A stretch of 64,000 nucleotides of DNA from Felis catus (Eukaryota), in NCBI RefSeq assembly GCF_018350175.1, contig NC_058384.1:68076001-68140000 (forward strand), in the 5' to 3' direction. This document shows positions 1 to 64,000 of the stretch, in pieces (the stretch's first letter is position 1; every line of letters starts with the position of its first letter). The translations under genes were made by a program, and so were the position numbers. Below the pieces are notes generated by a model. The model was not told where the DNA came from, did no database searches, and worked only from the letters and a program-made list of their open reading frames with translations.

Positions 1-971
1 GGCGCCCGCCCGCGCGCTCCGCAGGCCCGCAGCCCCTCACCCCGTCCCCGAGCCCGCGCCGCGCCAGCCCGGGGGCGGCGTGAGTCAGGGGCGGCCCGGC
101 GGCGGCTCCGGCTCGCACCTGGGCGGGAGGAGGAGAGGAGGGCAGGAGCCACCCGGCCCGCCCTGCCCTCTGGCCCCGGGGAGGGAGCGGCGGGAACAAG
201 ACATTCCCTGCCCGGGGACGCGGGAGGGGAGGGCAGGGCCGGGGCGGAGAGCCGAGCGGAGCGGGCCCCTCCCGCTGCCCCCAGGGGCGGGCGAGCCACT
301 CAGGCCACCCCGCCCCCTTCTCCTCCAGGACCCCGTGACTCAGCGCTCGGAGCCTGGCGGGGGGCGAGGGGGGGTGGGGCGCGAGGATGGCTCCTTCCTG
401 CGGGGCCCAGTCCCCCAGGCTTTCCAGCTTCTACCTCGCTTTCCCCCACCTACCCTTCCTTCGCCGCCCCCCTTTGCATAATTCACTGCCAGGAAAAGGG
501 AACAGAAACCAGGAAGGAGGGGTCTCGGAAGGGAAGGGAGGGGCGGTCCTTCACCCCCTGACGCAGCCAAAACCCCTAGGGGCATGGGGGCGGGGCAAGA
601 CTTTGGTCCCAAGCCCCCCAGCCCCTGGAAACCCGCATAGCCGAAGAGGGACCCCACAAATCAGAAATACATTATTGCTTCTACTCCCCAGGAGCAGCTG
701 GGGATAGGGACCCCACCTTTACAATAGAGCTGTAAATACACTATCCTGCGTCACTCCTTGGGAGATCACCCCAGTCTGGGGAGCCTCTACCCCAAAACCT
801 TCTCAGCTTGGAACTGGAATGAGGGTTCTGGGGGGCGCGGGGGAAGGGGCAGATCTCTGAAGCCGGGGAGGCCCAGAGCCCCGACCCCGGCTCTGTCCGT
901 CCCGCCCACTCCCACTGCTTGGCAGCGGCGGCCCGGCCTCGCGCGGCGCCAGCCCGGCCGCTCGGCCCTCT

Positions 972-2941
972 CTAAGAGGACTCCATGGCACCTTCGGCCT
1001 GCGGCGTACTGGGTGCCCCCTCCTCCTCCTCGTCATCAGGGGGCCCCAGGGCGGCGACCGGAGGGCCGGTAGGGGCTGACTGCTCCCAGAATCGGGCCAG
1101 AGAGAGGCGGAAGGTGTCCAAGTGGCCGTTGGAGAGGTCGAGGCCCGCGGGGGACGGGGCGGCGGCGGAGGGCGGTGGGTAGTGGGGTGGCGCGTCGTCC
1201 TTCCGGCGCCGCCGGGTGCGCACCTCCAGGCAGTTCTGGCCCTTGAGGTGGCGCTGCAGGTGGTCCTCCTTGGCGAAGGCCTTGTGGCACAGGTGGCACT
1301 CGTAGGGCCGGTCCCCCGTGTGCAGGTGCATGTGGTTCTTGAGGTCGTAGCTGTGCAGGAAGCGGGCTGGGCAGTGCGGGCACGAGTAGGGCCGCTCTCC
1401 GGTGTGCTTCCGCATGTGAATCTTCAGCTTGTCGTTCCTGGCCGGGGGGGCGCAAGGGAGCGGGTTCAGGACAGGACCCTGGCCGGCTCCTCCGGGCCAG
1501 GTCCCTGGGGTCTCGTCCCTCTGGTCCCTCTGCCGCGGGCTGCCTCTTACCGCCCGGGACGCCCTTGCTGACTGCTCCCAGCTTAGGCCGGCGCGGCCTC
1601 CCCGCCTCCCACACCGAACCTCTCCTGCCCCAGACGCACGTGCCTTGACCTTCCTTCTCCCGGCCTCCCGGTTTTGTGCGGGTCCCTCCGGTCACAGCCA
1701 CACCTCCAGCCCTTCCAGGACCACCTGCTCCCCACCCGGGGTCTCCTGACTCCCCTCTCCGCACCCCGCCCCACGGGTGCTCACCGGGTGAAGCGGACGC
1801 CGCAGACCTCGCAGGCGAAGGGCTTCTCGCCCGTGTGGGTCCTCATGTGGCGGGGCAGCTTGCCCGCCCCGTGGATGATCTTGTGACAGACGGGGCACTC
1901 CTGGGGCATCTGGGAGCGGCGTTTGCGCACCAGCTTGTCCTGGCCGTCCAGGCCCGGCGCGAGGGCGTCCTGGTGCAGCGAACTCAGGTAGGCCATCAGG
2001 TCAGGATCGATGGCGTCCTCGTCTGAGCCCAGCTCCTCTGGGGACAGCGGGGGCCCACCCCCCTGCGCCAGCCCGTAGGCGGTGGAGTACACGGGCTCCT
2101 CCTCTTCTTCCTCACCCTCATAGGCCTCGTAGGTCAGGGGCCCCTCGGGGGGTGAAGCAGTCCCGGCTGGAGGGCTGTAGCTGTCCCCCGGCCCGCTGCC
2201 CGCACTGCCACCCACCCTGGCCCCCTCCTCCTCCTCGTAGGTCACGGGTTGGCTGGGCACCGCGGGCACCTCGGGCACTAAGTGGTTCGCCCGGGCCCCC
2301 TTGGTCTGCAGGAACGCTTTCCGGGGCTTGCGGCTGCGGCGGGCCACGGGCCGAGGGGGCGGCGGGGGCGGGGGCGGGCGGGGCGCCTGCGGGGGGCTGT
2401 CTTCGCCGTCAGGAACTCCCGCGGCCGTGGCCGTGGCCGTGGCGAAGGCCTCCAGGTACTGGCGGGCCCGCTCACAGTCGTCCTCGTCGGGGCTGGGGGC
2501 TTCCAGGCCGCTGCCCTGCAGAATCTCCATGCAGGCAGCGATGACACACGGGATCTCCAGCAGCCGGGCGGCCTGGAGCACGGCGGGCATGTTGGCGCTG
2601 CTGGTCGTCAGCGTGGCCGTGTAGGCGAACTCGAGCAGGGCGCCCAGGGCCTCGGGCCCCACGAAGTCCAGCTCGCACACGCCGGCGCCCGCCCCCCCGG
2701 CGGCCGGCCCGCCGCCCCCGGCCCCCGAGACGGCGCCGCCACCGCCCTCGGTGAACAGCTTCTTGAAGTAGTGGCTGCAGGCGGCCAGCACGGCCCGGTG
2801 GGTGCGGTATTCGAGGCCCTGCGTCCGGATGGTGAGGTCGCAGAGGTGGCCCAGCTGGCGCTGTTCGTTGAGGCAGCTCAGGAGCTCGCTGCTGTGGTCT
2901 GGGAACGGGATCCCGATGAGGTCGTCCTCGGGGCTCCCCAT
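972..2941 (-). CDS. ZBTB7B: Zinc finger and BTB domain protein 7B (ThPOK/cKrox); coding exons 2941-1785 and 1437-972
   Basis: N-terminus [35 protein letters not shown] (BTB/POZ domain) and four C2H2 fingers with TGEKP/TGERP/TGDRP linkers. The intron CG|gtgag...cag|G joins FTR to [10 protein letters not shown] in frame. The exon 2 acceptor at 2947 is 6 nt before the ATG. Confidence 0.97.
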
Positions 2942-5900
2942 CTTTTTCTGTAGGGTTGAGGAGAGGGAGAGGGTGAGAGCACTCCGCCCTGCGAGGGGGT
3001 CCGAGGAGGGAGCCGCGGGGTCGGCCGGATACTCTAAGTGTTTCTACCCATTCGGTCTTGCGCGAGCCCCGAGTCCCGACTAGCACCTTGTCTCCTCACA
3101 GACAGGGAACCCGACGCGCAGGCAGGTGAAGCGACTTTCCAAGGTACGTGCCGAACGGCGTTCAAAGCCAGGCCGTGGGCCCAAGTCCTGTTCCCAACTG
3201 CTGTGCACAGTCCTGCCTGCCTCTGGGTGCGCAGGAGCCCGGACTTGCCCACGGAACCTTCTCTAGAGACCCGTCCGCTTCACCCGCCCCCCTCCCCATG
3301 CCTTTGGAGGAAGCGCTGGGCTGGGGGACAGGACACGTGGGGAGGCTCCATAAAGTGGCCAAAGGATTCGGGGCTCAATCATCTGGGGAGGGGGGTGACA
3401 GTCTGTGACGGAGCCTCCCCACGGCCAGAGAGGCCAAGAGCTGAGACTCACGCTGGACCCAGGCGCGCTCCCGCCCGGCCATGACGTTAAATCAAGTCGC
3501 CCCCACGAAGGGCCTGGCCCGCTCACCAGGAGGCCTCCTGCACCTTCACCTTCCTCCTCCCCTCCCCCACCCACTAAAAGTTCATCTCCCCTTTTAGATT
3601 CCACCCCCCACCCCAGGCCAAAAGGGAAATACAGCTCCCAGCACCCCCCCCCACATCCTCCCCTCCCCCAGGGGGCCAGGGAGCAGCCACCCTGTGCTGG
3701 GGTGTCGCGCTGGCTGGCTCGGGTGCTTCCTGCCCCGCACAGATAAGCATCGTCCCCGCCCCCTCCCCCACTGCCAATAGGCCAGGTTCCAGTCCCCACC
3801 CCTCCCCACCTCGCTCCCGCCAGGCCACCACCTCTCCCTCCCCACCGGGTGGTGGTGCCCCCGCTGGCTGGCCGGTCAGGAGAGCCCCCCTCTCCAGAGG
3901 GCCGTCCCCCCCCCACCCCCCCCCCGCCCCCGTGCTGCCCTCTCTGAGGCACAGAGACACGGCGGCCCCCCCAAGGGGGTGGAGGGCAGGGGGGTGGTAG
4001 AGTGGGTCTGGCCTGGAAGTGGGGTGTCTGCTGCCATCTTGCTCAGCGACTTTGGACAAGTCCCTTCTCTCTGTGCGTCAGTTTCCTCAGCTGTACAAGG
4101 AGCGGGTAGAAGGCCCAAGGACTCAGCCCTTTAGCCCTGACCTTTGGTGGGTCTGGAGCCACTGGAGACAGAGTCCGGGCCCGGAAAGAGCTGTGCTCCG
4201 GACGCAGCCAGGCTTGACTCTGTGGCTGACTAGCTCGGTGGCTTTCAACACAACATCTATAGTCTCTGGGCCTCCTTCCTGGTCGACAACACAGGATAAT
4301 TCCTCCGGATTCCTAGGGCTGTGGTGGCGGCTGAGTGAGACCGTGTGCTGGCCTAGGGGCTGACACACACATTCTGGCCTCGGGAGGGAGAAGCAAGGCC
4401 TCACCCAGGGGCAGATTCCACTCTACAGATGGCCTCTGCTGGGAAACAGCTTGGGGACAGCTGGGTCTCTCTCCCTCAAGTCACCCCAAGGAGTCAGGTT
4501 ACTACTAGCTACGTGACCTTGGGTAAGTCACTTCCTTCCCCCACCCCAGGAGGCCCGTTTCCCCGTCCATAATATTAAAGTCCCCAGGGTGGGTCCCACC
4601 GACACTGGTCAGTGTCGTCTTCGCCACTGCCAACGGCCGCTCAGCCCTGGCCACTGGGGCGAAAAGTTTTTTTCAGGGAGTTGGGGGAGTCAGGGGCCAC
4701 AGATTTCCTCTTTAGAGCACAAGACCCGCATTGTCTCCGCCCGCCTCCGGGCCGGTCACCTGCATAGAAGCCTTAAGTGAGCCTCACCCACGTGTGTCTC
4801 TCTCTCGTAAGTTGCAAGTTGTGCCCAGATGCCCTCAGCGAGGCCCTTGCTCCCACCCTGGGTCCCCACATCCCTTCTCTCCCTGGGGGCAGCCCCAGGC
4901 CCCTTTGGTCCTCCTGTCTGCACTTTACAAACTGAACGAGGGGCAAACAGCCCCAGAACTTAGGAACAGACAAAAACCGGGTGGGCGCCCTCCTGAGCCC
5001 AAGCGGATCCTGTCCCTCCTGAGGGGGACGGGTGGGGCTATCCTCGCTGTCCATTGGCCTGGAGCTGGGCACCCGCAGGCACGTGGCTCACCCCATCCCT
5101 CTCCCTCCTTCCCTCCCCACCCCACCCATTCCTGCCGCTTGCTAAGCCCGCCTCCTTTCTCCCACCCCAGGGCCGGTCTCCGAGGCAACCTGGTGTGGCA
5201 GGGCACTGATTGGCCGACCCTGCTGTCAGGTCACAGGCTCAGGCTGGTTCACCACGCAACTCACACAGGACTTGGGCAAGGGTGGGTGTTTAACCCCTTA
5301 GGCCCAACTCCAATGCCCTTGGCCACGCGGTGGCAACGCGGGAGGGGAGAGGCAGAGGACACACGTGGGAAGGGGAGGTGTCGGTAAGGTTCTCCAGCTC
5401 TGGGAGACTCCCCCTGCCCTCACCCAGGGCTCTGGCACCAATGCCAACTTAGGTGTCGCCTGGAGCTACCCTGGTGCCAACCAGGCCACGGGGGCACTCC
5501 TAGCCCCGTCATCGGGGGGCGGGGGTGGGGCACCGGTGCCAGGATGCCCACCCCACCTCGGGCACCCTTCCCACATCTGCATCCCAAAGGGCCCAGCCCC
5601 CTGACGCCCCGGGAGGGCGGCCCATCCCCACCCAGCCCGGCATGCCCCCTCTTGCTGAGGCCTTGTGGGCATGGGTGTGTGTGGAGGCTGGGGGGGGCGG
5701 CTGTGCCAGGGAACCAGGCGAGGTCTGTTTGGTCTGTTTGCCTGGTAGGGGGAAGAACCGGGGGCCCCGCCCCATCACTCCCCCTTTCCCGCCACCCCCC
5801 CAGGCTCCCCTCACTGTCAGGCCTGCTAGACCGGCCAAGCAGGTGGGCAGCTCTCTTGAAACCGGGCCCTGAGTCAAGCCTGCCCCATCTTGGGTGGGGG

Positions 5901-8283
5901 GGAAGACTTCGGGGTGAGAAAGGTAGAAGGGGGCAAAGGTAGGAGCCCCATCAGGTACCTCTCCGCACCCAGGGGCACCCGCCAGCGTGTGTCCGCCACC
6001 AAGAATCAAAAGATAGAGAGCAGTGGCCCTGCTAGGAAGGGAGGAGGCTGTAACTCCTTCCGGGTGCTGACCTCAGACGGTGTCCAGTGCGGTGCTGGGG
6101 GCGCCAGGGCCACCCCTGCCGGCTGGGGCCAGGCGAGGAGAGGGGATACGGCCCCATCGGCCGGCCGATGAGTAAAGCTGGCCCCCCTTCCCCACAGCCT
6201 GCGGATTAGGGGAGTGAGGCTTAGTGTGGGGGGCAGCAGGCGGAACCGGGATTAGCGGCAGAGAAAATAGATATGGGGCCGAGACGCGGGCGCACAGAAC
6301 CCCCCCCCCCCCACCACCACCAAAGGCTTCTCCAGGTGCAGCAGCTTGGGGTGAGGGAGGCTGAGACCTGGCCGGGACATCTTCCGGCCAGAGTGATGGA
6401 GGCCTGAGGCGCTTCTCAGTGCCCCCCTCCTGTCTTGGCTGGCCGCCCCTCCCCCTTACTTCTCTCTCTTTTCTGCCCCCCCCCCGCCCCCACCCCAACT
6501 CCAGCCTCAGGTTCTCTTCCTGTTTTTTTGGAGCTGAGTTTTGCACGCAGACAGGGCTTTGGCCTGTGGCTGGACCAGGGGGGTGGGGAAGTAGGACAAC
6601 GGGGCCAAAGTCCTCAGGGACCCAGGAGTCCCGGCTCCCCAGCCTCTCCCGCACTTCCTGGGGCTGCTGGAACCCAGGGGCTGTGGCCATCTGGACCGCC
6701 CAGCTGGGAAGGCAGGGTAAGGGGCCGGGGAGTCCCCTGAGGGGCCGGTAAGGGCTCAGAAGGAAGGCCAGGCCCCCTGCCCCCGGGGGTGCCCTGGGCG
6801 TGTACGGAGTCCCACCCCAGCCCCTCCAAGCGAGTGCGTGCCCTGCCCATCCCCCACACGCCGCTTCCCCCCTCCTAACCTCACCACCCCCAGCACTCAC
6901 ACTTCCTGGGGGCCAGGCGGGGAAGGGAGACCGCAAGCCACGAAGGGGGAAGGAGGCCAGGGGAGCTGGCTGCTTCCCGGTGCCGTGGGGGTTAAGCCTC
7001 TCCTCCCTCAAAATGCCCAATTCCCGGTGCTGTGACTCCTGGAAGGAAGGAGGCCTCCGTGCTCCCCTCCACCTTCCCTTCCCTGACATCAGGACACAGC
7101 CCTCGCCTGCCCTGCAGGGCACAGGCCAACCTGGCGGGTGTGAGGGGCGCAAGATGGCAGAGATGTGGCCTTCCTCCTTTACCTCTGGGGACCCCTGCTC
7201 ATCAGCCACCCTGCGCTCCTGGACCCCCTCCTTGGCCTCTTCTTCCCGTCCCCTTGCTCACTGGCCTGCCTGTCCCCTGACCAAGACGACACGCATCCTT
7301 GCCGGCCCCCTGCCTCCACTCTAGGCATCCGTGTCGTGTCCCTCAGGCCCCAGGAGCCACCCCAGCCTCTCCTGTCTCTGCTGCTTTGTCCCTCAGGTGT
7401 GGGCCCAGCCTGTCCCGCTGCCTCCGCTCCCCTCTGCTCCGGGCAGCACCCCTTCCCCTCTCCCCAGGCTGGTGGGCAGAGAGGGGCGGCAGCATTCCAT
7501 CAAGCAGCCAGGCCTGCCTTCCGAGGCCTGGTCTTGCCACGGGATGGCCACATCCAGGGCACCCGGGCCCCGCTTCTGGAAGAAGCACGGGATCGAAATT
7601 TGGGGGCCAGCTGGAGAGGATGGGTGGCGGGGTGGGGGTGCGGAGAGAGCGGATGTGGGGTGGGGTGGAGGGGGGGACAACCCAGGCCTCTCTGCCCGTC
7701 AGAGTTTCCAGCCCTGGAGCTGCTGGGCTTTCCCCGGAGTGCCCACCCTGGGCCAGGCAACCTCGTACCTGGACAGACCCTGGCCATCAGGGTTCCCAGC
7801 AGGAGCTGCCCGGGCAGCACCGGCTCCCCTTAGGGCCCGAGGAGACGGCACAAGGTGCCAGGGTCTGCCCTGTGCCCACCCCCTCCCCCCAGCCTAGCGT
7901 CTCAGGCTGGGNNNNNNNNNNNNNNNNNNNNNNNNNNNNNNNNNNNNNNNNNNNNNNNNNNNNNNNNNNNNNNNNNNNNNNNNNNNNNNNNNNNNNNNNN
8001 NNNNNNNNNNNNNNNNNNNNNNNNNNNNNNNNNNNNNNNNNNNCCCAGCGATCCCTCGGCTCCCGTAGGCCCCTGCTGCTCCCCTGTCCTCTTGGGTCCC
8101 CTGAGTGCTGGAGCTTTCCCACACACCAGCTCTTCGGACCCTCAGCTCCCCACACCTCCCCAGGGAAGTTTGGACACCCTCTTCCTAGCCTGTTTTTCAG
8201 TCCCTCTCTGACCCTTGGCCAATTCTAGGCCTCCAAGCCTCCCCTGGGGCCTGATCTCCCAAGCCAGAGAAGGGCCTACTCAC

Positions 8284-8470
8284 CTGAACGCTGAGGGGCC
8301 TCTCCGGCAACTCCTCTTGGCCCCTGGGGGGAGCAGGTTGGGAGGGGTGGGGGAGGGCCGGGCTGGGGGGGGGGGAGGTGGGGTGGCTGTTCCCCGCTCC
8401 AGCTCCCTCCTTCAAAGGGGCCGCCCACGACCTGGCCCAGCCCCTCCCCCCTACAGCCTTAACCCTCTGG
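8284..8470 (-). promoter_or_regulatory. Probable ZBTB7B proximal promoter (P2) and non-coding exon Ib
   Basis: Canonical donor CAG|GTGAGT ending at 8284 on the minus strand, preceded by GC boxes. Position fits the known two-promoter structure of Thpok. The 5' limit is approximate. Confidence 0.5.
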
Positions 8471-10224
8471 GTGCTGCCCCCCCTCCCCCCCAGCTTGGAG
8501 GGAGGGGTTACCGGAGGGCTGGCAGCGTGGGAGAGGGCCTAAAGTCTCTGCCTGTGGTGCCCGAAGCCCCAGCTGTACCCACCCCCGCTCGTCCTCGCTC
8601 AGTCCCGAAAGGGGAAAAAGGTGAGCGTAGGCAAGGTAGGAGCCGGGACAGTCCAGGAGGACAGAGGTGAGGAGGAGCCACGGGAGAGGCTGCTGGAGGT
8701 GGGACCAGGAGAAGGAAGAAGGGAGGGGAGGGGACAGGAGGCGGCAGTGGCCGGGAGAGGGAGGAGGGGAACCCTGGACAGTCAGTGCCAGGGCTGACAG
8801 GTGCCCAGGTCCCAGCCCCTCAGGGCACGCGGTCCCAGAGGGGACCACGGGGAGGCCCTCCGGACTCCAGTGGTCCCCTCGGACCCCTGGGAGCTGGCCG
8901 AATTCTCCCCCCCCACCCCCACCCCTCCGCCTGCATGGGCCGGGGCCCTCAGGGGCTGGGCAAGGCGGCACCCCGCCCTCCCTGCGCCTCACCCCAAACC
9001 CACTCACATACCACAGCTCCTTGCCCGGGCGCCAGCCCCTGCCAACCAGGCCAGGGGGCAGCACTCGTGCCAGCCCCCAATGGCCAGGGGGACCAGGGGG
9101 ACGGGGCTGGCCTGAGGGGGGCGGACAGATGGGGGGAGCTGAGGGCACCGAAAGAGGAAGGAGCCAGGAGGGGGCATCTGCTGGGAAGCGCCTAGCCCCA
9201 CCCCTTGCGCAAGCTGCCACCCTGGCCGGTTGGGTGGGACCCGCCTGGGCCTGAGGGGCAACTCAGGAGGGCTGTGAGCCCAGAGATGGGTGGGCCACAA
9301 AGTTCCCCTCCAACTCCTAGGGTCTCTTATTCCTGGAACAAGGGGTACCCTAACGTTCCCTAGATGCGAGGCGATCCAGGCCCTCCCGGGGCGGGGAGGA
9401 CCACAGAAATGCCCCCTAAAACACCCCTCCCCTTTCCCCCCAACAGCTGCTGGCTCAGTGCCGCTGGCCTGCTGCCCCTCACCAGCTCCCGGCCCGGCTG
9501 GCACCTACCCACCAGGATGCTGGCAGTCCTGCCCTCCTCTCCCTCCTACCCCCCTGCTCCCGGTGCCCCGTGCCAACTGTGGGCCTGGGGTGGGGGAGGG
9601 TCACCCCTGTGCCCTGGTGCCAGCCAGGCGGGTCCGGGCCCCTAGGTGCTACAGATAAGGCCCGAGACCCTGCTCTCGAGCCATCTCCTCAAGAGGCAGT
9701 GCACAAGTCAGGGCCTACACGAGAGCCCAGGAGCCTGTGGACAGCCTAGTGAACACTCACTGAAAGCTCCATTCCCCAAAGTGGGTGCCAGCCTCCCAGC
9801 ATTCCCTCTGCTTGGACATTTGCTTGGGCACCAAAGTCCCCACAATTCCTGAGAGCCTTGGTGCCCGCAGCCTGCAAGAGAGTGGGGTGGGGCTGCTCTC
9901 TGCCCTTTGATCCCCATAAAGGCAGGGAACCAGCCTAGAGGGCAGGGGGCAGGGAAGGGGCCCCTCCATTTTACCCCTGCCAGGGGCAGCAGGGCAGGGT
10001 GGGGGCACCTCTTGGGTGGGGCCCTATGGTAAGAACGGTAGCCTGTCCCAGCAGAGGAGAGGGATGTTAATCATGGGTACGCGGTGTCACGTGGGCACAG
10101 GACGGTGAGAACGGGGCGGGGTGGGAGATGCAGAGGGTACCCACCTTCCAATTCATGCCTGTCCTGGCTTTTGCTCTCATCTTGCAACGTTTCCAGACTT
10201 AACCAAAGTGAGAGAGCAAAGAGG

Positions 10225-10280
10225 ACTACAACTCCCAGTATGCACCACAATTGCTCTGCATGTACCTTGGGAGTTGTAGT
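10225..10280. promoter_or_regulatory. Inverted pair of ZNF143/SBS-type motifs flanking a RUNX site in ZBTB7B intron 1
   Basis: ACTACAACTCCCA at 10225-10237 and its perfect reverse complement at 10268-10280, with ACCACA at 10244-10249. Confidence 0.6.
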
Positions 10281-13200
10281 TCCCAAGAGAAGTCCTGCGT
10301 GCTCTTCCCCAGAGCCTTGCTGATGGGGACAGGAGGGCAGAGCAGAGGACTTGGTCAGAAGTCTCTAAGGGGACTGTGTTTGGAAGAGGTAAAAGGCCAG
10401 GAGGTCCACGGTGGGGCGAGAGGACCCCTTCNNNNNNNNNNNNNNNNNNNNNNNNNNNNNNNNNNNNNNNNNNNNNNNNNNNNNNNNNNNNNNNNNNNNN
10501 NNNNNNNNNNNNNNNNNNNNNNNNNNNNNNNNNNNNNNNNNNNNNNNNNNNNNNNNNNNNNNNNNNNNNNNNNNNCTGGTGGAGCCTGACTCCGAAGCCT
10601 GGCAGGGACTGGGAAAGCGTTTCCCCTGCCATTCTGGTGGCCTGGGGGCTCTAAGAGGAATTAGTGATGTCAACTGATAGCTGGCTGGTGTGCTTGTTGG
10701 GGTCACTGGCTCCATTTGCCTGCCACAGGCCCTCTTTTGCCTGGGGCGCTTTTCAACCTCTGGATCTGGCGCAGGTATTTGCTGGCTGGAGAAATCTGAA
10801 GGCTGACTTGGTTCTGGGACGATAGGAGGCGGAGGAAGAGGATGGGGGAGGTCAGGGCCAGGCCTGATGGGGAGTGTGCTGGGGGGAGGTCCATGTGGGG
10901 TTAGGTCCAGGTGTGAGGTCAAGGAATCACGCTGGCAAATGAGGACGCTACCTTCCAGGACCAAGGCCATGGCAGCTGGGAGGCCTGGGCGAAGAGAGGG
11001 CTAAGTTGCCAAGGCTACCAGCCTCCGCCCACCCCGACCGAGGGATGCAATGGAGAGGGCAGCCCTCTTCGCTTTCCCTGTGGAATTTGCTAAAGGTAGC
11101 TTTCCCTCTGGGCCAGGCAGCCTTGAACGTTAAAGGTGGCAACTCAGGGGTCAGATGTCAGCTGGGTGTCTTTCCTTAGTAGGGGGTGGAGGTCAGAAGT
11201 GGGCAGAGGCTCTGTTTCGAGGCCGCTTTCTCTGGGCTCCCCAAGGCTCTCAGACAGATGCTTACAGGCCCCAGCTAAGACTCTTGCCAAGACCTGAGTG
11301 TGGCTGGGGCGGGGGTGGGGGGGGAGGTCTTCCTTGCCCCTCCAAAGCCCTTGATAGTGGACGACAGTCGCTCTAACCCCTTCCCCCCAGTCCCCCAGGC
11401 CCGCCTTGGCGCTTGGCCGCCTGTGTGTTGGCAGGACTAGGGGTGGGGGGGGCAGCGAGGCAACTTCAAACTGTCCGGGCAAAACGTCAAGTTTACTCAC
11501 GAGTTTACTCAGCAGAAGGAGGGGGAAGAGGCTAGAGCGACACACCCCATGCCAGGGTCCTAGCCATCTCCTCTCCCCACCTTCCTCCCCCCCTCCACTC
11601 TTCTCTTCAGCCCGAGGCAGTAGGCATAGGCCCCAAGGCCTGGTGGCCAGAGAGCCTTAACTTTCAGAAGGTCAAGGAACCAAGCAGGCCGGAGGCAGGA
11701 AGCCCCGAAGCAGGTCCAGAGGCTTCGTCAGAGGGCAGTGCCCTGCCTGGAGCCCATTTACTACCTGGTCTTAGGGCCTTGGCCTTGACCAGAAGTGGGT
11801 CTCTCAGCCACCAAGAAGGGGGCAGTACCAGGCCAGGCTTCCTCCATCCGGGCAGTCCCCCGGGCAGTGACTTCTGACCCCAAATGGCCAGTCCTAGGCT
11901 GCGCCTCAGGCAGCATGGTGCCATCTGGGCGGCCGTAAGATCAGGGGCTGGTCTGCTCCGTCTTGGCTTGGAATGGGGGGCCAGCACCCTATCTGACCTA
12001 CTTCCCTTTCCTCCCCACCTGCTTTCATTCTCTGCTTCTCTCCCCCAGCCTTCACCGTCCCCACCCCAGAGGCGCTCCGCCCCCCCCATGCCCGCTGGGC
12101 CCCCTCCCCCACCCTTCCCCAGGGTGCCAAGTGCAGGCACACAAAGGGCCTGATGGTGCATTGTTAGCCCAGCCCCCGCTGCCCGCCGCGCCCTCCCGGG
12201 GCGGGCACTAGGCCAAGGAGGAGCTGGGGGCCCTGGGTGCCAGGGGGCACCACGGGGAAGGAGGAAGAGGTCAACACCTGTCTCCCAGACACTGGGGTCC
12301 ACGGTAGCCAGAGCTTCGTGCTGATGAGAGTGCCCTATCAGAGCGGGCCTCGCTCCCTGACACCTGAACCTAGTGGGCACTGCTCTCCTCCTTCCCCAGA
12401 GCCCCCTTCGGGTGGCAGTGACCGCTTTCTGACCCCTGTGTCAAGGCTGGGGGGCGGGTGTGGGACTCAAGGGAGGGGACAGCGTCTGGGGGTGCCGGCG
12501 GGCTGCACCATGCCTGCGGCAACCGTGTAACAGAGGCGCGCTGGGGGAGCTGGGGTCCCGGGGGCCGGGGACAGGAGGCACCGGCGGAGATTTCTTCTGG
12601 TTTCATCAGCTGCTCCAGGGGGAGCCCCCTGCTCTCCTCCCCAGCCACCAGTGACAGGGAGCACTCCCTGCCACCCAAACTCAGTCACAGCCACGTCCCT
12701 GTCCAGCCCTGCACCACACTCCTCACACCCGCTCTCCCCTCCCAGCCTGGTGCCCACTCCATGCCGGGTCTGCCAGGCAGGTACAGGGGTGACCAAACCA
12801 GTCGGTGTGTGCCGGGGAGCGGGAGGCAACCCCATAATCCTCCAGGCCTCACCCCCCTACACACTGCACCCTCAGGGAGCAGAGAGTTCCCATCCTGGTT
12901 TAACCCCTCACAGCTCAGTCTGGCTCCCCCTGGCCCTGACCAACTGCCTCCCTCCGCCAGGAATAAGTTGGGGGCAGGGGGACTCTCTGCGCTGACTCAC
13001 TCCCATTCCCGGGGCCGCAGCTAGGGGTCTGCGAGGCGGGCGGGCGGGGGTCAATTCAAGAACGCCCTCCACCTGGCCCGGAAGCCAGGACAGCCTGCTG
13101 GTCTCCCCCTCTCCTCAGCACCCACTTCCGGTGTCCCAAACTAGGTCAGCGGCGCTCGTTTCCTGTGGGTCAGCTAGCACCCGCGCCTCTGCCCCTCCCC

Positions 13201-14266
13201 TGCTCCGGACCCGGGCTCCCTGCCCCCCCCCCCCCAGGGCGCCCCNNNNNNNNNNNNNNNNNNNNNNNNNNNNNNNNNNNNNNNNNNNNNNNNNNNNNNN
13301 NNNNNNNNNNNNNNNNNNNNNNNNNNNNNNNNNNNNNNNNNNNNNNNNNNNNNNNNNNNNNNNNNNNNNNNNNNNNNNNNNNNNNNNNNNNNNNNNNNNN
13401 NNNNNNNNNNNNNNNNNGCTCTGGCCGGGACACGTCGCTCTCTTACTTGGGGTGGGGTGGGAGGAGAGAGCGAGAGCTGGGAATGGAAAGCGGCGCCCCC
13501 CACCCCTTTGAATGGCAGCCCTCTGTCAGCGGCGCTGCCAGTAGCTTCCACGACTACACAGTAGCGACCCCCACCCGGTGGAGGGGCAGGTGCGCGGGCG
13601 CCTCCCGGTCACCCACCCTCGCTGTCGGGTTCTAGGGGCCTGGGCCGGCTTGGGAAGGGTGGCGGCGGGAGCGGCGCCTGGAGGAAGGGACGGGGGCCCA
13701 ATCGGTGTCGCCGGGACGTTGCGGCCGAGCCCCGCCACGGGAGAGGGAGCGCGGCTCCGGAGGCGCAGGAAACCGAATAGTCCAGCCGGTAACTTTCCCC
13801 CCAGCCGCGGCTCCTCCTGCGCTAACCCCCCGCCCCCCGTGCAACTGGCCCGGGTCCAGCCCACCGCGCCAGGGGGCGCGGGGGGGGGGGCGCCGTGTCC
13901 TAGTTAGAGTCCGTCAGCCTTTCCATTCCCTCAGCCCGCGCGGCTCGGGGGTCTCCCCTCGAGTCACCGGGGACACTGGGGGAGCGCTCGGCGCCGCCTC
14001 ACCCTGTCTCCATCCCGGAGCCGCCAGTCTGCCTGATCCCAGAAGTGCGGAGAAAGTTTCTGGGGACCCTCCGCCCACCTTTTCTCTCAGTTAAAATCAG
14101 TTCCAAAGCGTCGGGGTGCCGGGAAGGCGCAGGGAATGGGAGTGGTGGGAGTCTGGTCTGCATGCGTGTGCGTGGGGGGGTCCCACTTCCAGGACAGACG
14201 AAGGACACTGCAGTAGTCTCGCGTCTGGGGGACCCCGAGCCGGCGACAAAAATGGGGTACACTCAC

Positions 14267-15100
14267 CTCTCCGCCTTCGGGTCCGCGGGCCGGAACTGCT
14301 GAAGCACCGGGTGTGGAGAGAAGCGCGTCCCCCGCCGGGCCCGGGGGCTTGGGGCCCTGCGCCGGTCCTGGTCAGAAGGCCGCGGTCAGTCGCTCGCCGC
14401 TCTCTGCTGGGGGGCTCCTCCTCCGCAGTCCTCGGCCTCCTCCTGCCGCCCGCCCCCCCCNNNNNNNNNNNNNNNNNNNNNNNNNNNNNNNNNNNNNNNN
14501 NNNNNNNNNNNNNNNNNNNNNNNNNNNNNNNNNNNNNNNNNNNNNNNNNNNNNNNNNNNNNNNNNNNNNNNNNNNNNNNNNNNNNNNNNNNNNNNNNNNN
14601 NNNNNNNNNNNNNNNNNNNNNNNNNNNNNNNNNNNNNNNNNNNNNNNNNNNNNNNNNNNNNNNNNNNNNNNNNNNNNNNNNCCTCCGCCCAATAAGGATA
14701 TAAACTTCAACCCCTCGGTCCAGCCAGTCCCCGCAGGGCGCAGATGGGTCCCTCCCTCCCTTTTCACTCCCTTCCTCCAAGCTTTTACTTCGCTCTCCGA
14801 GCCTGGCCCACCCTCCTCTTTTTCCCTCCTTCTTTCCTTCGGTCTCTCTCTCCCTCCACCTGCCGCGATCCCTCTCCCCCTCCCTCTCCCGCTTTCTCCT
14901 CTAGCCCCTATCTCTCCCAGTCCACCTTAACTCGAGCTCCGCCCCCGACCCCCATCCAGCCCTCCGCCGCTGCTCCGCCCCACCCCCTGCACTCCACCGC
15001 CCAGTCCGCCCATTGGCCTGGGCTCCCGCCCATCTCAAGTGGGTCCCGCCTTGCGTTCCGCCAGGGAGGGGGCGGAGTCGAGGGGGCCGGCCTGAAACCT
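14267..15100 (-). promoter_or_regulatory. Probable ZBTB7B distal promoter (P1), CpG island and non-coding exon Ia
   Basis: Canonical donor AG|GTGAGT with exon end at 14267, inside a CpG island about 11.3 kb upstream of coding exon 2. A GC box and CCAAT lie near 14683-14694. The TSS is probably in or near N-gap 14461-14681. Confidence 0.6.
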
Positions 15101-17489
15101 GGAGGAGGGAAAGGGGGAGGGGGCAGTGTCCGCAGTGGCCCGGGAACCGAGCGCCCCCATCGAGGGCTCTCACAGTCCGTGAGGGGCTCTTGTGCGGTCA
15201 CCTCCTCGGGAGGGAAGGGTAGGAGAGGTTAGAGACAGGCTAGGTGGGGGTGAGGCGGGGACTTCCAGGACCGAAGGAGGGGGTCCCGAGAGGGGCTATA
15301 ATCAGGTCAGTGCCCCGGGAGGTAGGGGGAGGGGAGCCACCAGGCCACCAGCTTCAGCTCCTACGCCCCACCCCGCCTCCGAGGGAGCGGGGGAGTGGAG
15401 GCTGCGGGCACCCTGCCTCCCTCCCCACGCGTGACGGCGCCCCGCGGGGAGGGAGCGGCGCCCTGGGCAAGCGGCCTCTGCGCTCCAGCCGGTGCCCGCT
15501 GCGGCCTTGGCATTGTCAGAGGGGAGGGGCCGGGGCCGCAGCGGGGGAGGGGGGGGCGGCGCGCTCTCGCTCCTGCACCCCGCCTCCATCCCGCCTGCTC
15601 CCTAAGTGGAGAAACTGAGTCTCTGCGAAGGAGGGACCCTCTCGACAGGGACTCGCTCGGAGACCCAGGTGGCGAGGGGAGCCTGGGTGTTTCAGGATGT
15701 GTATGTGGGTTCGGGGGGGTGGGGGCAGAATGCGTACTTCAGCGCCCCCACAACTGAGGAAGGTGGCCGGTGGGGACGCTTCCAGCTGGGCCTGCAGCGC
15801 TGCGTCCCCCAGAGAGCCCCTCCCACTAGTGTAAAACGGAATCCAGTCCGGCCACGGGAGCCGGGTTCCGCCTCCCGCGGCCGGCCGGGCCGAACCGGGT
15901 CGGACTCGCCGCCTCCGCCCCANNNNNNNNNNNNNNNNNNNNNNNNNNNNNNNNNNNNNNNNNNNNNNNNNNNNNNNNNNNNNNNNNNNNNNNNNNNNNN
16001 NNNNNNNNNNNNNNNNNNNNNNNNNNNNNNNNNNNNNNNNNNNNNNNNNNNNNNNNNNNNNNGGGCGGAGTCCGGGTCCCGCCCTCCCTCCTCTCCGGCC
16101 GTGACTCAGCCTCGGGGCCGCTGCCCTGCGCCCCAGCCAGGGGCGGAAAGTGTGAGGCGCCCCTGAGGGCCCAGGCCAAACCAAACAGCCCCCCACCTCA
16201 GACATTATCTCACTGGAGAATTAGGGGGGCTATAGGAAGGAGGGGGTGGCAGCAGGCTTGGGGCGCTCCCGCTCGCTCGATCCGCTCCGGGTTTTCCTAT
16301 CCGCCCCGTCCCCCTTGGGCCCCGAGGCGGGTCACTGCTCCGGGTTTTCTTCTCGGCCCCGCCGGACAGATTCTAGTCGGTGAGTGCCCCGGAGTCGGTG
16401 GGGTCCAGGCAAGGTTTTTCCCTCCCTTCTCCAGCCGTCGGGGTCGCGCCAGACTGGGGAAGAGCCGCGCCTGGGGCTGGGGGCAGGACGGCAAGGCCAG
16501 AAGGACGTGTGAAACGGAAGGGGGCTGCATGGCCCCGGGGAAGAAGTGCAGGAAAGCGGTTCTGGGAGGGCAGAGCCTGGGCCTCCAGAGGCAGTAGGAG
16601 GGCGGGCGCCCTGGCACCAGCCCTTAGGTACAAAGAGACGAAAGGCGCCCAGTGCCTCGGGCCCGCCCCGTCCCCCAACTCTGGGGGTCGCCTCCTGAGC
16701 CTTGCTGGACCCAGCCTGAATCTGTGGGCACCCGGAATGCCATTCTCCAGTCTCGACAGCCCCGGAGCCTCCTGCTTGTTCCTCAGTGACCCTCCCCACC
16801 CCCCAACCACCACCACGTTTCTCTTCTGGTCCATACAGCTTCCTTCCTGGCTCAGAAGTCGGAGGGGGGAACCCCGACTTGAAATTCCCGCCTCCCCTCT
16901 AACTCCTGGCCCTCACCGCGCCAAACCACTGAGTTGCGGCAGCCGAGAAACGCTGACTGCTGACTGGGGGCTGCTCCCCTCCCACGAAACTCCCGGCTGG
17001 GCCCCAGGGCCCCGCTGCCACCCCCGCCCCGCCGCCAGCGCCGGACTGGCACCGGGAACCCGAGGGCAGGTGTGCGGCCTGCAGGGGACCTCCTGGAGAG
17101 ACGGGGGCCGGGGCGGGGGGCGGGGGCATCCCAGATCCGCACGTACAGACTTAAATCTCAGGCGACCAGCTAGACCTTAGTTTAGAGGAGAAAGTGGCAG
17201 GAGTTAATCCCTCCTCAGGAGGACTGTGTACCTGGGGCTGGGGACAGCGATTCTGAGTGACAGCCAGGTGCCCGGACTGGCTGGGCCACGTGCGCTCGGG
17301 GGCAGCTGCGGGAGAGTTAGATGCTTGCCGCGCGTGGAGGGAGAGGGCTTCTGGCGGAAGAAAGGCACGGCTCTGTGTGGGCGGGGTCCTGAATGAGTGG
17401 GTCTGGGGGCCTGTTTTGGAAGGGGTGGGGGGCTGAGCTGGAAGCGGAGCGACAGCCTGCGCCGGGCGCCCACCTCTTCCCCGCCCTCC

Positions 17490-17670
17490 CCCCCTTCCCC
17501 GGGCTGCCCCCGCTTCCCTCGAAAAACCCGCCGCCCAGGAAACCGCTGGGGGCGCACAGACCGCAGCCCCCCCCCGCCCGCCGCCCCCCGGCGCCCCCAC
17601 CGCGACCGCCCAACCCACCTGAAGGGGCCGTGGCTGCCAGGGTTGCCCCCTCCCGCCGACTCCCCCCACA
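17490..17670. promoter_or_regulatory. Probable ThPOK silencer (RUNX-dependent)
   Basis: About 3.1 kb upstream of exon Ia, matching the known silencer position. RUNX-type ACCGCA at 17560-17565 and GGAAACCGCT (NFAT/ETS plus RUNX-like) at 17538-17547. The sequence resembles the mouse silencer core as recalled. Confidence 0.7.
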
Positions 17671-18470
17671 CCTGCGGGCGCACTATTTATAACCCGGCGC
17701 CTATTCCGGGCCTCTGGGCGGGAGCCGGCTGCGCCTCGGCGCTAATCGTCTCCGGGATCTCTGCGCCCCCCAGGGCCGGGGGGGATAAATTTAGCCTCAG
17801 GAAGCTCGGGGAACATTTTCCAAAACTCCACGTCCCGGAGAAGGCGAAACAGAACCCCTCTGCCCTCAGCCTCCCTCCGGCCAACCGGCAGGCGGCGCAG
17901 GTGTCTCGGCCGCTCGTACCCAGCTGGGATCGGGTGGTGGGTGGCGGCCGAGAAGCTGGCACAGGTGAAGGACGGAAGGTCCTGGGGGCGGCGGCTAGAG
18001 GGGCCGGAGAACGGCCAAAGGCCGGAGTAAAAAGTCTCGGCTGGCAGTGACTGAGAAAGGGGTTGGGGACTCCTGCCTTTCGAAGGGGAAATAACTCCTG
18101 TGCAAACGAGATGCAAGTAGGGACGCCGGGGATCGGGAAGATCGTGGTGGCCTTGGGGGTCCACGCCCCGGCGTGGGGGCAGCGACTGCCACACCCCTCT
18201 TCCCGCGCGCTTCTGAGCCTTGCTGCGAGAACTCAGGACCCCACCAAGATCTTTACTAAAATAGCCAGATGAGTGCGGGCGGCTCCTCCGACCACTTCGC
18301 CAGGACCCCTCTCCTCCACCTGCCTCTCGCACACCATGGAGGGTCTTCTCTCGAGGTGATCGGCTAGGAATCCTGGGTAGAATCCTTCTAGTGCTGCAGC
18401 ATCTGGGGGTCGCTTCCAGCTTTGCCGAGGCTTCTTCCCGGTTTTACCCCGCCCCTTCCCCTTCCCCTTG

Positions 18471-18487
18471 TGGCCACTAGAGGGCCC
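18471..18487 (+). promoter_or_regulatory. CTCF-like motif upstream of the ThPOK silencer
   Basis: TGGCCACTAGAGGGCCC matches the CTCF core consensus CCASYAGRKGGC. Confidence 0.55.
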
Positions 18488-19432
18488 CTGGGCGCCCAGG
18501 GGCAAATGAGCTAGCTCTTCCCCAGCCCTCGTATTCTTGGCACTCAGCTCCCCTCTTCCGCCATCTTCCGCCCTCCAATGAGCCCCGAGCGGAGTCTGGA
18601 CCCTCCAAACGTGAGCTTCTCCCAGCTGGGAAGAGGACGTTGCAGGGAAGCGGCCGCATCTTTTTCCCTTGGAGAGCACTGGGGAGGTGTAGGCTGGAAC
18701 CGGGTCCTGGCCTGTGTGGTCTAGATGAAAAAGACGTATCTGGGACCCCCAAAGGAGCAGGCGGAGCAAGAGGAAGGCCAGCTGAGAGTGGAGGTGTGGG
18801 GAGGAGGTGGAGTGGGTGCAGAATGGGAGCGGGAGTCCTTCCCACACCTTTGCACGCTTGGCCCCGCCCCCAGGCCACCAGGCCACCACCTGAAGTGCAA
18901 TATCAGAAGAGGAAGTCTGGCTGGCCCAGAGGAGCCCCAAATATGAGACGAGAAAATCGGGGTTCGCCAGCTGACTACCGCACTGCAGTGTACTGTGGGT
19001 TGGGCCTTCAGTGGGTCACGTCACCTCTCTTGGCCTGTTTCTTTCAAGCTAACCTGGGATAGTTGCCCTTGTCCAGCCTACTTTTCAAGCGGGCTTGTGT
19101 AAGTGTCCAACACTGTAGTGTGGCAAGGGTTCTCAGAACGGCATACACGGTTTTTCTTATCCTCCCCGCTCCTCCCCCCATACTTTCCACTCTCAGGGCT
19201 CTCTTGAGGGCTGACACTCCTCTTGGACCACCCGCAGTCTCTCCTCTTCTCCCTCCGTCAACTTCCTGGGCCCTGCCTTCCGACACCTACCGCTTCCCTG
19301 GTGGCCTTCGCCAGACATCCCCTCGGCTGTCGAGGGCGCTTGTGCTCAGAACTCTGACTCTAGGATCCAGCCCGAGGCCCTGTCCCTGCTCAGTGGCTCA
19401 GTGGGAGTGGGGTCCGAGAAAGGAAAGGGAGA

Positions 19433-19648
19433 GGGGCGCCTGGGAGGCTCAATCAGTTAAATGTCCCAATTCGGCTCAGGTCATGACCTCAGGGTTCGTG
19501 AGTTGGAGCCCGGTGGGGGGGGGGGGAGGGGGGGGCTCTGGGCTGACAGCTCCGAGTCTGGATTCTGCTTCCGATTCTTTGTCTCCCTCTCTGTCTGCCC
19601 CTCCCCTGCTCACACTCTATCTCTCTAAAAGTAAATAAACATGAAAAA
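19433..19648 (+). mobile_element. Can-SINE (SINEC_Fc-like)
   Basis: GGGGCGCCTGGG..GCTCA head, tRNA-derived body (GGTCATGACCTC...GTTCGTGAGTT), CT-rich tract and AATAAA/A-tail. Confidence 0.9.
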
Positions 19649-19687
19649 CAGTTTTTTCCCCTCCTAAATATAAAAGTCAAACATGCT

Positions 19688-19920
19688 GGGGACGCCAGCA
19701 TGGCTCAGTGGATTAAGCGTCCGACTTCGGTTCAGGTCCTGATCTCACGAATCACGAGTTCGATACCCGCCTGGGGCCCTGTGCTGACAGCTCGGAGCCT
19801 GGAGCCTGTTTTGGCTTCTGTGTCTCCTTCTCCCTCTTTGCCCCTCCCCTGCTCATGCTCTCTCTCTATCTCAAAAATAAGTAAACAAGCAAACAAAAAA
19901 ATTAGAAAAAAAAAAAAAAA
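19688..19920 (+). mobile_element. Can-SINE (SINEC_Fc-like)
   Basis: TGGCTCAGTGGATTAAGCGTCCGACTTCGG head, GACAGCTCGGAGCCTGGAGCCTG body, CT tract and long A-tail. Confidence 0.9.
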
Positions 19921-20353
19921 GGCAAAGGGAGGCAGAAGGCCAGAGCTCGAGTCAGGGACGGGCCGACCAAGCAGGGGTGCGGGCTGTGAGGGGAGGCAGG
20001 AGCCCCACACTTGTGTGGAAAGGTGAATTCTGTGTCCTCCACCGCTAACCTCTCTCTGGTTGGATTCAAGCTCTTACCTCTTCCTACTGCTGTGTCCTGG
20101 GGTAGGTGGGCTCTGAAGGGACCCGGCGAGAAGGCTGACCTACCTGCATTTTGTGCAGGCCTGAAGGTCGCCAAGCTACCCGGATAAAGACTACCTTGAG
20201 CGGGAGTACTATGGAGAATCACGCTGCCGCAGGAAAGAGGGAGCAGGCTCCGTGTGTGCCCCTGCGGAGTCCCTGCCTCGTCGGAGGGGAAAAACCAGGG
20301 GGCAGCGCCGTGTGGAGACCACGTTAGCAACTCCGAGAATTCCTCCGGGCTCA

Positions 20354-20476
20354 GGGGGCCCGGCTGGCTCCATCCGCAGAGTGCGTGATTCTCAGTCTCG
20401 GGGTTGTGAGTTCGAGCCCCATGTTGGGGCCGGATATTACTGAAAAATAGAAAAACTCTTAAAAAAAAAAAAAAAA
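20354..20476 (+). mobile_element. Older short tRNA-derived carnivore SINE
   Basis: GGGG..CGGCTGGCTC head, B-box GGTTGTGAGTTCGAGCCCC and poly(A) tail. Confidence 0.8.
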
Positions 20477-20599
20477 GGAATGTGTATGCGCGCAGGCCAG
20501 CCCTTGTCTCCACTGCTCTCGCTATTAAGCCTGCCCTGAGCCACTGGCACGACACGACCTGCCTCACACCCACCCCAGCTCATAGCCCGCATCTTCTAA

Positions 20600-20765
20600 T
20601 CACAGCTGTGTCCCTATTGTTTTGTTTACATTTTATTTCCTATCTCTGCCCACTGGAACCGAAGCTCCGTGAGTCCTGGGGCCTGTTTTGCTTACCGCAG
20701 TGGTGCCGGGAGCACGGGGATTGGCACACAGCGGGAGCTCCCTAACATTTGTTGCACGAATGAGG
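20600..20765 (+). mobile_element. Ancient L2 3'-end fragment
   Basis: AAGCTCCGTGAG...TGGCACACAGCGGGAGCTC...ACATTTGTTG..CGAATGA resembles the L2 3' terminus. Confidence 0.55.
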
Positions 20766-21548
20766 GAAGAGGAGGGCGGGGCGCGTGCAGCACTCTCTCC
20801 CGAATGCCCTCCCAGGGGCTGCTGAATCTGAGCCACCCCAGCGGGGAGAGTGGTCGTGGGGGGGGAGGGTCACTTCTCACCAGAACTGCTTACTCTAGGT
20901 ATGGGTCACCTTTACCAAGAGAGACAAAACACACCCAGAGGAAGTCTGGGAAAAGCTGGTCCCTGGGGTGAGGAGAGAGTCCCACACACCATCTCCAGGC
21001 TTGTGCTCCAGGACGGAAGGGAGGGGACAACAACTGGCCCCAAGAGGCTCTGCGGTTGTGGGGGGCTGAGTGGGCGTGTCGGAAGTGTGAGCGAGATGGT
21101 GTCAGTGGCTGACGCGTGCCCACTGCTGGGCGTGATTCAGGGGCAGCGTGTGTTTCGGCTGCCGAGGGGAAGAGAGGGAGCGGTGCTCATTCTGGCTGTT
21201 TGTGCTTGTGCACGGTGACAAGCCTGAGGAACCTGTGTGGCCACCCGGGTGCCTTTCTCTTGTGGCCTCATGTGTGACCAGGGGGAGCAGGGCCCGACTT
21301 CCCGTGAGCTTGGGGCTTGCGAGGGCCCAGGGCTTCTCCCAAGATCCTCAAGGCAGGGAGCCGGCCAGGCCACGTCTTCTATTTGAGTTACTGGCTTAAG
21401 GCGCGGGACCCCACCCAAGCCGGACCCCTCCCTACCCACCGGTTGGGAGGAACCTGGGCTTTCCACCCTCCACCCTCCCCAACCAGTGAGTCGGAAAACC
21501 TGGTTTTCGGTGTGGGTTGTATCCAGGACAACCTCCTTCCCTCCCTTC

Positions 21549-21737
21549 TTTAAAAATGATTTTTTTGTAATGTTTATTTTTGAGGGGGGGGGGGCAGAGT
21601 GTGAGTGGGGGAGGGGCAGCAGAATCCAAAGCCAGCTCCCAGCTGTTAGCACAGAGCCTGACGAGGGTCTCGCACCCATGAACCGCAAGATCATGACCTG
21701 AGTCGGCCGCTCCACCGACCAGGCCGCCCCGGCGCCC
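21549..21737 (-). mobile_element. Can-SINE (SINEC_Fc-like)
   Basis: T-rich tail ATGTTTATTTTTGAG, then AGCTGTTAGCACAGAGCC and AAGATCATGACCTGAG, ending in GGCGCCC. Confidence 0.85.
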
Positions 21738-21994
21738 ATCTCCTTCCCTCCCTGGTCTGAACGCTGGCTCTGGCTCCAAGACCCTTTCAGTGCTGAGTTG
21801 TTTGGAGTCTCTTTTAGACATTTAGCACGTTTGGCCTCAAGGCCTATTTATTTTATATAGAACATCTATATCCTTATTTTTTGTTTACATCTTATTTCCT
21901 GCCTCTGCCCAGCAGAACGTAAGCTCTGTGAGTACAGGGGCCTGTTTTGTTCACTGATGTGTTCAGAGCACCAGGATTGGCACACAGCAGATGG

Positions 21995-22066
21995 TATATG
22001 TATATACATACATACATATATATATATATACATATACATTTATGCACACACATGCATGCACACACA
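21995..22066. repeat. (TA)n/(CA)n microsatellite
   Basis: tatatgtatatatacatacatacatatatatatatatacatatac...cacacac. Confidence 0.85.
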
Positions 22067-22558
22067 GTTTAGTGGTCCTTAGCCCATTCCTGGCACTGAG
22101 TACAGAAAAATCAACCATCTAGGCCGGTGGGCTCATGGTGCGGGTCCCGCGGCAGTCTTATCTGGGTCCCGGCCAGCAACCAGGCAGCTCCCGTGTACCT
22201 GCACCGGAGGTCCAGCAGAGGTGCGGGCGGGAACGGAGGCTGGCACATGGCACAAACTCGAAGCAGGGTCCACACTTCCCCCGGTTGTTTGTGGCCCATC
22301 GTCGGTCAAGCACAGCTGGCCTGGAGGTGGGGGCCGGGGCTGGGGGGTGCTCGATGGGGGCTGGGCCCGGTGCTGGAGGAGAGAATAGGAAGCTGGGAGG
22401 CAGGCTCTGTCACAGAAGCTGTGGCCCTGCGCCTGGGTCTGGGACCCTGCCCACCCACCTGAGTGGTGCAGGGCGCGGGGGCGGGAGGGGAAGGGGTGGA
22501 TCCAGGCCCACCTGAGCGGTGCAGGGGCGGGGCGGGGCGGGGGGGCTGTCCCGGGGCA

Positions 22559-22744
22559 TCAATCCAGCAGTTCCTTGATGCACCAGCAGCAGAGGAGGAT
22601 GTAGGCAACTTCCTTCAGGGTCTGCTGCAGGCCCTCCCATCCTGTGCCCGTCTTCATGACCGGCACCTGGAACCCAGTGCCCCACAGGGCCCTTCTGAAG
22701 GAGAAAGGCAGGGCCTGGGCGAGGGGCTGTGTCCGGGGCTGCAT
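22559..22744 (-). CDS. LENEP: Lens epithelial protein LEP503, 61 aa, single coding exon
   Basis: MQPRTQPLAQALPFSFRRALWGTGFQVPVMKTGTGWEGLQQTLKEVAYILLCCWCIKELLD closely matches human LENEP as recalled. It sits in the syntenic position between FLAD1 and ZBTB7B. Confidence 0.93.
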   Translation of the reverse strand: MQPRTQPLAQALPFSFRRALWGTGFQVPVMKTGTGWEGLQQTLKEVAYILLCCWCIKELLD

Positions 22745-22779
22745 ATGGGCTGCAGCTCTGAGGTGCACAGAGCTGCCTC

Positions 22780-22900
22780 CCGGGCCTTTTATCAGCAGCG
22801 TCCCCACCCCCTCAGACCTCATGACTATAGGGACAAAGGCCCCGGGGTCTAGCACAGGGAAGGTTCTGGGCCCAAGAATGGGCTGAGTCAGCCTCCAATG
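22780..22900 (-). promoter_or_regulatory. LENEP promoter: TATA-like GATAAAA, palindromic MARE/AP-1-like site and CCAAT
   Basis: The minus strand reads TGCTGATAAAAGG about 45 nt upstream of the ATG. GGCTGAGTCAGCC at 22881-22893; CCAAT at 22895-22899. Confidence 0.5.
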
Positions 22901-23263
22901 GGCAGGGGTGGAGGCTGGGTTGGGGCAGGGGGGGTGGGCCGGCCACCCCGTCTTCTGTCCTCCGCAGCCAGGCCAGCCCAGCTTCCCTTCTCCCAGCCTG
23001 GCTCTCCAAACCTCGGCGTCCTGCCCGGGGTGCCTCTCCCCCAGGGGCTGGCGTGGCTCCTGACCCTGCCCTCCGGTGGGCTCCTGCCGAGTGTTCTGTG
23101 TACGTCCCCCCAGCACGTCCCCCGGTTGCCCCCCCACCGCCCCTGTTCCTCAGAGGGAGCACTGCCAGCTGGGAACTGGCAGAGCCCGGCCCACGTCTGC
23201 TTCTCCCGTCCCGTCCCCTGGAGCAGGAAGACACAGGCAGAGCAGCAGGCACGCAAGAGGCGG

Positions 23264-23269
23264 TTTATT
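23264..23269 (-). terminator. FLAD1 polyadenylation signal AATAAA
   Basis: TTTATT on the plus strand about 45 nt downstream of the FLAD1 stop. Confidence 0.8.
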
Positions 23270-23312
23270 GACAGGGGACACCCCAGGGCGGCCTCCCTCT
23301 GGCTGCTCGGGG

Positions 23313-28019
<4,707 letters not shown>

Positions 28020-28349
28020 GGTCCTGCCTTCTCTGCCCCTCTGCAAGGCCCTCCAGTAGCCACCCAGGGCCCCAAATAGGGGTCGAAAGCACGGGAGTCG
28101 CGCCAGGTCTACAGGGCACTGGGGGCCATAGCCTGGGAACAGGGGGGTCCGGGGTCAAGGGAACCTGGAGGAGCCAGAAAGGACATTGGGGGAGAGCAGG
28201 AGTGCATGTTCTTTTTTCCTTAGAGGGAGACCTCGCCGGGCCCTTGACAAGCGACTCCTTTATCCCTGCCTTCAACGGACGTGTTCTCACCCCATCCCAG
28301 CCTCTTCACAAGCTTGGCTCTGGTCTCCTTAAAGCGTCCTGCTCTCCCG

Positions 28350-28900
28350 AGCACCTACCACTTTACGTAGGTCTCCTGCGCGCCGAGCTCGGCCCCCCCT
28401 GGCCGGCGACAGCCCGGCAGCCTGCACCTTTAAATATCTCTCCTCTTTGGGGACCGGTCCCTTTAAGCGTCTCGACCCCCCCCCCCCCCCCCCCCGCCTT
28501 TAAACGCGGCCCCTCCCTCCGCCGCGGGCCGAGCTCAGGCGCCGGGCCCGCCGGGGCCCGCACCCTTTCTGGCCTGCAGTCTCCGTCCCCGCCACCCCGC
28601 CCCCGCCCGCCCAGCTGCCCCGGGTCCCCACCTGCCTTCCCGGCCGGCGCCCTCCGCTCCCGCACGGCCCCGGGCGGCTTCCGCACGCAACGTCCCGCCT
28701 TGGATCGCGCCTGCCACGTCAGTTGGCCATCTCGGCTGTCGCTCAGACTGCCTCCAAGGGCCCACGGGTGCAGGCGGCCGTCGCTCGCCAGCCCCAGCCC
28801 GGGGGCGGGAGCAGCGCGGGGTTGTTATGGGCGACAAGCACGTGGTCACCCTCACCCGGAACTGCGGGGGCGGGGCCGACGGGGGGGGGGACCTCGGCTG
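28350..28900 (-). promoter_or_regulatory. FLAD1 CpG-island promoter and 5' non-coding exon region
   Basis: CpG-dense, with GC boxes, TGACGTGG on the minus strand at 28714-28721 and a CACGTG E-box near 28849. Candidate donor TG|GTAGGT near 28358 and acceptor CTCCAG|GTT near 28165. Confidence 0.65.
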
Positions 28901-29146
28901 CTGCTCCTGGTGCTGGCGGGAAAGGGAGGTGTGATTCTAACCTCGGTCCCGTTTTCGGGTTCTTGTGTGCAGTGCTAGCGGTCTTTAACCCCGACTCGAA
29001 TTCTAGGCAAATGGGATTTATCTTGTAGCGCATGGCCCTTCGAGGGACACCAAGAATCAGCATTGGCTGTGAAGTAGGGAGAGCTTGGAGAGGACTTTTT
29101 AGTGCGTGGAACTTTCATTTATTTTTTTCTTTTTAAATGTTTATTT

Positions 29147-30545
29147 CTTTTTTTAAGTCCTTCCCTGTCAGCAATTATTTTTTTATTAATTCATTTATTG
29201 TTTAATTTACATCCAAGTTAGCATATAGCGCAACAGTGATTTCAGGAGTAGATTCCTTAGTGCCCCTTCCCCATTTAGCCCACACCCCTCCCACCACCCC
29301 TCCAGTAACCCTGTTTGTTCTCCGTATTTAAGAGTCTTTTATGTTTTGTCCCCCTCCCTGTTTTTATATTATTTTTGCTTCCCTTCCCTTTTGTTCATCT
29401 GTTTTGTCTCTTAAAGTCCTCATATGGGTGAAGTCATATAATTTTTGTCTTTCTCTGACTAATTTCGCTCAGCATAATACCCTCCAGTTCCATCCACGTA
29501 GCTGCAAATGGCAAGATTTCATTCTTTTTGATTGCCGAGTAATACTCCATCATATATATAGACCACATCTTCTTTATCCATTCATCCTTCGATGGACATT
29601 TGGGCTCCTTCCATCCTTTGGCTGTTGTCGATAGCGCTGCTGTAAACGTAGGGGTGCGTGTGTCCCTTCGAAACAGCCCACCTGTATCCCTTGGATAAAT
29701 ACCTAGTAGTGCAATTGCTGGGTGGTAGGGTAGTTCTACTTTTAATTTTTTCAGGAACCTCCACACTGTTTTCCAGAACGGCTGCACCAGTTTGCATTCC
29801 CACCAGCAGTCCACATCCTCACCAACGTCTGTTGTTGCCCNNNNNNNNNNNNNNNNNNNNNNNNNNNNNNNNNNNNNNNNNNNNNNNNNNNNNNNNNNNN
29901 NNNNNNNNNNNNNNNNNNNNNNNNNNNNNNNNNNNNNNNNNNNNNNNNNNNNNNNNNNNNNNNNNNNNNNNNNNNNNNNNNNNNNNNNNNNNNNNNNNNN
30001 NNNNNNNNNNTGGATTATTTATTTTTCGGGTGTTGAGTTTGACAAGTGCTTTCTAGATTTTGGATACTAACCCTTTATCTGATATGTCGTTTGCAGATAT
30101 CTTCTCCCATTCTGTCGGTTGCCTTTTAGTTTTGCTGATTGTTTCCTTCACCGTGCAGAAGCTTTTTACTTTGATGAGGTCCCAATAGTTCATGTTTGCT
30201 TTTGTTTCCCTTGCCTCTGGAGACACTTGAGTAAGAAGTTGCGATGGCCAAGATCAAAGAGGTTTTTGCGTGCTTTCTCCTTGAGGCTTTTGATGGCTTC
30301 CTGTTTTACATTGAGGTCTTTCATTCATTTTGAGTTTGTTTTTGTGTACGGTGTAAGAAAGTGGTCTGGGTTCATTCTTCTGCATGTTGCTGTCCAGTTT
30401 TCCCAGTACAACTTGAAGAGACTGTCTTTATTCCATTGGATATTCTTTCCTGCTTTGTCAAAGATTATTTGGCCGTATGTTTGTGGGTCCATTTCTAGGT
30501 TCTCTATTCTGTTCCATTGATCTGAGTGTCTGTTTTTGTGCCAAA
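29147..30545 (-). mobile_element. 5'-truncated carnivore L1 (ORF2 C-terminus plus 3' UTR), nested in a SINE tail
   Basis: Minus-strand translations [63 protein letters not shown] and WHKNRHSDQWNRIENLEMDP are L1 ORF2 motifs. AATAAA plus A-tail near 29178-29199. TSD AAATGT(T/G)TATTT at 29135-29146 and 30546-30557. Confidence 0.93.
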
Positions 30546-30740
30546 AAATGTGTATTTTTGAGACAGAGCGAGAGCTCACGCAGTGGAGGGGCAGAGAGAG
30601 AGGGAGACACAGAACCCGAAGCAGGGTCCAGGCTCTGAGCTGTCAGCACAGAGCCCGACACAGGGCTTAAACTCAGGAACCGTAAGATCATGACCTGAGC
30701 TGAAGTCGGAGGCTTAACCACTCAGCAATCTAGGCATCCC
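30546..30740 (-). mobile_element. Can-SINE body; its tail lies at about 29121-29146, split off by the L1
   Basis: GAGACACAGAACCCGAAGCAGGGTCCAGGCTCTGAGCTGTCAGCACAGAGCCC...AGATCATGACCTGAGCTGAAGTCGGA. TSD CTTTCATTTATTT at 29112-29124 and 30743-30755. Confidence 0.9.
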
Positions 30741-31020
30741 AGCTTTCATTTATTTCTATTATAAACGGTAAAGCTATGTACTTAACCCTCTTGACAAGAA
30801 AAAGCCTAACTCCCCCCCCCCCCTCCCGCCCCGTCCAGATAGTGCTTAATTTGAACATCACCTTTGCCAATTTGGGTCTTCTAGGTACCAGTGAGGGCAG
30901 TGACTAGGGGATGCCACGTGTCCACTTTCGATTCTTACATCATCCTAGCTTACTCTCATTTCAGTTGCTTTTGATCTAAAAGTGCTTCTTAAATTTTAAT
31001 GTTTGATCATCTGGGACCCT

Positions 31021-31133
31021 CCTTTTAAAAATTTGTTTTAATTTTTTTAAATAATCTCTATGCCCAACATGGGACTTGAACTGACGACCAGGAGAGAGTT
31101 GCATGCTGTATGGACTGCACTAGCCAGGCTCCC
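31021..31133 (-). mobile_element. Older carnivore SINE with TSD CATCTGGGAC
   Basis: T-rich tail, AATCTCTATGCCCAACATGGGACTTGAACT and TAGCCAGGCTCCCC. Direct repeat at 31008-31017 and 31134-31143. Confidence 0.8.
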
Positions 31134-31511
31134 CATCTGGGACTTTAATATGCTGATTAAGTCTCCCCCATTCAGGAGGTTTGGGTGGGAGCTTGAGATC
31201 TGCATTTAACAAGCTCTCCTGTCATGCTGACGCTGCTGGTACCTGGACTATGTTTTCTGTAGTGAACACATAAAATTCATGCATCACTGGGAGGACAGCC
31301 GAACCACACCCACCCTCATTTTACTCTCCTAAAGCCCCAGATAGATGATACCCATTTTACAGATGGGCAACAGGCTAAGAAAAAGGAAGGGATGCCATCC
31401 AGCAACCCCAAAACAAAAAACAAAGGTAGAGCCAGACTTCTAGACTATTCTTTCTCAAGCGATAAGCCCTGTGTGTTTTTCAATTAAAAGAACCTCAGCT
31501 CAAAAAAAAAA

Positions 31512-31620
31512 ATTTTTTTTTAAGATTTTAAAGTGATCTCTGCACCCAGCGTGGGGTTCAAACTCACGACCCCAAGATCAAGAGCTCTGTGCTGTACCAA
31601 CTGGCCCAGCCAGATGCCCC
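31512..31620 (-). mobile_element. Older carnivore SINE
   Basis: TTTTTAAGATTTTAAAGTGATCTCTGCACCCAGCGTGGGGTTCAAACTCACGACCCCAAGATCAAGAG...GCCAGATGCCCC. Confidence 0.8.
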
Positions 31621-31752
31621 TATAAAGCGAATTTAAAGGCAAAACAAAAGTCCCACTTGCCTGACAATAAGTCACATGAGCCATCATCTTTACTAGCAAT
31701 GGTGATAGTGTCTCCCCCCCCCCCCCAACAGCTCTGATCCAATCGTCTATCT

Positions 31753-31927
31753 GTGGGTTCTCAAGCTTGAGTGGGCGCCAGAATCACCTGGAGAGCCTGT
31801 TAAAACCTTGCTAGGCCTAACCGTCAGAGTTTCTGATTCAGCAGGTCTAGGGTGGAGTCCAATAATTTGCATTTCTAACAAGGCTTGAGGTGAAGTCATG
31901 CTCTGGTTCAGGGACCACAACTGAACT
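31753..31927. mobile_element. MER5A-like hAT DNA transposon remnant
   Basis: GGTTCTCAAGCTTGAG...CAGAATCACCTGGAG...CAGAGTTTCTGATTCAGCAGGTCTAGGGTGG...ATTTGCATTTCTAACAAG...GGGACCACA. Confidence 0.75.
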
Positions 31928-32046
31928 CCTGCCATAGTAGTAAATGGGTGGATGATGGGGGGGGGGGGGGCAGGGAGATAATTTCCTTTATTTAGTACTG
32001 CTGTGATTTTTAAAAGTAGGGGGCAAGCTATTATTTGGATGAATGC

Positions 32047-32163
32047 TTTTTTTTTTTTTAAGGTTTTGTTTTGAAGTAATCTCTTCATCCAACATGAGAC
32101 TCGCACTCACGACCCTGAGATCAAGGGTTGCATGCTCCACCGACTGAGCCGGCCAGGGGCCCC
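32047..32163 (-). mobile_element. Older carnivore SINE
   Basis: Poly-T tail, AGTAATCTC...ACTCACGACCCTGAGATCAAG...CCGACTGAGCCGGCCAGGGGCCCC. Confidence 0.8.
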
Positions 32164-33212
32164 TTGGAGAAATGTTTTCTCAAACAACTACAGCTTATAC
32201 CTGTTTCCCCAAAGGTTAGTATTCCAGCTACCTGCAGAAAAATGCTTGAAATTCCCACATCCAGGCCACACCCCAGACCAATTAAGTCAACATCTCTCAG
32301 GGTCGGCTCAGGCACCAGAACTTGCCAGGAAAAACAGCAGGGGTTGCCCTCCCCGCCCCCCTCTCCTGCCCCCAGGTGTGCCTGAGCCTTGGGCCCGGCA
32401 GGAAGGGGGCACAGGGCAGCCTCTGGCTGACGGCCTCCTCCCTTCACCCTCTCGTGCCCTTCAGATACCAGGACTACAGTGAAGGTGCCATCCCGGGCTG
32501 TAGGAAGCAGTTCGTTTGCTTTCTTGAGGTGATGTCTCCCCACAGCCTTTAGCTCAGGCTAACAGAGCAGCATACCGTTTCAGATGTTTGACAGAAAGTC
32601 TGCTTGAAGTAGGTTAAAAACCGGTTACACGAATGTTGAAACGACCCTCATTATTAGCAAAGAGCTGGGCTTCATGATCTAAGCGAAGGGGGCACAACCA
32701 CAAACAGGGTGCTGCTCGCAGCGACCCCAAGAGGGGAGACCTCGACAAGCAAAGAATCAGATCGTAAAAACTTCCTCTTTAATCAAGGCTTTTTAACACG
32801 GAACAGGTTTCTTGAATAAAACGGACAGTTTCCAGTACAATGAAACACGAACCACCATACAACATACAACACCTGGCAGGAAGAAACAAAACGGCAGGTT
32901 TACGCAATCCCTGCCACGGCCTCATGCTTAGAGGAGCCGCTTCCTCCATCTACCAAGTGTGTTCTGCAGGATACAGAGCTCGGCAGGGCTTCTGGGGTCG
33001 CGCTCGGCCGAGGCTGCAGCCCGAACGGCGCTCAGCCGGCTGGGCCGTGCTGCTGTTGGCTCAGGCGAAGCGGTCACCAGCACAAACAGTCTGAACATCC
33101 TTTCAATATCAAAGTGGGAAGCAAGAAGGCAATGGAATAATGTCACCCGAAGATGTCGTTAGCACGTGAGGACAGCTGTGCGAAGCCCGAGGCCGAAAGG
33201 TGGCTGCCGGCT

Positions 33213-36300
<3,088 letters not shown>

Positions 36301-39300
36301 GCCGGGGAGAAAGTTGGAACGACAACCTAAGGAGGCAGTAGCGTGATCCGGAACCAAATCGGGCCGCGGTGCGGTGCGGCGACTCCATGAGGCCCTGGTG
36401 AGTTGGGCCTTTCCCTTCTCCTTAGGTGACCCGCTCCTCCACCCCGGAACCCCTCTCCCGGGACCCTACTTCCGGTCTTCGTGGATAAGTCCCGCCCCCC
36501 GAGACCCCCTCCCCGGAAGTCCCACCCCCCAACTTCAGGGGGCTCCCCGAACCCCGACTTGTTTTCTGCTTATTGTCCACGACCCCACCCTGCCGCCCAG
36601 CTTTCCTGGAAGCCCCACCCCCGGACATGCTTCCAAGCCCTAGTGCAAGAAACCCGACGGTAGTCCTTCCAATTCCCCGAGACCCCGCCTCCTCGCGACG
36701 GGTCTCCGCTACCTCCTGTCCATCAAAGAGCCTATCTCTCGAAAGAGCAGAGCGCCGCCCCTCAAAGAACGCTAGGGACGCGTGGAGCCACGCCTCCCCG
36801 AGGCCCCGCCTCTCTCCAACCACGTCGGGCTGAGCGGACACCCCGCCTGCTAGAAGTCTCGGGTCCCCGCGACCTAGGGGCCACGCCCCCTGAGGGGCTG
36901 CTCGGGGGGCGACCCCGGTCCCCGCCTCGGAAGCGCGGTCTTCAGCTCCGAAGACCCTGGCTCACATAGTTCCCTTTTTTCTTTTGGGCCTCGGGCTCCG
37001 TTTTCCTGAGCGCTCGTGCCCCAGCAGGTGGGACGTCAAAGTGTCCCCGCCGGTTCTGAGCGGTGAGAGGTTAGAGGCAGCCCTTGGCCTCCCCCTGCCC
37101 CCTTCCCAGGGTGGGCCCGCGTGAAGGGGGCTGGACTTGGGGAGCGAGGCTTGCTCCTGGGTTCCCAGCCCCGCTACCGGAGCTTCCCCTCCCAGGACCG
37201 ACTCCGCCCCAGGGACAGCTGTAGGTCTCACACCTGCACCTCGGGAGCCGGTAGGGCCATGGGTTTGTCGGTGTGCGACCTGTGGGTGCGACAGGAGCGA
37301 GCGCTGTCCGCTGCCAGGGGACAGCGGCTTGGAGGGGTGGAGGGGACAGTGGCCCTTTTGCAGGGACTCCTCAACCCCCACCGCTCCTTTGGCCCTTCCC
37401 CTCCCCCTGAGCAGAGTTCCTGCCTGGGCATTCCTCCTGGGCCCGCTCGCCCGGCCTTCCCTTCTGGAAACATTCCTGAGGCTTTCGCCATTTCCTGCTA
37501 CTTGCCTCCTCCTCCTCCCTGCTGGGCTGGGAAGCCACCAGCGGCTTCACCCCCACACCCGGCCACCCGGACTCCCGGGAGGCGGGCTCCTTTTTTCCTA
37601 TGCAAATTTACAAAAGCCCTACTTCCTACTTCTTTTCTTCCGAACGCCCACACCTGTCGCTCGTTCCCGGCCTCTGGATTCCGCGGGCTCCCGCGGCTGG
37701 AGGACGTCTTGGCAGGTGTGGGGGGTGTGAGGCTGTGGCGAAGCCTTTCCTCATTCTCTCGGACGTGGAGTGATAGAATTGTGCTCGGGAGTGACCAAGC
37801 TGTCCTCGATTGAGGACTAGGGCAGGTGAAAGAGTTAAGTGGTGGCATTATTAATCATTATAATCATATCATTTGCACCCTTATCTTAAGTAAATTTGAG
37901 AGTAGATCATTCCAAGGTGAACGTGGGGGTTCTGCGTATCTTTTGCTACTTGTTTGCTGACACCCCCCCCATCTTCCTCCGTGGCCCCCTCAAGCAGAGC
38001 TGTGGCAGGAAGCTGTGGGTGGGAGGGATGGGTTTGGGGCTGTTCCCTGCGTCCAGCCTCAGCCCATCCCTGGCGCCCCTGGGCACAGATTTGCCATCTG
38101 CCCCCTCTGTCCCTTTGCGGCCCGTAACCCCCGCTTCTGTTGGAGGGAGAACTGTTTCCCTCTCCCACGTCCTCCAGTCACATTCGGCCCCTGGCGGACA
38201 CCCGCGCCTTCCCTGGTCCCTGCAAGAGAGTGCGTTCAGGGAGCTGACCTTAGTGTCAGTGTCTTGCCACCCACCCACCCTTGACAGCTTGCTTTGCTAA
38301 CTAGGCCCGTGGAAGGTGGGGGGGAGACACCAGAGTGCTGGCCACTACTCCTCGGCATGGTGGGTGCCACGGAGGGAGCGAGGCTCCGTCAGCTTGTCCT
38401 CTGTTCCACCTCCTACCAGGTGGTTCCCTGAGGCACCACCCAGGTTGGACTTCGTTCCCCTTTCAACACAGGCTTTGCTCTTCCTCCTGGCCCCTCTGCG
38501 TCCCCTGGGGCCACTACCAACCTTTCCCCATTTCTTTACCTCCCGTCCACCGCTGTTGTAGCAGAGGGTGCTAATGGCCCAGGCTCCCTAGGGCCACCAC
38601 CCCACTGTGCCATAGCGGTGGGGGTAGCCTGCCCTGGGCTGCGGGAGGGGGGACTTTGAGTGTTCCACCAGGACAGGAAGGGAAGTGCTGAGCTCAGGGA
38701 TCCCCTCCCTTTTCCACCCCCAGCTGCCTCTGTTTCCTCTCTCATTCCCCCCTACTCTCCCGTGGCTTCCTGCTCCCTTTGGCCTGCCCATGTCCTGTTT
38801 GGATTGATCCAGACCTATCCTTATTTCCCTCCTTTCCTTCTCATTCCTACATGCTTCCCTCCCACCCCCACTTTGCTCCCCTCCCCGATTACTGGTGGTT
38901 GTCTGGGGGCAGGGTGGGGACACGCATGGCTCTGTCCCTGCCGAGTCCGGGGCTGTGGCAGTGGTGGGGGTTCAGCCCCTTAGAGCCTGTGAGTCAGCAC
39001 TGTCCTCGGGATTGGGCTCTCGGCTTAGCTCCCCGCCCCTGGGGAGGAGCCAGGCAGCTCTGGGTCCAGCCTGTTCTCTTCTCCGCCAGAGAAGAGGCTC
39101 CACGCTGGGCGGGGATGGGGCCTGAAACTCTCTGGGTCTGAGCGGGGGTGGGCGCTGGTGCCACTTACCCTCTCCCTTCCCAGGATCCTTGAGATCTCCT
39201 GGGCCAGAGAGGTCCGGTCAGGCTAAAGGCCTGGGGATGCCCCCTGCCTGGCCCCCTTGCCCTGACTGGCAGGGGGGCCAGGCTGGGCAGCAGCCTCCCT

Positions 39301-39312
39301 CTCACTCCAGCC

Positions 39313-42300
39313 ATGGATCTCCTGCCCCCCAAGCCCAAGTACAATCCTCTTCGGAATGAGTCTCTGTCATCGCTGGAGGAGGGGGCTTCGGGGTCCACCC
39401 CGCCGGAGGAGCCGCCTTCCCCCTCGGCCTCGTCCCTGGGGCCTATCCTGCCTCCTCTGCCTGGGGACGAGAGTCCCACCACCCTGTGCTCCTTCTTCCC
39501 CCGGATGAGCAACCTGAAGCTGGCCAACCCAGCTGGGGGGCGCCCGGGGCCAAAGGGGGAGCCAGGGAGGGTGGCTGAGGATGGGGAGGGGATCGTAGGG
39601 GCGGCCGCGCCAGACNNNNNNNNNNNNNNNNNNNNNNNNNNNNNNNNNNNNNNNNNNNNNNNNNNNNNNNNNNNNNNNNNNNNNNNNNNNNNNNNNNNNN
39701 NNNNNNNNNNNNNNNNNNNNNNNNNNNNNNNNNNNNNNNNNNNNNNNNNNNNNNNNNNNNNNNNNNNNNNNNNNNNNNNNNNNNNNNNNNNNNNNNNNNN
39801 NNNNNNNNNNNNNNNNNNNNNNNNNNNCTCCCCGCTCCCTCCAGAGCCTCCAGTCCCTCTGCCCACCCATCTCCCAGCACCGCCTTGCTTTCAGGGTCCT
39901 GTTTCTCAAACCTTTCTTGCCCCTTCTCCCATTCTGGACCCCTCCCTGGGCCCCTTCCTTCTTGTGACTCCCCCCCCCCCCATCCCCTTCCCCCCTCCTG
40001 CTCAGCATGCCGCCCAGCGTGGCGGAGGCCCCTAGTAAATGTTGGAACGAGTGACCCTGGATTGTGTCCTCCGGTCTTCTCCCCCTGGAGATGTCACTCC
40101 CCCCCCCCCCCCCCCCCCCCCCCCCCGTGCCTGTCGCTGTCCTCTGGAGTCTCTTCCCAGATGCATGAGGTTCTCCCAGCCTGCCTCTTCCCCTCATTTC
40201 CTGTTGTCTTGCACGTTGTGGGGTGTAGCCTCGGGCAGTGGGCGAGATGCCTTCATCTTCACTCTTCCCTTGGCGGCTCAGAGGGGAAAGACCCGGGGCT
40301 CTTCGTGAAGGGGTGGGGGGAGGCGGCTGACCCGTCACCCTCGGTCCCCTCCCCTCAGTACATGGGCTGTGTGGAGGTCCTGCAGTCGATGCGCGCCCTG
40401 GACTTCAACACCCGCACCCAAGTCACCAGGTTAGTGGGGTGGGAGCAGACTGGGGGAGGAGGGACGCGGGTCACTTGGTGGCTTGCAGGTGGTAGCTTAT
40501 CTTTTGGTAAAGGGGATGGAGAGAAAGGTAGGGGAGCAAGTCTGAGTCTGAATGAAAAGAGGCAGCTCTCATCTGGATCCTTCCTCCTCCGGCCCATGAG
40601 CTGCGGGGGGGCCGCCGTGGCAAAGCCAGTTGGCAGCTGGAGCCTGAGTGGAACCTGGGCGGATGGTCGGTGACTGCTGCCTTTGGGAAGGGGAGGGGAC
40701 ATTCGCTAGCTGGAAGGGGGTGGGGCCGGGCCCCCGCTGAGGCCCTAACCCAATCAGCCAGGAAGTGGCCTCTCCGTGTCATCAAATATTAAAGGCCCTT
40801 AATTCAATCCACCACGACAAAGAGCCTGGAGTGCCCCTGGAGTCTGGCCTGGTCTTCCCCTCCCCCTGCCCCATGGCAGCCCGAGCTGAGTGGGAGGCAG
40901 GCTCTGGGTCTGAGGACCTCTCTCTCCCCAGGGAGGCCATCAGTCTGGTGTGTGAGGCTGTGCCCGGTGCGAAGGGGGCAACAAGGAGGAGAAAGGTACC
41001 CCGGGGCCGGTGGGGCTGGAGGTGCTGCTGGGAAACATGGGGTGGCGGTGGGGGGGGTTCCTGGGGCGGGGAGCCGCAGCTTCTGAGAGCCTTGGGCCCT
41101 CCCCTAGCCCTGTGGCCGCCCGCTCAGCTCCGTTCTGGGGAGGAGTAACCTGAAGTTTGCAGGAATGCCAATCACTCTCACCGTCTCCACCAGCAGCCTC
41201 AACCTCATGGCCGCAGATTGCAAACAGGTTGGTGGGGTTGGGCGAGGGGGCCAGAAACACTGCTGGAAGGGCCGAGCAGGACCTGGTCGCAGTGCCGGGA
41301 GCCAGGACAGTCAGGAAGGAGGAGCTTAGAAGGGCCTGGGCTGAGAGGCCAGAAGGGCGGGACCGGCCGCCAGGGCTCGGGGCTGCGGCCGCCCAGGTAG
41401 GCCCTGAGGCTGCCTGACGTGTTTCATTCCCCTCCTCTGTCCCCTGCCCTGACCCTCAGATCATCGCCAACCACCACATGCAGTCTATCTCATTTGCGTC
41501 CGGTGGGGACCCGGTGAGTGGCCGAACGGGGCACAGGTGGTGGGGGCAGAGTAGGGGCCAGGCGCTGGGGAGACACCGGCTGGAAGCGGTGGTGTGGTGT
41601 CTGAAAAGCACTGGGTTGGCGGGGGCGGGGGCGAGGCGGGGCTATACAGTCGAGCTAAGTGGCTTCTTCTGACCCTGCCCGACCCCAGGACACAGCTGAG
41701 TACGTCGCCTATGTTGCCAAAGACCCGGTCAATCAGAGAGGTGAGGCGCGGTGGGGAGCGCTGGGTGGGGCCGGCTGTCCGTGAGGCAGGTGAGCAGGAC
41801 CTGGGGAGCTAAGCGGGGGCCCTGGAAGGCGAGGGCCCTGTCTGCGCCCCCGCCACCCCCCCCCACCCCCACCCCCAGCAGTCCGCCTCCGAGCTCACCG
41901 ACAGCCTGTGCTGTGCCCGCAGCCTGCCACATCCTGGAGTGTCCCGAAGGGCTTGCTCAGGACGTCATCAGCACCATCGGCCAGGCCTTCGAGCTGCGCT
42001 TCAAACAATACCTCAGGAACCCGCCCAAGCTGGTCACCCCTCACGACAGGTGAGCGGGTCTGGGGGTGGGGCAGCTCCCGGGCCCCAGGCCGGAACTGAG
42101 AAAGCGAGTCTGCCCCACTGCCCACACGCGAACTCAGAGGGGGTCGGGGCGTGGAACCTGTGTGCCCTCGGCCATCGGGAGAATGTGTCCTGCCTGCTGC
42201 AGGCCGGTTCCTCCTCTCACGTGCCAGACTCCACGCCCCCACCGTCCCTGCCTGCGTGGACCTTTCTATCCCCGGCCACCTTGGTGCCAGCGCGCTTCTC

Positions 42301-44540
42301 TTTTCTTGCCCGTTTGGCCGTCCTTGGTTTTTCATTTTCCTGCCCGTGGAAGCCATCAGGAATTTGGGGTGCGGGAGGATGTTTTATTCCCACGATCTCT
42401 ACCTTTCCTTCCTGCCTTAGGCTGGTAGCTATTGAGTATTTGGAGGAGATTAAATTAGTCTGGATCGTATCTTTTCCTGCTACCCTGTGCCTCCCCTCCC
42501 TCTCGGGAGACAGCATAACAACCAAGGGTGTGAACTTTAGGGTCAAATCCGATTCCGTGGCTCTGCTCCACCACCGTGCGATTGTGAAGCCGCGGGCAGA
42601 TTCTCCGGCTCTGACCCGCCTCTCTCGTCTCTAACGTTGGAGAAGGAAGTAATAGCTACTTGCAGGGCCCCCGGGAGGGTGGTGCGGCTGTGTGTAGAAA
42701 ACAGCTGGCCTTGGGCCCACCCGCAGGCAGCGCCCAGCCCGTGGCCACCGTCTGTGCCCTCCCTCTCTCCTGCCCCTCTCAGGATGGCTGGTTTTGATGG
42801 CTCGGCTTGGGACGAGGAGGAGGAAGAGCCACCTGACCACCAGTACTATAATGACTTCCCGGGGAAGGAGCCGCCTCTCGGGGGAGTGGTGGACATGAGG
42901 CTTCGGGAAGGAGCTCCCCCCGGGGCTGCTCGACCCACTCCACCCGGGGTGCAGACCCCCAGCCACCTGGGAGCAACGCTGGTAAGTGGCTCGGAAGGAG
43001 GTGGGCTGGGCCCGGGTTGGCAGTAGCAGGTTTGGGCTTCTGGTAACGTCTTGTTTTTGTCCCCGCAGCCCGTGGGGCAGCCTGTTGGGGGAGACCCAGA
43101 AATTCGCAAACAGATGCCACCTCCACCGCCCTGCCCAGGTGTGAAGGGAGCCGGGGCGGTGGGGGGGGGCGGGCGGAGTCGGGGCGCAGGAGGCTGGACT
43201 GGGGTCACTGTGAAGCCTCTCTCTCCTCAGCAGGTAGGGAGCTCTTCGACGATCCTTCCTACGTCAACGTCCAGAACCTGGACAAGGCCCGGCAAGGAGG
43301 GGGTGGGGCCGGGCCCCCCAATCCTGCCATCAATGGCAGCGCGCCCCGAGACCTCTTTGACATGAGTGAGTGCTCCCCTCTCCTCTCTGCATGGCTGTCT
43401 TCCCACTTGGCTCCTCTTCTTCTGCCCTGCGCCTTCCTCCCCGGAGGTCTGGGTCCTGGCGTGTGTCGTGCCCCCTGCCTTTCTTAGCCTTCTCTTTGCA
43501 CCCCCAGAGCCCTTCGAGGATGCCCTTCGCGTGCCTCCACCTCCCCAGTCAGTGGCCATGGCCGAGCAGCTGCGAGGGGAGCCCTGGTTCCACGGGAAGC
43601 TGAGCCGGCGGGAGGCGGAGGCCCTGCTGCAGCTCAACGGGGACTTCCTGGTGCGGGAAAGCACGACCACGCCGGGCCAGTACGTGCTCACCGGCCTGCA
43701 GAGTGGGCAGCCCAAGCACCTGCTCCTGGTGGACCCGGAGGGCGTGGTGAGTGGTGGGGGTAGGCGGGAGGCTGCGGCCCCCTCCTTCCCTCACTGCTTC
43801 CTGCTGTCCCTGCTTGGCGTTTGTGCGCAGGCACCCCTCTCCACCAGTCCAGGTTCCTTCCCTCACACCCCCGGGCCTGAGCTCTGTTCCTTTCAACCCG
43901 CAAAGCCCCAGCCCCCTAGCCCATCTGGGCAGGAAGGTGTTCTTCTTGCCTGAGCCCCTCTTTTAACAAATGAGGAAACCGTCCTGGAGAGGAGCCGCCC
44001 CCGGTCCTCCAGACTCAGGGCTCAGACCAGTGTCCTGTTATGTCTCTGCACTGCCCCCACTGCCCCTCATAACTTTGGGCTCTTTTCTAGAGCAGTCTCC
44101 GTCTCGTTTCCCTGTCTTTTCTGCGCTGCATGTCGCCTCCCGGGTCAGAAGAGGAGTAGATAGTCCTCAGCGTCACAGTTCCTAGGCAGACGTCCCCTCT
44201 GCCTTTTCCCAGTTCACTGAGCTGTCTGTTCCCGGGGCCAGCTCCGGATTCTCCTTCTCGAGAAGCTTCAGTGATCAGGACTGACAATCCTCCCATCTGC
44301 CATCCTTTTCTCCTTCAACCCTCTTGAATATTCTGGCTTCCTCAGCCTTGGGGGCTGAGGTCTTACTTCGACTCTTCACCTGCATTGACCTTCTCCCTTT
44401 ACGCTCACCAGGTTCGGACAAAGGATCACCGCTTTGAGAGCGTCAGCCACCTCATCAGCTACCATGTGGACAATCACTTGCCCATCATCTCTGCGGGCAG
44501 TGAACTATGTCTCCAGCAGCCTGTGGAGCGGAAGCTGTGA
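39313..44540 (+). CDS. SHC1: SHC-transforming protein 1 (p66Shc; p52/p46 starts are in the gap); exons 39313-~39807 (end in gap), 40359-40429, 40932-40995, 41108-41227, 41460-41513, 41689-41740, 41923-42049, 42783-42981, 43069-43138, 43231/43234-43365, 43508-43746, 44412-44540
   Basis: CH2 domain [20 protein letters not shown] with the Ser36-Pro site. PTB exons [24 protein letters not shown] and [20 protein letters not shown]1 YYNDFPGK and YVNV motifs. SH2 [12 protein letters not shown]...FLVRES, ending VERKL*. Confidence 0.97.
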
Positions 44541-45986
44541 TCCAGCAAAGTGCTTTCTCCCCGAAGGGGCCCTCTCACCCCTTCCACCCTGTTCCTTGAT
44601 TCTCAGGACTTCACTTGGGAGTGTTTTGTGGGCTGGGCCTTGTGTTGGAGCAGGGAGTAGTGTGGACACGGTTCAGCATCGGCTGAATGAGAGGTTTTGT
44701 CGGAAGCCTGGGGTAGAATCCCGCTTCTCCCCGAACCTTACCAAAGTATTAATGTACAGAGTAGCCCCTTCCCTGGGCCTCTCCTGTGCCAATCTGATAC
44801 CCCCTTCCCCAAGAAGGTGGGTGCTTGAGGCCTGGGCAGCGTGCCTCCTTGAAATGAGAAAAGCCTAATGGGGCAATCACCTTTCTAGGGAAGGGGGAAC
44901 GAATCACACCTTTGGTCTACCCTTGGGCTCAGATCCCTCTCAACAACTCTCCCTCCCAGTGGTTAAACTTTGTGCCTTTGACCATCTCCTAGGTCTGAAG
45001 AGATTTTATGCAAAGAGTTCTTGAGCCCCTGAGGTCGAGGATGAGAGTGCTGACACCTTGGCTTCGGGGACCCTGTCCTCTCCTTGCTCAGCACCCACTC
45101 CACCTCCACCCCAGTTTAGGTTGGGAGAGCAGAGGCAGGAATGGCAGCTGGCCCCTGTCCCTGGGGAAAATGCAACCCTTAGAGATTGCCTCAGAGCCCC
45201 CCTCTCCCTGGCCGGTGGGGAGATGGACCCCTCCCTTGCTCAGTGCCTCCTGGCCAGGGGGGGGCCCCTCACCCAAGGGGTCTGTATATACATTTTGTAA
45301 GTCCCTCCCCCACCTCCCAATTTGCATGCATGTTATACTCTACAGCCAAAGCGTCGCCCTCGTTGCCCTGGGTCCTGCAGCCTCTTCCCTGCCTCTTGCT
45401 GGGGTGGGGGTGGGGGTGTGTGTGACAGGATTCAGGCCTCCTGAACTGGTAACTGCGGGTTTGTGGAGGCAGGAACGAGGGCAATGAGACTAAAGCAGTA
45501 GACAATCCCCAAATACCATCTGTAGATTTGGAACTACACTTACTTTGATTTTATACGCGTATATTTTATGGCTGTGGATTTACTTTCCTTATTTGTTTTC
45601 TCTGGCTTATCTGGAGCACAGAATGATAATAGTCAATTACATGTACACATCACCTCTTTGCCTTTTCGAAGCCCTTTTATAAGGACTAGCATTTCCCTCC
45701 TCCTGGCCTGGGCACGATCTTTTCCGCCAGAGACTGCGGCCTTGGAAGTGGATCGCGAGCCGGGACTAGGAAAGCCTGGGCCTCCCGGAGGCCAGGCGGC
45801 CTAGTGCACGACCTGAGCTTCTGAGCTTCGGTGTCAGGCTGACGCCCCCCACCCCGGGAGCCAGCCCTGCTGCTGGGGGCTCCGCCTGCGGACTGGGAGT
45901 GGGGGAGTGTCTCCACGGTCTTCGTCCTCGCCTTTTTGTTTGGGTGTCTTCGCGGGTGTCACTTATACCAAAGGGAAATCCTCTTT

Positions 45987-45992
45987 ATTAAA
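45987..45992 (+). terminator. SHC1 polyadenylation signal ATTAAA
   Basis: ATTAAA followed by T/GT-rich sequence at the end of a 3' UTR of about 1.45 kb, immediately before the PYGO2 CpG island. Confidence 0.65.
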
Positions 45993-46039
45993 GTCCCTGT
46001 TTCTTCTACCTCGGCCTCAAGGTCCCTGCTGCTTGTGGT

Positions 46040-46358
46040 TGGCCGCGGCCGGGCGAGGGTGGGAGTGGGGGAGGGGGGGGAGGCGGGGCGGCCCCTCCCG
46101 CAGCTGCGCCTCCAGCCTCCCCCCTCCCCCCCAGGCTCCGGCTCCGGGTGGTCCGGCCCGGGCCCCGCCCCTCGCCGCGCGGCGGCGGCCACGCCGACTT
46201 CCGCTTCCGGCTGCTGCCGCGGCCGCGGGCGGGCGGCTGGCGCTGCGCTCGGCGCCTGGCCTCGCCGCCCGGCCTGGCCGCTCCTCGCGGGCGCCCCGAG
46301 CCCCCTCCCGGCGATGGTGCCGCCCGAGGGCGCGTCCGTCCGCCGCCGCCGCTGACCC
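46040..46358 (+). promoter_or_regulatory. PYGO2 CpG-island promoter and 5' UTR
   Basis: GC boxes and tandem ETS sites CTTCCGCTTCCGG near 46198-46210; CpG-dense. Confidence 0.75.
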
Positions 46359-48524
46359 NNNNNNNNNNNNNNNNNNNNNNNNNNNNNNNNNNNNNNNNNN
46401 NNNNNNNNNNNNNNNNNNNNNNNNNNNNNNNNNNNNNNNNNNNNNNNNNNNNNNNNNNNNNNNNNNNNNNNNNNNNNNNNNNNNNNNNNNGACCTGGCGG
46501 CCGGGGGGACGTTGGCGGGTGGGCGCAGGCGGGGGTTCCTGGGACCGGGGGACCCGAAGGGAGGCTCGGGCGGGGGGACGGGGGGGGTCCTTGTCACAGA
46601 TTGGGGACTCTAGGGTTTGGAGACGCACGGACTTCAGGAGCCACTTGGGAGTCTGAGGGCATCGGGGTGGGGTGGGGGGTCTCATTTAAGGGAGCAGGCA
46701 GCCGAGAGTGCGGCCGTGCAGCGTTCTTCGTAGCGCACCTTTGTTCGTGTTTGTTAAGTGAATGAGCAAGCGCGTGTCCAAGTTAGAAGAGCTGCTCCGG
46801 CGCGTCCGGGAGGCAGGAGGTCGGGGCAGCCTCAGGGAGATGCGTTTGGGTCTGCATTCTGCTGCTCTTCCTAGGTCTGCAGATGAAGAGCCCAGAAAAG
46901 AAGCGAAGGAAGTCAAATACTCAGGTGAATGGTGCTTGACGGTGGGGGTGACTCCTAGCTGCCACTCCAGTAGGCTGGGATGTAGCCTCTCCTGCGGGGA
47001 GAAGAGAAAGTTTCCTTGCTTCTGGTCCTGTCCCTCAACTTCCTGACGGGGGGGGGGGGGGGGGGGCGGTGGGCGAGGGCTGTGTGTGAGGCCACTTGAC
47101 CAAGGATCTTATCTGTCAGGAAGAGGCATCTTTTTTCTAGCACTTTGTGCTGTTAGTACTTTAGCAGCTTTGGGAGATGGGCACTGCCCCTATTTTACAC
47201 AGGATCTGAGGCTTTAACAAGTTGAGTACCTGTTCGAGGGTCTCCAGATTATTTGGAGTCAGAGCTAGGATTCCAGCGCAGTTCTGTCTGCTTTTTCCAC
47301 CCCCTGTTTCCATTGTGTTCTGAGGTTTGTCTTGACTTGGGATCCGAGCTGGCCTTTACCAGCCTCCAGAACAACTCCTGCATTTCTACGGCTCTGCTGG
47401 CTTCTAGCTGTGTGTTTCCTTCTGTGATCCTTTCTTCGTCCTCTGTTCCCCACTAGGGTCCTGCTTACTCACATCTGACGGAGTTTGCACCACCCCCGAC
47501 TCCCATGGTGGATCACCTGGTTGCATCCAACCCTTTTGAGGATGACTTCGGAGCCCCTAAGGTGGGGGGCGCAGCCCCTCCGTTCCTTGGCAGTCCTGTC
47601 CCTTTTGGAGGCTTCCGCGTACAGGGGGGCATGGCAGGCCAGGTACCCCCAGGCTACGGCACTGGAGGTGGAGGGGGTCCCCAGCCTCTCCGTCGCCAGC
47701 CCCCTCCTTTCCCTCCCAATCCTATGGGCCCAGCTTTCAACATGCCCCCCCAGGGCCCTGGCTACGCACCTCCAGGCAACATGAACTTTCCTGGCCAAGC
47801 CTTCAACCAGCCTCTGGGCCAAAACTTCAGCCCTCCTGGTGGGCAGATGATGCCAGGCCCGGTGGGAGGATTTGGCCCCATGATCTCACCCACCATGGGA
47901 CAGCCTCCCAGAGGGGAGCTGGGCCCTCCTTCTCTCCCCCAACGCTTTGCCCAGCCAGGCGCACCTTTTGGCCCTTCTCCTCTCCAGAGACCTGGTCAGG
48001 GGCTCCCCAGCCTGCCCCCAAACACAAGTCCCTTCCCTGGTCCGGACCCTGGCTTTCCTGGCCCTGGTGGTGAGGATGGGGGAAAGCCCTTGAATCCCCC
48101 TGCTCCCACTGCGTTTCCCCCAGAGCCTCACTCAGGCTCCCCAGCTGCTGCCGTTAACGGGAACCAGCCCAGCTTCCCCCCAAACGGCAGTGGGCGCGGG
48201 GGGGGAACCCCAGATGCCAACAGCCTGGCGCCCCCCAGCAAAGCTGGCGGGGGGTCAGGGCCTCAGCCTCCCCCGGGCCTGGTGTATCCGTGTGGCGCCT
48301 GTCGCAGCGAGGTGAATGACGACCAGGACGCCATCCTGTGCGAGGCCTCCTGCCAGAAGTGGTTCCATCGCGAGTGCACAGGCATGACTGAGAGCGCGTA
48401 CGGGCTGCTGACCACCGAGGCCTCCGCCGTCTGGGCTTGCGATCTCTGCCTCAAGACCAAGGAGATCCAGTCTGTGTACATCCGCGAGGGCGTGGGGCAG
48501 CTGGTGGCTGCTAACGACGGCTGA
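46359..48524 (+). CDS. PYGO2: Pygopus family PHD finger 2; coding exon 1 in N-gap 46359-46490, exon 2 46875-46924, exon 3 47457-48524
   Basis: Exon 2 (G)LQMKSPEKKRRKSNTQ carries the NLS. Exon 3 has the NPF motif DHLVASNPFEDDF and the C-terminal PHD finger CGAC...CEASCQKWFHRECTG...CDLC. The start is inferred to lie in the gap. Confidence 0.95.
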
Positions 48525-50203
48525 CCCTGGCGAGGGTGAGGGTTCCCAAGTCTGGCTCTCGGTCCTCGTTTCCACTGGCTTCCTGTCCCCAGGGGGCAGA
48601 GACACGGTGGCTCCTGAGGGCAGAGAAGGACCTGAGGTGGGCAGGCAGAAGAGTCTGGATCGCTCGCTTTTCTGGAAAATTACCCGTACACGTTGAGATC
48701 TGCAGAGATCAGGAAACCAAAGCCCTACCAGCGTTGTGGTGGCTCCCATCTCTGAAGGCCTAGGGGTGTGGCTGCAACAGAGAAGAGGCTGGAAGAAGAT
48801 CCGGAGGGCAGGGGTCTCCTCTGTGCAGATGACGGACGCCCCAGCACCTGTGCCTAACACTCCTGTCCAGCCCCGCAGCTGCAGCCTTAGTTTTTGGAGT
48901 GAAGTGTTAAAGGTTTCTGGCCAGAGGAGTCGGGGTCCCATCCCCGCGGTAATGCTCTCATGGGCTTTAGGAGACAGCTTTAGGTAATAAATGGGGACTT
49001 TTCCCTTTTCTTACCCTCCCCTTGCCTCCTCCACGACGTACCCAAGCCTCACCCCCTCAGACAACCAAATAGCTTGGAGAAGCAGGAGAGCGCTCGGCTG
49101 GGGCAGTTTCTTGGTGATTTGGGGCTTCAAGACTGTGCGAAAGAGATGCTGTCCGGACCTGTGTCCCTCATACCAAAGCCACTGGCCCTTTCTCAGCCTC
49201 TCTCGGGCTTTTAATGACCATAATTTTGCCAAAAATTGGGATATGTGGTCTGACCGGAATATTTGAGGTTTGGACTGTCCTGGGACCTGGGACTCTGGTT
49301 GTACAGTGCTCCCCATGCCCCCCCCCCCCCCCCCCCCCGCCCTCGGTTTGTTGCACAGTAGTGTTGGCGCTGGTCTGGAGCTTTCGACACCTGTATTCCT
49401 CTGCCTCCCTGGCTTGACTGAAGGAAAGCTTGAAAAGGCATGGAGCCCTTATACCTCATCTCCTGACAAGGCTCCCTGGCCCAGCCCGTGGGGGAGGGAG
49501 GCCGTGGGACCGTCATAGCCATGGCCCCCGAAGTGCAGTCCATAGCCTGGGTGTGTTCTACCTTTCTGTAGACCTTTTGGGGCCAGGTGATCTAGTAGTT
49601 CTCACTCCTCTCCGCCAGAGCCCCACACTGGGCTGTATGTGTCCATATACTGATTCGTAGGCGCTGCCTGCTGGATGTGGGTCCCGGGCGGGCTCCGGCT
49701 GGTGCACACGGTTCTCAGCGGGGCGGGGGAGCAGGCACACATGTGGTCTGGTGAGGAGNNNNNNNNNNNNNNNNNNNNNNNNNNNNNNNNNNNNNNNNNN
49801 NNNNNNNNNNNNNNNNNNNNNNNNNNNNNNNNNNNNNNNNNNNNNNNNNNNNNNNNNNNNNNNNNNNNNNNNNNNNNNNNNNNNNNNNNTGAAGAACTCA
49901 TTTGCCTGCACGGGTGGAGCCAGCCGCTTTCGAGGCCGTGGGAAGGGAGAGGGGCCTCGGCTTCCCTCCCCCGGTGTCCGGCCTCCCGCCCCCGGCTGTG
50001 TGTTGTGTTTGTGGTTCTGTGGCCCCTCTTTTATCTGTTGCTATTTTTGTGACGTCTCCCCCCCCCCCCCCATTCCTCCGCCATCTCCGCCTTTTGTAAG
50101 TGGCTCCTGGGGAGGGGTCTGCTCAATCGCCCCCTCTACACTATTTGGAAGGAACTGGGGGTGGCAGAGATGTGGTGGTGGGGGTCTTTTGTACGGTTGG
50201 ATT

Positions 50204-50209
50204 AATAAA
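50204..50209 (+). terminator. PYGO2 polyadenylation signal AATAAA
   Basis: AATAAA preceded by a TGTA element, about 1.7 kb after the stop. Confidence 0.75.
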
Positions 50210-50939
50210 ATGACTTGAAAGTCCAGACGAAGACTCCTGGCTGTTTCAGCACACGAAGGTTGGAACGAACCTCTGCCACCGCCGGCGCTGATGCCTGAGG
50301 GGTGAGGATACCTACGTGCCCAGGGTTCGTGGAAGAGAGAAGAGAGAATGGTGGAGATTCTGGCCCCTGAGGTGACCTTGGTACGAGGCGAGGAGCCGAG
50401 GGAGGCCTGTGTGCGCCACCCCTCCCCCTGCGTCCCTGGTGTGGGAAAGCAGTTCTTTTCTGGGCACATTCCTGGACCCGGCCTGGAGCCAGGGCCCCAG
50501 GGAGGCAAGTGCCGTTGGTGTTTCTGGGTTTAGTGCCTACTGCCCCGCCCCAGTTGTTTGGGTTAGGGGTCAAGTAGAGCTCCAGGTCAAGTGCAGTGGG
50601 AAGGGGGCTGCCCCTGGTCTAGCAGATTTCCCTTGGGCATGCTTTCCAGGTGTCCCCTTTAGAAAAGTAGCAGTGGCATCCTTAATCTGCACCGGCCCAG
50701 GGCGAGGAGAGCGGTGGGAGGGTTATTTACAACCCACGGGATGCCATCTCCCTTCCCCCATCCTGCAGCTGTCCCTGTCTGTCCTGGGGTCGACCTGGCC
50801 CCTCCGGTCTCGGGAGGTACCACCCTTCGCTTTCAGTTTTGGGTCTTCCCCCTAGCAACTGTTTCTACACTGGGAAAGTAGGCGAGGTCACCGAAAACCC
50901 AGCTTGCGGGAAGTTCAGCCGATCGTGGGAGGAGAGCCC

Positions 50940-51140
50940 GGGGCCGGGGGCCCGGCAGGTCCCCCTCCCCTCCTCCGGCTCTCGATTCCAGCGCTGATTG
51001 GCCCAAAGTTTCCGCCCTCTCCGGGACACTGGTTCTTCATTGGCCAGTCCCGGTCACGTGGGCCCCTCCCCTCCTGGGCTGGAAACCCGGGGAGGCCGCA
51101 ACAAGTCGGGTGAGGACTGCGGGTACTGCTGGGTCAGGTG
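50940..51140 (+). promoter_or_regulatory. PBXIP1 promoter and non-coding exon 1
   Basis: CpG-rich. Two ATTGG boxes (about 50997 and 51039) and GGTCACGTGG (E-box at 51055-51060). Candidate donors GG|GTGAGG at 51109 and CAG|GTGAGG at 51137. Confidence 0.65.
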
Positions 51141-52795
51141 AGGCCCCGGCGGGGCAGGGGTCGCGCGGACCCCATCACACGGGAGGGGCGTGGGCTGCCC
51201 CGGGGACCCGGGAGCTGCTGGTCCCTGCTGGGCCTGGAGAGGCGGCGTCCGGGACGGCCGTGTCCCGGACCGGCACTTGCTCCGGCGCCCCGGGCAGGTT
51301 CTGGTGGCGCGGGGGTCCTTTGCTTCCGAGGTTTGGGGCGGCCACCCCTACAGGGCTTGAGTTGGGCCAGACTCGCCAGCTTGTGCAGGGGGGAGAGCTC
51401 CCCCTTTAGCTGTCCTCTAGGAACAGCAGAGTGTCTGACAAGCCTCAAGGTCCGTTTTTGTGGGGAGGGGTGGAGGTGGAGAGGTAGACCGGAACGAGAT
51501 CTGAAACCCCACGGGGAGCGATGTAGGTTGGACCGAGAAGGGAACTTCCTAAAAAGGTAAAGCGATGCGGGCTGAGGAGAACGGGGCCATCTTTTGGAAT
51601 CTTGGATGCACTCTACGGACAGAGCAGTTGCAGAGTTTGGAACTCTGGGTGCAGGGGTTCCAGACTGTCTCCTGTTTGGGGTTCAGAAGTATTTGTCTTC
51701 GTTGACCCAAATGCCGGGGCTGGTTTCCGTGGAGACAGTGAGTCTGACATCACCCCGGTTGCCATGGTTCCTGGTTCTGGAGGACCCGAGCAGGCTGTAC
51801 ACAGCCAGGGAGAAACAGAGACTTCAGCCCAAGCTGCTGCCACTTCCTTCCTGCCACCACCTGTTAACAGTCACGCGCAGCAAATGGGAACCGGGAGATG
51901 GTGACAGAAGGCGGCGGAAGGCCCGAGAGTGGCAGGCAGGCCTAACAGGGCTGGCTGTGTGGATGCCTTCAGAAGCTGGCCAGGGGGTCCCGTTGGATGT
52001 GGTGTGGGGGTCCTTGCAGCCATTCTCCTGTCTGCCTGTGGGTCGGCTGTGCGTGTCTAGGAGGCACAGGCCTTGGGGAAGACACCGTCAGCTGTCTGTC
52101 CCGGGCGTGGGTCTTGAAAGGCCACAGGAGTATCAGGACCCCGCGCAGGACTTGGCACCAGCTTAAATAGATAGGGGCCGCGCGGGGGTCCCTAAGCGTT
52201 TCTTCCCAAGCCTCACTTCCCTTCCTAGCGTTTCCTTACAGAGCCCCGCTCCTGTGCCCCCCGTTTGGCCCTTCTGTGAGTGGTCATGTGTCCTCCTCTG
52301 AAGGACCACAGCCCAAGACTTGGGGGGGGGGGGTCAGCTCATCTTATCCTCCTGCCTTGTGCCAGGTCCCCGTCACAGCTGCCCAGACTCAGGGGACAGT
52401 CTTGGCTGGAGTGACAGGACAGGTCTCCCGCTCCTTACCCCACTTTGTGTCAGGCTTCAGAAGCTGGCGTGACTTCCCACCCCCACCTGCCGAGTCAGAG
52501 GCGAGTAGCAGGGCGCAGGGCCGCAGCCCTGATTTTCGTCTGCACTTTGCAAACCATAAGGTCTTGACAAACGATGGCTGTCTTTAAACCCTTTTCCCAG
52601 TTGCCTTGAGTTCCATGGGATGACACTGTGCAGATTACATAGAAAGGAAACAGAACTTAGAATGGAGAGTCAGCGTGATGAGGAGGTTTACCAAGGGTGT
52701 GCTGAAACGCGTCTGGGCCATGTCAGGTGTTCTCAGGCCGGACTGCACAGGAGAGAGCCTTCTGGGAGGTTTCCAAGAAGACCCATGCCTGGCGG

Positions 52796-53070
52796 GGGGC
52801 GCGCCTGGGGGCTCAGTCAGTGGAGCCGTCCGACTTCGGCTCGGGTCATGATCTCACCGTCCGTGAGTTCGAGCCCCAAGTTGGGCTCTGTGTTGACAGC
52901 TCAGAGCCTGGAGCCTGCTTCGAATTCTGTATCTCCCTCTCTNNNNNNNNNNNNNNNNNNNNNNNNNNNNNNNNNNNNNNNNNNNNNNNNNNNNNNNNNN
53001 NNNNNNNNNNNNNNNNNNNNNNNNNNNNNNNNNNNNNNNNNNNNNNNNNNNNNNNNNNNNNNNNNNNNNN
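52796..53070 (+). mobile_element. Can-SINE (SINEC_Fc-like), 3' part in an N-gap, apparently inserted in a MER5-like remnant
   Basis: GGGGCGCGCCTGGGGGCTCAGTCAGTGGAGCCGTCCGACTTCGGCTCGGGTCATGATCTCACCG...GACAGCTCAGAGCCTGGAGCCTGCTTC. Confidence 0.88.
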
Positions 53071-53660
53071 NNGTCTGACCCGAAATCAGTTGAATCAGAA
53101 TCTCCGGCGGCCCCGGTGTGCAGCCAGCGTTGAGAACCCCTGACCAGCCTGTAGGAAGGATTTATGGTGGGCAGGACACTTCAGTGGGAAGGAGGCCATC
53201 CAGTCTCAGCTTCTGAGCCCCGGTGAGGGGCTTGGGGGGTGATTGTGGGGGAGCCTGGATGGTTGTTCTCTTCCCTCCTCCCATTAGCCGTTCACCCCGG
53301 GCAGGTTAGCAGCCTTGACGCCTCCATTTCCGCGGGCTCTAACCTGGGGGCGCTGGCCTGGATACCCCCAGATCCTCTCCAGCTCCGTGCTTTGACCTTT
53401 CAAAGTCAGTTCAGTCTCCCAGGGACCGCAGGTGAACTTCTCTGTGTGTGCTGACAGGTGCTGATCTGCAAGAGCCGATACTGCCCGGGAAAGTTCAAGT
53501 GTCAGGGTTCGAAGGGTTGGTTCTGGAAGCCACTGCTCAGCCCCGGGAACCCAGCCAAGGCTGCTCTCTGCATCCTGCCTTTGCTGAAGGGAACCGGGGT
53601 CCTTAAGAGCACTTTTCTCCGCAGGTGGCAGCCACAGCCCCCTCGGGGACCCCAGCAACC

Positions 53661-56600
53661 ATGGCTTCCTGCCCAGACTCTGACAACAGCTGGGTGCTTG
53701 CTGGCTCAGAGGTAGGACGCAGGCCTGGGAACCCTGTGGGAGAGAAGTTCCTGCGGGGCTGGGTTGCTTTTTGGGTCTGTCCCCTTGCTCGGTTCTGCTG
53801 GGCACCTGTGTCACCTCGTGCTGGCGGCCGAGAGGAGCTCCAGGGGCAGGAGGAAGGGGAGCAGGCCCCAGGAGTCAGGTGTGAGGATTGGCTCGGGCCC
53901 AAGCAGCGTCAGCTGCTGAGAGTAGGGGACCTGAGGCAACGCCAGGAAAGCCATCTGGGGGGAGACCGAGGAGGTGACGGGGTGAGGCGGGCACGTGTGT
54001 TATTGTTGGAGCGGAGTGGGGCAGAGCCTGAGAAACCCCGCCGAGGCCTCATGGGCCCGGCCCAGGCACGCGGGCCTCCTCCTGGGTGGGGGAGTCACAG
54101 AAGGGCTGTGAGTTTGAGGGCCTCGGGACAGTCACTGCCTGTGGGTGGGGTGAACGAGGGAGTGTTTTGAAGGTCGGGCAGCGCGGCTGGCAGTGGGGGC
54201 AGGAAGCCAGTGGGCTCCTGTGCCCCCAAAGCCACCAAGAAGGGGGAGGGGGCCGGAGAAAGCTCGTCAAGGGCCCCGGGGCCCCGTGACTTGGAGTGTT
54301 AGGACCGCCAGGGGGAGGGGTGTGAGGGTGGGAGCAAGGGCAGGACACAGGGCCTGGGGCCAGAGCCCCGGCCCAGAACGACTGTGGGGCCTTCCTCTCT
54401 GTCCCCCGCTGTAAGAGGGGGTTGTGATTCCTGGCTTAGAGGGGTGGCTGTGGTGAAACGAGTGGTTTGAAAACCGCACAGAAACGGACTGATGCGCACA
54501 GCGATCCTTGGAGGGCTTGCAGAAGCCCTGCTTGCGTGAGCGGGTGGCAGGCCTGCTGGGCAGGGGTGTGCAGGGAGGGCAGAGCTGGGGGGGAGGGGGC
54601 GGGCCAAGCTGTCGGCTGCCAGCAGCTTCGTGTGGGGCAGTGGAAGAGGCCAGAAAAGCCTGGAAGGTGCGAGTAAAGTGGGCGACCTGTCGAGTGGACG
54701 CCACAGGGAAACCCATGGGGAGAACATGATTGTGACCTTTAAGCGGCCAGGGGGCTGTGTTCTCTTGCCGGCCGCCCACCTCCCAGCCAGTCAGCAGCTT
54801 CCATTTGTGGGGAGGTGGGAGACCCCGGCTTTGGCTGGCTTCTTTGGGAGGGTGGGGGGCACCAAGTTCCTAAGCGATGGGGTGTCTTGGCCCAGCCGCA
54901 CTTTTCCATTGGCCAGCAGCTGCCTCTGGAAGTCCCTCACGGTGGCAGGGCAGGGCGGGGAGGGGAGGTCAAGCGAGGTCAGGGAGGTCAGGGAGAGGAG
55001 CTGCCGCCCGCCGCCCTCCCCCACCTCGCGTTAGCTCACTATGGCGCGTGTAGGTTTTTGTGAGATGTGGGTAGGGGTCCCCGGGCCGTGCGGCTGGCCC
55101 CAGGGACCCCAGCAGAGCACCCGTGCTCCTGGTTTGGAGCACCCCCTCCCCCAGGGCCTGCCCGTGGAGACCTTGGGCCCAGAGTCCAGGATGGACCCAG
55201 AACCCGAGAAAGCTCCCCAGGCCCCTCGGAGCCACTTCGAGGCAGCTGCTGATGAACTAGCTGGGGCCGTGAATGGAGAAGGTAACAGGCCCTCCTGAGG
55301 GCGGGTGCAGCCGCCTTCCTCTACGCTCTGGGGTCTCCTGCCCCTTCTAATCACAGCCAGAGGGCTGCGTGGGAAGTTCATCTGGGGGACAGTGGTATGT
55401 TTCCTGGGCCTTTTCATCCGCTGCAGAGACCCCCTTCCAGACTGAAAGTCCCCAGTGCGGTCCCGTTCTGCCAGAGAAGACCGAGGCCAAGGTGAGGACC
55501 TTCACCGGGTTGGGGAGGGCAACTGGAGAGGGGGGAGGCCTGGAGCCGCTCGTGGCTGTGTCTGCTCAGGGTGTCCTGGAAGGTGACGGTTGTGCCACGA
55601 AGCCCCCCGGCCTGGGAGACATGGTGGTCCAGAGAGACTTGGAGGAGGCCCCTGTGGTGGCAGGCCCAGAAGACACACGAGACACGCAGGACCTGGAGGG
55701 TCACAGCCCCCCACAGAGCCTGCCCTCATCTCCCAACGCAGGTGAGAGCCTTTTGGTCTCCGTGTTTCCTCTCCTTCTGGAAGGAATGGGGGGCAGGGCG
55801 TTTGCCGCTGAGCACGGTTCTGGTCCAGGCCCCGGCACTTAGCAGCATAGTGCTCGCCTTGCCCTGTGTCAGTGAAACCTCACCACTACCCCCGAGGCCT
55901 CGGGGAGGTCAAGTGACTTGACCGAGGTCACACAGCTGGTAAGCGGCAGGGCCTGGGTCTGCCTGACTCTTTCCCTTGTGCTACGAGGCCCCTTCTTTTC
56001 TCGCTTCTAGATTCAACTCTTGTTCCCTGAGCCTCTTTCACGTGTCAGTTCTGTGCCCAGGAGGGGAGGGGGGTGGGCGGTGCGTGGCCCGTGTGAGAAG
56101 CAGACTCGTCTGAACCAAATGCAAGTCAGACCAAGAGCGTGGGGAAAGGAGGGGGGAGGGGAGAGGAGGGGAAGGGAGGGGAGGGGAGAGGAGGGGAAGG
56201 GAGGGGAGGGGAGAGCGGTTCAGCCAGGGGACAGTTGAGGGAAGGGAGAGAGGGGTGGGAGCGGTCGGGGGAAGGTTCAGGTTGGAGGGCATCTTGAGAA
56301 GGCTGTTGGTCGTCAGCAGAGGCACGGGGCCGCCTGTCCCGCGCTGAGGAGCCTTTGGCCAAGGCTGTGGCCGAGGAGTGGGCGAGTCCTTCTTTGCTGA
56401 AGGACGGGGTGGAGGGAGAGGGCAAGACCTGGGCCGTTTAGGGCACAAGCGAGGTGCTCGCGAAAGCTGCCGAAGAGAGGGTAGGCAGACACGAGGCAGG
56501 GGTGTGGGGGGAGGGCCCGGGGGGAGGGCTCAGGTGGCCAGGTGGTAGCAGTGGGGTCGTTCTCTGAACGGGGGTGGGAGGGGCACCGGTGTGGAGGGTG

Positions 56601-59600
56601 GGGTACTGAGAGCTTGGTCCCCAGGTGACACTCAGGTCGGGTGGCTGGCAGATGGTCATCAGGCCCGGGGCTCTGGGCAGGCCAGGTCAGGATCTATGGA
56701 CTAGGGGCTCGTCTGCTCCGGAGGAAAGTCAGTGGTGTGGGTGACTGTGCGGGGAGATGGCCGGGCCCCGCGGGACCCTCGCCTTTAGGACCGGGAAGAG
56801 CCAGGACGGACTGAGAGGCAGCGCCCGGTGGGCACAGGAGCTGCCGAGGGAGCTGGGTGGGGGGCACGTGTGGAGGAGGGGGTGCTTTTAGGGAAGAGCT
56901 GCTCCCTGAGTTTGCAGATAGAAGGACCGCCCCTCCCCCCCCCCCCCATAGGCCGGGCGTCTGAAGACCGCCCAGGTGGACGGGGGCGGGGTCCCTCACT
57001 ATGTCTCTCTCTGCGGTCGCCTCACTGCCTCGTGCCCACTGCTCCTCCAGCCTGGCCTGCGGAGGAGGCCCGCCGCTCCAGCAGTGAGGACGACACAGAC
57101 GCAGACGTGGAGGCGGAGGGGCTGCGGAGGCGGCGGGGCCGGGAGCCCAGCACCCCCCGGCCCGTGGAGGGCCAGGCCCGCGGCGAGGGCGCGGGCGGGG
57201 AGCCGGGCTTCTCCCCCAACATGTGTCTCCTTGGGGCCCTGGTTCTGCTGGGCCTGGGAATCCTGCTCTTCTGCGGTGAGCGCTACCTCCCTGCCGCGGC
57301 CTGCTCCCTGTCTGCGCGACCCCTCCTGCCCCTCTCCTCCACTCTGGCCTCACCGAGCCCCTCTGTCTCCATCCTCAGGCGGCCTCTCGGAGTTTGACAG
57401 CGGTGAGTGGGGCGGGGCCCTGGCTCGTCCCTGCCCGGCCTCAGGGAGGCCACTGGCGGTTCCCCGAGTCAGAAGTAGGGCCCCTGGGCTGTGCATTCAT
57501 TGCTCAGTCACTGACCTTCTCAGCTGTTCAGGGCGACCCTCGGCCCTCTCCTGCTGGACTTCTCAGCCGTAGGGTAGGCCCAGGGCAGGCGGGTGACCGT
57601 GTGTGTGCAGGGGTGAGGGAGCGGGCCAGTTTTGGGACTTTGGTTTCCCACAGGGCCCACGGAGGAAGCACAGCCGCAGGCCTTCCCAGACACCGGCTCG
57701 GATGCGGAGGTGCTGGATGGCGTGGGGGGCGCGGGGACCGTCCGGGAGACTCGGGGCGGCCTGGCTGTGGGGCGGGAGGGGTCACTGGCTCCCGTGCCCT
57801 TAGGATGGACTGGGGCAGCCGCTGCAGGCCTCAGCACCCCCCGACAGGGTGCCCAGCCTGCAGAGCATGGCCCTCCTGCTGGACAAGCTGGCCAAGGAGA
57901 ACCAGGACATTCGGCTGCTTCAGGCCCAGCTCCAGGTGGGCACACGCAGGGGTGAGGGGAGGGGTGGGAGGGGTGTGTGTCCTACAAGTTGCCTCTGCTC
58001 GCCTCCCGCCACCATCTCCTCTGTCCACTGGAGTTAGGCTTTCTTCCTGGTTCTCTGCTCACACCCTGCGGCCACGGCCCAGGCCCGGCTGGCGTCCCGG
58101 CCGGCGCCCCCGCTGCCTGAGGCCACCCTGACTGATGGGTGCAGTCTGCCCGGGGCCCCGTGTGAACAGGGATGGGAAGGACTGCCGAGGCTCGATTAAT
58201 AATGTCTCTTCTGGGTGTGGGAGGCAGAAAGGGCCGCGAGAGCCGCGTCTGGTCAATCTCAGGCGGATCGAAGTGCGTCCTTATAGGAGGACGTGGAAGC
58301 TGAGGTCTGTGACGGAATTTGGGGTCACGGGCTCGGTGCAGGTTGTGGACGGCGAGGAGGTTGAGAACCCAACTCTCTGAGCGTCCTAGGCCGCGTCCTG
58401 CCGACTCCCATGGGCGGAAGCGGGGCGGGAGGCCCCGGGCCCGTCCTGACCCTCCTGTGGCACCCTCCGCCACAGGCCCAGAAGGAGGAGCTTCAGAGCC
58501 TGGTGCGCCAGCCCCGAGAGCTGGAAGAGGAGAACGCGCGGCTGCGGGGGGCCCTGCGGCGGGGCGAGGCCGCCCAGCGCTCCCTGGAGTCCGAGCTGCA
58601 GCGGCTGCGGGCCGGCTGCGTGCGGGGCCCAGACGGGGTGTGCGTCCCCTGGAGCGGAGGCTCTCTGGGCGGCGGGGTCTCCGGGGAGTGGGAGCCGGGC
58701 CCTGGCCTCCCTGAGCAGCAGGAACGGCTGGAGGCGGAGGCCCAGGCATTAAGGCGCGAGTTGGAGAGGCAGCGGCGGCTGCTGGGGGCCGTGCGGCAGG
58801 ACCTGGAGCAGAGCTTGAGCGGTGCGGGCCGAGGGGACCTGGCCGAGCTGGGCCGCAGACTGGCCCAGAAGCTGCAGGGCCTGGAGAAGTGGGGCCAGCA
58901 CCCCGGGGTCGGTGCCAACGCCTCAGAGGCCGGGCACCGGGAGCCCCGCTTCCAGAGTCCCAGGGAGTGGAGTGGAAAGGAGAAGCGGCGGGGTGGGCAG
59001 GGGGACCGGAGCGCTGAGCCCTGGAGGCACAAGAAGGAGGGGTCCGGTCGGGAGAGAAAGAAGTGGGGGGGTGAGGGCCGGGAGATGGCAGAGGGCTGGG
59101 GGGAGGGCAAGCCGCAGGGGGCGGAGTGGGGCAGCAGGAAGGACGCCAGGCGGCAGGGCCCCGAGGAGCCCCCTAGGAAGAGTGGGAGCCCTCACCCCCC
59201 CGGGGGGCAGCAGCGCCCTCAGCGGGAGGAGGGCGCTAGCGACGGGCGAGGCCGCCCGGCACCGGCACCGGCCCCGGCACCGTGGGCCGAGCTGTTGAGG
59301 CGCAAGTACCGGGCCCCGCAGGGCTGCTCAGGCGTGCGCGAGTGTGCCCGGCAGGAGGGCCTGGCCTTCGGGGCAGAGCTGGCCCCGGTGCGGCGACAGG
59401 AGCTGGCCTCTCTGCTGACCACTTACCTGGCGCGGCTGCCCTGGGCCGGGCAGCTGACCCAGGAGCTGCCGCTCTCGCTTGCTTACTTTGGGGAGGATGG
59501 CATCTTCCGCCATGACCGCCTCCGCTTCCGGGACTTTGTGGATGCCTTGGAGGACAGCCTGGAGGAGGTGGCGGTGAGACAGACGGGTGACGACGACGAG

Positions 59601-60117
59601 GTGGATGACTTTGAGGGCTTCATCTTCAGCCACTTCTTTGGAGACAAAGCACTGAAGAAGAGGTGGGCAGCTGTGGGCGGGGGACGCGGGGTTGGGGTGA
59701 GGGAGCACAGGCCCTGAGTCCCAGTCTTGAGTTTGAGCCACTTGTAACCCACGGCGGGCTCCTCTTCGAGCAGCATCCAGATGCGCTCCGGTCTTCCCTT
59801 GAGGTCAGGAGGCCGCCTGTGCTCGCCCCACGGTGGTCCCGGGAGCCCCCTCGGGCTGGGGGGACCTTTCCTCCGGAGTACTTGCGTCCAGCGTGTACCT
59901 GCAGTGCCGAGGAGGCTTCCTGCCTCGCTGGCTGGGGACCTCACACTGGGAGGGTGGGTCCGTCCCCCCCCCGCCTTAGCGGGGACAGGTCCCCGCTGCT
60001 GCAGGAGCCTCTTCTCACCATGCGGCGTGGTCCTGAAGGCCTCTTCCTGCCCCCACCTGGTCTCCCCACAGGTCAGGGAAGAAGGACAGACACTTCCGGA
60101 GCCCGGGGAGGGGCTGA
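53661..60117 (+). CDS. PBXIP1: PBX homeobox interacting protein 1 (HPIP; CCPG1 family); exons 53661-53711, 55155-55281, 55427-55491, 55570-55741, 57051-57275, 57379-57402, 57654-~57709 (donor uncertain), 57804-57935, 58476-59662, 60072-60117
   Basis: MASCPDSDNSWVLAGSE, LPVETLGP, hydrophobic MCLLGALVLLGLGILLF, LLDKLAKENQDIRLLQAQLQ coiled coil, LASLL motif, FGEDGIFRHDRLRFRDFVDALEDSLEE. Splice phases are consistent except that the exon 8 donor is weak. Confidence 0.94.
55860..55975. mobile_element. MIR fragment
   Basis: GAGGTCAAGTGACTTGACCGAGGTCACACAGCTGGTAAGCGGCAGGGCCTGGG matches the MIR core. Confidence 0.7.
56141..56260. repeat. Polypurine (GGGA/GGAGG)n low-complexity tract
   Basis: ggggaaaggaggggggaggggagaggaggggaagggaggggaggggagaggaggggaagggaggggagggg. 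Confidence 0.8.
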
Positions 60118-60913
60118 GGCCCGGGGTCCCCTGACCCCGGGGACCGTTGAGCTGTCGTCTTCTCCGGCTCCCTAGGAGAGTCACTCAGCCTTGCACTGAT
60201 GCCACTGTTGCCAAGAAAAGGCTTTAGCTGGACCTGTCTTGCTGTTTATGCAAATATATGCAAACGCTTGGGGGCCAGCGGGCGGGGTGGGGGGGCCATG
60301 GGGGGACAGGAATCTGATTCTGCAGCCAGAGAGCGTCTGTGCATGTGCCCCCAGAGGGGGCCCCTTGGCTGCACACACTGGCCTGTGCCCCCTGGGATGG
60401 AGGCCCAGCAGGAGGGCTTTCCCTGGGGTTTTGTTACATTTGGAAGCGCAGCCCCCAGGGACTGAAGTCTCCTTCTGCCTCCTCCCCGGCCCCACCTCAT
60501 GGGAACTGAAGACTCAGCCCCAGGAAACGCTGTTGGGGCCGTGCTGTCGGCTGGGGGCTCCGTCACTGGGCTGGCGTGTAAGCACAGGGGACCTCACACC
60601 CACCTTGTCCCCACCTCATCCTCCCCACCCGCCTCCGGCCCTCAGGGCTGGAGCTCACAGCTGCCGAGGGCCATGGATTCCCGAGGGTGAGCCTTGGGTC
60701 CCCGTCCCGGCCGAGAGATCTTGGCAGGTTAATTTCTGGGAGCCTTGGGTTTCTGATCCTCAAACAAAGGGACTGGGGGGCTGGGGAGAGATTACATAAA
60801 GCGATGTAAGCAAAATGCCTGTTCTGTACTTGGCAGTCAAAAGCTGTCGCCCGCCAGAGGGTGTGAGGAGGGGGCAGAGGACCCCCACCGGGCTCTGGGC
60901 TGGGGAGGTGGGA

Positions 60914-60930
60914 AGCCACTAGGTGGCGCC
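60914..60930 (+). promoter_or_regulatory. CTCF-like motif downstream of PBXIP1
   Basis: AGCCACTAGGTGGCGCC is a near-perfect CTCF core. Confidence 0.6.
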
Positions 60931-61296
60931 CCAGCTCCACGTTTGCCGCCGACCTGGCCTCCCGCACCGATTAGGGACCCAGACCCAGACCCACCCGGCC
61001 AGGTGAGGTGAGGGCCTGCGCTCACCCAAGACCCAGAGTCCACTGGGCCACTTACTGCCCGGAAGTCCTTCCTGACCGGGCTCCTCGACCGGCCTGCACG
61101 TCCCATGCGAGTGTAGAGACGGAATGGCGCAGTGTGACTTCAGGAAGGGGAGAGCGCCCGCCAGCTCCAGAAGGGGCTGTGGTGGGCGGCGGGGGCTCAG
61201 GAGGGACCGCTGGCTGTCGGAGGGCTGTGAGCCAATGGGCTCCTGCGGGCCTCTGGCTGGGGGCTGAACCAGGAGCACAGGGTATGTGTGAGGAGG

Positions 61297-62388
61297 CGCC
61301 CCCTCTGTGGACTGTCGTCCCCTCCATGGACCCTCACCCCCCCCCCCGTGGACCCTCGTCGCCTCCACGGACTGTCCCTTCCACAGACTGTCGTCCTCTC
61401 TGGACCCTTGTCCCCTCCATGGACTGTCGTCCCCTCCATGGACCCTCGCCCCCTCCATGGACCCTCATCCCCTCTGCAGACTGTCGTCCCCTCTATGGAC
61501 CCTCGCCCCCTCCATGGACCCTCATCCCCTCTGCAGACTGTCGTCCCCTCCATGGACCCTCGCCTCCTCCGTGGGCCCTCATCCCCTCTGCAGACTGTCA
61601 TCCCCTCCGTGGACCCTTGTCCCCTCCACGGTCTGTCGTCCCCTCCGTGGACCCTCATCCCCTCCACGGACTGTCCCCTCCAGACTGTTGTCCCCTCTGG
61701 ACCCTTGTCCCCTCCACGGACTGTCGTCCACTCCGTGGACCCTCATCCCCTCTGGACCCTCATCCCCTCCACGGATTGTCCCTTCCACAGACTGTTGTCC
61801 CCTCTGGACCCTTGTCCCCTCCGTGGACTGTCGTCCCCTCCATGGACCCTTGCCCATCCATTGACCCTCATCCCCTCTGCAGACTGTTATCCCCTCCATG
61901 GATCCTCGCCCCCTCTGTGGATCCTCATCCCCTCCACAGACCCTCGTCCCCTCTGCGGACCGTCATCCCCTCTGGACCCTCGTCCCCTCTGCGGACTGTT
62001 GCCCCCTCCATGGGCGCTCGTCCCCTCCATGGACTGTCCCCTCCATAGAACCTCGTCCCCTCCATGGACCCTTGTCCCCTCTGGACTCTCGTCCCCTCCA
62101 CGGACTGTTCCCTCCAGACTGTTGTCCCCTCTGGACCCTTGTCCCCTCTGTGGACTGTCGTCTCCTCCATGGACCCTCGCCCCTCCACGGACTGTCCCCT
62201 CCACAGACTGTCGTCCCCTCTGGACCCTTGTCTCCTCCGTGGACTGTCGTCCCCTCTACGGACCCTCGCCCCCTCCATGGACCCTCATCCCCTCTGCAGA
62301 CTGTCGTCCCCTCCATGGACCCTCGCCTCCTCCGTGGGCCCTCGTCCCCTCTGGACCCTCATCCCCTCTGCGGACTGTCGTCCCCTCT
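61297..62388. repeat. C-rich minisatellite (VNTR) with a 19-bp unit and 57-bp higher-order repeat
   Basis: Units such as TCGCCCCCTCCATGGACCC, TCATCCCCTCTGCAGACTG and TCGTCCCCTCCATGGACCC, with shorter variant units. Translations repeat every 19 aa. Confidence 0.92.
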
Positions 62389-64000
62389 TGAGGATGCCTT
62401 TTTATCCTGTTCACCTTTCTCACCACTTGCAGGTGCTCAGAATTTATGCTGCGTGAACAGCTGACTGGTCAGCTTGAGTCTCCAGGGCAGGGGTTCAGGC
62501 TAGAAGGGAGGCCAGATTCCTCATCTGGGGAGGGGCCTGGCTTCAGGGGAGGGGGCACAGCCTGGCCTCCCTGGGTTCCCAGAGGTTGTGGGTGCTTGGG
62601 GCTTTTCAGGGTCTGAAAAGCGTCACAAAGTCTGGGGGAGGCTGGGAAGGGTCCCCAAGCCCCCTGCCCCTCTTAGCCCCTCAGGGAGTAGGAGCGCTGA
62701 GCTGGGTCTGAGGTCTCCGAAGCCGCTGTGTCCCCTGTATCTGAGAGACAAAGAGAGCCAGGAGCCCCAGGGGTCTGTTGGGGACGGTCAGGACACCAGG
62801 GCCACTGCCCGGTGGCCACCCTGTGTCCGGGCTGGCCTAGGTAGGTGACCCTCACCCCCATCACAGGACATGAGGCCCCTCTCTCTGTCACCCTCGTGTA
62901 CCCACAGCAGCTCTGGCCGGTACCCACAGGGGTGGGGGAACCTGGGAGCGAACCCACTGGCGTCTGCCTTCAGCCCTGCGTGGCCCCCAGGGTCTGGTCT
63001 GGACCCCTCCAGTTTAAGCTCTGGACCTTTCTGCCCTTTCCTCTGAGACCTTCCACCCCTCCCCCCTCCCCCCCCCCCCAGCTAAGAGCTCAGCCCCAGG
63101 GGCAAGGGGCAACTTGGGAGAATCACATGAGTCAGGGGCGCCCCCTTGGGCCTCCTGCTTCTTTTGGCCGGTCCCCAAACTCACTTCTCATCTGTCCCCC
63201 AGTCCGCCATCCCTGCCCCTCACCCCTGCCCAGGCTCCTCCTCTGCCCTTTCCCAGCTGCCCTCAGCCCCGCCTTCCCTCACTGGTGCCCCTGCCAGCCC
63301 TTACCGCCCCTGGGGTCCCCCTGCCTCCTCTCCCTACTGCTTCCCATCACCCATCCTGGAGGCAGAGATGTGGTCCTGGGTGAGCTTGGGGCCGCCCCCC
63401 CCCCCCCCGCTCCCCAGAAGCTCCTTGAAGGTCAGGGGTGTGTGTTCCTCCCAAGACGCTCTCCCAGCCGCCTCTGCTAGGCCAGCTGTTGCCTGAGGGA
63501 CCTCCCGGGCCCACCCTGATGCAGGGGTGCCCGGGCCCTCACCTGCACGTGCTTACGGGGGGCTGGTAGGGGAGCTGCAGGGTGGGGCCGGGCTGCCTAG
63601 CCCTGACCCCCGACAGCAGCCCCCCCCCCTCCCATTTTACCGCTGAGATACCTGCCTGCTGGGCAGCTTCCGGCCTCAGCTTCCAGAAGAGGCCCCGCCC
63701 CGCTCAGCCCCTCCTCTTCATTCTGGGCCCGATGGAGGCCCCGCCCAGGTCTCCTCTAACCTGACCTTTGGTCTGAGCAAGCTAAGACGGGGGAAACCAG
63801 TCTCGGGTCCCCGCCGGCTCCCACCTGCGGGCCTCAGGCCGGGCGCCCCCTTGCTTTCAGGGTGAGCTTCCCCATCAGTACAGTGCACACGGAGAGCATC
63901 TTCCCAAACCGCCTGGCAGGAGCTGGCAGGGGTGGGGGAGGGGTGCCAGCTTGCATCTCACTCTGCCACGTGCTGTGCAGACCCCAGTGCTGCCCGCACC

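Follow-up and report, generated by a model that had tools for sequence, protein, structure and literature searches.

Non-AUG presequences are known from the yeast genes GRS1 and ALA1. Yeast also has a FAD synthase, Fad1p, whose single gene serves the cytosol and the mitochondria, as we propose for FLAD1; in Fad1p, however, a 3' UTR element, and no alternative start, is held responsible for the dual localisation. Human FLAD1 encodes FADS1 (587 aa) and FADS2 (490 aa). The cat gene is the same one, its AUG product being the FADS2 orthologue, and the leader considered here corresponds to FADS1 residues 69–97. On the other hand, translation of FADS1 begins farther upstream, at an AUG of an mRNA that retains an intron; its proposed 17-residue signal lies elsewhere, and its frame is broken in the cat. 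According to a 2020 review (PMC7432027), FAD synthesis in mammalian mitochondria is an old and unclosed debate; reviews report mitochondrial localisation of FADS1 and a predicted 17-residue targeting peptide and, in muscle and neurons, the transcript of isoform 1 together with a 65-kDa band. A 2026 paper (PMC13564092) still describes two FLAD1 splice isoforms. The answer on mitochondrial FAD synthesis decides which way SLC25A32 carries flavins, a direction left open by a 2022 review (PMC9311062).

The closest described start is human. The supplement of Ly et al. (2025, Mol Cell, PMC12718117) gives two FLAD1 starts, the AUG at chr1:154983985 and a CUG at 154983898, 87 nt apart. The CUG, in the row named 'Truncated_CUG_chr1_154983898', is listed as the strongest non-annotated in-frame start of its class in harringtonine profiling of HeLa cells, where sites are given as the strongest per class. 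Because the stretch lies within FADS1, the site is classed as a truncation. The sites were called with RiboTISH, according to the preprint; the call for the human CUG comes from one Ribo-seq data set, and its frame test is also satisfied by the main ORF. Like the cat site described below, the human CUG lies 87 nt before the FADS2 AUG and would open a 29-residue leader with a predicted transit peptide. It is a table row only, for which no localisation test, conservation analysis or link to an upstream ORF (uORF) was found; FLAD1 is not named in the main text, and the six supplementary files have no FLAD1 row with a GFP test. FLAD1 is also absent from two catalogues of non-AUG extensions (PMC9789052, in 11 of 13 supplement files; PMC11317171, in one file). 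With its human counterpart listed in that table, the CUG start is somewhat less new. Our search found no published statement of a CUG-start FLAD1 model, but subscription journals and several supplements lay outside it and prior publication is possible; neither the argument across species nor the coupling to the uORF nor the demotion of FADS1 turned up in print, whereas non-AUG mitochondrial signals as a class are already known.

FLAD1 and its 5' leader in the cat

FLAD1 is an intact, single-copy felid gene. It lies on the minus strand of the window, the stretch of 64,000 nucleotides of cat DNA analysed here. From its AUG, the coding sequence (23313..28019) comprises seven exons, six GT-AG introns and 490 codons plus the stop, with no internal stop; the orthologues are named FAD synthase and the Pfam domains are PF00994, PF24102 and PF01507. 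Felid orthologues match the first FLAD1 exon over its full length. A 522-nt query from the 5' region has one match in the cat genome, and the same query revealed no processed pseudogene there showing the spliced leader. With 490 aa the product has the size of FADS2 and is its orthologue. Its AUG (28017..28019, read in the sequence as ACC-ATG-G) corresponds to the simple start of 40 of the 53 proteins returned by the protein search.

Upstream of this AUG the frame is open for 45 codons and contains no in-frame ATG. It is bounded by a TGA (28155..28157, minus), which results from a one-base frame offset near 28145 relative to the primate, cetacean and pangolin frame. Inside it lies the candidate CUG start of a mitochondrial isoform (28104..28106, minus; GAC-CTG-G, with G at −3 and +4). 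The 29-codon N-terminal extension that it would open (28020..28106, minus) has six Arg and one Glu, with an Arg two residues before the Met, and is a predicted cleavable mitochondrial presequence. A second in-frame CUG (28065..28067, minus), again flanked by G at −3 and +4, would add 16 residues to the protein. All 13 rows of alignment A1 have Leu at this codon, and no start-site evidence was found for it; it may be a minor start with a 16-residue leader. The window's own frequency predicts 0.24 good-context in-frame CTG codons in 46 codons, and two are seen. A CTG in good context is thus no rarity in itself; what carries the case is the comparative and published evidence, not the context. A hairpin promoting CUG use was looked for downstream of the CUG and not found (z = 0.02; 93 of 200 shuffles as stable).

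A six-codon uORF, MAPSAL, out of frame with the extension (28109..28129, minus), starts at GCT-ATG-G with G at −3 and +4 and ends 2 nt before the CUG, which follows its AUG by 23 nt and its last codon by 8 nt. Farther upstream, a leader intron joining exons 1a and 1b (28165..28358, minus; GT...AG) is proposed from the protein junction in cetaceans (P0007/P0035) and the consensus sites. Its splicing would remove the AUGs at 28295, 28207 and 28186, and, provided that transcription begins below 28730, the spliced leader would then have the uORF AUG as its first. The presumed promoter and exon 1a fall in a CpG island (28200..28999, CpG o/e 0.75–0.90). From the AUGs at 28207 and 28186 the uORF frame is open down to the uORF stop (28109–28207, minus), and an intron-retaining mRNA would carry a longer uORF of 25–32 codons; in the records P0001, P0024 and P0025 the corresponding frame runs into the extension.

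The FADS1-type open frame from an upstream AUG to the FADS2 Met does not exist in the cat. It is broken twice, by a stop after M-G at 28295 and by the stop at 28157, and is offset relative to the cetacean and primate frames. The AUG-Gly-stop (28287..28295, minus) is probably the remnant of the human FADS1-type start, judging from the M-G and its position. An earlier note on this DNA had described most of this anatomy, and the description stands: the ATG (28019–28017) and the CTG (28106–28104, G at −3 and +4) are where it placed them, the frame is open back to the TGA (28157–28155) over 45 codons with no in-frame ATG, the MAPSAL uORF (AUG 28129–28127, stop TAG 28111–28109) ends 2 nt before the CUG, a recount again gives six Arg and one acidic residue in the 29, and the human-type upstream frame is indeed broken, 28295 reading M-G-stop.

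Several other features of the neighbourhood may be mentioned. A long run of G (about 28476–28497, minus) falls in what is presumably the first exon or promoter; it may be a G-quadruplex or an assembly stutter. Directly upstream of the CpG island is an A+T-rich stretch (about 29180–29840), in our view resembling the 3' end of a carnivore L1 element. Just downstream of FLAD1 is a short ORF (22559–22822, minus), presumably LENEP, whose end is matched by the C-terminal part of P0005, a fused model from a whale (Pfam PF15221). In the models P0013, P0014, P0077, P0078 and P0153, from four rodents and the bowfin, an upstream small protein is fused to FLAD1. It carries PF01111 in P0013 and P0014 and is presumably CKS1B; these fusions are probably prediction artefacts showing old synteny.

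Conservation of the extension and possible conservation of the uORF

We examined 16 sequences, 15 of them with a readable extension, the partial P0029 being dropped: cat, pangolin, two cetaceans, donkey, the 587-aa FADS1-type record, loris, jerboa, Apodemus, Microtus, Sigmodon, Thomomys and three further records. P0015, in which two frame changes cancel each other within the extension, was regarded as probably a sequencing error. A profile search meant to add species yielded 16 proteins, all of them already in the set. The CUG is known as DNA in the cat and reported for human, and the other species were compared as protein, by the Leu. A metagenome scan for mammalian DNA with the CUG context matched 80 stretches; the one confirmed was an unrelated GC-rich, microbial-looking sequence and was rejected.

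The extension is 29 aa long in 13 of the 15 orthologues, 25 and 28 in the other two. Its net charge is +3 to +6 in all 15 (+5 in cat), and the residue two before the Met, where an MPP motif (Arg at −2 or −3) would have its Arg, is Arg in twelve, Lys in two and Gly in one. Leu occupies the CUG position in 15/15 extensions, with Asp before it in 14/15 and Ala or Val after it. Beyond about 28145, going upstream, the orthologues run into three different frames of the cat sequence, and their far N-termini are unrelated. Identity to the cat extension is 23–26/29 outside the rodents, except for the loris (17) and one record (19). It is 15–20/29 in the rodents, versus 24–25/27 for the rodent FADS2 N-terminus; the FADS2 start as a whole retains 23–26/27 across the orthologues. 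The near-identity to the human FADS1 residues before the FADS2 Met, stated in the earlier note, proved to be 25/29 against the 587-aa FADS1-type record P0004, and the comparison bore out its claim that the peptide is conserved despite the loss of the upstream AUG frame. The pangolin proteins P0017, P0064 and P0069 have an in-frame Met inside the extension, nine codons before the FADS2 Met.

Neutral simulations at assumed distances of 0.2, 0.3 and 0.45 substitutions per site gave mean identities of 20, 17 and 13.5 of 29, with 95th percentiles of 24, 21 and 18, respectively. With these assumed distances, the rodent identities overlap the upper neutral range. The constraint on the extension, as seen in these alignments, thus appears modest, as is common in targeting peptides. 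The chance that the frame would stay open by neutral drift was set aside because of the ascertainment bias of the protein set and the assumed indel rate: a species appears in the set only if its gene model spans the stretch, and broken extensions are invisible, the set being biased to open frames.

In 13 of 13 orthologues (P0062 and P0014 left out) the main-frame residues are compatible with the AUG and the stop of the uORF. Three different compatible changes affect the AUG and two affect the stop (Tyr to His or Asn, Gly to Asp, Val to Ile or Leu), and of random single changes 6 of 12 at the AUG and 9 of 14 at the stop also pass this test. Residue compatibility is therefore suggestive only of uORF conservation. 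In hamster cells, Ribo-seq called a 6-aa AUG uORF in Flad1 (score 0.59, 19 footprints, FLOSS good; PMC11452709), and the gene and the length suggest that it is orthologous to that of the cat. In the pocket gopher Thomomys bottae (P0016, P0061, P0062) the six residues of the uORF are annotated in frame with the extension, either a natural AUG-started presequence or an assembly indel or error.

The uORF bears on a less attractive explanation, namely that the 87 nt are an ordinary 5' leader kept for RNA-level reasons (uORF spacing, splicing, slow evolution by a CpG island). The human peak would then be spill-over from the uORF, and mitochondrial FAD would be due to SLC25A32 or to co-purifying FADS2. 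Since the uORF adjoins the CUG, a spill-over peak at the human CUG is possible. The earlier note had proposed to look for an initiation peak at the orthologous CUG: one is listed for human, with the HeLa harringtonine start, but not for hamster, where the Ribo-seq ORF calls have no Flad1 extension, although they have no row for the annotated ORF either (PMC11452709). The same explanation can draw on the rodent identities near the upper neutral range, on the ascertainment bias of the protein set and on an ambiguous N-terminus at Thr99 (see below), and SLC25A32 transport is an accepted alternative, its direction being open (PMC9311062). However, it does not readily account for the retention of length, charge and the Arg or Lys at −2 where the upstream frame is not kept, nor for the identities of cetaceans, primates, equids and pangolin (23–25/29), which are at or above the simulated 95th percentile at assumed distances of 0.2–0.3. 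Moreover, fish and swans have an AUG version of the two-start design. We therefore regard an ordinary leader as unlikely, though as the most serious competitor of CUG initiation.

Predicted targeting signal and the source of the mitochondrial enzyme

The extension has the charge and length of a presequence: it is net positive, has few acidic residues and, with 25–29 residues in the orthologues, lies in the range of 20–40. The 18-residue hydrophobic moment is 0.60 in the cat, a value equalled or exceeded by 86 of 1000 shuffles, and 11 of 15 rows have at most 50 of 1000 shuffles as high, the rows being related sequences and not independent. With 11-residue windows, 416 of 1000 shuffles are as high in the cat, and none of the 15 rows reaches 50 of 1000 or fewer. 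The leader has two or three early prolines and many glycines, and its moment is weak in cat, loris and Apodemus. DeepLoc2.1 assigns the human CUG form to the cytoplasm and mitochondrion, with a transit peptide at 0.78 against 0.50 for the AUG form, which it assigns to the cytoplasm; the cytoplasm score of the CUG form is also 0.50 (PMC12718117 supplement). The same supplement lists the CUG form among the mitochondrial differences, with a change from cytoplasm to mitochondrion.

These features are relevant to the possibility that CUG initiation is real and the product is not a cleaved matrix enzyme, but low-level leakage or a protein of the mitochondrial surface or elsewhere, or that the functional start is the CUG at 28067. 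The DeepLoc cytoplasm score of 0.50, the early prolines, glycines and weak moments, the second CUG with the same context and an invariant Leu, and the pangolin AUG nine codons before the Met are all in line with it. On the other hand, the published start is the first CUG, and conservation of the R-P-L-F-G segment, which precedes the second CUG, equals that of the rest of the extension. Hence we consider this possibility improbable.

Protein data come from mitochondria of HEK293T cells, where a free Thr99 N-terminus of FLAD1 was found in 5/5 wild-type samples, with no other FLAD1 row (PMC13672106). It is unchanged in the ICP55 knockout, no Met98 peptide is listed, and acetylated peptides were excluded from the data set. 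Thr99 fits cleavage at or near R-T-M followed by loss of the Met, and equally well cytosolic FADS2 after Met removal. Thus the FLAD1 N-terminus seen in these mitochondria has the size expected of FADS2 and fits either route.

The textbook source of the mitochondrial enzyme is FADS1, and it may be argued that the AUG-started 587-residue protein from the intron-retaining mRNA is the mitochondrial form wherever it is present, that the 29 residues are kept as its part and that felids have lost it. The localisation, the 17-residue peptide and the muscle and neuron transcript and band reported in reviews (PMC7432027) favour this. Against it, there is no common long N-terminus upstream of the uORF: those of primates, cetaceans, equids, jerboa and pangolin are either unrelated or shifted in frame there, and in the cat the FADS1 frame is dead and the 29 codons are intact. 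MitoFates gives 0.249 for the 587-aa FADS1 and TargetP2 is negative (PMC13672106); residues 1–17 of P0004 include three basic and two acidic ones. Olsen 2016 (PMC4908180) reports no FADS1 transcript in two fibroblast and one blood RNA-seq samples, and a 60-kDa band not confirmed by MS. The accepted mitochondrial isoform therefore rests on a transcript missed by one RNA-seq study and on a frame lost in the cat. We find the textbook view very unlikely. Since the FADS1 frame is dead and its transcript and presequence gave negative results, yet FLAD1 is found in HEK293T mitochondria, we count this for the CUG route. A conserved, CUG-initiated mitochondrial FAD synthase is probably real; we put the probability at about 0.7. 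The reading of the earlier note, CUG initiation on the spliced isoform-2 mRNA, is supported.

A proposed mRNA with two starts, and its relatives

In the arrangement that we propose, one spliced FLAD1 mRNA of the isoform-2 type would yield two enzymes. Most ribosomes would reach the AUG at 28019 and make cytosolic FADS2, while a minority may start at the CUG at 28106, in the cat as in human, and make a 519-residue precursor. The basic 29-residue leader would take it along the presequence pathway into the mitochondria, with cleavage probably after R-T (Arg at −2) and perhaps later loss of the Met. The mature mitochondrial form would be almost identical to FADS2, which would explain its absence from blots. 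Ribosomes translating the uORF would stop 2 nt before the CUG, too near for an initiator tRNA to be re-acquired, and most of them would reinitiate 89 nt downstream, at the AUG. As they would skip the CUG, it would be fed by leaky scanning, and the uORF would cap the mitochondrial share. The import, cleavage and uORF steps are drawn from general knowledge of scanning, reinitiation and presequences. We hold it probable that a minority of starts at the CUG gives an imported and trimmed precursor, and that the uORF limits the mitochondrial share. Non-AUG starts are repressed as stringency rises in mitosis, according to a preprint, and this offers a way to regulate the split between cytosol and mitochondrion.

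If the CUG start on an abundant mRNA is real, it would explain a mitochondrial enzyme in mammals that do not have the textbook form. It also makes the old localisation debate testable by one codon change and lets mouse models address it. Further, positions c.205–291 (numbering derived from c.292 = Met98) would be coding on the main transcript, which would alter the reading of FLAD1 variants in riboflavin-responsive myopathy. ClinVar has p.Met98Val, of uncertain significance, at the human orthologue of 28019 (PMC12718117 file 6); it abolishes the start codon of FADS2 and would spare the CUG form.

A deeper history is suggested by 150 distant representatives. Of the 40 with a readable N-terminus, seven have a basic, acid-poor leader of 24–39 residues before a second Met, 23 are short and ten are other. 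AUG-started basic, acid-poor leaders of 25–29 residues occur in walleye and other percids, swordfish, Muraenolepis and two swans; the echidna and garter snake models have no basic leader. Therefore the two-start design appears to predate mammals, with a Met at the first start in those annotations. A bolder reading, which we offer as speculation, is that placental mammals exchanged the ancestral presequence AUG for a cassette of uORF plus CUG, which sets and also switches the share of mitochondrial FAD synthesis, the switch responding to changes in start-codon stringency or initiator-tRNA supply. The 587-residue FADS1 would then be a lineage-restricted by-product, and the mature mitochondrial enzyme indistinguishable from FADS2. 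Variants in c.205–291, including silent-looking ones at Leu69, would remove only the mitochondrial form and p.Met98Val only the cytosolic one. Taken jointly, these propositions are doubtful.

The FLAD1 of teleosts and swans resembles the mammalian one in having a basic, acid-poor leader of 25–29 residues before the second Met, at the matching position. It differs in that the leader starts at a Met in RefSeq-type annotation, and the likeness is one of design, not of established leader homology. Among the genes treated by Ly et al., TRNT1, GARS1, PNPO and AURKAIP1/MRPS38 are similar to FLAD1, as one mRNA has two starts and the upstream one adds or alters a mitochondrial signal (PMC12718117). However, the CUG extension of MRPS38 masks the signal instead of supplying it, and FLAD1 differs from all four in that its upstream CUG abuts the stop of a six-codon uORF that is apparently conserved.
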